A stretch of DNA of 64,000 nucleotides from Eledone cirrhosa (taxonomy: Eukaryota): assembly GCA_964016885.1 (NCBI GenBank), contig OZ024744.1, positions 86,800,001 through 86,864,000 on the forward strand. The letters are read 5' to 3'. Positions 1 to 64,000 of the stretch are shown here, piece by piece. The stretch's first letter is position 1. Every line of letters begins with the position of its first letter. The notes beneath the pieces are model-generated. The model did not search any database and was not told the origin of the DNA. It saw nothing but the letters and a program-made list of their open reading frames with translations. A program made the position numbers and the translations under genes.

Positions 1-99
1 ATAATACATGTGCAGTAACTAATATTGCTATTTCCTCTATATTATACCAAGTGTTGATGACTGTTGAAGACGCTATTTTTTTCATAAAATAATTCTCAA

Positions 100-215
100 A
101 ATCTACCATGCGTCCTGGAGGCCGAAGGTTGTTTATTATTTTTCTTCAAATTTTTGGGTGTCAAATTTATGGTGCGTCCTCGAGGACGAAGCGTCTTCGG
201 CGCCGGGAAATACGG
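100..215. mobile_element. Right end of a pogo/Tc2-type DNA transposon or MITE
   Basis: Ends in ...CGCCGGGAAATACGG followed by TA (reverse complement CCGTATTTCCCGGCG, a pogo-like TIR). Subterminal GCGTCCT..AGG.CGAAG repeats at ~110 and ~174. Left end not visible. Confidence 0.5.
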
Positions 216-552
216 TATTCATTCGTGATTATTCCAATGCCACCTAATATTATAGACACTTTTTCGTTCTTTTCAATCCTATTATCATTGTTATTTAACA
301 ATATCTATATCATCTGAAAAATAGAAGGAAATACGTATAACCCTATTTCTCTGAAAAATATGTTACGAGTAATTAAAACTATATTTGATTATGAGCAGGT
401 ACACTATAAATTTTAGGTTCCGGGTTCAATCCTCCGAGATCAACTTTACCTTTCGTCTTTGCACAATCGGTAGGATGAAGTATCAGTCAAGAATTGAGGT
501 CAACATAATCGACTTTCCACTCTCCACTAATTCGTGACTTTCTGTCAATGCT

Positions 553-912
553 AGACGTCATGCTTTGTAGCATAGAGTTACGTCTCTTTACGGTCTGAGT
601 TCAAATCCTCTCGAGGTTAACTTTCCCTTTCATCCTAAAGGGGTCGATAAAATAAAATACCAGTAATGCACTGGGATAATTGCTGGCCTTGTGCCAAATA
701 TAGAAACAATTATCATTTTAGATCGGTGGTTTGGCAGTATCGGTAGAAAGTCGGACGCCATGCTTTGCAGCATAGAGTTACGGCCCTTTCCATTCTGAGT
801 TCAAATTCCACCGAGGTTAACTTTTTCTTTCATCCTTACGGGGTCGATAAAATAAAATACCAGTAATGCACTGGGATAATTGCTGGCCTTGTGCCAAATA
901 TAGAAACAATTA
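553..912 (+). mobile_element. Two tandem tRNA-derived SINE copies (553-712 5'-truncated; 724-912 full)
   Basis: A-box-like TGGCAGTATCGGTAG, B-box GAGTTCAAAT, central CTTTCATCCTTACGGGGTCGATAAAATAAA.TACC, tail GGCCTTGTGCCAAATATAGAAACAATT. ATTTTAGATCG is duplicated around the second copy. Confidence 0.9.
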
Positions 913-1321
913 TTATTATTTTAGATCGTGTATTGGATTAGCAAATTTGTTAGAGTTTTGGCCAAAAATGTTCATTTAGTTACAATACTTTTACTTTCAG
1001 AATTCTAAACTCTAGAGGTTTGGTTTTGGGACAATCATCACGTAACGAATCCTTAATATCTACAATTGTACTGTCGTGTTTCAGTAAAGAAAAACAAAAT
1101 GTTACACCCAACAAATTAAAAAATGTTAAAAGGCTGACAATCTAGAGAAACTAGATATAATAACGAAATGGACAAATATCGAACACCAATCTATGAATTT
1201 ACCAATGAAAAGGGACAACATGACAACAATCAAACTAAATCACTATAACAAATCACATTTAACAACACATCAATAGTAATGATAGGTACCCCAAACAACG
1301 AACACTCTAAAATATATATAA

Positions 1322-2136
<815 letters not shown>

Positions 2137-2328
2137 TAAGCGTAGCAGGATGACTTCAATAATGTAGTTTCCTGAAACTCATGTTAAGAAGATATGAAAT
2201 ACAATTTGCATTACCAAACAAAATGTATTGAGTACTCTCTTCCAAAATCGTTTGTAAACTGTAATATTTCAATCTATGAAAAACATATTTGCACGTGTAT
2301 TCATGCAACAGCAATATTATTAATATTG

Positions 2329-2740
2329 CGGTAGAGCGTCGGACAACATGCTTTAAGACATACAGTTACGGCCCTTTACGTTCTCAGTTTAAATCCTGCC
2401 AATGTTAACTTTGCCTTTCATCCTTACGGGGTCGTTACAATAAAGTACCAGTAATGTACTGGGGTCGGTTTAGTTGACGTTCACCTTCCTGTCAAATTGC
2501 TGGCCTTGTGCCTAAAGTAGAAATAATTACTATTATTATAAGTTATTATTATAAGGCGGTGGATTGGCAGTATCGGTAGAGGGTCGGACGTCATGCTTTC
2601 CAGCATAGTTACGTCCCTTTACGATCTGACTTCAAATCCCGCCGAGGTTGACTTTGCCTTTCATCCTTACGGGGTCGATAAAATAAAGTAGCAGTAATGC
2701 ACTGGGTATTTGCTGGCCTTGTGCCTAAAGTAGAACAAAC
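2329..2740 (+). mobile_element. Two tandem SINE copies (2329-2527, 2555-2740)
   Basis: Same consensus as 724-912. TTATTATTATAAG flanks the second copy on both sides. Confidence 0.9.
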
Positions 2741-2756
2741 TTATTATTATTATAAG

Positions 2757-4853
2757 TTGTAGCACTGGCAGCAGAACGGGAGCATTCCCAGTTCTGTGAG
2801 CCGGGGCGTAGTGACGCTGATAAGAAAAGACGAGAACAAAAGGGACACATTAGACAATTTCAGGCCCATAACTCTGCTCAACACAGAGTTTAAGATTTTG
2901 GCCAGGGTGTTAGCGAAGAGGTTGGCGTTTGTTGTTGTGGATTTGGTTGGGGAGGCGCCAACTTGCGCAATCGCAACCAGGTCCATACACGACAACCACC
3001 ACCTGATGCGATACATCGTAGAGAGGGTAGGGTGTTAACCTGGCTTCGGTGGGGCTCTGATCAATTTAGATCAATCGAAAGCATTCGATAGGGTCGACCA
3101 TCGGTACCTGGAGGCTGTCCTCAAGGCGGCTGGCTTTGGCCCCGTCTTTAGAAGCTGGATCGCTGCAATGCACAGCGGCATCTGCCTGGTGGGCAAAATT
3201 AATGGCCACCTCTCGGAACCGTTTCAGGTCTCCCGATCGGTCCGTCAAGGGTGCCCTCTCTCCTCCGTGCTGTACGTATTGGCTCTCGAGCCTTTACTGC
3301 GGAAGCTGGAGCTGTTGCAGGGCATCCCGCTCGAACCGGGACGCGGAAAGGCTGTGTCGGCTTATACGGACGACATCACCGTGATGGTGTCGGACACCTC
3401 AGTAATCGAGGTGGTCGGCAACTTATTGGAGGAATATGAAAGGTTGACGGGAGTAAAACTTAACCCGGAAAAGTCGGTGGGCTTGCAACTCAGCACCTGG
3501 AGAGGCAAGTCCATGCCGTCCAACAGCGTCGTTAGGCGCTGGACGGACGGATCGGTAAAGTTGCTCGGGGTTTGGTTCGGGTCAGACCTCCAGGTGGATA
3601 AGAATTGGGACGAGGTGACGAACAGGGTAGCCAGTCTCACCTAGAGCGGCTCCTCTTCAAATTGTTGTGAGGTATCAGGTTGCACTGGTGAGGCGGTCCG
3701 TCTGCTGCCAGCACCCTCTACGTGGAGGGCTGGGCATCCCATGGCTAATGATGCGCAGACACGCGCTGAAGCTGCGGTATCTCCAGATATTCTGCCTAAA
3801 CGGTGAACAGATGTGGTCGCCGTTTGTCAGACGGGCCTTTCCGCAGCTAGTCTCTTTGACTGAGCTGCAGTCCTGGGTCAAGAAGAGACTGAGACTGGGT
3901 GACTGGCATCTGGAATGTTACCAGGCACTCACTGCCCTCTACCAGGTGGGCAATGCGGTCAGTGGAACTTCCACTCACGAGTTCTATAGAGGATTAGTGG
4001 TGGGGAGTGCGATGACGCACTCGGAGAGGCTTTGGGAGTTGACGAAGTGGACTTAACCAGTCTGTTCCGGAGGACTTTCGAGCCGGGGACGATGGATAAT
4101 TACCAAAAATCCCTGGGTTGGCAGTGCTACCGTTGGGGGGGGGGGGGGCACTGCCGGTTCGAGATAAACTCTACAGGCATGGAAGTGCTATCAGACGGAC
4201 CTGCCCGAGATGCACGCAGAGCGACGAAACCGTTCTGCACGCACTCGTCCAGTGTCCGTGTATTACTGACTTGTGGAGTTATGTCGAACAGCTGTTGTCG
4301 CGTGTAGAACGGATCCGGCTATCGACCGAGTCCATAGTGAAGATCGAGATGCCGCCTTCTTTAGGTCAGGAAGGGCAAGCAATTTTCCTGTCTGGTGGCA
4401 GTAGCGAAAGTGGTTCGATGGTGGACGAGGTTGAAAGGATTGAAGACAGACATTTTTCTCTTAGGCCAATCCCTCATCAACTTCTTCAAGTTTCACTTGG
4501 AAAGGAAGGTGAGGGTGGAGAGAGAAGTGTCCAGTACATTTACTGAAAGGTGGATGAATGTGGCGCGAATGGTCCGTTTGAGTGGGCCTACTCTGGTCAT
4601 GCGCCTGTAGGTCGGTAAATTTGAGGTGGAGAGGGGGGTGCTCTCGAAGCGTCGGGTCGGTCAGGATTGGTGGGGTACCTGAGCGAACCCTGGGTGGTCA
4701 TCCCCCCTATTGGGGAATTTTTCTTGTATTTTTCTTGTTACTTTGTTATTGTTATTCATATTGTTTACTCGATATTTCTGTAAAACCCCACTGTCCCAGT
4801 CTTTTGTATTGTCCCCTATATGTCGGCCCCTGTGGCCAATAAATGAAATCATT
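2757..4853 (+). mobile_element. 5'-truncated, frameshifted L1/Tx1-clade LINE (RT, C-terminal Zn finger, 3' UTR)
   Basis: NFRPITLLNTEFKILA, RQGCPLS, YTDDIT and CPRC..DETVLHALVQC across ORFs 2796-4610. Ends CCAATAAATGAAATCATT followed by (GTA)n. Confidence 0.93.
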
Positions 4854-4902
<49 letters not shown>

Positions 4903-5169
4903 CAGCAGCAGCAGCAGCAGCAAAGAAGGGTGTTTACAATTCATAGACAGACACTGAGTCATATATATGTGGATGTAGTATGTGCAAACTTTCTTACAAA
5001 CATAATATGGTATTTACAAGACAATTAGCTACAGGATTATACTTTCTTATAAAATACACTAAAGAAATATGGTGATTTCATATTTCGTGCCTGGCACATT
5101 CATAACCTGTCTGCCGAGATGCCTAAGGCCTGTATCGCTAAGATTAGTACGGCAGCATATATATAAATG

Positions 5170-5282
<113 letters not shown>

Positions 5283-5352
5283 GTATATATATATACGTAT
5301 ATATATGTAAAATAAATCAAAGAACGCCTACATACTCATACAATTTTTATTC

Positions 5353-5397
5353 GCTGACAATGTTTCATCCATACCGTGGGGCAGGAATCATCAGACC
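5353..5397 (-). ncRNA. Degenerate minimal hammerhead motif in a PLE-like terminus
   Basis: CTGATGA t tcc tgcc..ggta tgga t GAAAC att GTC. Helix I pairing is poor. Confidence 0.4.
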
Positions 5398-6045
5398 TTT
5401 ATAAACAAAAAATATAGTGCTGAGTATAAGCTCTACCAAGCTTAGTCACCAGAACATTAGATATACAGTACATGATAATAAGAGGGAGATTAGAAATGGG
5501 AAGGATGGAGAGAATGTGTAATGGCGTTGTTATTCAACATTGCAGCTACACATGAGGATATAGGCAGATTTTTCCACAAGATGGTAGCTATCCAGCAGTC
5601 ACTACACTTCAAAGGTTACTCGACCAAAGGGAGTTATAAACAATATATAGAGAAACACACAGATACATGCGGACACATACATATACATGAATATATCCAC
5701 ATATATCCCTGAGATAGTGGTACCAACCTCAACCGATGTTGCTCTATGAATAACTGGGACAAACCAATCCGAATGGATTAGACTGATTCAGTATCAGAGC
5801 TATATAATACATTATGAAGAGAGAAGAAATATTAGATATAATTAGTAATAAGATATATCATACCTAAACTGCTTCTATAGTCCCCGACTACGTAGTTTCG
5901 TGGCATATTATGCAAAAACACTATATCATAGAGATATAGAGTTTTTGTGAGGTTCTACCGACTTATCAAGAGGATACCTCATTAAGGGTTTCAAAACACG
6001 TCTGTGATGCGCGAGATTGAATCACAAAAAGATGTTTCTTGACCG

Positions 6046-6109
<64 letters not shown>

Positions 6110-6280
6110 TTAGTTAGTGAACTGTTGGAATAAAACCCGGTAAAACAGACGAAACAATAAAATTACAATAAGCTTATAACGAAAGAATGCATATTAATTT
6201 TCTGTTATTACTGTTGTTGTTGTTGTTTGTGGATGGTAGTATAGTATCAGTGATAGTCATCATCATCATCATCATCATCA

Positions 6281-6311
<31 letters not shown>

Positions 6312-6669
6312 CTTCTTCTTCTTCTTCTTCTTCTTCTTCTTCTTCTTCTTCTTCTCCTCCTCCTCCTCCCCCTCCTCCTCCACCTCCTCCTCCTTTTCCT
6401 GGTCCCTTAGACCCATTGGAGCAACTCTATGGCAAATGGATTTTCCTGCAGTGCCAATTTATATTTTTGTAGACAGTTTATCTAGACATACCCTATCAAC
6501 TATATCTTCTGCTATTTACCGCAATAGAGTGTGATATAGTCGATATTTGGCGGTTATTTCTTGCTCGTCAAGTAACAACTTAAAGCCAGCCAACCTTTAG
6601 TTTAGAGGATGTGAGAATTTATCTTACGAAAATAAATACAAAATAAAACAAGAAAGGGAAATATGGATT

Positions 6670-6811
<142 letters not shown>

Positions 6812-7068
6812 CATATCTATATGTATGTATATGTAAATGTACACGTATGTACGTATGTATATATGCATGTCACTCTGTCTCTTCCCCTCTCTCTCCCTCA
6901 CTCTCTCTTTCTCTTTCTCTCATATATATATATAAGTAGAAGTGGTATTTAATTTTTTGGAAGTCCGACAAACATAAATGTTTATAACTGATTTAGAGTA
7001 CTCAACAATTTACCGGAGTAAATATTCAATGATATTAAATAAATGGAAACTATATTTATAAAACCATA

Positions 7069-7137
7069 TTTATTTTATTATATATATTTCAAGGGTAACC
7101 AAGACAACATTGGTACGCTTTCATCAGATAAAATAAA
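7069..7137 (-). ncRNA. Type-I minimal hammerhead ribozyme (PLE pLTR family A)
   Basis: Helix I TTTATTTTAT/ATAAAATAAA, core CTGATGA, helix II aag..acca..tggt..ctt, then GAAA-T-ATAT-A-TA with a palindromic loop. Confidence 0.8.
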
Positions 7138-7211
7138 ATACAAAGTTTGTTTTATAAATAGAGACATACCCATGAAAATCATACCTTATCGGTTGGAAAT
7201 TCACTGGATAG

Positions 7212-7243
<32 letters not shown>

Positions 7244-7245
7244 TG

Positions 7246-7304
<59 letters not shown>

Positions 7305-7799
7305 ATGCAGAAAGTTCATTAAGTCCGAAGAAAACTGGTGAGGGAACCACCGACACCAGAGTGTATACAATAAGAACAAAGTGGAGATGTTACATAGGAG
7401 ATTACTGCTCAATCCTGGTTACAAATGTTTCTCAAGCAGCTTACTTAAGGTGAAAAATTCTCCATTTTGCGACCCCCGGGGGCTGGTCAGCGAGGTTTGT
7501 CGGCTCTGTATCTGTGAGAGTGTGGAGATCTTCAAGCTTTAAGGAGCGGGTGATTCTGAGTAATTGTATGCATCGTAGGACCCATCTGTTCTCCCATCTC
7601 GCAGGTGGGCACAGCATGAGGGGCCGCTGTTTTCTTTAGTGAGCTGCAGACCCTGACCTGCTACGGTAGCCTCATTACTCGTCCCAGAGCATCAATACCC
7701 TTTTCCCTGCATTTTTGTGAGTGTATTTTTTCATGTGTATATATGTATATGTATGTATTTGTATATGTATATGCATATATATAGATATAGATATAGATG

Positions 7800-7887
<88 letters not shown>

Positions 7888-7917
7888 GTAGAAAAGTGAC
7901 ACACGAGTTGATATATA

Positions 7918-8000
7918 TAAAAAGGAAAATACGGTAAAAAGGAAAATACAGTAAAAAGGAAAAAAATACAGTAAAAAGGAAAATACAGTAAAAAGGAAAA
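7918..8000. repeat. 17-bp minisatellite (TAAAAAGGAAAATACAG) x~4.5
   Basis: Tandem copies read directly from the sequence. Confidence 0.85.
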
Positions 8001-8176
8001 GAATTCTGGAGGGATTTTTTCAGTGTAACATCAAAACATTTATTTATAAAGTGAAGATTTCCACATTTAATCGTGGTACCAGTTTCAGCATTACATGCTT
8101 TTTGAACGGTGGAAGTGCAAGATGCAGTTAAGTTGCATATTTATGCAAATAATAATAAAATTGAGAAGAAAAAAAA

Positions 8177-8325
8177 TATTTACAGACATAGTTCTTGAAG
8201 ATAAGCAGTTCAAAATGTGTTATTATGGCAAGAGTGCTTTTTGCCTCCATCATGGATCAACTAAGCACTCTTGCCATAATAACACATTTTGAACTGCTTA
8301 TCTTCAAGAACTATGCCTGTAAATA
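8177..8325. repeat. Inverted repeat, 63-bp arms, 23-nt spacer
   Basis: 8177-8239 is the reverse complement of 8263-8325 with one mismatch. Confidence 0.9.
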
Positions 8326-8618
8326 ATATTATTATTTCTTTCTCATTACCTTAGCATGTTTCCACTTTACCACCACCCCTTTTTTATTCTTTTTTCTTTT
8401 CACTTCAGAAATCTTGTTTGTAAATAACATTATTCTTTCGTCACCTTTTCCTTAATATGTTCAACATCACCAACATTTTACACCAATACAAATTCCCCAC
8501 TTTGATAATGCATAAAATGCTGAAACCGGTAATAGATAATTATTAAATATATAAATAAATAAATAAATAAATGCCATTGTTAATTGTTACTTCGCACAAA
8601 GTAAAATATTTTAAGTCT

Positions 8619-8820
8619 AAAGTCTGTCTTAAGCCAGAAGGCTCATTTGGCCGGTGCTTATCCCGGTTTCATGGCGTGAAGCGACTGAGAGTACAAGACT
8701 TTCCCCTGGACAGAACGCCAGTCCATCGCAGGGTTACACCTCCAGCTATTGCTGGTACTCATTTTCAGCTGAGTAAACTGCAGCAACGTGAAATAAAGTG
8801 TCTTGCTCAAGGAAACAACA
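8619..8820 (-). mobile_element. CORE-type SINE fragment
   Basis: Minus strand GTTTCCTTGAGCAAGACACTTTATTTCACGTTGCT resembles the CORE domain. Related to 42389-42665. Confidence 0.7.
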
Positions 8821-8841
8821 TATATACTTATATATATATAT

Positions 8842-8976
<135 letters not shown>

Positions 8977-9086
8977 TATATACACACAAAACATGACAAA
9001 ATGAATGGACCTGTTATTTTTCTATAAAAAAAAAATGTTGATTCTGCCATGCTCGTCCCCTCAATTTTTCTAATTTCTCATTGTTT

Positions 9087-9121
9087 CTTCTGATGAAGGA
9101 CTAGCGTCCGAAACGATAAGG
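9087..9121 (+). ncRNA. Candidate minimal hammerhead motif
   Basis: CTGATGA a GGAC tagc GTCC GAAAC gata. Helix II is perfect; helices I and III are weak. Confidence 0.45.
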
Positions 9122-9249
9122 TCCCCTGCCTGCTGTTTCAAGCGATACATTAATATATTCCTTCAATATACTGTACCGTTTGTGTTGTTATTTCTCTTTT
9201 ATCGCTCTATATGGCTCAATACAATAAATGTTTTTTTTTTAGTATTAAT

Positions 9250-9417
9250 AATTGTTTCTGCTTATGACACAAGGCCAGCAATTATCCCAGTCTATTGCTG
9301 GTACTTTACTTTATCCACCCTGTAAGGATGGAAGGTAAAGTTAACCTCGGCGGGATTTGAACACAGACCGTAAAGGGCTCTAACTCTATGCTGCAACGCA
9401 TTGTGTCCGACCCTCTA
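9250..9417 (-). mobile_element. tRNA-derived SINE, 5'-truncated
   Basis: Reverse complement of the SINE consensus. Confidence 0.85.
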
Positions 9418-9542
9418 TAATATTCGATTCGTTTTCAATGAGCAAGAATGATGGGGTCATTCTACTGACATGGCTTAACAATAGGCTGTTTGTATAACTG
9501 CAAACGAATACAATATTATTATTAATATTCGAATATTCGAAG

Positions 9543-9731
9543 GGGGCGGTGGTTTGGTAGTAACGGTAGAGAGTCGGACACCATGCTTTGCAGCATAGAG
9601 TTACGGCCTTTTCCGGTCTGAGTTCAAATTCCGCCGAGGTTAACTTTGCCTTTCATCCTTACGAGGTCGATAAAATAAAGTACCAGTAATGCACTGTGAT
9701 AATTGCTGGCCTTGTGCCAAAAGTAGAAACA
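9543..9731 (+). mobile_element. tRNA-derived SINE
   Basis: Full consensus. TATTAATATTCGAA present on both sides. Confidence 0.9.
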
Positions 9732-10520
9732 AACTATTAATATTCGAAAGACTCAGATTACAATAACATATTCAATATCAATATTATAAGTTGTTATATG
9801 TTAATTCTCGAATAGAACCGTTGAATAGACCTACAGTCGATTTTGATCAAATATCAACTTGAAACTATATCATTTAAATTATTTGTTTAGTAAGGCAGTA
9901 GATTTCCATTTGAGTGATAGACACACTTCGCTGCTATTTCTAGGAGGTTTTGTGATGACATAGTGTTTTACTTATGAAGTAAGCTCTTGTTGTGGCTGTT
10001 TACTTTTAGAACAGCTTTGTGCGTGAAGGACTATAGCTAACATGATTTGGTTCGTAATGTCATATATTCGACTGTAATGTCATAAATTGCGCCATTTGGT
10101 TGTCATTAAATCATTATACGACTTTGAATGGCCATGCGTATATGAGACTATGTGCATTTGTGTATGTGTGTGCGTGTATATGTGTGTGTGTATCTGTATA
10201 GGGAGGGCGATTGTGACTATGTATATGTGTGTATGTATATGTGTTTAATTAGGGTACGCGATTTTATAAATACATCTTTAATTGAAATATACGATAGAAA
10301 AATTCAGACGAAATTTGATGGATGGGAAAAATAGCTACTGATTAAAATATATTCCTTATCGATAATGTAATTTCTGTCGAAATGAGTTATTGACAGGCTT
10401 TATAATAGTGCTATTTAATACTAATGGGTGGCATTTGCACATGCTTCCTAAGGCACATACATACACACATGCACGCTCAAAAACATATAATATAGACATA
10501 TATTTATAGATAAGTATGTA

Positions 10521-10654
<134 letters not shown>

Positions 10655-10850
10655 CATATATATATATATACATTTATCTATCTATATATGTATGTATGTG
10701 TGTATATATATATATATATGTCACAGAAAAAGAGAATCAGTTTTTCGACGAAAGGAATTTATTGGACATATTACAATTGATTGTTTCTCGGGTGACCAGC
10801 TCGAGGCTCGATCGGCCTACCGCATACGGACGCTTTAAGTATCCAACACC

Positions 10851-10901
<51 letters not shown>

Positions 10902-10903
10902 AG

Positions 10904-10936
<33 letters not shown>

Positions 10937-10938
<2 letters not shown>

Positions 10939-11935
10939 TGGTTACATAACAGTTAGTTCACCATACCGAGAACAATTGTTTCACCTTAGCGGATCCTCAG
11001 CTCGTAATGGGCAAAGTTATACGGAACAGGAAGGATAACCTTACGAACGCGCATGCGCAGAAACCGGTCACTTCACATAGGCAATACTAAAATGCGTGCG
11101 AGGTGTGTAAGGGAGATAACTGCGAAAGTCTGAAAAGTTTTTAGTTGATGAGAAAATTATGATGTTACAATGATTCAATCCGGAGCTTTGTAGTTATGCA
11201 ATAGGTGTTTCGAGACGTGTGGACAACGTGTGAAAAATTCATTCTCGTGTTTAAGCAATCACTATTGCGTAATCTCTTTAGAATATTTATTCGTTCGTCA
11301 ATACATAGTCCATACGACGGTTTTCCCCTTGCGTATGGCTTGGACTTATTGATGGCTTTCCATTGAATGGAGTAGTCTATACTTGAGTCCTTGAGGGACC
11401 ATACGTGGCTCGCGAGTTTCGTGGATGAACGTCTGTCCGGGTACCTAAAGGTCGAATGGTGGTACAGGAAACGTTCCTTAAACCGTCCCTCCACCATGCC
11501 CACATAGGTTTTGACCTCCTGTGGTTGGTTTGGTCGGTCGGAAGTGACCAAGGCTTCATAAATTACAGCTGGTGTGTTGCATTGCTGTTGAAGGGGGCAA
11601 GCTTCGGGCTTACGGCAAGAGCACCATGGTGGGGTGTTGTTCCTAGGGCTGCTGGTGATGTGGGCCTTCATGTTCTTAGCGCAGGAGTATCTTAGTTTTA
11701 CTTTGTGTCGGTTAAAGATGGCGCGGTATTTATGACCTATGGGAAAGTGTCAATCTAAGAGGGCTAGAAATGTTTTGCCTACATTGGTTTTAACGTTGAG
11801 TGAGAAGGGAGGAGAGAACCAGATAGTTTGTCTATTGTTGCGCTTTCTTTTCTTATTGCTGTTGTTGATAGTGGGAGAGTAAGTGATAGGTTGTGAGAAA
11901 CCGCTGTTAACTAATGCCGTATTATGGGATCGTCT
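10937..11935 (-). mobile_element. Penelope-like element 3' part (RT C-terminus, Cys linker, GIY-YIG endonuclease, pLTR)
   Basis: WFSPPFSLNVKTNVGKTFL...YSC upstream of ORF 11165-11671, which contains CSCR...CPL...C, VIYEA..TYVG..FKERFLYH..STKLASHVW. Downstream terminus carries an HHR. Confidence 0.9.
10961..11010 (-). ncRNA. Type-I minimal hammerhead ribozyme
   Basis: ccattacgag CTGAGGA t cc gctaa gg t GAAAC AATT GTT ctcggtatgg. Helix I CGAG/CTCG is extended by CCAT/ATGG; the AATT loop is palindromic. Confidence 0.8.
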
Positions 11936-11998
11936 GACAGTGCTGACGTATGTGACTTCTCGCTGAAATTATATTTATATATATATATATATATACAT

Positions 11999-12042
<44 letters not shown>

Positions 12043-12607
12043 TGAGTGTATGTTGGTCATTTTACCTTATCTCATTCCATTAACTGTTTGGCACCCCCAC
12101 CACGTGAAAGGGTGGTAGGATTGATGCCAACCCACACACATTCATTCTTCTAAAGACATCAGCAGTAGAACTAAAGCTGACCTGCCAGCTGACCCCCTAA
12201 CACCAATAAACACAAGGAGGAAATCAGCTGTACTTAACAAAAACAACCACAACAGTCGTGCCTCGGAAAAAAATTTCTATAGAATTTTGACTGAGGAATG
12301 TTCTCACAACTGATCAATGGGAGGTGAGAGTTTCCTATGATGCCAAAATTCGTTTGTTCGAATTCATATGATTCCAGTTCCTCAGAGAAATAACAACCCA
12401 ACCAGGAGCTGGACATATCGGAGTATTGACGGAGTAAGACACTTTAACAACATGTGTATCTGTCTCTACCACACCAATTTGAACTGATTATATATACAGT
12501 AGATGAACAGCTCACGTAGGGTTTGCTCGACGGTTCCAGTTGTAGTTTCAAAAGTAATCCGGAGAAAATAGAAGGATTTAAATGGATACAGTTCAGTAAA
12601 AGGAATG

Positions 12608-12726
12608 TATTGACACGTGTTTCAATAACAGTTATATAACCTGAAAACAGCTGCTATCTACAAAGTATTAATTATGCAGAGACTCAATATTTCAATGTTA
12701 TTTTCAACTATCATTTCATCAGAATA
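12608..12726 (-). ncRNA. Hammerhead ribozyme with extended helix II
   Basis: tatt CTGATGA aat gatagtt...aactgtt att GAAAC ACGT GTC aata. About 92 nt lie between CTGATGA and GAAA. Confidence 0.72.
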
Positions 12727-14079
12727 ATCTCATTGAGAACTTGTTTGGTTTTTATAGAGAATATTAAGAGGGGGGAGTGAAATTAGAAGAATAGTTAAGG
12801 GAGTGTATAGGAATTTTTTGATAGCAGTGGGTAATTAGATTCCCATCTGTTGTTTTGACATTTTTATAGAATACATTATTTGGCGTTGGTTATTTTTATA
12901 GAAGGATTAGAGATAGTAAAGATATGCATGGTTGGTTTTGTGTTTGCACTTAATTAACATACAGACTTAAATTTTTCTTTCAAGTGTGTGTATCCGTTCG
13001 CCCACACATAGATATATGTGTATATATACTTATTTTTAAAAAAAACATACACATTCACACACATACATATATGCACACCTCTACAAATACATACACTCAC
13101 ATACACATACTAACATGCTCATACTTACATACATATATACATGTACATATATATACATATACATATACATATATATATGTACCCACATACGCATTCATGT
13201 ATATACACTTTCATACTCTACTTATCTTCATATACACACATATATAGACACACACATATATACATACATACTCCTGTCTATGTGTATATATATATATATA
13301 TATATATGTATAAATACACATATACATGAATACACATACATTTAATTATAAACATCAAATATATATATATACACTCACTCACTTATTTACTTATTTATAT
13401 ACATTTTCACCTATATACATACATATAGTCGCTTTTAGACACATTCATTATAGCATATTCGCACCTATTCTCACCAGCATATTTATCCATTATTAGTGTG
13501 ATAATTTAAGGTTATTAATAGTACATATATATGTTGAGAAGTGATTGTTTTTATATTTTTCTAACTATATTGAGGATTTGTATAGTTGGGAGGATGTCCC
13601 TCGTTTATGTAATATTCAGCTTGTAGTGGGAAAAAGGGTTTTAGTTCGGTGACGGCAGAATAATGTTCGTGCGATTCTGTTATTAAGCAGTTTCTTCTTG
13701 TGTGTGATTATGTAATAAATCTCAAGATTACATAATTTTCAGAAATTTTGACTCCTGGAAAAGCTTTGGGTTTTAGCTAATTTCTCCCATTTTAGGGTAA
13801 ACTTTTGATCGCTATCCCTGAGTGTCCAAGCTTTTCCTGCTAAAGTTGTTACATTTCTGTGGCTCTGGTGTTTTATTGAGTAAGAATGCCTATATAATCG
13901 AGATTTAAACGATGTTGCTGTTGATCCCACGTAATACCACTCGTTGCCTCCGGATTCAATGGTACACTTATAGATGATATTTTTTTCAAGGCAGTTATTG
14001 CCGAGGGGGCAATATTCTCTATAAAAACCAAACAAGTTCTCAATGAGATTATTCTGATGAAATGATAGTTGAAAATAAC

Positions 14080-14269
14080 TGTTTCTACTTTTGGCACAAG
14101 GCCAGTAATTATCCCAGTGCATTACTGGTACTTTATTTTATCGACCCCGTAAGGATGAAAGGCAAAGTTAACCTCGGCGGGATTTGAACTCAGATCATAA
14201 AGGGGCGTAACTCTATACGTGAAAGCATGGCGTCCGACCCTCTACCGATACTGCCAATCGACCACCCTC
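14080..14269 (-). mobile_element. tRNA-derived SINE with 18-bp TSD
   Basis: ATGATAGTTGAAAATAAC at 14062-14079 and 14270-14287. Confidence 0.95.
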
Positions 14270-14413
14270 ATGATAGTTGAAAATAACATTGAAATATTGA
14301 GTGTCTGCATAATTAATACTTTGTAGATAGCAGCTGTATTCAGGTTATATAACTGTTATTGAAACACGTGTCAATAAATTCCTTTTACTGAACTGTATCC
14401 ATTTAAATCCTTC

Positions 14414-14549
<136 letters not shown>

Positions 14550-14564
14550 GTTTTAATATAGATG

Positions 14565-14615
14565 AGATTCTACAGGACTAGAACTGTTTCATTCTTTAGA
14601 AATCATCAGGGATCT
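14565..14615 (-). ncRNA. Hammerhead ribozyme (mirror of 18742-18792)
   Basis: Same motif in the inverted pLTR. Confidence 0.65.
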
Positions 14616-15178
14616 GGGTATCAAAAAATAAATATGGTATTTATAGGTCTCTACAAGTGGTAGGAGAGGGTGGGGAGTGGGATGGGTGTAGGTCATTGGT
14701 TGATAGAAAAGGGAATTCATTAAAAGCTAATTCTACAAAGCTATAGTTTATTTTTATTAATTTTTGTTTTTAGAGTAACAAAGGCAGACAGAATTCTATA
14801 AACAGGTTCCGGATGGCATACCATTCCTTGACATTAAGTTTCTCTTGAGCTAACAGATGTCTATAAGATCAGTGGGGGGTCAGTCATGGTAGATAGAATT
14901 AAAGGAAAGGGAGATTCTTTAAAAGCTAAATTCATTAAGGTTCTACTAAGTGACAAAGGTTTAGAGAATTCTGTAGACAGATTCAAAATACTGAGTGCAT
15001 ATCTTACAATTATCTTCGAACTTCTCTTAAACTAATCAACTATGTGCCAAAAATCAACAGACACATTCACAAAAAAACACACTCACTCACACACTCGCGC
15101 GCAACCATAAACACACATACACATATACACACATAAAAACACACACACATATATAAATATATCTATATACAGACATAT

Positions 15179-15225
<47 letters not shown>

Positions 15226-15227
15226 TA

Positions 15228-15260
<33 letters not shown>

Positions 15261-15362
15261 TCATTTATACACATATAAATACACTCACACACATACATAC
15301 ATACACACAAATATACATGTGCATACATATACATATATATACACATAGATATACATATACAT

Positions 15363-15411
<49 letters not shown>

Positions 15412-15430
15412 TACACCATTCATACATATA

Positions 15431-15479
<49 letters not shown>

Positions 15480-15543
15480 ACACACATACATACATACATA
15501 CACAAATACATACACATATATATACACACATATACACATATAC

Positions 15544-16021
<478 letters not shown>

Positions 16022-16104
16022 AATATACTCCAAATATTTGTTGAGTGCTTTTATATCAGTTATAAATATTTACTAGTTGTAACCCAACAATTTTAAATAT
16101 AACT

Positions 16105-16205
<101 letters not shown>

Positions 16206-16843
16206 CATATATACAAATATACATATACACATATATATACACATACACACACAATATATATATATACACATATATACATACAAATCAAATCAGACAACAC
16301 TCGCCTCCTACGTTTGGGACCTCAAAAGGAACTCCACCCCCTTCACGCTTAAATGGAAAATACTCCAGAAGCGCGCTCTTACAACGGAGGACACAAGGGC
16401 TGCGACCTTTGTATTTCAGAGAGCTACGAAATTTTATTCGCCAAGGGCCCGCTACTGAACAAACTCTCTGAACACTGCCCGAACTGCACGCACAAGAACT
16501 TTGCAACTTTCAAACACTTTAAGCCAGTGTTAAAGCCCGATGGCTAAAAACGACCTCCCCCTATTGGCCTCTATACCTCCTTCCCACCCTACCCCACCCC
16601 TCCTCAACCTGAAATACGGCCACTATGGTTATGTGAGTACCTCTTTCCTATCTACATTTTCTGCCTGTAGAGGTGTTTTTATGTGCCTGCGTATATGCGT
16701 ATATTTATTGAGTACTTATTTATTTGTATGTGTATATATTTGTGTGTATGTGTGTATATGTATGTGTATGTATATATATATATGTATGTGTGTATATGTG
16801 TTTTATGTGTGTATATTTATGTATGTGTAAGTATATATGTATA

Positions 16844-16876
<33 letters not shown>

Positions 16877-16955
16877 GTGTATATATATATATGTGTGTAT
16901 ATATGTGTATGTATGTGTATGTGTATGTATGTATATATGTATATGTTTGTATATG

Positions 16956-16992
<37 letters not shown>

Positions 16993-17083
16993 ATATATGT
17001 GTGTATGTGTGTATGTGTGTGTGTGTGTATATATATATATATGTGTATGTGTGCAGGTGTCTATATATATGTGTGTGTATATA

Positions 17084-17172
<89 letters not shown>

Positions 17173-17327
17173 ATATGTGCGTGAGAGAGAGCGTGTGTGT
17201 ATATATATTTGTGTGTGTGTGTGTATGTGTGTATGCGTGTATATATATGTATATATGTGTGTATATATGCGTATGTATGTTTGTATATATGTGTATATTT
17301 ATGTATCTGTCTGTGTATGTATGTGTA

Positions 17328-17372
<45 letters not shown>

Positions 17373-17672
17373 GCATGTGTATGTGTGTGTGTGTGTGTGT
17401 ATATGTGTATATGTGTGTGTGTGTATATATGTGTGTGTATATGTATGTATATGTATGTATGTGTGTGTATGTATATATATATATATATATATGTGTGTGT
17501 ATATATGTATGTATATATATGTATATGTATGTTTGTATATATATTTGTATATGTATGTATGTATGTATCTGTGTATGTATGTGTGTGTGTGTATATGTAT
17601 GTATATATGTGTATATATATTGTGTGTGTGTGTATGTGTATATATATGTGTATATGTATATTTGTATATATG

Positions 17673-17785
<113 letters not shown>

Positions 17786-17840
17786 GTGTATATGTGTGTA
17801 TATATATGTGTATGTATTTATGTATGTATGTATGTGTGTG

Positions 17841-17886
<46 letters not shown>

Positions 17887-17905
17887 TATATGTATGAATG
17901 GTGTA

Positions 17906-18008
<103 letters not shown>

Positions 18009-18137
18009 ATGTATATATATATGTGTATATATATGTATATGTATGCACATGTATATTTGTGTGCATTTATGTATGTGTGTGAGTGTATTTATATGTGTAT
18101 AAATGAGTGTGTGTGTGTGTATATATATATATATGTA

Positions 18138-18168
<31 letters not shown>

Positions 18169-18741
18169 GTGTGTGTGGATATGTGTGTATATAGATATAT
18201 TTATATATGTGTGTGTGTTTTTATGTGTGTATATGTGTATGTGTGTTTATGGTTGCGCGCGAGTGTGTGAGTGAGTGTGTTTTTTTGTGAATGTGTCTGT
18301 TGATTTTTGGCATATAGTTGATTAGTTTAAGAGAAGTTCGAAGATAATTGTAAGATATGCACTCAGTATTTTGAATCTGTCTACAGAATTCTCTAAACCT
18401 TTGTCACTTAGTAGAACCTTAATGAATTTAGCTTTTAAAGAATCTCCCTTTCCTTTAATTCTATCTACCATGACTGACCCCCCACTGATCTTATAGACAT
18501 CTGTTAGCTTAAGAGAAACTTAATGACAAGGAATGGTATGCCATCCGGAACCTGTTTATAGAATTCTGTCTGCCTTTGTTACTCTAAAAACAAAAATTAA
18601 TAAAAATAAACTATAGCTTTGTAGAATTAGCTTTTAATGAATTCCCTTTTCTATCAACCAATGACCTACACCCATCCCGCTCCCCACCCTCTCCTACCAC
18701 TTGTAGAGACCTATAAATACCATATTTATTTTTTGATACTC

Positions 18742-18792
18742 AGATCCCTGATGATTTCTAAAGAATGAAACAGTTCTAGTCCTGTAGAATCT
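18742..18792 (+). ncRNA. Type-I hammerhead ribozyme
   Basis: agatcc CTGATGA t ttct aa agaa t GAAACAG ttctagtc CTGTA gaatct. Helix III ACAG/CTGT, GUA triplet, one mismatch in helix I. Confidence 0.65.
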
Positions 18793-18875
18793 CATCTATA
18801 TTAAAACTTTTATACTCTGCAATGTATTGAGTACCTTACTTACTGTGGTTACCTCCGATTCAACCCGGAATAACC

Positions 18876-18915
<40 letters not shown>

Positions 18916-18965
18916 AAGTAATTAAGTCAAATATTTAAGATTTGGCTTCGTTTATTAAAGATGTA

Positions 18966-19018
18966 CTGCTATATATATTTCGGTGACAGCTATCATTGGC
19001 TGTGACCTCTTCAGGTAG
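18966..19018 (-). ncRNA. Type-I minimal hammerhead ribozyme in a PLE-like terminus
   Basis: ctac CTGAAGA ggt c acagc..gctgt c acc GAAA T ATAT A TA gcag. One mismatch in helix I. Adjacent 19019-19135 has an inverted copy at ~12370-12485. Confidence 0.7.
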
Positions 19019-19475
19019 TTCGAATTGGTGTGGTAGAGACAGGTACACATGTTGTTAAAGTGTCTTACTCCGTCAATACTCCGATATGTCCAGCTCCTTG
19101 TTGAGTTGTTATTTCTCTGAGGAACTGGAATCATATCTCTCACTACTGCGGAGTAACCAAACCAACCTGCGTACTTCGTCGAGTGCTTCAATCTCTGCAT
19201 ACTGAGGTGTCGGTAAATAACCAACATATATTAAAATATATATATATATATATATATATATTATCTTAATTTCTATTTTGTTTAGATCTATAATTTTGCA
19301 ACTCTGTCTCTGCTTCATATTGTGTTTGTCTGGTTGGGAGTAGAATTCTGTTTACTCACATGGGTCAGTTTGATTTGTTTCCTCTATGAGACGTCAAGGG
19401 TAATTATAGGCCTGAAACTACAACATATAGTAACGGCAGTTATTTCACAGTGATATGTGATCATAGACAAACTTT

Positions 19476-19534
19476 TCACGTTAAGTAATCGACCACCGGC
19501 TGAAGACGTACTGCAGCGTCCAGTTCTTTAATGA
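19476..19534 (-). CDS. Putative terminal coding exon of an unidentified host gene: (V)IKELDAAVRLQPVVDYLT*
   Basis: Acceptor ..atatctgcAG, 59 nt to TGA. Phase 1 matches the donor of exon 21551-21600. Confidence 0.65.
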
Positions 19535-20430
19535 CTGCAGATATTACAACAACGTTGTGAATAACTGTTGCAGTCGTTACTGTCAGGGGAAGAATGTAGC
19601 ACAGAAACTATTGATAGTTGGATTTATATGATATACAACTGTAATTTACTATGCTTTGCCATTTCCTTTGCCTTATAATAACGTGTACTGTGCATCTGAG
19701 TTATAGGTTTGTATTTTCTTACGTACAAATCTTATAACCTCATTGGCTGAGCAAGGAGCGGTCGAGACTAATGTATTCATTTCGGCTAGCTTCGTAAACC
19801 AAAATATATTTACATATAAATATATAAAACAGGCATAAATAAATCGAAATAACGACTCGATTTAATATCAACGGATATTAGAAGCCAAAATTTCGTATTC
19901 CAAATCATAGTCATATGATAATATTACCGGAACAACAATAATTATAATTTGTAATATATATAACAAGGTAGAAATAATCAGAACCAAATATGTTACTTAC
20001 ATTACTAATTATACATATACAGATATTTCAAACCATAAGGAAAAAATATACTAATTCCCTTAGCTTAAATAACAAGATACTTAGAAAATGAATGACTTGG
20101 TTTTCATCAGTATGTATGTCTTTGGATAACTTATACAAAGTATAAGCTATACATTGTGAGTTCAGTTAAAATCTGCCCCTATTTGCTCCTATTAAGCATA
20201 TACATCATGTTGGGATGGACGAGACAACATATATTTCTAGCATCAAATGGACAGAAAGAAGATTCATAGGGGAGCTAGACATTATTCACCAACTTCAATT
20301 ACAGCAGTTCTACCATCTAATGTAGAAGTATATGAAACAAACACAAGTTAATCGAAATAAAAATATCTCGATTTCGCTGTTCTATAAAAGCTAAATGGAA
20401 ATTAGATGCTAGCTAAAGTATCGAATTCCA

Positions 20431-20805
<375 letters not shown>

Positions 20806-20819
20806 TATATATATATATA

Positions 20820-21061
20820 ATATTTATTATTATTACTATATATATATATATATATATATATATTTACAATATATTAGCAAATGGAAACTATATTTATAAA
20901 ACCATATTTATTTCATTATACATATTTCAAGGACACCAAAGCAAATTATGGTGCGCTTTCATCAGATGATATATAATATAGACCAGTTTATGCTTCGGTG
21001 TCCTTGAAATGTGTAATGAAATAAATATGGTTTTATAAATATAGTTTCCATTTGTTAATAT

Positions 21062-21104
<43 letters not shown>

Positions 21105-21118
21105 ATAATAATAAATGT
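20820..21118. repeat. Imperfect inverted repeat of PLE pLTR family A with HHR at 20909-20973 (-)
   Basis: Arms ~20820-20945 and ~20990-21118. tcat CTGATGA aag c gcacca..tggtgt c ctt GAAA T ATGT A TA atga. Confidence 0.8.
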
Positions 21119-21197
21119 GAAGACTAAAATCCGAAGAGGGCTCGATAACGATAATATATATATAAAATATATAAAAAAAACATATTGATTTTTATTA

Positions 21198-21246
21198 GTT
21201 TCAGAAGATCCCATTCAGGGTGAAAGCAGCGATTCTTTGCTTAAAC
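21198..21246 (+). ncRNA. Hammerhead-like motif, CAGAAGA (U4A) variant
   Basis: gttt CAGAAGA t ccc attca ggg t GAAAGCA gcgattctt TGCTT aaac. All three helices pair. Confidence 0.55.
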
Positions 21247-21550
21247 GTAATTACCAATATTGATGTCCTCAAAAGGCGTACCAGGGCAAGGTTAAGATAA
21301 ATGATAATTGCTTTTCCAAGACTATAATATATTGCGAATTCTCCACCATCCAGCATAAAGGATACCGAAGAAAAGATGCAAGGTCTTCCTGAAGAAATCC
21401 TTTGATCATCGCTGGTGGGCTTGCTATAGTCTCTAATCGTAGGGCCTCGTCACACTCTTTCAGCAATGCATATAGGGCTGGGCTGTACTTGATGACAGAA
21501 AATAGAGGAAAAACCGTGATACTCTACCATCGACGCAGGAAAGGATTTAC

Positions 21551-21600
21551 CTTGCTGTCGTTGTGTCTCTGGAAGTTTGTCCAGCATTAAACTCACCAGC
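21551..21600 (-). CDS. Putative internal coding exon: LVSLMLDKLPETQRQQ
   Basis: Strong acceptor tttcaatttatttccAG, donor AG|GTAAAT, 50 nt. Joins in frame to 19476-19534. Confidence 0.65.
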
Positions 21601-22604
21601 CTGGAAATAAATTGAAAACGTATTCCATTTTATGATTTATTATCATTTTAAAATTGGTTGTTTTAAAGTACAGTATGTTGTTGATTTAAAAAAAAAAAAA
21701 ACGTGCACATATTTCAATACTTTTTTTTCAGGAATATATTTTTAGATGAATTTTATACCAACTAATTTTTTCTCCACATATTTGTTTCCCCAAGTATGTT
21801 TTCCTACTAAAATTTCTTTCTATGAGATGCTTTTAGTCAATAAGGCTTCGACCACTATGTATTTTGATTGATTTATTCAATGAATGTAGAATGTATCTAA
21901 CCTGGAATTATGGAAGTAACTGTATGTTTTATTATTATTCTTGAAAATACAAGTTTATCATTTGAGAAAAATATAGCTGCTAATTTATAGAATTTGGATG
22001 ATGACAAAAACGCTTGTTTCAGCGGCTAGCGAGGTGTTGTATGTTTATATTTTAATACACAACATTGTAAAAGAAATCTGACCTTAGAAAATTCTCATAT
22101 GATATTCTATCGGACGTCACACAATGTTTTACTCGGTAAGAAAAGTAACTGCCAATGACTGATAATATTAACATAGAATAAAAAATAGTGGATTTCCCAA
22201 ATTATACATAAACATATAGTGTAATCACCAGTGGTGAAATCGTAGAAGCAGATATACACTGTAGAATTAATTGCAAAGGAGTCTGCAAAAGGTACATTTA
22301 TATATAAGATATGCCTACCAAAATATACTCCAACAGCATTCTAATAAATATTGCCTGAACAAGTAAATAAAGTGTGTATACATTTTTGGGGACACCCTGT
22401 ATATATGTGTATAGGTATATTTTCGTATCTGCACACTACTATGTACAGGATGGGCCAGAATTCATGACTCACTTGATTATTTATAGATTGTTTATAGATA
22501 CAAAAAACATGTGAGGCATATTAAGAAATAAAATAATAAACTAAAACAATACAATAACAATAAAATAAGCATGTCTTAACTACTTTTCTAACCAAGTCTT
22601 TTCT

Positions 22605-22780
22605 TTATCGGTAGAAGGTCTGACGCCAAGCTTTGCAGCAAAGAGTTATGGCCCTTTAGGGTCTGAGTTCAAATCCGGCCGAGGTTAACTTTGCCTTTCA
22701 TCCTTATGGAGTCGATAAAATAAAGTACCAGTAATACACTGGAATAATTGCTGGCCTTGTGCCAAAAGTAGAAACAATTA
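22605..22780 (+). mobile_element. tRNA-derived SINE, 5'-truncated
   Basis: Matches the consensus from ATCGGTAGA onward. Confidence 0.85.
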
Positions 22781-23024
22781 TATTTATTTTTATTTGTTGC
22801 TGTTGTCCTCTGAATTATCTGTTTGTTTTTCTCCCCATCTCTCAGTCATATTGTTCATTTCTTTATACATAATATTTGTGTAGGAGGCCATAATAAATAT
22901 CACCAATCCCATTTTGACGACCCCATTCCCCCCACTCACTGATCTATCCATCGACCATCATACCCTCCCCGCACCCCACCACTAACACGACTCTAGTGAT
23001 GAATATTTCCACCTGCATGAGCAT

Positions 23025-23462
23025 AACCACCACCACTACCACCATAACCACCACCACCATCACCATCACCATCACCATCACCATCACCACCACCACCACT
23101 ATCACCACCACCACCAACACCATCACCACCACCATCACCACCACCATCACCACCACCACCACCTCCATCACCACCACCACCACCACTATCACCACCACCA
23201 ACACCATCACCACCACCATCACCATCACCACCACCACCACCACCACCACTATCACCACCACCAACACCATCACCACAATTAGCACCACCACCATCATCAC
23301 CATCACTACCACCACCACCACTATCACCACCACCAACACCATCACCACCACCAACATCTTCACCTCTCCCCCTCCTAATCCTCCTCCTCCTCCTCACCCT
23401 TCCCCTATTATTACCCCTCCTCATCATCTTGCTGCTACTCCACCCACTTCCTCGACCGCATT

Positions 23463-23528
<66 letters not shown>
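23025..23528. repeat. Compound (CAC)n/(CAT)n low-complexity tract
   Basis: Read directly from the sequence. Confidence 0.9.
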
Positions 23529-24222
23529 GCCCACATTAGCTTTCTTCTCCTCATCGTCTGCAATGTCATCTTCCTTTCTCTCACTACATCCTTCTCATTC
23601 TCATCATGGTCATCGTCCTCGTCATCACTTTAGTCTTCAACAAATCTCCATTGTCATCGTGTTCGTCGTCATCATAATGTTTTAATGTCAACATATAACG
23701 TCACCATCATCTTTAATCATCGCTGTGGACGTCAGAAGAAAACTCCTTTCTTTAACCTTAACAGCCCCTGTTTATTTACTTTGCATTTATCCTTTATTTC
23801 GTGGCATTAAACCTTGTCGTACTCTTTGCGACCTGGTCATTGACAAAGTTCCACAGATACAATAGTTTATAACTTTGCCTATTAATCCGTATGGTGAGCA
23901 AATGGGGTCCCACGTGCTGGCCTCCCCACACCACAGCTCCGGCGGACAGGATGGAGAGGGAGTTTTCCCCCAAAGGATGATAAAGGATATGTGTTGGAAG
24001 AGCCATTGCAACTCGTGAAGAGGCTCACACCTGCGTCTGGCCAGCTCAGCGTCTATGGTGGTAAATAAGGAGGTAGCCCTAGGGCTTAGAATGGATTGTT
24101 TAAATCACGCCGAGGTCAATTGTAATTTTCATCCTTTCTGAGTCGATAAATATAAATAGAGTTCTACTCGGGGAGTTGCGGATGGCTCGATTTGCTAAAG
24201 AATCGAAAAGGAAGCTTTGCGG

Positions 24223-24384
24223 CAGGCATGTCAAACTGAGAGTCTACCGAGGGCCTAATGGGTCGCATATGTGTTGTCTGAGGGCCACACGCACATTACA
24301 ACTAATTTTACAATGCTCGCGTTGTAAAAATATGTGTGCGGGTTGCAGGTGTGCTTGTAAAGGACCGCATGTTTGACATGCTTG
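24223..24384. mobile_element. hAT-type MITE (162 bp)
   Basis: TIRs CAGGCATGTCAAAC / GTTTGACATGCTTG. 8-bp TSD CTTTGCGG / CTTTGCGA. Confidence 0.8.
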
Positions 24385-24780
24385 CTTTGCGATATCAGTT
24401 CCAGTTCAGTGTCTCGTGAGTTTAAATTTTGGCGCATGTCATCCTTGGTCCGATCTAAAGATCTGTTTTTTTTTCCTTTTCCTTCCCTTTCCTTTCCTCC
24501 AATAGCTAAAATAACTCTACAAGAGTGAGTGTAATTGTATTAGTTTCAATACAATTTCCAAAATCAAAGCACTCGTCAAATAATTACAACATTTGTATAT
24601 TAACACCATTACTTGACTAGATACTGGAAGGAAATATATTTGACACTAACGGGAGATGAAAGGACGAAAAAGGAAGGTCCGTAAGTACCACACAGAGCAA
24701 TTTGTTCGGTATTCTAAAAATGATCACATTCATTTTCGTTAGACAATTCTTACTATGAAAACAACAACAACTACTACTAT

Positions 24781-24833
<53 letters not shown>

Positions 24834-24839
24834 TTACTA

Positions 24840-24926
<87 letters not shown>

Positions 24927-24933
24927 TAATAAT

Positions 24934-25110
24934 AATTGTTTCTACTTTTGGTACAAGGCCAGCAATTTGAAGGGAAACGCAAAGTTAGATTAAATCGACC
25001 CCAGGGCATTAATGGTTCTTTATTGCATTGACCTCGGAAGAATGAATGACAAAGATAACTTCAGTAATATTTGAAACCCGAACGTGAAGACTGTTACGAA
25101 ATACTGCAAT
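24934..25110 (-). mobile_element. Older, longer variant of the tRNA-derived SINE
   Basis: Diverged reverse complement of the consensus, next to (TAC)n. Confidence 0.7.
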
Positions 25111-25124
25111 TTATTATATTATAC

Positions 25125-26437
25125 CATCACTCGCAGACTTGGTACGAGTGATGAAGAACGTGTCTCGCATGTGCGATCCAACAGAAATGGAAAGACACAT
25201 CCAACACTTCATCAACCGCATGGAGTTCTCTGGCTACAACCAAAGAGACAGAATCAGAGTTTACGAAGGAGCCACGGAGAAATATAAGACCCTCATAGAA
25301 CTGGACATGAAAGGAATTTGCCCATTATACAGTAGCAAATTATGGAATAGCTTAGATAGGACTAAACATATAGGAAAAACCACCTCATTGTACGACAACC
25401 AGAGATACCAGAGTGTCATGTTCGTGGACGCTACCCCTGGAGGGAAATTAGCTAACCAGTGTAGAAAGGCCCTGAGAAAGACCCACCTAAAGATTAAAGT
25501 GGTAGTAAAGTCAGGAATCACCATAAAATCCCTGATCAGCAAAACATACCCTTTTAAGAAAACCCACTGTACTAATAGGAAATGTATTATATGTAAAGTA
25601 AACACCCGGACAATCTGTAAAACAGAAACGTAGTCTATAGCATAAGATGTACAGAGGGTACTTGCACAAACATGACAACAACAAACATAGGCGAGACAGC
25701 TCGTAGCATAGTTGAAAGGATAGACCAACACTGGGGGGAACTAAAACGAAGAAAAAAACGGTTCAGTATTATACGAACACGCCAGACAACAACATGACGG
25801 TAACATAGACAACATAGAAATTAAAATAATATCTAAACATAGAAATGACCCAGCAGATAGGCAAATCAGAGAGGCCAGTGTAATAGAACTTAAAAGGCCA
25901 AAGCTAAACAGAAAAAATAAATGGAATAACAACAACACCCAAACAAACAATACTGACCTAAGAGAAATATAAATAAATAAATATATACACAAGCACAATA
26001 ACAACAGACATATAAACACACACTAGTAAACTAAGATAGAATACAATAACCAAAACACAGTCACCCAAACGCGAACACACATCAAACACTATACACACAC
26101 GCACACGCATGCGCAGAGAAGAAGACAACAATAAATAAATAAATAAACAGGTTAAATAAAAATGGCGTAGGCATACAATACAACAGGAGCAAACATAATA
26201 GCACCATTGACGATGTTGCAGATGTGCAACGAAAGAACTTTGTTAAACTATATGTGTTTGCGTCTATATTATATCTGTATTTTTGACCGTTGGTCAGTCA
26301 ATGGTAAACATTGAGGACCGAATAAATTAACTGATATAAAAGATACAGAAGTGAAAACCAATTCAACAGTGAGTGTGTTCTGTTATTAATTTTGGCAATA
26401 TTATTACAACAATATGACCCTCCCCAAGTATAACAAT
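25125..26437 (+). mobile_element. Penelope-like element 3' part (RT C-terminus, GIY-YIG, pLTR with HHR-like motif at 26203-26244)
   Basis: MEFSGY..SVMFVDATPGGKLA..CTNRKCIIC..C, then VYS..C..IGETARS..ER..H and ..EA..I....P.LN. Terminus ATGACCCTCCCCAAGTATAACAA. Confidence 0.88.
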
Positions 26438-26489
26438 ATTTGTTTTGACACACGATTTCATACCAAAAACCTCGCAAAACATATATACA

Positions 26490-27490
26490 TTATACATATG
26501 TATAAAAGAGAGTTGTTTGTTTGTTGGTTCGTTGGCTGGTTCCTTCGCACATCATACAAAAACGAAAAGTGATAATCGAAAAGTAAGTCAGCAATGGGAT
26601 AAGAGTATATCCAGCAATGTTTATTGATACTAATGTTATAACATCAAAGAAGAAGAAAATCATCCCGGGTATGTTCATCAAGTAGACTGCTATTTCTAGC
26701 AGATTGGGAATCAACCATATGGGATTCTCTCTGGGCATTCCTTGTTAGTGATAATCGTGTCTCGCGGCCAGCGTCTCCGATTCGAATGCTGCTTTACACG
26801 CATACATACACACACAAGCACATAACACACACACACACTTACACCCACATAAACACATTTATATATAATTATCTATGTCTATATATCTCTCTATCTCTCT
26901 CTATATATAGATATATTTCTATATAATTATCTATATCTATATCTACATATAATACAAAAAATTGGAACTTCCATCATCCTTTTGAGAAACGTGTACCAAC
27001 CACGTCTATACAATAACACACGCTTTACAGTAATGCAGAAGATGAACTATCTCCTAAGGTTCTTGGAGGCAATCAAGGAGAAAATGCATTTATTCCCAAG
27101 ATATCTCTACCTCTACCGAGCTGCCATTCAAATTCTCAAAACTTCAGTTCCTTGTTAGAGCCAGTTTTGCTCTGACCCTACATTAAGCTCAGGCTCATAG
27201 TTTCAAAGTTTTAAAATCTAATACAAGAGAATCGCTTTTTATCCATGGAAGTTATATGTAGGTTGTTCACGGATGAGAACACATAGAAATCTACATATAT
27301 TATGTACGAACGGTACAATGAAGAATCTGGTGTATCTGGAAATTGTTTTTACTGTATTTTTTTGTAACACACACAGCGCTGTCTCGCCTCCTACTGTAAA
27401 ACAGACAAACACCCAATACAATTCTATTCTCCTCTATCTTCTACTTGTCTTCTTTTATCGGTTTACCCGGCCCAAAGTGGGTCGGTCAGA
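26490..27490 (+). mobile_element. Decayed Helitron with Pif1-helicase C-terminal remnant (~26960-27345)
   Basis: IILLRN..PRL.N.TR, FIPKI, ELPFKF.KLQF.VR.SFALT, LYVGCSR, KNLVY.EI. 3' hairpin CCGGCCCA..GGGTCGG at ~27467-27485. Confidence 0.8.
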
Positions 27491-27491
27491 C

Positions 27492-27597
27492 GCCGCCAGG
27501 GTTAACTTTGTCTTTCATCCCTACGGGGTTCGTTAAAATAAAGTACCAGTAATGAACTGGTATAATTGCTGACCTTGTACCAAAAGTAGAAACAATT
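27492..27597 (+). mobile_element. SINE 3' half
   Basis: Matches the consensus from GCC.AGGGTTAAC to the tail. Confidence 0.8.
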
Positions 27598-27622
27598 GTA
27601 TATATATATATATATATATACA

Positions 27623-27713
<91 letters not shown>

Positions 27714-27776
27714 TGTAAGATTTAGTTGTTCAAATTTGAAATGAATTCGTCCTAACGCAAATGGGTCGAATAATAA

Positions 27777-28340
27777 ATGTTTCTACCTTTGGCACAAGGC
27801 CAGGAATTTCCCAGTACATTACTGGTACTTTATTTTATGAAGGGAAAGTTAACCTCGACGGGATTTGAATCCAGACCGTAAAGGGACGTAAATATGCTAG
27901 AAAGCATAGCGTCCAACCCTCTACAGATACTGCCAATTCACCGCCCTTGTCGAATAATAGTTGTTTCTACTTTTGGCACAAGGCCAGCAATTACCCCAGT
28001 GCATTACTGGTACTTCATTTTATCAACCCCGTAGGGATAAAAGGCAAAGTTAAGCTCGGCGGGATTTGAACTCAGAATGTCAAGGGCCGTAACTCTATAC
28101 GTCAAAGCATGGCGTCCGACCCTCTACCGATAATGCCAATCCACCACCGTGTCGAATAATAATTGTTTCTACTTTTGGCACAAGGTCAACAATTACCCCA
28201 GTACATTACTGTTACTTTATTTTATCGACCCCGTAAGGATGAAAGGCAAAGTTAACCTCGGCAGGATTTGAAATCAGATCAGAAAGGGGCGTAACTCTGT
28301 GATACAAAGCATGTTGTCCGACCCTCTAGCGATACTGCCT
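27777..28340 (-). mobile_element. Three tandem SINE copies
   Basis: Copies at ~27777-27947, 27961-28149 and 28161-28340, each preceded by GTCGAATAAT. Confidence 0.92.
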
Positions 28341-28479
28341 AATGGATTGTAATCAGAATTACTTGCAAGTCGCGACAAAAGTAACCATGGAAACAGAAAG
28401 AAATAGTGGTCAGTGACGTACGCAAGAATGGATTTGAACCATGCATCTCTCGAATGTTAGACTACTGCAGCAACCACAT

Positions 28480-28604
<125 letters not shown>

Positions 28605-28681
28605 ACGAAGGAGTTGTGGTAAGGAACCAGATGGACCATAACGCACCAGAGTACTCAATACTTAGGGTAGTAGAGTGCGTA

Positions 28682-28741
28682 ATAGGAGTAAGTATGACCC
28701 CGACGGCAGAGCTCTGCCGTCGGGGTCATACTTTCTCCTAT
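28682..28741. repeat. 60-bp palindrome centred on a hammerhead helix III loop
   Basis: ..GACCCCGACGGCAGAG|CTCTGCCGTCGGGGTC.., one mismatch. Homologous to the half-HHR at 34651-34685. Confidence 0.85.
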
Positions 28742-28812
28742 ATATATATATTTATTTCGTTTCTGAATTTGTTTAGCAAGATTCTTTATCTGAAAACGTG
28801 TGTTGAAACCGA

Positions 28813-30423
28813 TGTTGTTATACTTTGGGAGGGTCATGTTGCCAATAAGAAACACACGCACCAGTTGCTTTCACTCCAATTTATTATAAATTTAAAAATT
28901 TATAAATTTCCGGTTGGTTGGTTTGTTCCATAAGCGGACGGTTGTTCATATATTGTCAAAGTTCTTTCGTCACATTTTCTGTGACCTCTTCAGTGACTGG
29001 GGATTCTTTTCTTTGTGTTGTGCCTCTCCTGTGTTCTATCCTACGCCATCTTGTTTTTGTGTGTGTTGTGTGCTTAGTTTGCGCATGTGTTACATCCGGG
29101 TGTCTCTGTGTGTTTTTATTTGTTTATTTATTTGTTTATTTTTATGTTACTGGTTGGTTGTTTGTTCTATGTGTGTGTGTGTTTTCATTTTACCCCTAAT
29201 TGTAAGTTGTGATGTTGCTATTCCATTCATGTTTTCTATTTAATTTTGGTTGGAGTTCATTTATGTGTTTATTGCCTCTGTGATTTGTCTAAACATTGCG
29301 TCTTTTCTGTGTGTAGATTCTATTTTTATTTCTATGATCTCTAATTTACCTTTATGTTCTATTTTAGCATGTTGGTGGAGTATTGATGATTCTTTTTTTA
29401 TCTTGAAGTTCTCGCCAGTGTTCATTTAACCGTTCTCCTATACTACGAGCCTATGTACACTATATTCTTATCTTTACATTGTCCTTCAGTACATCTTATG
29501 CTATATACTACATTTCTAGTTTTACAGTTAATATGGGGGCTTAGTTTACAGATTATGCATTTCTTATCTATACAGGGAGGTTTTTGAAAATGGTATGTAT
29601 TGCTAATAAGTGTTTTATGGAGGTACCTGGTCTTTCTACTATCTTAATATTAAGTTTATGTTTATCTAGGCCCTTCTAATTGTGTAAGCTAATTCACCTC
29701 TAGGGTTTGTATTGATGAACATTACACTCTGGTATTTATTGCTATCATATCATGAGTTTATTCTATTAGCCTTATTACTAGTTCTTTCTATTCTATTCCA
29801 AAATTTGCTCCTATACAAGGGGCATGTCCTATTTGTATCATTTTTCCCCATTTTTTTCCCATTTGGTTCTGGATCCTCTATATACTCTGATTTTATCTCT
29901 CTGATTGTAACCAGAGAACTGCATACGATGGATGAAGTGTTTTATGTGTCACTCTAGTTCTTTGGGGTTGCACATGCGGGACACGTTTCTCATCACCCGT
30001 ACTAAATCCGCAATCAGTATGTTGATTTTCGTGTGATCCGAAACAGCTGAGTTTCGGTGGATCAGATATTTGGAAATCATGGGTTTGGCATAATGGGAAT
30101 AAACAAATAAAAACACACACAGACACCCGGATGTAACACATGCGTAAACTAAGCACACAACACACACAAAAACAAGATGGCGTAGGACAGAACAAAGGAG
30201 AGGCACAAAACAAAGAAAAGAATCCCCTGTCACTGAAGATGTCACAGAATGTGTGGCAAAAGAACTTTGACAATACATGAACAACCGTCCGGTTATGGAA
30301 TCAACAAACCAACCGGAAATTTATAAATTCTTAAATTTATAAATTTAATTTATAATAAATTGGAATGAAAGCAACTGGTCCGTGTGTTTCTTATTGGCAA
30401 CATGACCCTCCCAAAGCATAACA

Positions 30424-30425
<2 letters not shown>
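28813..30425 (-). mobile_element. Penelope-like element with inverted pLTRs (28813-29128 and 30098-30425); HHRs at 28955-28997 (-) and 30228-30272 (+)
   Basis: Minus-strand decayed ORF KINILIADLVRVMRNVSRMC.. homologous to 25139-25970. Termini are reverse complements. Confidence 0.9.
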
Positions 30426-30467
<42 letters not shown>

Positions 30468-30476
<9 letters not shown>

Positions 30477-30896
30477 TAAAAAAATAATGAATAAAACAAT
30501 GAAACAGTTCCTTATATTAAACAAAAAAAGTTCATTATTTAACGATCGTTTCTGGGATATATATGTGTTAGAATTGGCATGTATATTTAACAGATCTATG
30601 TACAAAATTATACAAAATTATACAAACTATCAAAATTAAATATACATACCAACTCATATATATGCCGTCTTCAGAAATAATGATTATTTCTGAAGACGGC
30701 ATATATATGAGTTGGTATGTATATTTAATTTTGATAGTTTGTATAATTTTGTATAATTTTGTACATAGATCTGTTAAATATACATGCCAATTCTAACACA
30801 TATATATCCCAGAAACGATCGTTAAATAATGAACTTTTTTTGTTTAATATAAGGAACTGTTTCATTGTTTTATTCATTATTTTTTAAATATTTTAT
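30468..30896. repeat. Near-perfect palindrome, 214-bp arms, 1-nt centre (30682)
   Basis: 30468-30681 is the reverse complement of 30683-30896, with one mismatch near the outer end. Confidence 0.95.
30683..30830 (+). ncRNA. Hammerhead ribozyme with ~115-nt helix II; mirror at 30534-30681 (-)
   Basis: ATTATTT CTGAAGA [long hairpin] GAAAC GATC GTT AAATAAT. 7-bp helix I, palindromic GATC loop. Confidence 0.75.
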
Positions 30897-31027
30897 CTTG
30901 ACTCTGTATTCCGTTTATCTTTCACCGAAAGTGATTTTTCATTGCATCTCTTCTTTCCATGATATCCGGATTACATTGAGTTCTTCATACGGATTGGACA
31001 CTACCGTAAACTCTTGGTAGATTTATC

Positions 31028-31106
<79 letters not shown>

Positions 31107-31107
31107 C

Positions 31108-31165
<58 letters not shown>

Positions 31166-31586
31166 GATGTGAGAAAAACCACAGACCCTCCATCTCAACT
31201 CACCTTTTGAAAAGCAGAAGAACTGCAAAACCGATAAAGGAACCAAATAAATATAAATATTTAAAAAAAAAGACTCCAGTTGCATTTTCGATTTCATCTT
31301 TTTTCCTCATACTTTCACTCGTGTAGGACACCTCGGTTATTTTTCATTTTGTAAAAAAAGCCTCACTTTCTAATATATATATATATATATATACGGGATA
31401 ACAATTTATTGTTATAGGTAGACCACTTAGATATAATCCATTTAGGGTACTCCTAGTAGTGGATAGTACTAACGCTTGGCTAAGTTTGACTGGTTATAAC
31501 AAAGTACTGGTGATCGATTGACGCAATAAGCAGCGGGTAGCGATCTCTAGACCTACCAGTTCAGAGAAACAATTGTCAGCAATGTG

Positions 31587-31646
<60 letters not shown>

Positions 31647-31693
31647 ATACTTGGGGAGGGTCATATTGTTGTAATAATATTGCCAGAAATAAT

Positions 31694-31883
31694 TGTTTCT
31701 ACTTTAGGCACAAGGCTAGAAATTACCCAGTGCATTACTGGTACTTTATTTTATCGACCCCGTAAGGATGAAAGGCAAAGTTAACCTCGGCGGGATTTGA
31801 ACTCAGACTGTAAAGGGACGTAACTATGCTAGAAAGCAAGGTGTCCAACCCTCTACCGATACTGCCAATTCACCGCCCTATTA
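31694..31883 (-). mobile_element. tRNA-derived SINE with 15-bp TSD
   Basis: ATTGCCAGAAATAAT at 31679-31693 and 31884-31898. Confidence 0.93.
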
Positions 31884-32011
31884 ATTGCCAGAAATAATAA
31901 TAACAGAACACTTTCACTGTTTAGTTGGTTTTCGCTTCTGTATCTTTTATATCTCCATAGTTAATTTACTTGGCAATCAACATTTATCATTGATTGACCA
32001 ACGGTTAAAAA

Positions 32012-32053
<42 letters not shown>

Positions 32054-32099
32054 ACGTCTGTCTGTCTATCGATCTTTCTGTTTCTCTGTATATAAACCT

Positions 32100-32352
32100 G
32101 TAGGTTGAGGAAGAGAAACGGAGTGAAGACGGAAACACCTACAAAACATGTTCCTGGTGTTGAGGTTTGGTCTATCCACGGCATGTAAAACAACCCTGCA
32201 GTAATGTTCGCCCCTATTGAGGATTTCGATTGTTTTATTTTACATAAATTTTATTGTTATTCATTGTTATTAAAGATTTTATGAAAAAAGAACCCGTCGT
32301 CACGTCTTGTAATCTCCCATTTTTGTACGCCCCTGTGGCAAATAAAGAAATC
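32100..32352 (+). mobile_element. 3' remnant of a Tx1-like LINE
   Basis: CCCCTATTGAGGATTT and GCCCCTGTGGCAAATAAAGAAATC match the 3' ends of the other Tx1 copies. Confidence 0.65.
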
Positions 32353-32712
32353 TATCTATCTGACTATCTGTCAATGTATTTATCTTTCACACATAATCAT
32401 CCCCTACCTCTCTGTATGTATATATATACATACACGCATACATACATACATACGCACGCACACACACATACACACACACACACATAAATACACACACATA
32501 CATGCATACATAAATAAACACACATGTTTTTGTAGTTTTTTCTATTCAATCTGAAATAAGCACGCTCCATAATGTTTGTCTTCCAGTGTACTTTAGGGTT
32601 TTCCATCTGTGACTATTGCCCTTGTGGCATATAAGTAAATCAAAATCGTCATTATTTTTTTTTATTGTTATTGCTGATGGTTTTGTTGATGTTGTTGTTG
32701 TTATTGTTATTA

Positions 32713-32748
<36 letters not shown>

Positions 32749-32777
32749 TTCTTCTTCTTCTTCTTCTTCTTCTTCTT

Positions 32778-32884
<107 letters not shown>

Positions 32885-33756
32885 CATCATTATTGTTAAT
32901 AGTATTATTTTGTCATGTTTTCCTTTTGCTCCGTGAGTAAATACAGTATTGTTGTATATTCATTTTTTAAATTATTTTTATTGCTTGTTTATCTTTCCTG
33001 GGAAAGGTTGGCTAAAATCGATCGAATGTAATTGGGCAGTCCTTTACACATTTCTTCTTCTTGGTATTCTTCTTTAAGTTTTAAGAAAACCATTTTCAAG
33101 ATTAATCTCGTTGAATTAAGAGGAAATAAGAGTGGAGAGTGGCACACCCTGCTAGACAAAAATGGCGTAGGTAGAATTTACTGAGATTTAGTGGGGAAGA
33201 CAAAAGCAGTGAACGAAATGGCATCAATGCCGTTGGTAAATTCCTTTTATTTACATTCGTTATTCTGACGACATTCTTATTTGTTTAACAAATTCTGCTC
33301 AACATTCGGCGTCATCTCAAAGTCCACGGCATAACCATCCCGTGTCGCGGGTGTTGTATTGATTGTGTTTCTGTTTTATAACAGGCACTGGACTAAAAAG
33401 ACTTCTTGTGGCGGCCGTGACGTTTGTTGGGAAACCAGCGAGAAAATGTACTCGACGACCTTTCCATTGAGAGGAAACTGCAAGGCAACAAACAATAAAA
33501 AAAACAAAAACAAGCATCAATACACTTACTAACATATACATAGCATAGTTTTCAAATTACACACCTATAACACCGAAACAAACATACCTTATATTAAATA
33601 GAAATACATATGGATTCATTCATATGTATATATAGAGATAAATGCAATTGAACACACACATACACACACTCACACCTACCCAGACACCAACACCAACACT
33701 CATATATATATATATATATATATATAGTTATTTATTTATATACATATATGTGTCTA

Positions 33757-33794
<38 letters not shown>

Positions 33795-33809
33795 CCTACA
33801 ACACACATA

Positions 33810-33851
<42 letters not shown>

Positions 33852-33937
33852 TATAGGTACATTCATAAATACATATACAAGTATGTAAGCAAATGTATAT
33901 GCATCTACGTATGTATGTGTATGTATATTCATATATG

Positions 33938-33968
<31 letters not shown>

Positions 33969-33980
33969 CTGCGTGTGTCT

Positions 33981-34079
<99 letters not shown>

Positions 34080-34328
34080 TATATGTATATATATATATAT
34101 ATATACATACATATATGAATGTATATATGCATATACAGAGTGAGAGAGAGAGATTGAGGTGGGGGGAGATAACTATGTGTGTGTGTATGTGTGTGTGGAA
34201 ATGCATATTTACACATTCAGATATATGTTTCAAGAATACCTCTTATATAAATAATGCGCATTCATCCACAAGGCCGCACACGTATTTAGACACCCACACA
34301 TGACACTTTCACAAGCGTATATATATAT

Positions 34329-34404
<76 letters not shown>

Positions 34405-34498
34405 CTTTTGTAAATATATATCAATTTGTACACAAAGACGTTCATACTACAACAATTAAACATGTATATGTATGTATATATATATCTATCTATCTATT

Positions 34499-34558
<60 letters not shown>

Positions 34559-34603
34559 AGTGGAAACTTCTTAGTAAAATCTAAGCTTGGACTGTGGGCA
34601 AGC

Positions 34604-34641
<38 letters not shown>

Positions 34642-34753
34642 CCAGTAAGACCCCGACAGCTGAGCTCAAGCCGTTTCGACGGCTAATTCTGGACTCTAAT
34701 TCTGGACTAATTCTGCGTTATGGTCCACCTGGTTCCTTACCACATTTCCTTCG

Positions 34754-34825
<72 letters not shown>

Positions 34826-34968
34826 AAACATATATATATATATGTATAATATATATAATAACATATTTATATAATATATATAAAACATATATATATATAA
34901 TATATATAATATATATATATATAATATATATATAAAAACATTTATATATATATATAATATATATAAAA

Positions 34969-35087
<119 letters not shown>

Positions 35088-37705
35088 TAGAAAGAAAATG
35101 TAGTTTGCTCAGGCAGAAAATAAACCCCTCTTTCTGTCTGTCTCCCTCTGTCTCCCCCCCTCTCTCTCTCTCTCTCCCTCTCTCTCCCTCTCTCTCTCTC
35201 TTTGGAGGATATCGACTTTGCTCTGATTTGGAAAGTGATAGGCTCCGTGAAGTTTTATAAGGCCTAAGATGTATATTACATCCCCAACCCCAACAGAAGA
35301 TATGAGCTCATACCTGGGCACATGGTTAGGTTATGGCTGAGAGAGGAATTTAATACACTAAAAAAATTTGCCCATACAACTAACATCAATTTTCTACAGA
35401 TATGTGATACCGATTCCCTAATTATGTTAATGAACGACAATAAGTAATATGTTGTTCTAATGATTAACTGAATTACTTCAGCCTTTAGCATCAATCCTAA
35501 AGGAAACCTAACGAAAATGGATTCAAGAACAACGCTGATAACGGATGTTTAAACGATGGAATTCAGTTGTTCAAAGTATATCTATATATAAATTTGAGTG
35601 ACTTCCGTCCATCACACAATGTGTATGTGTATTTGTGTGAATGTATGTGTGCGTAAAAAGGGAAGGAAGGGAATCGTGAAAAATTTTTAGAAAATCAGCA
35701 ACTAGCAATCCATTTGATCCATTTGCTACACAGTGTGTGTGTTTGAGTAAATGTATGTGTGTGCGTTTGTGTGAATGTATGTCTGTGAGTGTTTATCTTT
35801 GTAAGTGTGTCTGTGTTTTTGCGTTTATATTTATATACTCATACATAAAGAATGTATGCCTATACACATACAGACATGAACACATATACACACTTACGTG
35901 TCAGCATACTGAACAATTTCTAGTTCATTAATTGTGCACATCACCCTTACAGGACTTTTAAATATGATTGGAAGGTGGTTGAAATGTGTCCTCAATACGA
36001 CCACCTGGCCAGAATGATTTTAGAAGTGTGAGCTCCGCTAAGATCATCCGAAAACTATGCGGTGGTAGTGGTGGTTGTAAACCGGGTGACGGATTAATCT
36101 CCCAGCATGTTAGGCCACAACTAGATTTGAACTCAGAATGGAAAGAGTAGACACAATTACCACAAGCGTCCCGTTCAATGCTGTAACCATTCTGTCAATC
36201 CACTGTTTTGAATTGATACGTTATTTCGAAATGATGAAATGTTAAGTTGACTCCTGTGGGTGCTGAAGATAGTGCAGAACGATTAAACAAATACTGCAAA
36301 GAAATTTGTGTCCTGCACTCTAAACACTGTGAATTCACCGTCTGAATCCAGACGTGCAAGAATGAGGAATTATATCCCTTTCCAATCTGACCGCATCGTT
36401 TTTAAGAAGCAAGGCCACATTGCATAAAATAGTTCTAGATATACATTGATTAAAAAAGAAACCATAGAATGTTCATTGATCTGGATAATTACAACTGGCC
36501 TATTATCAAACAACAATAACACCAAACTCTAAATTTGAAACTTATTACTTATGATAATTTCATTTATAGTACAGTGGTACCTTGACTTACGAGTGTCCCA
36601 ACTAACGAGTTTTTCGAGATATGGGCCGTCTCTCTGCCGGTTTTTTGCTTTGAGTTGCGAGCTAAAATTCGGGTTACGAGCCAGCTTCAGATATCCTTTC
36701 CCTAGTTGGCGTAGCGACCGCCACAATGAACACCGTAACATCCGCCCTGCATCCCATAGGAACGAAGGATAGGAGCGCGAATGACAGTGCTGAGAAGAAG
36801 AAGTGGATGATGTGCATTGAATTAAAGAAATAAATTATCGAAAAACGACCACGGTATACGTGTAGTCGACTTGGTGAAGCAATACGAGTGTAGCACTTTT
36901 ACGAAGCAGAAAGAGTCGATAAAGGCTATAACGCCAGCCAAGAGAGTTAAAATAATTTTTAAACAGCGGACATTTATCCATGAAAATATGGAAAAACAGC
37001 TGATAGTGTGGTTGATGGAGAAGCAGTTTGCCAGAGATACCGTGACAGAGACTATAATCTGCGTGAAGGCACGAGCTATTTACGTTGATTTGCTGCATCA
37101 GACCCCAGGTACTTCGACGAACGAGGCATCGGGAAAACAGTTTAAAGCCAGTCGGAGCTGGTTCGAGAATTTTAAAAAGTGGACCAACATTCATTCCGTT
37201 GTCAGGCATGGTGAGGCAGTGAGTGCGGATATGAAGGCAGCTGAGGATTACCTCAAAGCTTTTGCCGAAATTATGGCTGCCAAAGGATACACCCCTCAGC
37301 AAGTCTTCAACTGTGACGAGACAAGACTTTTTTGGAAGAAGATGCCAAGGAAGACTTATATAACGGCAGAGAAGAGGATGACAGGCCACAAACCATGAAG
37401 GGTAGGTTAACTCTCATACTGTGTGCCAATGCGTGTGGCGACTGCAAGATTAAGCCGCTGCTCGTTTATCATACAGAAAACCCCAAAACCTTTAAGTCAC
37501 ATAAGATTCTGAAAGCAAAAACTGCAGTTGTGTGGGGGGCAAATCCGAGGGTGTGCGTCACTATGCAATCCTTTATGGAGTGGGTGTATTTGGTCTTTGG
37601 TCTTGACGTTAAGAAATATCTCCAGGAAAATAACCTACCCCAGCAAGCCCTTCTCGTCCTGGACAATGCACCTGCTCCCCCACCTAAACTTGAAGAGTTC
37701 AAGTT

Positions 37706-38829
37706 TATAAAGGTTCTCTACCTTCCACCCAACACCTCCCCTATCCTACAGCCCACTCTACATTCCCCCCAACACCACCCCTATACTGCAACCCACGGAC
37801 CAGTAGGTTATATAAAGGTTCTCTACCTTCCACCCAACACCACCCCTATCCTACAGCCCACGGACCAGTAGGTGATATAAAGGTTCTCTACCTTCCACCC
37901 AACACCACCCCTATCCTGCAGCCCACGGACCAGTAGGTGATATAAAGGTTCTCTACCTTCCACCCAACACCTCCCCTATCCTACAGCCCACTCTACCTTC
38001 CACCCAACACCACCCCTATCCTACAGCCCACGGACCAGTAGGTTATATAAAGGTTCTCTACCTTCCACCCAACACCACCCCTATCCTACAGCCCACTCTA
38101 CATTCCACCCAACACCACCCCTATCCTGCAGCCCACAGACCAGTAGGTTATATAAAGGTTCTCTACCTTCCACCCAACACCACCCCTATCCTACAGCCCA
38201 CGGACCAGTAGGTGATATAAAGGTTCTCTACCTTCCACCCAACACCACCCCTATCCTACAGCCCACTCTACATTCCACCCAACACCACCCCTATCCTGCA
38301 GCCCACAGACCAGTAGGTTATATAAAGGTTCTCTACCTTCCACCCAACACCACCCCTATCCTACAGCCCACGGACCAGTAGGTTATATAAAGGTTCTCTA
38401 CCTTCCACCCAACACCACCCCTATCCTACAGCCCACTCTACATTCCACCCAACACCACCCCTATCCTGCAGCCCACAGACCAGTAGGTTATATAAAGGTT
38501 CTCTACCTTCCACCCAACACCACCCCTATCCTACAGCCCACGGACCAGTAGGTTATATAAAGGTTCTCTACCTTCCACCCAACACCACCCCTATCCTACA
38601 GCCCACTCTACATTCCACCCAACACCACCCCTATCCTGCAGCCCACAGACCAGTAGGTTATATAAAGGTTCTCTACCTTCCACCCAACACCACCCCTATC
38701 CTACAGCCCACGGACCAGTAGGTGATATAAAGGTTCTCTACCTTCCACCCAACACCACCCCTATCCTACAGCCCACTCTACATTCCACCCAACACCACCC
38801 CTATCCTACAGCCCACGGACCAGTAGGTT
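37706..38829 (+). repeat. Minisatellite of 65-bp and 40-bp units with a 170-bp higher-order period, derived from the transposase
   Basis: Unit encodes IKVLYLPPNTTPILQPTDQ. Identical context recurs at 38151, 38321, 38491 and 38661. Confidence 0.95.
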
Positions 38830-39650
38830 GTTTCTAATTTCAAGAAGCTTTTCACCAAGAACTTGTTCCGCCACTGCTTTGAGGTAACGGAGAGCACAAA
38901 CCTCACCCTTCGAGAGTTCTGGAAGGACCACTATAACATTGTGATATGCCTCAGAATTATCTATATGGCCTGGCAGAGTGTTACAAAAGACGACTTTGAC
39001 CTCTGCGTGGAAGAAGCTGTGGCTTGAAGTTGGATCTGAAACAGACTTTGAAAGACTCGAACCCGAAGCGGCAGTGGTGGAAGAGATTGTATCCCTCGGC
39101 AAGTCTATGGGCCTGGACATGGATGAAGGTGACATCAACGAGCTTATCGAGGAGCACTCCGAGGAACTGACAACGAAGGAGCTGAAGGAGTTACAGACGC
39201 AGCAGCACACGGAGGTTTTGTAGGAAATAGGTGACACGGAGGAGGTTATCTCTACAAGTGAGATAAAGGAAATATTGGGAATGTGGGAGAACTTTCAGAC
39301 TTTATTCAAAAGACACACCCAGAAAAAGTTGCAACTGGGTGTGCGACGGCGCTATTTAATGACACTTGCCTAGCTCATTTCAGAAACATTCTGAAGGGTA
39401 GAATAAAACAGACCTCATTAGACAGGTTTTTATCGAAATCTCCTGCAAATAAAAGTGAGGAAAGCGTGGCAAAAAGTGCAAAAATCAGCGAATAAGATTC
39501 AGTTATTCAGTTAAGCCTTTCTCCTCCACCTCCTTTAATATCCTCAAGTTGTCTGATCTCCAAGATAAATGCTGTACAGTGTACTTAATAAAATCAGTTT
39601 ATTGCAGCATATTTTATGGTATTATTTTTATACAATTATTTTTATACAAA

Positions 39651-40038
39651 GGGCGGTGGATTGGCAGTATCGGTAGAGGTCGGACGCCATGCTTTCCAAC
39701 ATAGTTACGTCCCTTTACTATCTGAATTCAAATCCCGCCGAGGTTGACTTTGCCTTTCATCCTTACGGGGTCGATAAATTAAAGTACCAGTAATGCACTG
39801 GGTAATTGCTGGCCTTGGGCCTAAAGTAGAAACATTTATTTTTATACAATAGGCCGGTGAATTGGCAGTATCGGTAGAGGGTTGGACGCCATTCTTTCTA
39901 GCATAGTTACGTCCCTTTACAGTCTGAGTTCAAATCCCGCCGAGGATAACTTTGCCTTTCATCCTTACGGGGTCGATAAAATAAAGTACCAGTAATGTAC
40001 TGGGTTATTGCTGGCCTTGTGCCTAAAGTAGAAACAAT
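39651..40038 (+). mobile_element. Two tandem SINEs inside the Tigger element
   Basis: TTATTTTTATACAA occurs before, between and after the two copies. Confidence 0.92.
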
Positions 40039-40403
40039 TATTTTTATACAATATTCGTTATTTATAAGTACATTTTTCTTATTTAAAAAACAAGAAAAAA
40101 AAATTGCGGTAATTTTTTTTTGGGGGGGGGGACGGATTAATGGCATTTCAATTCATTTCAATGGGGAAAATTGATTTGACATAGAGTAATTTGAATTACG
40201 AGCTCCGTCACGGAATGAATTAAACTCGTAAGACAAGGTACCACTGTATATAAAAATCTATATTCTGAGTTTAGGTCCCACAGAAATAGACTTTACTGTT
40301 TATCCTTTCAAATTAGTTAAAATACATCATCTGTCAATTACTAGAGTCTGATTAATAAACTAGGCATATCTAACCAACATTTGGGATCTAGTGTTTACCC
40401 TAA

Positions 40404-40805
40404 CCCTTTAGAATTGACATTGCTTTATATATACTAATGTCTTTTCACAGTAAACACATAACTGTTTCTACTTTTGGCACAAGTCCAGCAATTACCCAGT
40501 ACATTACTGGTACTTTATTTTATCGACCCCGTAAGGATGAAAGGCAAAGTGAACCTCGGCGGGATTTGAACTCAGATCGTAAAGGGACGTAACTATGCTG
40601 GAAAGCATGGCGTCCGACTCTCTACCGATACTGCCAATCCACAGTAAACACATAACCTCACATAATATTGACTCTACGAGATTTTGATATTATTTATTTT
40701 GAGAACGCTACCTTAAAGTCAGTATGAGCGGCCGGTTATAGCCAGTTTCAATAGAAAGAGGTGAGAGAATACTGGCCGGATGCGGCCGGTTTAAATGCTA
40801 AAGGG
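40404..40805. mobile_element. piggyBac-like MITE containing a SINE (40463-40639, -, TSD CACAGTAAACACATAAC)
   Basis: TIRs CCCTTTAGAATT / AATGCTAAAGGG, flanked by degenerate TTAA (CTAA, ATAA). Confidence 0.6.
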
Positions 40806-41179
40806 ATAAAAGTTATTATTAATACCACATTAACAGTTCAACTATACAATCCTATACATCACAAGACTAAAAAACGTATGAATTTCCCTCCTTGATTCTT
40901 ATTTATAATTTCTATTATATATATTAGCATTATATATTTTTCTATTTTCTCTGTTCAATTCCATGCTATATATAATCACGTGGGATTGCAATAATATTAT
41001 TTCATGTATTATTTTTTTTTTTTTTTTTAATATGCCTTCAGTAGATTCAATCAGAATACGATATGTTTGAATGTAGAATCATAGATTATAAATTATAATA
41101 AATACGTATACTATTAGAATATTCTGTCTTCACCTTTTCATACACGCCACGCACACACACACGCACGCGCACACACACG

Positions 41180-41348
<169 letters not shown>

Positions 41349-41994
41349 GAATATACAAATATAAACACAAATAAAAATATGCACGTGTTCGAATTGTAAA
41401 GGACCAGGTTTATTTGGGTGAACAAAATACTAACTATAACAATATAGTTTGCCAGACTTAATTTAAAGTAATAAATCAAGAAAAAGAAGAACAGACCTAT
41501 ATTGGGCAACTGCCTGAACCACCTAGACAGTTATAGGAACTGTTCCGCAAATTATTAAGCGAAGAAATCACCAACTTTCTGCTCATCAGTAGGTGTTACA
41601 AATTAGCAATCCTTCCACTTCTAAGTATATTAGAAGGCTGAATAGTGTGCGATATGAAACAACGCACATGTCTTCAGAGCCTAACGTGTCTCATAAACCA
41701 ATGTTGCTAAAAATAGCAGTCTGGTTTACACGACATTTAAATTAGCTCAACGAGACGGAGCCGACAATATCAGGTATTGAGTTAGAAACTCAAAATAGTC
41801 TCTTAAACAATTTTTTCTGAGCCGTGAAATATAATTGAATATACAAGAGAGATAAACACAAATATAAACATACATGTGTTCGAATTGTAAAGGACCATAT
41901 ATTATACGGCTCAGAAAAACTTCTTTCTTGGAGCTATTGAATTGTAAGAGACTATTTTGAGTTTCTAGCTCAATATCTGACACACACACACACT

Positions 41995-42084
<90 letters not shown>

Positions 42085-42203
42085 CACACAGACGTATACA
42101 CATACAGACGTATACATATATGTATGTACGTATACATACATACTTACATTTAAGTAAGTGCCGTACTAAGAGTGAGAAATGAAATTTCGTTTCATTCTAT
42201 TCC

Positions 42204-42261
<58 letters not shown>

Positions 42262-42388
42262 TTTGACTTTCCGGTTCATTTTCATCGGCACAGGTTCAAC
42301 AAGTTGATCCTCAGCAGGTCCAATGAAATGTACGTGCTTGGTATGACGCCGATGTAGTAACTGGTCTTAATAATTATATATATTATAT

Positions 42389-42665
42389 TGGAGACCCCTT
42401 TCGGTCACGAATAACCATGGTTTTGCACATAGAAAGTTTTCCCTCCGAGGTACAAGTCCGGTCAAGTTTGTTAGAGGAAGACCAGCAGTCGTCCATGCAT
42501 ACCAGTCTCTCCTCTCCATGCCACCGATGTTGTCAATTGGAAAGGCTAAGGCTGATACAGCTTGGTACCAGTGACATTGCAACTCCAGTAAACTAGAGCA
42601 ACGTGAAATAAAGTGTCTTACAATGCATCACCCGATCCGAGATCGAACTCACAACCTTTCGAATC
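42389..42665 (-). mobile_element. CORE-type SINE with a distinct 3' tail
   Basis: B-box GAGTTCGATCTC and AAGACACTTTATTTCACGTTGCT on the minus strand. Confidence 0.65.
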
Positions 42666-43499
42666 TTATATGTTATGTATTATATATATAGAGATACATA
42701 CATATTTATTTTGTTTGTTTAAGGTAAGTCCATCAAATTAAGTGATAAATATGTCCTCAATTTCATTCGCCATACACAGTCAAAGTCTAAGCTAATGTTT
42801 TAGCTGCTAAGATTTCTATATACATCAAAACTATTGTATTTATTGTACTGTCAATTAATTATGACCAGATAAGTTCGCACTATATTCAAATGAGCATTTG
42901 CAACCGAAATTTTCAACGTGACTTCAGCTGGATGGCTGGAACAGGTAAAAGTGTAAAAGAGTAAAAGAGTAAAAGAGACAAAATTTATATAGTTTCAAAT
43001 CAATTTTCATCTCAGTAGCGGGTGAATGAATGTCTCTGATTAGAGATTAACGAATCTTGAAACAGTTGGTTGGGATCCTCAACGGCTAGTGAGATATCTG
43101 AGGCAAAATCTTCACAGAGCAAAAGCGAAAAATAATTTTCTTAAGATACTGAAACATTATTTTCTTTAATAACAGTTCTGTCATATATTTATTGTATATG
43201 ATCATATAATATATGTTTTCATATACACCACTATAATTTTTCAAAGTAATAGTGACTTCTCTGGGATTCGAAACCTATGAATTTGTGTACATTCATGAGT
43301 AATGTTGAGAAAGAAAAAGCCGTTCAAGCTTCTTTATTAATCAAACTCCCTAATGGCTTCGCTTGATATTATTTAATAAAATCTGTTGATCCCAAATATT
43401 CGCTAATCACATATTTTTACGTTTATCTAATTATTTTAACAATCATTAATAAATGCCAAACTATAGAGCATAAACACATTACTTTCATATATTTAAGTG

Positions 43500-43843
<344 letters not shown>

Positions 43844-44597
43844 CATGTATATATTTATGTAATGCATTTCTATATTAAAATAGAAGCATATATCTACATA
43901 CACATCCACAAACACACTCATAAGTATATATATATATATATATATTTATATTAAATTTTCATATAATTATTATAAAGGCATATAGAAATAACATATATAT
44001 GTATACATATATATGTATATTTTAGTGTATACATACATATATATATATATAAATAGATATTATTCGTTGTGTATATGTATATATTATCCAGTATACTCAG
44101 TTTTATCTCAAATTTTGTATATAGGATTACATTCTACATGTAATTGTATAATAGCTTTATTATTATAAATTTAAGTTTTGGAATGTTCAACAAAACTAAG
44201 CTAATCATAATTCTATGATTAAAATGAGTCATGTTTGTTATGAAATATTTCCAAAATATTTCATGTTTTAATCCATATACATGTTTATTCTTTGTTAAGC
44301 TTTATGAATGAGTTTATAATGTTTAATACACCAATATTTTAGAATTAATAATAAGCAAGAACCACATTAAATATATTCTGTTGATAAAATCTGTTTGTGG
44401 TCCTTTTTTGTTGTATTAAATACAAGGAAGTATAAAGTTATAAAAGTTAGCTACTCATCACAAAATTAATCTCATTCTCTTATTATTGAGACTAGCCAAT
44501 AATTAATGGTGGCAGTCTGTCATACCAACTATATAAACGTATGAGTATGTGTGTGTATATAGGTATATATACATGTTTCTATGTTATATATACATAT

Positions 44598-44628
<31 letters not shown>

Positions 44629-44716
44629 ATATATATACATAATAATTATATATTCTCATATAAAAAATATGTATATAATATATTTAATGTATATATATAT
44701 TATATATAAATATATA

Positions 44717-44805
<89 letters not shown>

Positions 44806-44858
44806 CATACATATAGACATATATATATATATACATATATATATATACATATACAAAT

Positions 44859-44889
<31 letters not shown>

Positions 44890-45050
44890 TTTACATATAC
44901 ACATATCAGATATACACATATATATATATACAAATATACATATATATATATATATATTTACATATACACATATCAGATATACACATATATATATATACAA
45001 ATATACATATATACACATATTTATATACATATACACATATATACATACAT

Positions 45051-45103
<53 letters not shown>

Positions 45104-45137
45104 TATACATACATTATATATATATATATATACATAC

Positions 45138-45172
<35 letters not shown>

Positions 45173-45173
45173 G

Positions 45174-45285
45174 CAGGGTGTCCCCCAAAAAATTAATACT
45201 CACTTTGATTACCTGTACAAGCAATATTTAATGAAATGCTGTCAAAGTGTGTACATTTTTTTGCGGGGGGGGGGGGGACACTCTT
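45174..45285. mobile_element. Tc1/mariner-type MITE
   Basis: CAGGGTGTCCCC..CACTTTGA / TCAAAGTG..GGGGACAC. A related right end lies at ~22370-22399. Confidence 0.6.
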
Positions 45286-45539
45286 TATATACATATATAT
45301 ACAAATGCTCGATAAGCACAAGTCTGCTGAGGGTACTGCTCTACTCCCTCTTCGAATGTAGGAGCCCATGTCTCATCAGGCTCTAAAGGAATTCTGTAGG
45401 TGTTTCGATCCCTTCCAGCTTGACATCAGAGCCTCTGGAGGCAACTCCGCATTGTAGGCGACGAAACAGTCGCACGACACCACAATATTTGGCGTGTTGA
45501 TGTAACTCCGTCCAACCCAACGCATCGTAGCAGTATATG

Positions 45540-45726
45540 ATTGTTTCTACTTTTGGCACAAGGCCAGCAATTATCCCTGTACATTACTGGTACTTTATTT
45601 TATCGTCCCCGTAAGGATGAAAAGCAAAGTTAACCTCGGCAGGTTTTGATCTCAGACCATAAATGGCCATAACTCTTTGCTGCAAAGCATGGCGTCCGAC
45701 CCCCCTACAGATACTGCCAATCCACC
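45540..45726 (-). mobile_element. tRNA-derived SINE
   Basis: Reverse complement of the consensus. Confidence 0.9.
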
Positions 45727-46168
45727 ATGATGAGGCTGGTGTTGTAATTCCGTACGAGTTGTCTCCACTCACCTCAATATGTTAAGTGCCCCATTCATCT
45801 TCTCCTTTGAGCTAACTGTTGTAACTCACTTTCTCAGCCGTCTATGATAAACCCCTCGAAATGTATTTCCTTCTCTTTGATGCCAGTCGAAGGCTCCTGA
45901 GCTTGGCAGTTCTGGTTTCGTCAAATCTTCTACAGCTTATGTTACTATCGGCGTTACATAAGGATATATAGTTTCATGGTAAAGTGTATGAATTTGGAAC
46001 GCAGCACAAAGCCGTATTCAACTATTGCCGTACTCTGTTTACAACTTATATATAGTCTGATATACTTATCCAGCTTTTTCTAAACTAAAACCGATAAAAC
46101 ACAGAGTAACACACACATACGCACTTACACACACATATATATATATACATAGATATATATATATACAG

Positions 46169-46284
<116 letters not shown>

Positions 46285-46334
46285 TTCGTTTCTGAATTTG
46301 TTATTGACAACATGACCCTCCCAAAGTATAACAA

Positions 46335-46382
<48 letters not shown>

Positions 46383-46435
46383 TAATAAGGTAATGAATTC
46401 TTTTACAATGGAATTAAAATACCCACTGAGCCGTG

Positions 46436-47186
46436 TATAAACTAATATGTATGTGATGAAACACAGATACCAACACATCTGTATATATATTGCAAAAGAA
46501 AATTTAGCCAGATTGAAGTATACTAATTATTATACTACAGTTTGTCCATATCGATTTAAAATAATAAATCAATAAAGACGAACTGCATTGCCAAAAGGCA
46601 ATGATGTTTAGACACACTTAAACTTCAAAATCAAACCTGTTCCGTAGATAAGTTTAAACTTTAAAATCCAAATATGTTTCGAGATAAATAAGTGTAGGAA
46701 TATCATGTCCTGCTCTCCAATTGTAAAAGAATTCATTACCTTATTAATATAACTGCTCCTAGTCTGAGCTGAAAGCCGCCTCATATATACGATTGTTATT
46801 TCTAGCAGTACGGTTATGAGACTAGCTAGATACTGTTAAACCATGTGCGTCACGCAGTCTTTTAAATTATTTAGAAGTGAAGCATATCAATTTGTCCCTG
46901 CATGTTTACTGAGGAGAGCAGGACATGATATTCCTACACTTATTTATCTCGAAACATATTTGGATTTTAAAGTTTAAACTTATCTACGGAACAGGTTTGA
47001 TTTTGAAGTTTAAGTGTGTCTAAACATCATAGCCTTTTGGCAATGCAGTTCGTCTTTATTGATTTATTATTTTAAATCGATATGGACAAACTGTAGTATA
47101 ATAATTAGTATACTTCAATCTGGCTAAATTTTCTTTTGCAATATATATACAGATGTGTTGGTATCTGTGTTTCATCACATACATAT

Positions 47187-47195
<9 letters not shown>
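46436..47195. repeat. Inverted repeat, 283-bp arms, 194-nt spacer (probable PLE terminus)
   Basis: 46436-46718 is the reverse complement of 46913-47195 with one mismatch. Degenerate CTGAGGA gag..ctc GAAAC at the inner edge of the right arm. Confidence 0.9.
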
Positions 47196-47229
<34 letters not shown>

Positions 47230-47284
47230 TAAAGTTAAATTTTTCCGTGTTCACGTGTGCATGTGTATGAATGTGTTTGCCTGT

Positions 47285-47320
<36 letters not shown>

Positions 47321-48077
47321 GCGCGCGTATGTGTGATCTTAGTGAAATAGATAATATACGCAATTCTGAGTTTTCGCTTATAAGAAGCAATATTCCAACA
47401 ATTTACTTTGACAGAAAGTAGAAAAATAAAACCAAATTAGCTGTCTAGGGATGATGAATTGCTCACTAGATGTATAATATAGGGAGAACTTAGATAGGAG
47501 CGTTTGTCAATCTTTATAAAATACATGTTGAGTAATGTTCACTTTTTAAAAAATAAATAAACGCCAGATTATGATCAAAATAACAACGTCACAAATTTGA
47601 TATTCTTTCGAAAAACAGCTAAAGTAAATTTCGCTTCGTATGTTAAACCGCAAGACCTCTGCTGATCTCAGTGGAGAGATCGATGTAGATGTTATATTTT
47701 CAAAAACAAACTTCTAGATAAATATTGTCATGTAATTTTTAGTGAACTAACATGGCAACATGTTTTTATTATTTTTAAAAATCGTTTACATCTAAAGTTT
47801 GATATTTGTAAGGCTATGTTCATAGAATTGCATTAATTTTATGTAATGAATGAAGGAGGAATAGGTTATGCAGTTTTAAGAAACTTTGTAAGAAAGTTTG
47901 TCTCTGTAAAAGTATATCATCTAATCTAATACATCAACTGGAAAAAATATTCTCTGATTTACTAACCTAGAAGACATTCCAACGAAAATACGCCATTGCC
48001 AAGAAATGGGTGGAGAGAAGCAGTTTAAAGGAACGTTCCTCAAGACGGTATTATAATAATAATAATAATAATAACAA

Positions 48078-48304
48078 TAATTGTTTCTACTATTGGCACA
48101 AGGCCAGCAATTAACCAGTACATTACTGGTACTTTATTTTATCGACCCCCGTGACGATGAAAGGCAAAGTTAACCTCGGCGGGATTTCTGAGTTCAAATC
48201 CCGCCGAGGTCAACTTTGCCTTTTATCCTTACGGGGTCGATAAAATAAAGTACCAGTAATGCACTGAGTAATTGCTGGCCTTGTGCCAATAGTAGAAACA
48301 ATTA
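48078..48304. mobile_element. Head-to-head inverted pair of SINE 3' halves
   Basis: 48078-48187 (-) and 48188-48304 (+), joined at the B-box. Confidence 0.9.
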
Positions 48305-48319
48305 TAATAACAATTATAG

Positions 48320-48350
<31 letters not shown>

Positions 48351-48353
48351 AAT

Positions 48354-51300
48354 GATTTCTTTATTAACCACAAGGGTTTACATAAAGTAGACATTAAGGA
48401 CAGTGCAGGACAATGCAGGACGGTACAAATGGGCATTTCTGCGTGTAAAAAAACAAAAACAGAGGATGTAACAAAAAATAACAATGAAAATAACAATGAA
48501 AAATTCCCCAATAGGGGGCAGACTTCGCAGGGACATTTGCGGAGAAAGCCCATTAAAAGGCCACAGTGACCCTGACCACCAGGGCAAGTGCCCTCTCTCA
48601 GTTTTCCACCTTTAATTTACAGACACATACTCAGAGTAGGCCCATTCACACGGGCCATACTTGCTTCTCTCACCCATATTTCAACAAAATGCTGGGAAGA
48701 GAGCACTTACCTCTCTACCCTGATTTTCCTTTTCAAATGAAATTTGAAAAAAGTTAATCAGGGCATCACCGAAGAGGTAAGTGCTCGTCTTCAGCCCTTT
48801 CAAACGTGTCCACCATACTATCTTTTTCGCCATGGCCACCAGACAGATAAAAACTGCCTGCCCTTCCCGGCTAAAGGAAGAGAGCGGGGCAATCCTCACG
48901 ATGGACTCAGCTGATAGCCGGATCCGTCCTACACGTGACAGCAGGTGTTCGACATAAACCCACAAGTCAGCAATGCTCAGACACTGGACGAGTGCGTGCA
49001 GGATGGTTTCGTCGCCCTGCGCGCATCTCGGACATGCCCGGCTGACGGTACCTCCATGCCTGTAGAGTTTATCCCGAACTGGCAAAGCTCCTCGGTGGCA
49101 CTGCCAGGCCAGGGATTTCTGGAAGTTGTCCATAGGCCCCGGCCCGAAAGTCCTTCCGAAGAGATTGGCTAGTTGATTTTCGTCGACGCCTAGAGTTTCT
49201 CCAAGTACGTCGTCGCTCTTCCCCTCCACTAATCCTCTATAGAACGCCAAGGCGGAGTTTCCACCGATCACATTGCCCGATTGGTCGAGGGATGTGAGCG
49301 CCTGAAGACATTCCAGTCTCCAAGCGCTCCCTCTCGGTCTTCGCTTGACCAAGGGCTGCAGCTCCGTCAAGGAGACGAGCTAGGGAAAGACGTGTCTAGC
49401 AAACGGCGAACACACCTGATCACCGTCGAGGAAGAGGTGGAGATGTCGTAGCCTGAGCGCGTGCCTGCGCATCATCAGCCACGGCATGCCCAGCCCTCCA
49501 CGTAGCGGGTGGTGACTGCAGATGGACCGCCTGACCATCGGAACGCGTCCCTTCCACAAAAAGCGAAAGAGCAAACAGTCCAGCGCAGTCAGGCAAGGCT
49601 TAGGACAAGGTACGACGGTCAGGCGGTAGTGGATGGCGGGCGCGATGTACGCGTTAGCCACCTCCGCACGACCTTTCAGGGATAGCTTCCTCTCCGCCCA
49701 TTTCTGTGTGAGAGAAGCCACCCTGCTCGTCACCTCGTCCCAGTTTTTGTCCGTCTGGAGGTCCGGACCGAACCAGACCACTAGCAATTTAACCGGTCCG
49801 TTCGTCCAGCGCCCGACGACGCTGTTGGACGGCATGGACCTGACTCTCCAGGTGCCGAGCTGCAGGCCCACTGACTTTTCCTGGTTGATCATTGCTCCTG
49901 TCACCGCTTCGTATTCTCTTAGTGTAGTGCCGATCGCCTCGATGTGTTTGGCGTTCGACACCACTACGGTGACATCGTCCGCATATGCTGACACGGATCT
50001 TCCGCATCCTAGTTCGCGCGGGACACCCCTCAACGTCTCCAGTTTGTGAAGTAATGGCTCGAGAGTCAATACGTACAAGAGGGACGAGAGGGGACATCCT
50101 TGGCGGACCGAGTGTATTATGTTGAACGGTTCCGAAAGGTGACCGTTCACTCTCACCACAGAGCAGATGTCGCTGTGCATGGCAGCGATCCAGCCTCTGA
50201 AGGCGGGCCCAAAGCCAGCAGCCCTCAGGACTGCAGCTAGGTAACGATGGTCGACCCTATCGAAAGCTTTCGACTGATCTAAATTGATAAAGGACCCACC
50301 CGTGCCAGGTTCCCTAGCTACCCTCTCTACGATGTATCGCATGAGGTGGAGGTTGTCGTGGATGGATCTGTCGGGAATGGCGCATGTCTGCGCCTCTCCC
50401 ACCAGACCACCAACGACAAACGCCAACCTCTTTCCTAACACCTTGGCCAAAATCTGAAATTATCTATGTTATCCCCTTTGTTCGGATCCTTTCTCAGCAG
50501 CGCCACAGAGCTGGGAATTCTCCCGTTCTGTTGACAGTTGCAGTAGACGTCCGCCAAGAGGCATCCGAACAAGTCTGGCATCTGTACGTAAAGTTCATAG
50601 GGCAGACCATCCCAACCAGGCGAATTACCCCTTGTGCAGCCAGTCATTGCCTCCCGTACTTCAGCGGCTGTTATCGACTTTTCGCAACACTCTGCCTCAG
50701 TGGCCGAGAGCCGCGGCAGCCCGTCGAGGTAGACACTAAAGTCCCTCCGTCGATTCGGCCCGCCGCTGCCCCCGAACAGCTGGGCGAAGTGTCGCTGGAA
50801 AGCTTCACACATTTTCCCGGGATCGAGTAGCATGCGCCCATGGTGGTCCACCAAAGACCGGATCGTGGCTTTGTCGCCACGACGCGCCTCCGCCACTCGG
50901 GCCCATTGAACGGCTTCCGTCCCCTCGTGTCTGAGATCACGCACCCTAGCTCTGAAAGCTTGCCCGTCTACGCTGGTCACGTCCAGCACCACCAACTTAC
51001 CTTCTGGATCCAGGAAGATGGCTGGTATGCCGAGATCCAACCTCTCAGAAAAAGCACAGCAACTCCTCCCCCGATCCCCGACGACTGGGAGATGCGTACG
51101 CATCGTAGACGCCGAAGATCGGTGCGAAGGCCCATGCTTCGGAGATTCTGGTCTCGCTGATGGCCACTACATCTATGTTTATTGACCTGAGGTCGTTGAG
51201 CATGTGGCCCTGCTTCCATGACGACCCCAAGCCACGCGCATTTATGCTGCCTATTCTGAGTGAGGTCATGTTGAAATGGAGTGGAAAAGATGAGAAAGAC

Positions 51301-53456
51301 CAGTTACCTTACTTCTCGTAGAGGAAGGACGGTTTCTCCATCCTTTTCACTGCTTGTGGCCTCCTCAGGAAGGATGTCCTTATAAATCCTCCTGGAGAGT
51401 GCTTGTCGGAAGTCTCCGATGTCTTTAGGGAATTTTTGTTTTAGTGTCATGTACGTTTTCTGTGTAATGCGAGTGATTTGTATGTGTGGAGGTGTGAACT
51501 TTTGGGTTGTTGTGTAGTCTTTTTCTGTGCTGCAGGTGTTGTGTTGGATGTAGTGTATTAATTGGTTGTTGTTCAAATTTAATGCTGTGTAGTGTGTATC
51601 GTTTTGGTTGTTTTGTTTTGTTTGCATTTGTTTTGGGTTTGCTTCTGTTTCGCTTTTGGGGTTGGTGATGGTGGTGTTGGGGTTAATGATGGTGATGGTG
51701 TTGGTGTTTGGGGTGATGGGGTTGGTGATGCTGGTGTGGATGGTGGCATATCTGTCCTAACTCTTTTTGTTTGATAGTTTATTTGTTTCCCTCTGTACTT
51801 TGTTTTTGGAGGGGGAAGGAAGAGAATTTTTTTCTTTTTTGGTTTCTTTTTTTCTTTTTTCCTGATACCGTTTCCCACTCCTCGTCGTCACAATCTGTCT
51901 CCAGTGTGATAGGCCGAGGAGTGGAAAATCCTCCACAGGCGTTAGTTTTGGTTGTGGCGTGGTGGACGGTGTAGGCGCTGGTGCTAGTTCTCGTGCGTTG
52001 GGTGGTGGTGGTGTTGGTTTTGCTACTGTTGCTAGGGTTGTTGCTGTTACAGTTGCTTCTGTTGTTGCTGCTACAGTTGTTGCTGTCATCTCTGCTGCTG
52101 GTGGTGTTGATGGTTGAGTCACTGGGGTGGGTAGGAGAGGTAGCCTCAACCTTTTAGCCTGAGGGCAGAAAGCCCTTAGGTGGGTTCCTTCATCACAAAC
52201 GACACACCTAGGCCTTCTGCCCTCGACGATTACGGTGAGGTGGCTGCCGTCAGTGAGGTCTATTACCTCTGAGATCTCCTCAATGCTTTTTTGGTCCGCT
52301 TGGATCAGGAGCTCCATCCCAGATCCGGACCAGTTCTGCTTTTCTTTCGCTATTTCGATTATCTTGGTGTTGGCTTCGATGCCGGCGAGGACGGCAGCTA
52401 TTAGCCAGGGAATTTCGATGGCCGGTGGAACGTGGGTGACCCTGATCTTTACGAGTCTCTGGCCACAATAGCTTGGGACGAGTGTGAAGTCGTCACTTCT
52501 TAATGGGGCCATGGAGTGCTTTCTAGCCTCCTGTGGTGTTTCAAAGAACAAGTCCACGGTTCAATAATTTTGCCCACGTCTTATGTGGTTTTTTTTTTTG
52601 CCCACACATGTCCCAAAGCTTTTTGGATTTAGTACTCGGATGCCCGTTTCACTCGGCGCGATTTTATATTAATTGTTCGATAAGACACGGTGCATAGACG
52701 CCGATGCTCCATTTTTTTAGGTGTGTAGGGGCGGGGGAGGGGGGGGGGGCGGAGGCTGACCCTGTACCCATATTTTTTTACCATTTTGTTGGCTTCTTCT
52801 AATTCCTCCTGAGTTACCTGAAATGCTTCGCACTGTTTTGCTACTCTGGCAAAACTCAGGGTGGTTTTCTTAATGTCATTGTTGCTGTTGTTGTTATCGT
52901 TATTATTGTTAATATTAATTTTAGTTTCAGTTGTGGTTTTGGTGGCTTCAGTGGTGTTCGGTGTGGAAGAGTTCATTTTGGTTGAATTCATTTCGATATC
53001 ACGAGTTAATTTTTTTTTCTTTTGTTTCTGTTGTCGCGGTGGCGCTGGAGGTGGTGGAGGCTTTAACACCTGCAGTCATTGGTAATGGTGGGAAATGAAT
53101 GTCTGCCTGAGACAAATTTAAAATATTGCTACTGCTTATATTTTTAGTGTTGGAAAACGTAGTAATATTTACAATGGTGGTGTCGGTAAGAGGAGTTAAT
53201 TTGTGAGGAAGGCTGTCAGCTTCGTAGTGGCTGTTAGTCATCCATGTTTTTTTCAAAGAAAGTTTTCTTTGATAATTATAAAATTTTAAATTTTGGGCTC
53301 AAGGGCCCAATCTTTTTGAGTGTCCTTTTCGGAAAACAATGTATGTTCACTTATATACAGTTAACAATAAAATTTTCCATAAATAGCAATTTTAACAACT
53401 GAAAATAACAAACCTTTACTGAGCTCACGATGATACGATTTACTACGTAGGTCGCC
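48354..53456 (-). mobile_element. Full-length decayed Tx1-clade LINE A (ORF1 ~51304-53256; ORF2 ~48620-51269 with an internal deletion)
   Basis: ORF1 zinc knuckle CVVCDEGTHLRAFC. APE start IGSINARGL..ISETR. RT RQGCPLS and YADDVT. C-terminal CPRC..HALVQC. (AAT)n on both sides. Confidence 0.95.
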
Positions 53457-53495
<39 letters not shown>

Positions 53496-53497
<2 letters not shown>

Positions 53498-56400
53498 TTT
53501 CTTTATTGGCCACAAGGGCTGACATCAGGAAAAATATTACAGACGGCACAGGACGGTACAGGACGGTACGATGTGGGTTTTGTGCGTGTAAAGATTTATA
53601 TTATTTATATAATAAAAGGAAAAAGAAGGACATAGAAACATATATATATAAACAATAAAAATGAAAATTGAAACAATGAAAAATTCCCCAATAGGGGGGA
53701 AGCCTCCGAAGGTTACTCGTGGCAAAAACCACACAAAAGACCAGGGCCACCCTGACCATCAGGGCAAGTGCCCTCTCTCAATTTTTCCATTTCTCAAACT
53801 ACAGGCGTATATTCAGAGCGGTCCCGTTCACTGGGACCATTATCGCTACATTCACCCACCTTTCAACAAACTTGCTAGAAAGCAGCACTTGCCTCTCCAC
53901 CCTGATTTTTCTCTTCACATGAAACTTGAAAAAGTTAATCAGGGATTCGCCGGAGAGGAAAGTGTCTGTCTTTAACCCTTTTAACCTTGTCCACCACACA
54001 ATCGCTTTCGCCATGGCCACCAGGCAGTTGAAAACCGCCTGCCCTTCCTCTTCGAGGGAAGATGGCGAGACCATCTGCACAATGGTCTCAGTCGATAACC
54101 GGATCAGTCCTACACGCGACAGCAACTGTTCGACATAAATCCACAAGTCAGCAATGCTCGGACACTGAACGAGTGCGTGGACGACGGTTTTGTCGCTCTG
54201 CGCGCATCTCGGACAGACTCGGCTGACGGCACTTCCGGGTCTGCAGATTTTATCTCGAACCGGCAACGCTCCCCGGTAGCACTGCCAGGCCAAGGATTTT
54301 TGGAAGTTATCCATAGGCCCCGGGCTGAAAGTTCTCCGGAATAGAGCAAACAGCTGATCTTCGACGCCCAGGATCTCTCCGAGTATGTCGTCGTTCTTTC
54401 CCTCCACTAGTCCTCTATAGAACACCGAGGTGGATGTTCCACCGATACTGGTACCAAGCTGGCAGAGGGCAGTGAGCGCTTGGAGACATTCCAGTTTCCA
54501 AGCGCTATCCCTCGGTCTTTTCCTGGCCCAGGACTGCAGCTCCGTCAAGGATGCGAGCTGTGGGAAAACGTACCTGGCGAACGGCGACCACACGTGTTCA
54601 CCGTCAAGGAAGCACCAGAGATGTCGCAGCCTCAGCGCATGTTTGCAAATCATCAGCCATGGCCAGTTCTCCACGCAACGGGTGTGAGTTGCGCCGGGGC
54701 AAGGGACGACGGTGAGGCGGTAGCAGATGACGGATGCGATGTACGCATTCGCCACCTCAGCCAATTCTGGGTGAGGGAGGCCACCTTTATCGTCACCTCG
54801 TTCCAGTTTTTCTCCATCTGGAGGTCCGGTCCGAGCCAGACCCCGAGCAATTTAACCGGTCCGTCCGTCCGACGCCCCACGACCCTGTCGGACGGCATGG
54901 ACTTTCCTCGCCAAGTGCCGAGCTGCAAGCCCACGGACTTTTCCTGGTTTATCTTTGCTCCTGTCACTGCTTCGTATTCCTTGAGAGCGGTGCCGAACAT
55001 CTGGACTTGTCTGGTGCTCGACACCACCAAGGTGACGTCGTCGGCGTGAGCCGCCTCGGATTTCCCGTATCCTAGTTCGCATAGGACGCCCCTCATCGCC
55101 CTCAGTTTGTGCAGTAACGGCTCGAGAGCCAATACGTACAAGAGGGACGAGAGGGGACAACCCTGGCGGACTGAGCGCATGATGCTGAACGGCTGCGACA
55201 GGTGACCGTTCACCCTCACAACTGAGCAGATGTCACTGTACATCGCTGCGATCCAACCCCTGAAAACGGGCCCGAAACCGGCTGCCTCGAGGACCGCCGC
55301 GAGGTACCGATGGTCGACCCTATCGAATGCTTTGGATTGATCCAAGTTGGTCAGGGCCGCATCCGTGCCAGGTTCCTTAACCGCCCTCTCTATGATGTAT
55401 GGCATGAAGTGGAGGTTGTCGTGTATGGATCTGTCCGGAATGGCGCATGTCTGCGCCCCACCCACCAGACCCCTGACGACAAGGGCCAACCTCGTTGCTA
55501 ACACGTTGGCCAAGATCTTGAACTCTGCGTTTAGCAGAGTTATGGGCCTGAAATTATCGATAACATCCCCCTTGTTCGGGTCTTTTCTCAACAGCGCCAT
55601 CGCTCCCCGGCTCTCAAAACTAGGATTGCCCCCGTTCTGCTGCCAGTTGCAGTAGACGTCTGCCAAGAGGTCACCGAACAAGTCTGTCATAAATGCATAA
55701 AGCTCGTAGGTCAGACCATCCAAACCTGGCGATTTACCCCTTGTGTATTTAGCCATCGCTTCCCGTATTTCACCGGCTGTTATTGGCTTTTCGCAACACT
55801 GTGCTGCGGTCGTCGAGAGCCGAGGCAGTCCGTCGAGGTATGCACTGAAGTCATGTCCCGATCCGGGCCGCCGCTGATCCTGAACAGTTCAGCAAAGTAC
55901 TGCTGAAAAGCTTTACACATCTGCTCGGGTTCGAGCAACACGCACCCGTTTTAGTCAGACAAAGACCGAATTGTGTTTTTATTGCCACGTCGCGCCTCTG
56001 CCACCCAGGCCCATTGGACGGCTTTTGTCCCCTCGTGTTTCAGAGCACGCGCTCTAGCTCTGACAACGCAGCCTTCGTCTTTTGCGTTGAAGATTTGGTC
56101 GAGTGTCAATCTCGCCGCAAGCATGTCGGTTGCGATGCCTGTTCTAAACGCCTCTTCTAGCCTTCTGACTAGCTCTCCCTCTACTCTATTTTCCGCTATC
56201 ACTAGTCCTTTGCTAAACCTTATCGACTCTACTTTAATTGCCCATTTCAGGGCGAACCACCACCTGTTGTTGACGACTACTCCCGTTAACGCCCGCTTAA
56301 CTAATACGCTAATCCTGTCTCTGTAGGCTTTCCGCGCCGGGAAAGACGCGTTCAGCTTCCAGTAACCGGGCTCTTGTCTATGAAGTCTGTCAATGTCGAT

Positions 56401-59400
56401 CTCACAGATCAAAAATTTGTGGTCTGTGTAGTCGACTATTTTAAATTGTGGACAACCTATACTAGCCTTATCTAGTTCTCTGCAGAATACCCTATCGAGA
56501 TACGATCTAGATTATGCGGTGCGGTTTGTCCATGTCCACATTGGCATATTCGGGTGATCCAGTCGATACCTGTCAGACAGTTCAAAACGTCTGAGCAGGT
56601 TGGTGAGGCTCTTGCACACTCCTCCCCTATCCACTAGCCCCACAAAATCCCAGCGTGCATCCAAGATACCGTTCCAGTCGCCCACTAACACTAAAGAGCG
56701 GGATGTTCCAGGAAGATCTCTAGTCGTTGAAGAAATCTGGCCGTCCTGCCCCTGTTGGGGCGTAGACGGCTACTAGCCAGAAAGCATTGCCTTCGGTGCC
56801 GCTTACGTCCAGCACCACCCACTTACCTTCTGGGTCCTGGAAGATGGTCCGTATAGCGAGACCCAAGCCTTTCCGAAACAACACAGCCACTCCGCCACCC
56901 GCTCCCGGACGACTCGAAGATGCGTACACCTCGTAAACGTCGAAGATCGGTGCGAAGGCTTGCGTTTCGGAGATTCTTGTCTCGCTGATGGCCACCACAT
57001 CTATGTTTAGTGACCTGATTTCGTTAAGCAAGTGACCCTCCTTCCAAACGGAACTCAAGCCACGCACGTTTACATTTCCGATCCTGAATACAGCCATGTT
57101 GGGTGAGGACGGGGCAAGTGAGAAAGGATCACTTAACTTGATCGTCTGGTGAAGGGACCGTTGAATCGTCCCTTCGGCTGGTCGTCGGCTCTTCTGTGAG
57201 TATATCCGAGTATACTCTATGGTTGAGTGTCCCTCCTAGGTCTCTGAAATCATCAACTGCGTTAGGGAATGTTTGTGTATTGTTTCTGTGATATTCTTAC
57301 CAGTCTTATGTTCGTTGGTGTTTTTATTGGTGCTGGTATTATGTAGTCGTGCTGTGAAATGTCTGTGTGTTCAATTATGTAAGTCATTAATTTCTTGTGT
57401 GTATGGTGGATTGTGTAAGGGCGGTGGATTGGCAGTATCGGTAGAGGGTCGGACGCCATGCTTTCCAGCATAGTTACGTCCCTTTACGATCTGAGTTCAA
57501 ATCCCGCCGAGGTTGACTTTGCCTTTCATCCTTACGGGGTCGATAAAATAAAGTACCAGTAATGCACTGGGTAATTGCTGGCCTTGTGCCTAAAGTAGAA
57601 ACAATTAATTTCTTGTGTGTATTTATTGCTGTGCATTTCTTTTTCTGGGGTTGGAGTGTGCTTCTGCTATTTTCTTGTCGTTGTTGCTGGGTGTGTGTGT
57701 TTTGTTGTTGTGTTTGCGATGTTGGTGCTTGTGATGGTGTTGTTGAAGGTGTTGTTGTTGTTGGCGGTGGGGTTGCCGCCGGTGGTGATGGTAGTGCTAG
57801 TGTGGGAGGTGATGGTGTTGGTGGTGTTGCTGCTGTAAGTCTCTTTGCAGTAGACTTTACCCTTTTTTTTATTTCTTCCCTCCCTTTTCGAAGGCGTCGA
57901 TGCGCTGCTTCTGCGTTTGTGCCTTCTTGCAAGCTTTTGCCATCCCTCTCCCACCTCACACTCCATGTGCGATTCTGTGAGGTCGGGGAGGGGTACCAGC
58001 TCCACTCTTTCACTTGTTGTTGTTGGTGATTTTTGCAGTGGAGTCTCTGTTACAGCTGCAGTTGGTATTACTGTTGATGTTGTTAATACTTCCACTGCTG
58101 CTGCTGTTCTTGGTTTGCGTGGCGTGGGTATGGGTGCCACGGACCTATCCTTCCTGGTTGCCGCCTGTTCTGTTGCTGGTAGCAGTGGAGCCGGTTTCGG
58201 AAGGAGAGGGGTTTTCTCCTTTCTCAGGGTCTTCTCATTGCAGAAGGTCCTGAGGTGAGTCTTCGACCCACAGCGAAAGCATTTCGGGTGTTTGCCCTCA
58301 ATACTTATGGGAAGTTGAGTGCCGTTATCGAAGTCTATCACATCCGGGATAGCTTCGATGCACTCCTGTTTGTTTTGGATTAACATCTCAATGGGGGTGC
58401 CGACCCAATCTTCTCGTACTTTTTTCTGTACTTGCAGTACGGGTTTTTGTCCTCGATTCCGACGAGGACAGACGCGGCCAGCCAAGAAGGGGCCATGGGG
58501 AGGGGGGGGGGGGGTACTTGGGTCAGTTTGACACTCACAATTTGTCCGCAGTAGGAGGGCACCAACACCATTTCCTCGCTCCTTAGGGTCACTACGGATT
58601 GAGCCTTTTCCTCCTAGGGTGTGGCAAAAAGCACGTCCACGGTGGCATATTTCTTGCCTCGGGTGATATGCGTTTTCCGCTGCCACACAGACCCTAAGCC
58701 TTTTTTGTATTTGAGTCTCTGTGGCTCTTTCAACCCTACGTGATTTTGTGCTAACTATACGGTACGTGACCGTACAGTGCTGTTGGGTTTCGTAAAATTC
58801 TTCGGCAGCCTTGCAGATTGCTCGGTGTCCGGTTTTCGTCACCATCTTCTTTGCTTCCTGTAATTCCTCATTTGTTATAAGGATGGTTTCCAGATTCGTT
58901 GCGATACCTGCAAACGAGATTGGTTTTTCATTCTTGTTGTTGTTGTTGTTGTTGTCAGAGCTGCTGTTACTTTTGTTGTTGCTACGACTACTGCCGCCGC
59001 CGCTGTTGCTGTCGTTGTTGTTGTTGTTGCTGCTGCTGCTGCTGTTGTTGTTGCTGTTGCTGCTGTTGCTGTTGTTGTTTATGCTGCTGCTGATGTTGTT
59101 GCGACTGCTACTAATATTTTCCTCGCCACTGTTGCTGCTGCTGCTGCTGTTATTACGGCTGCTGCTGCTATTCTTCATGACGTCAGACGAATGAAATGGC
59201 ATTCCGTATTTACCGCACACATCTTTCGTCGTTGTCGTCGTCGTGGAGAAATGTTCCACGGTATGCACGTTCTCTTGATGAAGAACGCTACAAGAAACTA
59301 CATTTTTCTTTTTCTTTAATGGCGTCGCTTGTGAAAGAGGCGACAGAGGCGACACCACATTTAGAGAAGGGAGGGAGAGAGACAATCTTTTCTCTGACGT

Positions 59401-59678
59401 AATAACGATTGAGGAAGAAGACGGAAGGAGTGGGAGTGACTTGTGAAAATCCTTTTTTGTAGACATCTTTATTTTACGGTTTAAAATGAATATTGGGCAC
59501 AAAACCCCAATAACTGGTTATTTAACCCCGAAGGGCCAAATAACGGACAGAAAGACCCCTCTCACGAGGAGGAGGGTGTCTTTATCTACAATTTGGTTCA
59601 AGTTTTAAATAATTTACAATTGTTATAACGGTTAAAAATTACTATACCTTACACAGCCTAGCCTCCGTCAACCATGGC
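53496..59678 (-). mobile_element. Full-length decayed Tx1-clade LINE B (ORF1 ~57130-59465; ORF2 53799-57097)
   Basis: ORF1 CFRCGSKTHLRTFC. APE IGNVNVRGL, VYAP, GYWKLNAS. RT NFRPITLLNAEFKIL and HADDVT. Flanked by (AAT)n at 53457-53495 and 59679-59752. Confidence 0.95.
57405..57603 (+). mobile_element. SINE inserted in ORF1 of LINE B, 19-bp TSD
   Basis: ATTAATTTCTTGTGTGTAT at 57386-57404 and 57604-57622. Confidence 0.95.
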
Positions 59679-59752
<74 letters not shown>

Positions 59753-61680
59753 GGGAAGAAGACGCACATGGTGGATAGAAGGTCGTGAAATCGCTCCCGT
59801 AAGTTTTGATTTTCAACATATTTAAATCAATTGTGAAATAACAATTCTTAGTACAAATGATACGTAAAGCATCCGGCTTAAGTCCCACAAAAATTCGGAT
59901 CCATAATATATTGTTATATCGCTCAAATATTCAATTTTGTATTATACATTTTATATTAAAAAAAGAAAATAGTTATAAATGGAAGGAAAACCCCTCTGTC
60001 TACACTATATAGAACAGCCAAATAACAGCAATTTCACCAACACCAAAAACTAGATACACCACCTACCCCATCACCCTTCTGTGTACACTAAACACAACAG
60101 CCAGATAACGGAAATTTCATCACCATCACCACCAATCTCAGCATAATATTAATAATTACTATTATTATTGTCTCAAGTTTTAACAAAATGTGTAATTCCA
60201 ATATTAGGATAATATGTCAACACATATACGCGACTAACCCCATAGATTCACCGATCAAACAAAAATACAGCCTATTCAACAAAACTCAGTAACGACAACG
60301 CCATCACTACAGTCACCACCGCCGCCGCCCATCCATCATTACTACCACTATCCCATCACCGCCGCCACCACTCCTTCATTCATTGCTACCACCGCTATCC
60401 CCCCATTACCTTCTGTTAACTTACGAAAGGGGAAGATGGCGGTATCACTAGACAATATTTATAAACAAGATTAATATTTAATTTTTGATCAGGAATGTTA
60501 GAGTCGAAATGGAGGGAAATGACAAAATGACTAAATAATTTAAGATAATTTCACGACCAACACCACCACCACTACCACGATGAAAACTCTGGTCAAGTCG
60601 ACTCAACCGCTATTTCTACTCCAACTTCAACACCATCACTACAGTAATACGATCACATCACCACCACCACTGCCTCATTATCGCTACCGCCGCTATTCTC
60701 TCCCACCACCTCCTGCTAGTTGCTGCTAGCACAGCACCGCCACCACCACCACCACCACTGCCTCATTATCACTACCGCCGCTATTCTTTCCCGCTACCCC
60801 TGCTACATTGTAGAATCCCCACTAAAAGAGGAAGGCATCAAAATATATAAATAGACTGAATTGATGACCCGGTCAAATAAAAAAAATTAAAAAATAAAAA
60901 TCAAAGCAGCACAGCAACAACGAAAAACGTAAAGAAAATAAGAATGAAGAGAAAAACAAACAGACGGACAGAGAAGGGAAGGGAAAAACTAAGTCAGATA
61001 TTCAAACACTACATTACAATGAAACTTATGCTTATTCATTTTTGGTTTGTTTGTTTGTTTATTTATGTTCGTCTACAGCGTGATAATGCCACACAAAAAT
61101 CACGTGGAGTGACGAAACCACCGGAGGCGATGAATTCACCGGTGGTTATGTAACCATACATTCGCCAATCCTCGAAAAGAGTGTTTAAATGTCGAACCTA
61201 AACAGTTCGAATAACGGTGAAATGGAGACTAGAATGTCATGTGACAGACTCTCACCCAACAGGTGCTCCCTGGCTCAGCAGCAGGGACCTGGCTGTCAAC
61301 CAAATACTGCTGGTGTCGGAGGAAGAAGAAGGAAAGGGACCAGAACCAACTGGACGAAAAAATTGAATAGAACTGTTATGCAATGTTACATGAAGAGTAA
61401 CCTCAAGGAGAAAGGCTATAGGAAACGGATGCATAACATCTGGAACGAGATTGGTCTATTTAAATTAGATGAACAAAAATTGGCCGGGTAGGCTCGGGTA
61501 ATAAGAACTAATGGGTGGATAAGCGAGCTGGAACTGGAGGAACTGAGCAGAGAGATTAGCTTGGAGATGGAGAGTGGAGTATGCCAAACAAACGAGCCAG
61601 TGGGAAATGAAGGTGAAGAGGTTGAGAGAACGGAGGAACCACCCGAAGCAGACAATGATCTGAATGCTGAGATAAATAAT

Positions 61681-61868
61681 TGTTTCTACTTTTGGCACAA
61701 GGCCAGCAATTATCCCAGTACATTACTGGTACTTTATTTTATCGACCCCGTAAGGATGAAAGGCAAAGTAAACCTCGGCGGGATTTGAACTCAGATCGTA
61801 AAGGGACGTAACTATGCTGGAAAGCATGGCGTCCGACCTTCTACCGATACTGCCAATCCACCGCCCTT
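61681..61868 (-). mobile_element. SINE inserted in the R4/Dong-like ORF, 16-bp TSD
   Basis: TGCTGAGATAAATAAT at 61665-61680 and 61869-61884. Confidence 0.95.
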
Positions 61869-61914
61869 TGCTGAGATAAATAATACCTGGAACAGAGATA
61901 CGGCCACTGAGGAG

Positions 61915-63960
61915 ATGAATACTGACGGGCTAGGACAAGATTTGGTTGATATCCTAAACTTAGTAGTAGATGAATTGAACAATGATAGTGGGAGACCTAT
62001 GAACCTAAGATTTGTAGACAGGAAAAAGTTAAAAGAAACAACAGCTAAGGTAAACAAAGTCATCCCATACCTTGAGGCGAGGAGCCTTCACCAGTGCAAC
62101 AATATCCTCAAAGCAACAGCAAATACGGTGAGGAAACTACTTGGTATAAAAGCGAGAGGAAACAACAGACAAGAAATAGCAGAGCCTTGGTGGAAGAAAC
62201 GACTGAGTGGCCAAATCGGGGAAATGAGAAATGACATTGGAAAGCTTGAGTCCCTACTGAATGGGACACTAAAAAACATAGACACTAAAAATAGACTGGA
62301 AATAAAGTACAAAACTAGGAGGAAAAAGCTAAATATTATCATAGAGGAACTGAAGCAACGCATTGTAGCAAAGAGTGCAAAAATCAGGCGATACGAGAAC
62401 AGTGTCAGTCAGTATAGACAGAACCGCATGTTCGACAAGAACCAGAAGATGCTGTTTGGACAGCTTGAAGGGAAAGAAAGAGGCAACGACTTGATCCCTG
62501 AGGCGGAACAAACTAAAACATTCTGGAGAGGAATATGGGAGCAGGATGTTAAACATAATGACCAGGCAGTGTGGATTGAGACAGTACAGAAGGAGATTAG
62601 TGAACAGGCACACGAACAAACTGATTTGAGTATCACAGTTAAAACTCTTAAGGGGCAGGCCAAAAAACTAACCAACTGGAAATCACCAGGCCCAGATGGT
62701 GTGCAGGGGTATTGGATTAAAAATATAACATCCCTCCACCCGAAACTGACAACCATGTTCAATGACTGCTTGAGGTCAGGTGAGGTACCAGAGTGGTTGA
62801 CAAAAGGTACCACAGTTCTGATAATGAAAGACCGAATCAAGGGTAATGATGTTACCAACTATAGACCTATCACATGTCTGTCCGTAATGTGGAAACTGTT
62901 GACAAGCATTATGTCTGAGGAAATCTACCATCACCTCCACACAAACAACTTGTTACCGGACGAACAGAAAGGATGCCGAAAGAAGTCACGTGGTACAAAG
63001 GACCAGTTACTTATTGATAAGATGGTAATGAGGAATTGCAAGAGGAGACACACTGGTCTTGCCATGGGATGGATAGACTACAAAAAGGCATTCGACATGG
63101 TGCCTCATTCTTGGATCACCAAAAGCCTGGAGATCTTCAAGGTGGCAGATAACATCAGACAGTTGTTGGGCAAAAGTATGAAGTCCTGGGAAACAGAGTT
63201 AACATCAACTGGAGAATCCTTGGGAAGCGTGAAGATCAAGAGAGGTATCTTCCAGGGAGATAGTCTGTCCCCTCTGTTGTTTGTCCTTGCCCTGATGCCC
63301 CTGACCAGTGTACTGCGAAAAGTGAGAGCAGGATACAGGTTGGGAAAGGGAGGGCTTACCATCAATCACCTCCTCTTCATGGACGATCTTAAGCTCTTCG
63401 GAAAGAGTGAGAAGGAGTTGGATGTGCTTGTTGACACTGTCCGTATTTTCAGCAATGATATATGTATGCAATTTGGTATTAGTAAGTGTGGAGTCATTGT
63501 GATGAAGAGGGGTAAGTTGAGCAGAAGTAACGGAATCCAGGTACCAACAGGTGAGATGATAAAGGAAATTGACACTGAAGAAGGATATAAGTATTTGGGC
63601 GTTCTGGAGGCTGATGACATCAAGAACAAAAAAATGAAGGAATTGATAAGAACTGAATACATTCGGAGAGTAAGGAGCGTATTGAAGTCACATCTGAACA
63701 GCAGAAATGCCATAAGCGCAGTAAATTCCCGAGCTGTGTCTATTATTAGGTACAGTGCGGGAATTCTGAGATGGAATGTTGCTGAACAAAAAGAAATGGA
63801 TAGGAAGACTAGGAAGCTATTGATTATCTACAACATGTTCCACAAGAGGAATGATGTCGATAGACTCTACTTAAGGAGATCTGAAGGTGGAAGAGGTCTT
63901 ATCAGTATAGAGGACTGTGTTCAGATGGAGAAAAACAACCTACACAAATACGTGAACTGA
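61915..63960 (+). CDS. Reverse transcriptase region of the R4/Dong-like element (interrupted upstream, probable premature stop at 63958)
   Basis: NWKSPGPDGV, NYRPITCL, EQKGC, WIDYKKAFDMVPHSW, GIFQGDSLSP, HLLFMDD, YKYLG, GGRGL. Confidence 0.9.
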   Translation: MNTDGLGQDLVDILNLVVDELNNDSGRPMNLRFVDRKKLKETTAKVNKVIPYLEARSLHQCNNILKATANTVRKLLGIKARGNNRQEIAEPWWKKRLSGQIGEMRNDIGKLESLLNGTLKNIDTKNRLEIKYKTRRKKLNIIIEELKQRIVAKSAKIRRYENSVSQYRQNRMFDKNQKMLFGQLEGKERGNDLIPEAEQTKTFWRGIWEQDVKHNDQAVWIETVQKEISEQAHEQTDLSITVKTLKGQAKKLTNWKSPGPDGVQGYWIKNITSLHPKLTTMFNDCLRSGEVPEWLTKGTTVLIMKDRIKGNDVTNYRPITCLSVMWKLLTSIMSEEIYHHLHTNNLLPDEQKGCRKKSRGTKDQLLIDKMVMRNCKRRHTGLAMGWIDYKKAFDMVPHSWITKSLEIFKVADNIRQLLGKSMKSWETELTSTGESLGSVKIKRGIFQGDSLSPLLFVLALMPLTSVLRKVRAGYRLGKGGLTINHLLFMDDLKLFGKSEKELDVLVDTVRIFSNDICMQFGISKCGVIVMKRGKLSRSNGIQVPTGEMIKEIDTEEGYKYLGVLEADDIKNKKMKELIRTEYIRRVRSVLKSHLNSRNAISAVNSRAVSIIRYSAGILRWNVAEQKEMDRKTRKLLIIYNMFHKRNDVDRLYLRRSEGGRGLISIEDCVQMEKNNLHKYVN

Positions 63961-64000
63961 TAGTAAGGGGCCAATGCTCAGAACTGTACTGAAGGAGGGG

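Follow-up and report, generated by a model that had tools for sequence, protein, structure and literature searches.

A palindrome within a TA microsatellite

The window (the whole 64,000-nt stretch of Eledone cirrhosa DNA analysed here) contains a 429-bp palindrome at 30468..30896; re-deriving the arms gave the same coordinates as the first-pass annotation. The arms pair perfectly over 203 bp (30479-30681 with 30683-30885) around a lone central G at 30682; beyond them there is one mismatch, followed by pairing out to 30468 and 30896. One correction is that the feature is larger than the palindrome, as element sequence runs rightward to about 31031. ATTATTT-CTGAAGA (30683-30696) and GAAAC-GATC-GTT-AAATAAT (30812-30830), reported earlier as the strands of a hammerhead ribozyme, are both present in the right arm. 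Their mirror copy lies on the minus strand, so either strand encodes a hammerhead and its antisense, as had been claimed. Exactly 115 nt separate CUGAAGA from GAAA, in agreement with the helix II of about 115 nt proposed before. The following features were assigned:

30424..30470, no strand: (TA)n microsatellite, left target; arms of the family end in (TA)n
30468..30681, minus strand: left arm, a pseudo-LTR (pLTR) without tail, ending at site A (element position +214)
30534..30681, minus strand: mirror type I hammerhead, with cleavage predicted between 30541 and 30540
30682..30682, no strand: junction base G between the arms; junctions differ among loci
30683..31031, plus strand: right arm, a pLTR with tail, ending at site B (about +349)
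30683..30689, plus strand: helix I, 5' strand; A30683 is the modal arm 5' end
30690..30696, plus strand: core CUGAAGA
30697..30811, plus strand: 115-nt helix II with a C.A mismatch, GG/CC, a C.C mismatch, and stems of 9 bp and 11-15 bp
30715..30720, plus strand: splice-donor-like GTATGT at +33, predicted to be paired inside helix II; present in most copies of subfamilies A and B
30812..30823, plus strand: GAAA, 2-bp helix III and GUU triplet, predicted cut after 30823
30824..30833, plus strand: helix I, 3' strand, 7 bp paired in the right arm
30897..31031, plus strand: 135-nt tail, bounded by end sites A and B, that leads into the 5' UTR and ORF in tandem copies
31031..31073, no strand: (TA)n microsatellite, right target

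Other repeats were observed in the window. A second head-to-head pair lies at 46381-47195, with 283-nt perfect arms 194 nt apart and (TA)n on both sides; about 55 extra nt are present on the left only, and a CTGAGGA...GAAAC motif with a 35-nt spacer is found at 46909. This pair is probably another Penelope-like family. The same short sequence adjoins both pLTR pairs in (TA)n (30398-30425 and 46308-46335) and is probably the end of a third repeat family. A further inverted insertion is possibly represented by two 865-nt inverted arms separated by 2.5 kb (14549-15413 and 17944-18808; 93% complementary). ORF fragments of LINE-type RT and zf-RVT occur at 3039-3644, 48681-55888 and 61789-63960, and a tandem array at 37706-38829 has a 170-nt higher-order unit made of 40- and 65-nt subunits. 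No host-gene domains were detected in the nine window ORFs scanned.

A young Penelope-like family

A search of the species' own 3.0-Gb genome with one arm gave 63 matches (40 scored of 876 candidates), mostly 99-100% identical. Non-palindromic members, which the first-pass annotation had expected to exist, were among them, and in these the arm forms the 3' terminus of a long element. In four loci the order is direct (3'UTR-hammerhead-A-B-5'UTR-ATG), and these direct tandem arrangements identify the arm as a pLTR; inverted arms are present in many loci of the family. The unit from hammerhead to hammerhead is 5.5-6.8 kb, with a microsatellite-rich 3' UTR. The parent ORF (811 aa) comprises RT with GIY-YIG at the C terminus, the RT motifs and IVY...YIG being recognised by eye. 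Pfam gave no match to this query ORF, and its homologs matched RVT_1 and GIY-YIG only below the cut-off; among the ORFs first scanned, 17 of 18 were without a Pfam match. There were 114 homologs (best E 1.7e-122), one of them from Argonauta, and the PDB sequence search returned no match. The endonuclease part gave 150 scored matches, every one of them 98-100% identical, which indicates that the family is young. A DNA search with the tail only returned nothing, probably through the skipping of common words. At L081:3398-5830, a long Asn/Thr/Lys-rich stretch lies between the RT and the endonuclease and recalls the N-rich inserts of rotifer Penelopes.

A single ORF with RT and C-terminal GIY-YIG, together with partial tandem or inverted pLTRs, characterises Penelope-like elements (PLEs) of the EN+ type. 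In RT phylogenies, PLEs are the sister group of telomerase. The palindrome is a solo head-to-head pLTR pair of a young retroelement of this kind, inserted in (TA)n. Non-LTR retrozymes are non-coding tandem repeats that each carry a hammerhead, whereas this pair is inverted and its parent is coding. The asymmetric ends and the RT-element parent ruled out a MITE or a miRNA, and the Rfam miRNA matches, far below the cut-off, reflect a generic likeness to hairpins.

The ORF motifs SDKTG, CNCRNKANC, CRLC and CNH correspond to DKT, the CxCX5C linker, CxxC and CxH. These motifs, with CxxC and CxH flanking E/N residues, and a (TA)n target are marks of the Hydra clade in Craig et al. 2021 (PMC8557442), whose elements (Hydra-1_Obim included) also share the C-terminal GIY-YIG, the inverted 5' copy, the one-end tail and the type I hammerhead. 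Hydra-clade elements are generally shorter than 3 kb, a tendency rather than a diagnostic trait, and have an RWK motif and no CCHH finger (PMC8557442). By contrast, the unit here is longer (5.5-6.8 kb, including the microsatellite-rich 3' UTR) and its ORF reads RWR; the homolog P0005 has RWK. The hammerhead listed for Hydra-1_oBim also differs in sequence from the one described here (PMC8557442). Given RWR in place of RWK and the unit size, the element is placed putatively in the Hydra clade, by motif alone. A Hydra-like sister family, family C (L177-L212), was also found and has numerous open frames, each about 745 aa long.

The hammerhead and its extended helix II

Each arm has CUGANGA, GAAA, A15.1-U16.1, an NUH triplet and three helices, as in type I hammerheads. 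Helix I must be corrected to 10 bp in intact elements, shortened to 7 bp in the right arm. The 2 bp of helix III lie within a self-complementary 10-mer (30814-30823; duplex -11.8 kcal/mol), so cleavage as a dimer is predicted. The CUGANGA/GAAA core, whose conservation the earlier reading had made decisive, is essentially invariant in subfamilies A and B. The triplet stays NUH (GUU or GUA in subfamilies A and B, AUA in family C). The canonical G10.1-C11.1 pair is absent: the positions are C.A in subfamilies A and B, and A-U, A.A or G-C in family C. In the Hydra rows of File S2 of PMC8557442, T.T occupies 10.1/11.1 in 14 of 26 and U the cleavage position in 10 of 26 by our own count, so neither the missing pair nor the GUU triplet is unusual in this clade.

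Self-folding of the sequence between the core strands was confirmed: the 148-nt motif reached -41.3 kcal/mol (z = -5.8), and 0 of 200 shuffles were as good. The distal loop of helix II (30697..30811) holds a 10-nt tandem unit. The motif is a hammerhead-shaped RNA with a very long helix II. A further correction is that the MFE structure of a single arm is not the hammerhead, as TTTCTG pairs with CAGAAA. The hammerhead fold lies 5.8 kcal/mol above the MFE in an RNA starting at 30683 and 2.3 kcal/mol above it with intact upstream sequence. Like the MFE, the RNAalifold consensus pairs the core with GAAA.

Covariation was analysed in an alignment of 17 copies chosen by hand from subfamilies A, A2 and B. 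Hammerhead pairs were paired in 96.4% of 507 cells, and all slid controls were lower (at most 59%). Helix I changes from U-A to C-G between subfamilies. The covariation suggested for helix II was present at its base (a G-C/G-U/A-U series and two A-U to G-C changes), while the distal stem showed wobble changes only. Three doubly changed pairs were observed against 2.6 in shuffled alignments, so independent covariation events are few. We regard the comparison with family C as stronger evidence for the hammerhead than these double changes within the family. Family C, at about 45% aa identity, shares the helix II base (N-GG-C-AUA...UAU-C-CC-N), but its helix II takes up only 20-31 nt, which indicates that the helix II of 115 nt (subfamily A) or 99 nt (subfamily B) is a distal extension of a conserved foot. 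Other type I hammerheads with helix II of 61-62, 49 and 14 nt were observed in the genome (L020:2972, L038:5041, L120:35, L004, L010, L036, L042 and L048), most of these families having unpaired 10.1/11.1. The long helix II thus lies at the far end of a range.

Hammerheads with large insertions in a different helix are known (Clec2). From core to GAAA, the Hydra rows of File S2 do not exceed about 26 nt and the longest stretch in the whole table is about 54 nt (PMC8557442), compared to 99-115 nt here; helix II is about four times longer than that of the closest published relatives. Minimal or dimeric PLE hammerheads and non-LTR retrozymes (PMC4209133; bioRxiv 10.64898/2026.07.22.740005) are likewise of type I, with a short palindromic helix III and predicted dimer cleavage, but their helix II is far shorter (6-8 bp), and retrozymes form tandem monomers rather than inverted pairs or parts of autonomous elements. 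Titles and abstract openings in the literature gave no PLE hammerhead with a helix II of about 100 nt; Lunse et al. 2017, possibly dealing with variant helix II forms, may bear on this claim. The expectation that standard searches would miss such a helix was borne out, as Rfam gave no hammerhead match, either at gathering score in the whole window or at E<=10 in 30400-31100.

From its intact core, palindromic helix III and compensatory changes between subfamilies, the type I hammerhead looks genuine, and self-cleavage is predicted. It might instead be a decayed relic, its long hairpin retained only for RT binding, exonuclease block or splice-site masking. The missing G10.1-C11.1 pair and the competing core-pairing fold, which is both the MFE and the RNAalifold consensus, would fit a relic, as would the poor cleavage of known PLE hammerheads in vitro (PMC4209133) and the protein required by the anole PLE hammerhead (PMC11167929). 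However, subfamilies A and B show essentially no variation in core, GAAA and helix III, covariation is seen in helix I, the triplet is kept NUH, and unpaired 10.1/11.1 positions are common among published Hydra-clade hammerheads (PMC8557442). We consider a relic distinctly unlikely.

Origin of the mirror image

Head-to-head cores no more than 60 nt apart were searched genome-wide and found at 529 loci (control, 0). Junction sequence and spacing vary between loci, with long fillers or copied patches at some. Junction statistics were obtained from 30 of 50 listed loci, all on contig C1, and two loci with identical context were dropped (n=28). In 23 of the 28 junctions, one arm ended at +214 (site A) and the other near +349 (site B); none was A+A or B+B, and the other five had one arm broken or unresolved. 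Arm ends nearly always enter (TA)n or a related dinucleotide run. At the opposite side, 54 of 56 arms reach to 10 nt or less upstream of CUGA, 20 of them exactly 7 (the A of ATTATTT), a sharp boundary that was seen even though the junction pattern tolerated 60 nt between arms. Arms differed by a mean of 0.96 events within a locus vs. 4.29 between loci (24 loci; 4 broken ones dropped), and in 12 of the 24 an identical arm was found at another locus. The older subfamily B forms the same palindromes, its query having spanned a junction and hence being biased towards them. The overlap at a junction is frequently a self-complementary AT/TA. An extra G before +1, a cap signature, was enriched (23/56 non-C cases), and is confounded by duplicate loci and microhomology. 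Exact motif counts (core 1881, upstream 3599) cover different subfamilies and are therefore uninformative on a junction hotspot.

Perfect inverted repeats are a recognised class of assembly and library artefact, which would favour reading the palindrome as a chimera. Against this stand the non-identical junctions of the 529 loci and end sites that are fixed and asymmetric. Older subfamilies show the structure too, and one contig from another study, of a second organism, has a loose end of the junction type (a search for the further subfamily that it hints at gave 0). The recurrence, the older subfamily B and this loose end exclude an artefact for practical purposes.

Five copies (L012, L033, L103, L105 and L112) of different subfamilies have a SINE of about 200 nt with a tRNA-like B box at the same helix I position, with target duplications of about 16-20 nt; this site looks like a site-specific SINE insertion hotspot. 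A related repeat is present at 554-917 of the window. The five arms preceded by the SINE 3' end had been taken for template jumps at the RNA 5' end and were dropped as evidence, since they are SINE insertions with target duplications.

In intact elements of subfamilies A and B, the arm boundary is the A of an initiator-like TCA(+1), equivalent to A30683, which by its motif would be the transcription start. In family C, 24 of the 48 arms examined share a conserved TCACT that lies 87-91 nt upstream of the core; this sequence has been called initiator-like in rotifer pLTRs (PMC3846280). Among nine truncated family C arms that were not selected by the junction pattern, four start at +2/+3 of TCACT and the remaining five start further in or are ambiguous. 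As these four arms start within TCACT, 88 nt upstream of the core, the boundary tracks the initiator-like motif and not helix I. In the same family, 139 junctions lie within 50 nt of the core, away from the initiator. An AATAAA found 8 nt upstream of +1 in subfamilies A and B would be an alternative source of the RNA end.

PLEs have been described with pLTRs inverted head to head and with a tail on one end (PMC8557442; PMC3846280). In the anole PLE, RT priming occurs at two internal sites bounding the tail, on both DNA strands and with uncleaved RNA, and a dimer is predicted (PMC11167929). By analogy, an origin from one RNA and two primers is likely here. We think it probable that the locus is a young PLE pLTR pair in a TA microsatellite, each arm with a predicted type I hammerhead of extended helix II, derived from one short uncleaved RNA that was reverse-transcribed twice. 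The pLTR promoter would start the RNA at TCA(+1), coincident with helix I. RNA starting there, with a 7-bp helix I and a 2-bp helix III, would stay uncut, while read-through RNA, with a 10-bp helix I and dimerised via the palindromic helix III, would be cut after GUU. A dimeric RT-endonuclease would then nick both (TA)n strands, with priming at site A from one nick and at site B from the second. Both cDNAs would reach the RNA 5' end and be joined by 1-2 nt of AT microhomology or a short filler, giving the mirror image, with the potential for dsRNA as a by-product of integration. Copying one RNA from both sites would explain the A/B rule, the uncut cleavage site, the boundary and why the arms agree. 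Such agreement would also follow from fold-back synthesis on one cDNA, from two RNAs produced in the same burst or from later conversion. Poseidon of Anolis carolinensis (Frangieh et al. 2024, PMC11167929) is similar in its two RT start sites bounding the tail, its AT-rich targets, the cutting and extension of both strands, and a pLTR hammerhead that is dispensable for insertion. It differs in its shorter tail (30-40 nt vs. 135 nt here) and in an ORF that starts in stem II rather than about 500 nt past the core, and the available part of that paper gives no account of head-to-head pairs. Titles and abstract openings in the literature held no one-RNA, two-primer origin of head-to-head pLTRs.

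The main rival to copying from two primers is snap-back, in which one cDNA, or an antisense RNA, primes itself. Near-identity of the arms within a locus and the frequent self-complementary AT/TA overlaps would agree with it, and rotifer Penelope head-to-head palindromes have been so interpreted (PMC3846280). Yet simple snap-back does not account for a second arm that terminates at the other fixed site, A, and meets (TA)n there (23/28), and junctions with long fillers or copied patches resemble the joining of two ends; we therefore judge it unlikely. Much less probable still is a function for the palindrome itself. The first-pass annotation had proposed a switch that lets the RNA fold either as a self-cleaving hammerhead or as a 214-bp dsRNA, a substrate for ADAR or Dicer. 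The hammerhead shape and long helix II were supported, as were the conservation of the motif with covariation in the family and its absence from Rfam matches, but a designed switch found no support: the mirror image is a known PLE integration product (PMC8557442; PMC3846280) that recurs at 529 loci with junction sequence and spacing not conserved. Each strand does encode a hammerhead and its antisense, and 529 perfect hairpin loci could be read as support. However, the whole palindrome folds at -315 kcal/mol compared to about -36 kcal/mol for the hammerhead fold, and the antisense arm is transcribed first, which makes the hammerhead very unlikely in read-through RNA. The hammerhead would be possible only in RNA starting at the centre or from non-palindromic copies, and read-through RNA is a plausible candidate substrate for ADAR or Dicer.

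The GTATGT at +33 is a putative donor of a 5' UTR intron. Its nearest conserved acceptor candidate is an invariant CATAG ending at 30768, and the intron would span only 42-54 nt; donor and acceptor arose by chance in 181 of 2000 shuffles. A search gave 0 copies lacking the candidate intron, and there were none among 21 short-spacer copies, which is expected without an intron and also if PLEs retain it. Contigs of four sequence sets, of unrecorded kind, likewise had no joint at this candidate, an outcome uninformative on splicing, cleavage or editing. In family C, a GGTAYGT, equivalent to the donor motif, lies 42-44 nt after TCACT and the acceptor candidate lies downstream of the hammerhead, so that the hammerhead may lie within an intron. 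Drosophila virilis Penelope similarly has an internal initiator-type promoter with a splice donor about 46 nt past the start, and its intron overlaps and remodels the hammerhead, ending at helix I (PMC2377424; PMC4209133), whereas the donor predicted here, at +33, is inside helix II. A tentative reading, which we consider more likely wrong than right, is that promoter, splice donor and ribozyme overlap in one hairpin, with a 5' UTR intron starting inside helix II. The transcript would have three fates: splicing to mRNA, in which the hammerhead is remodelled or absent; self-cleavage, for read-through RNA; or use as an intact template. The intact RNA would be copied twice, from sites A and B, into a head-to-head one-tailed insertion. 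If true, a single model would cover the inverted pLTRs, the tail and the intron retention of PLEs, and the genome would offer hundreds of natural snapshots of it.

The hammerheads, inverted pLTRs and tails of PLEs are already known. What is new is a family-wide helix II of 99-115 nt that descriptor and Rfam searches miss, which suggests that PLE hammerheads are undercounted. The 529 near-perfect hairpins of about 200 bp would be candidate sources of dsRNA if transcribed through. They also form a large and young set of minimal insertions, and their strict A/B pairing and sharp 5' boundary make the PLE integration mechanism testable.
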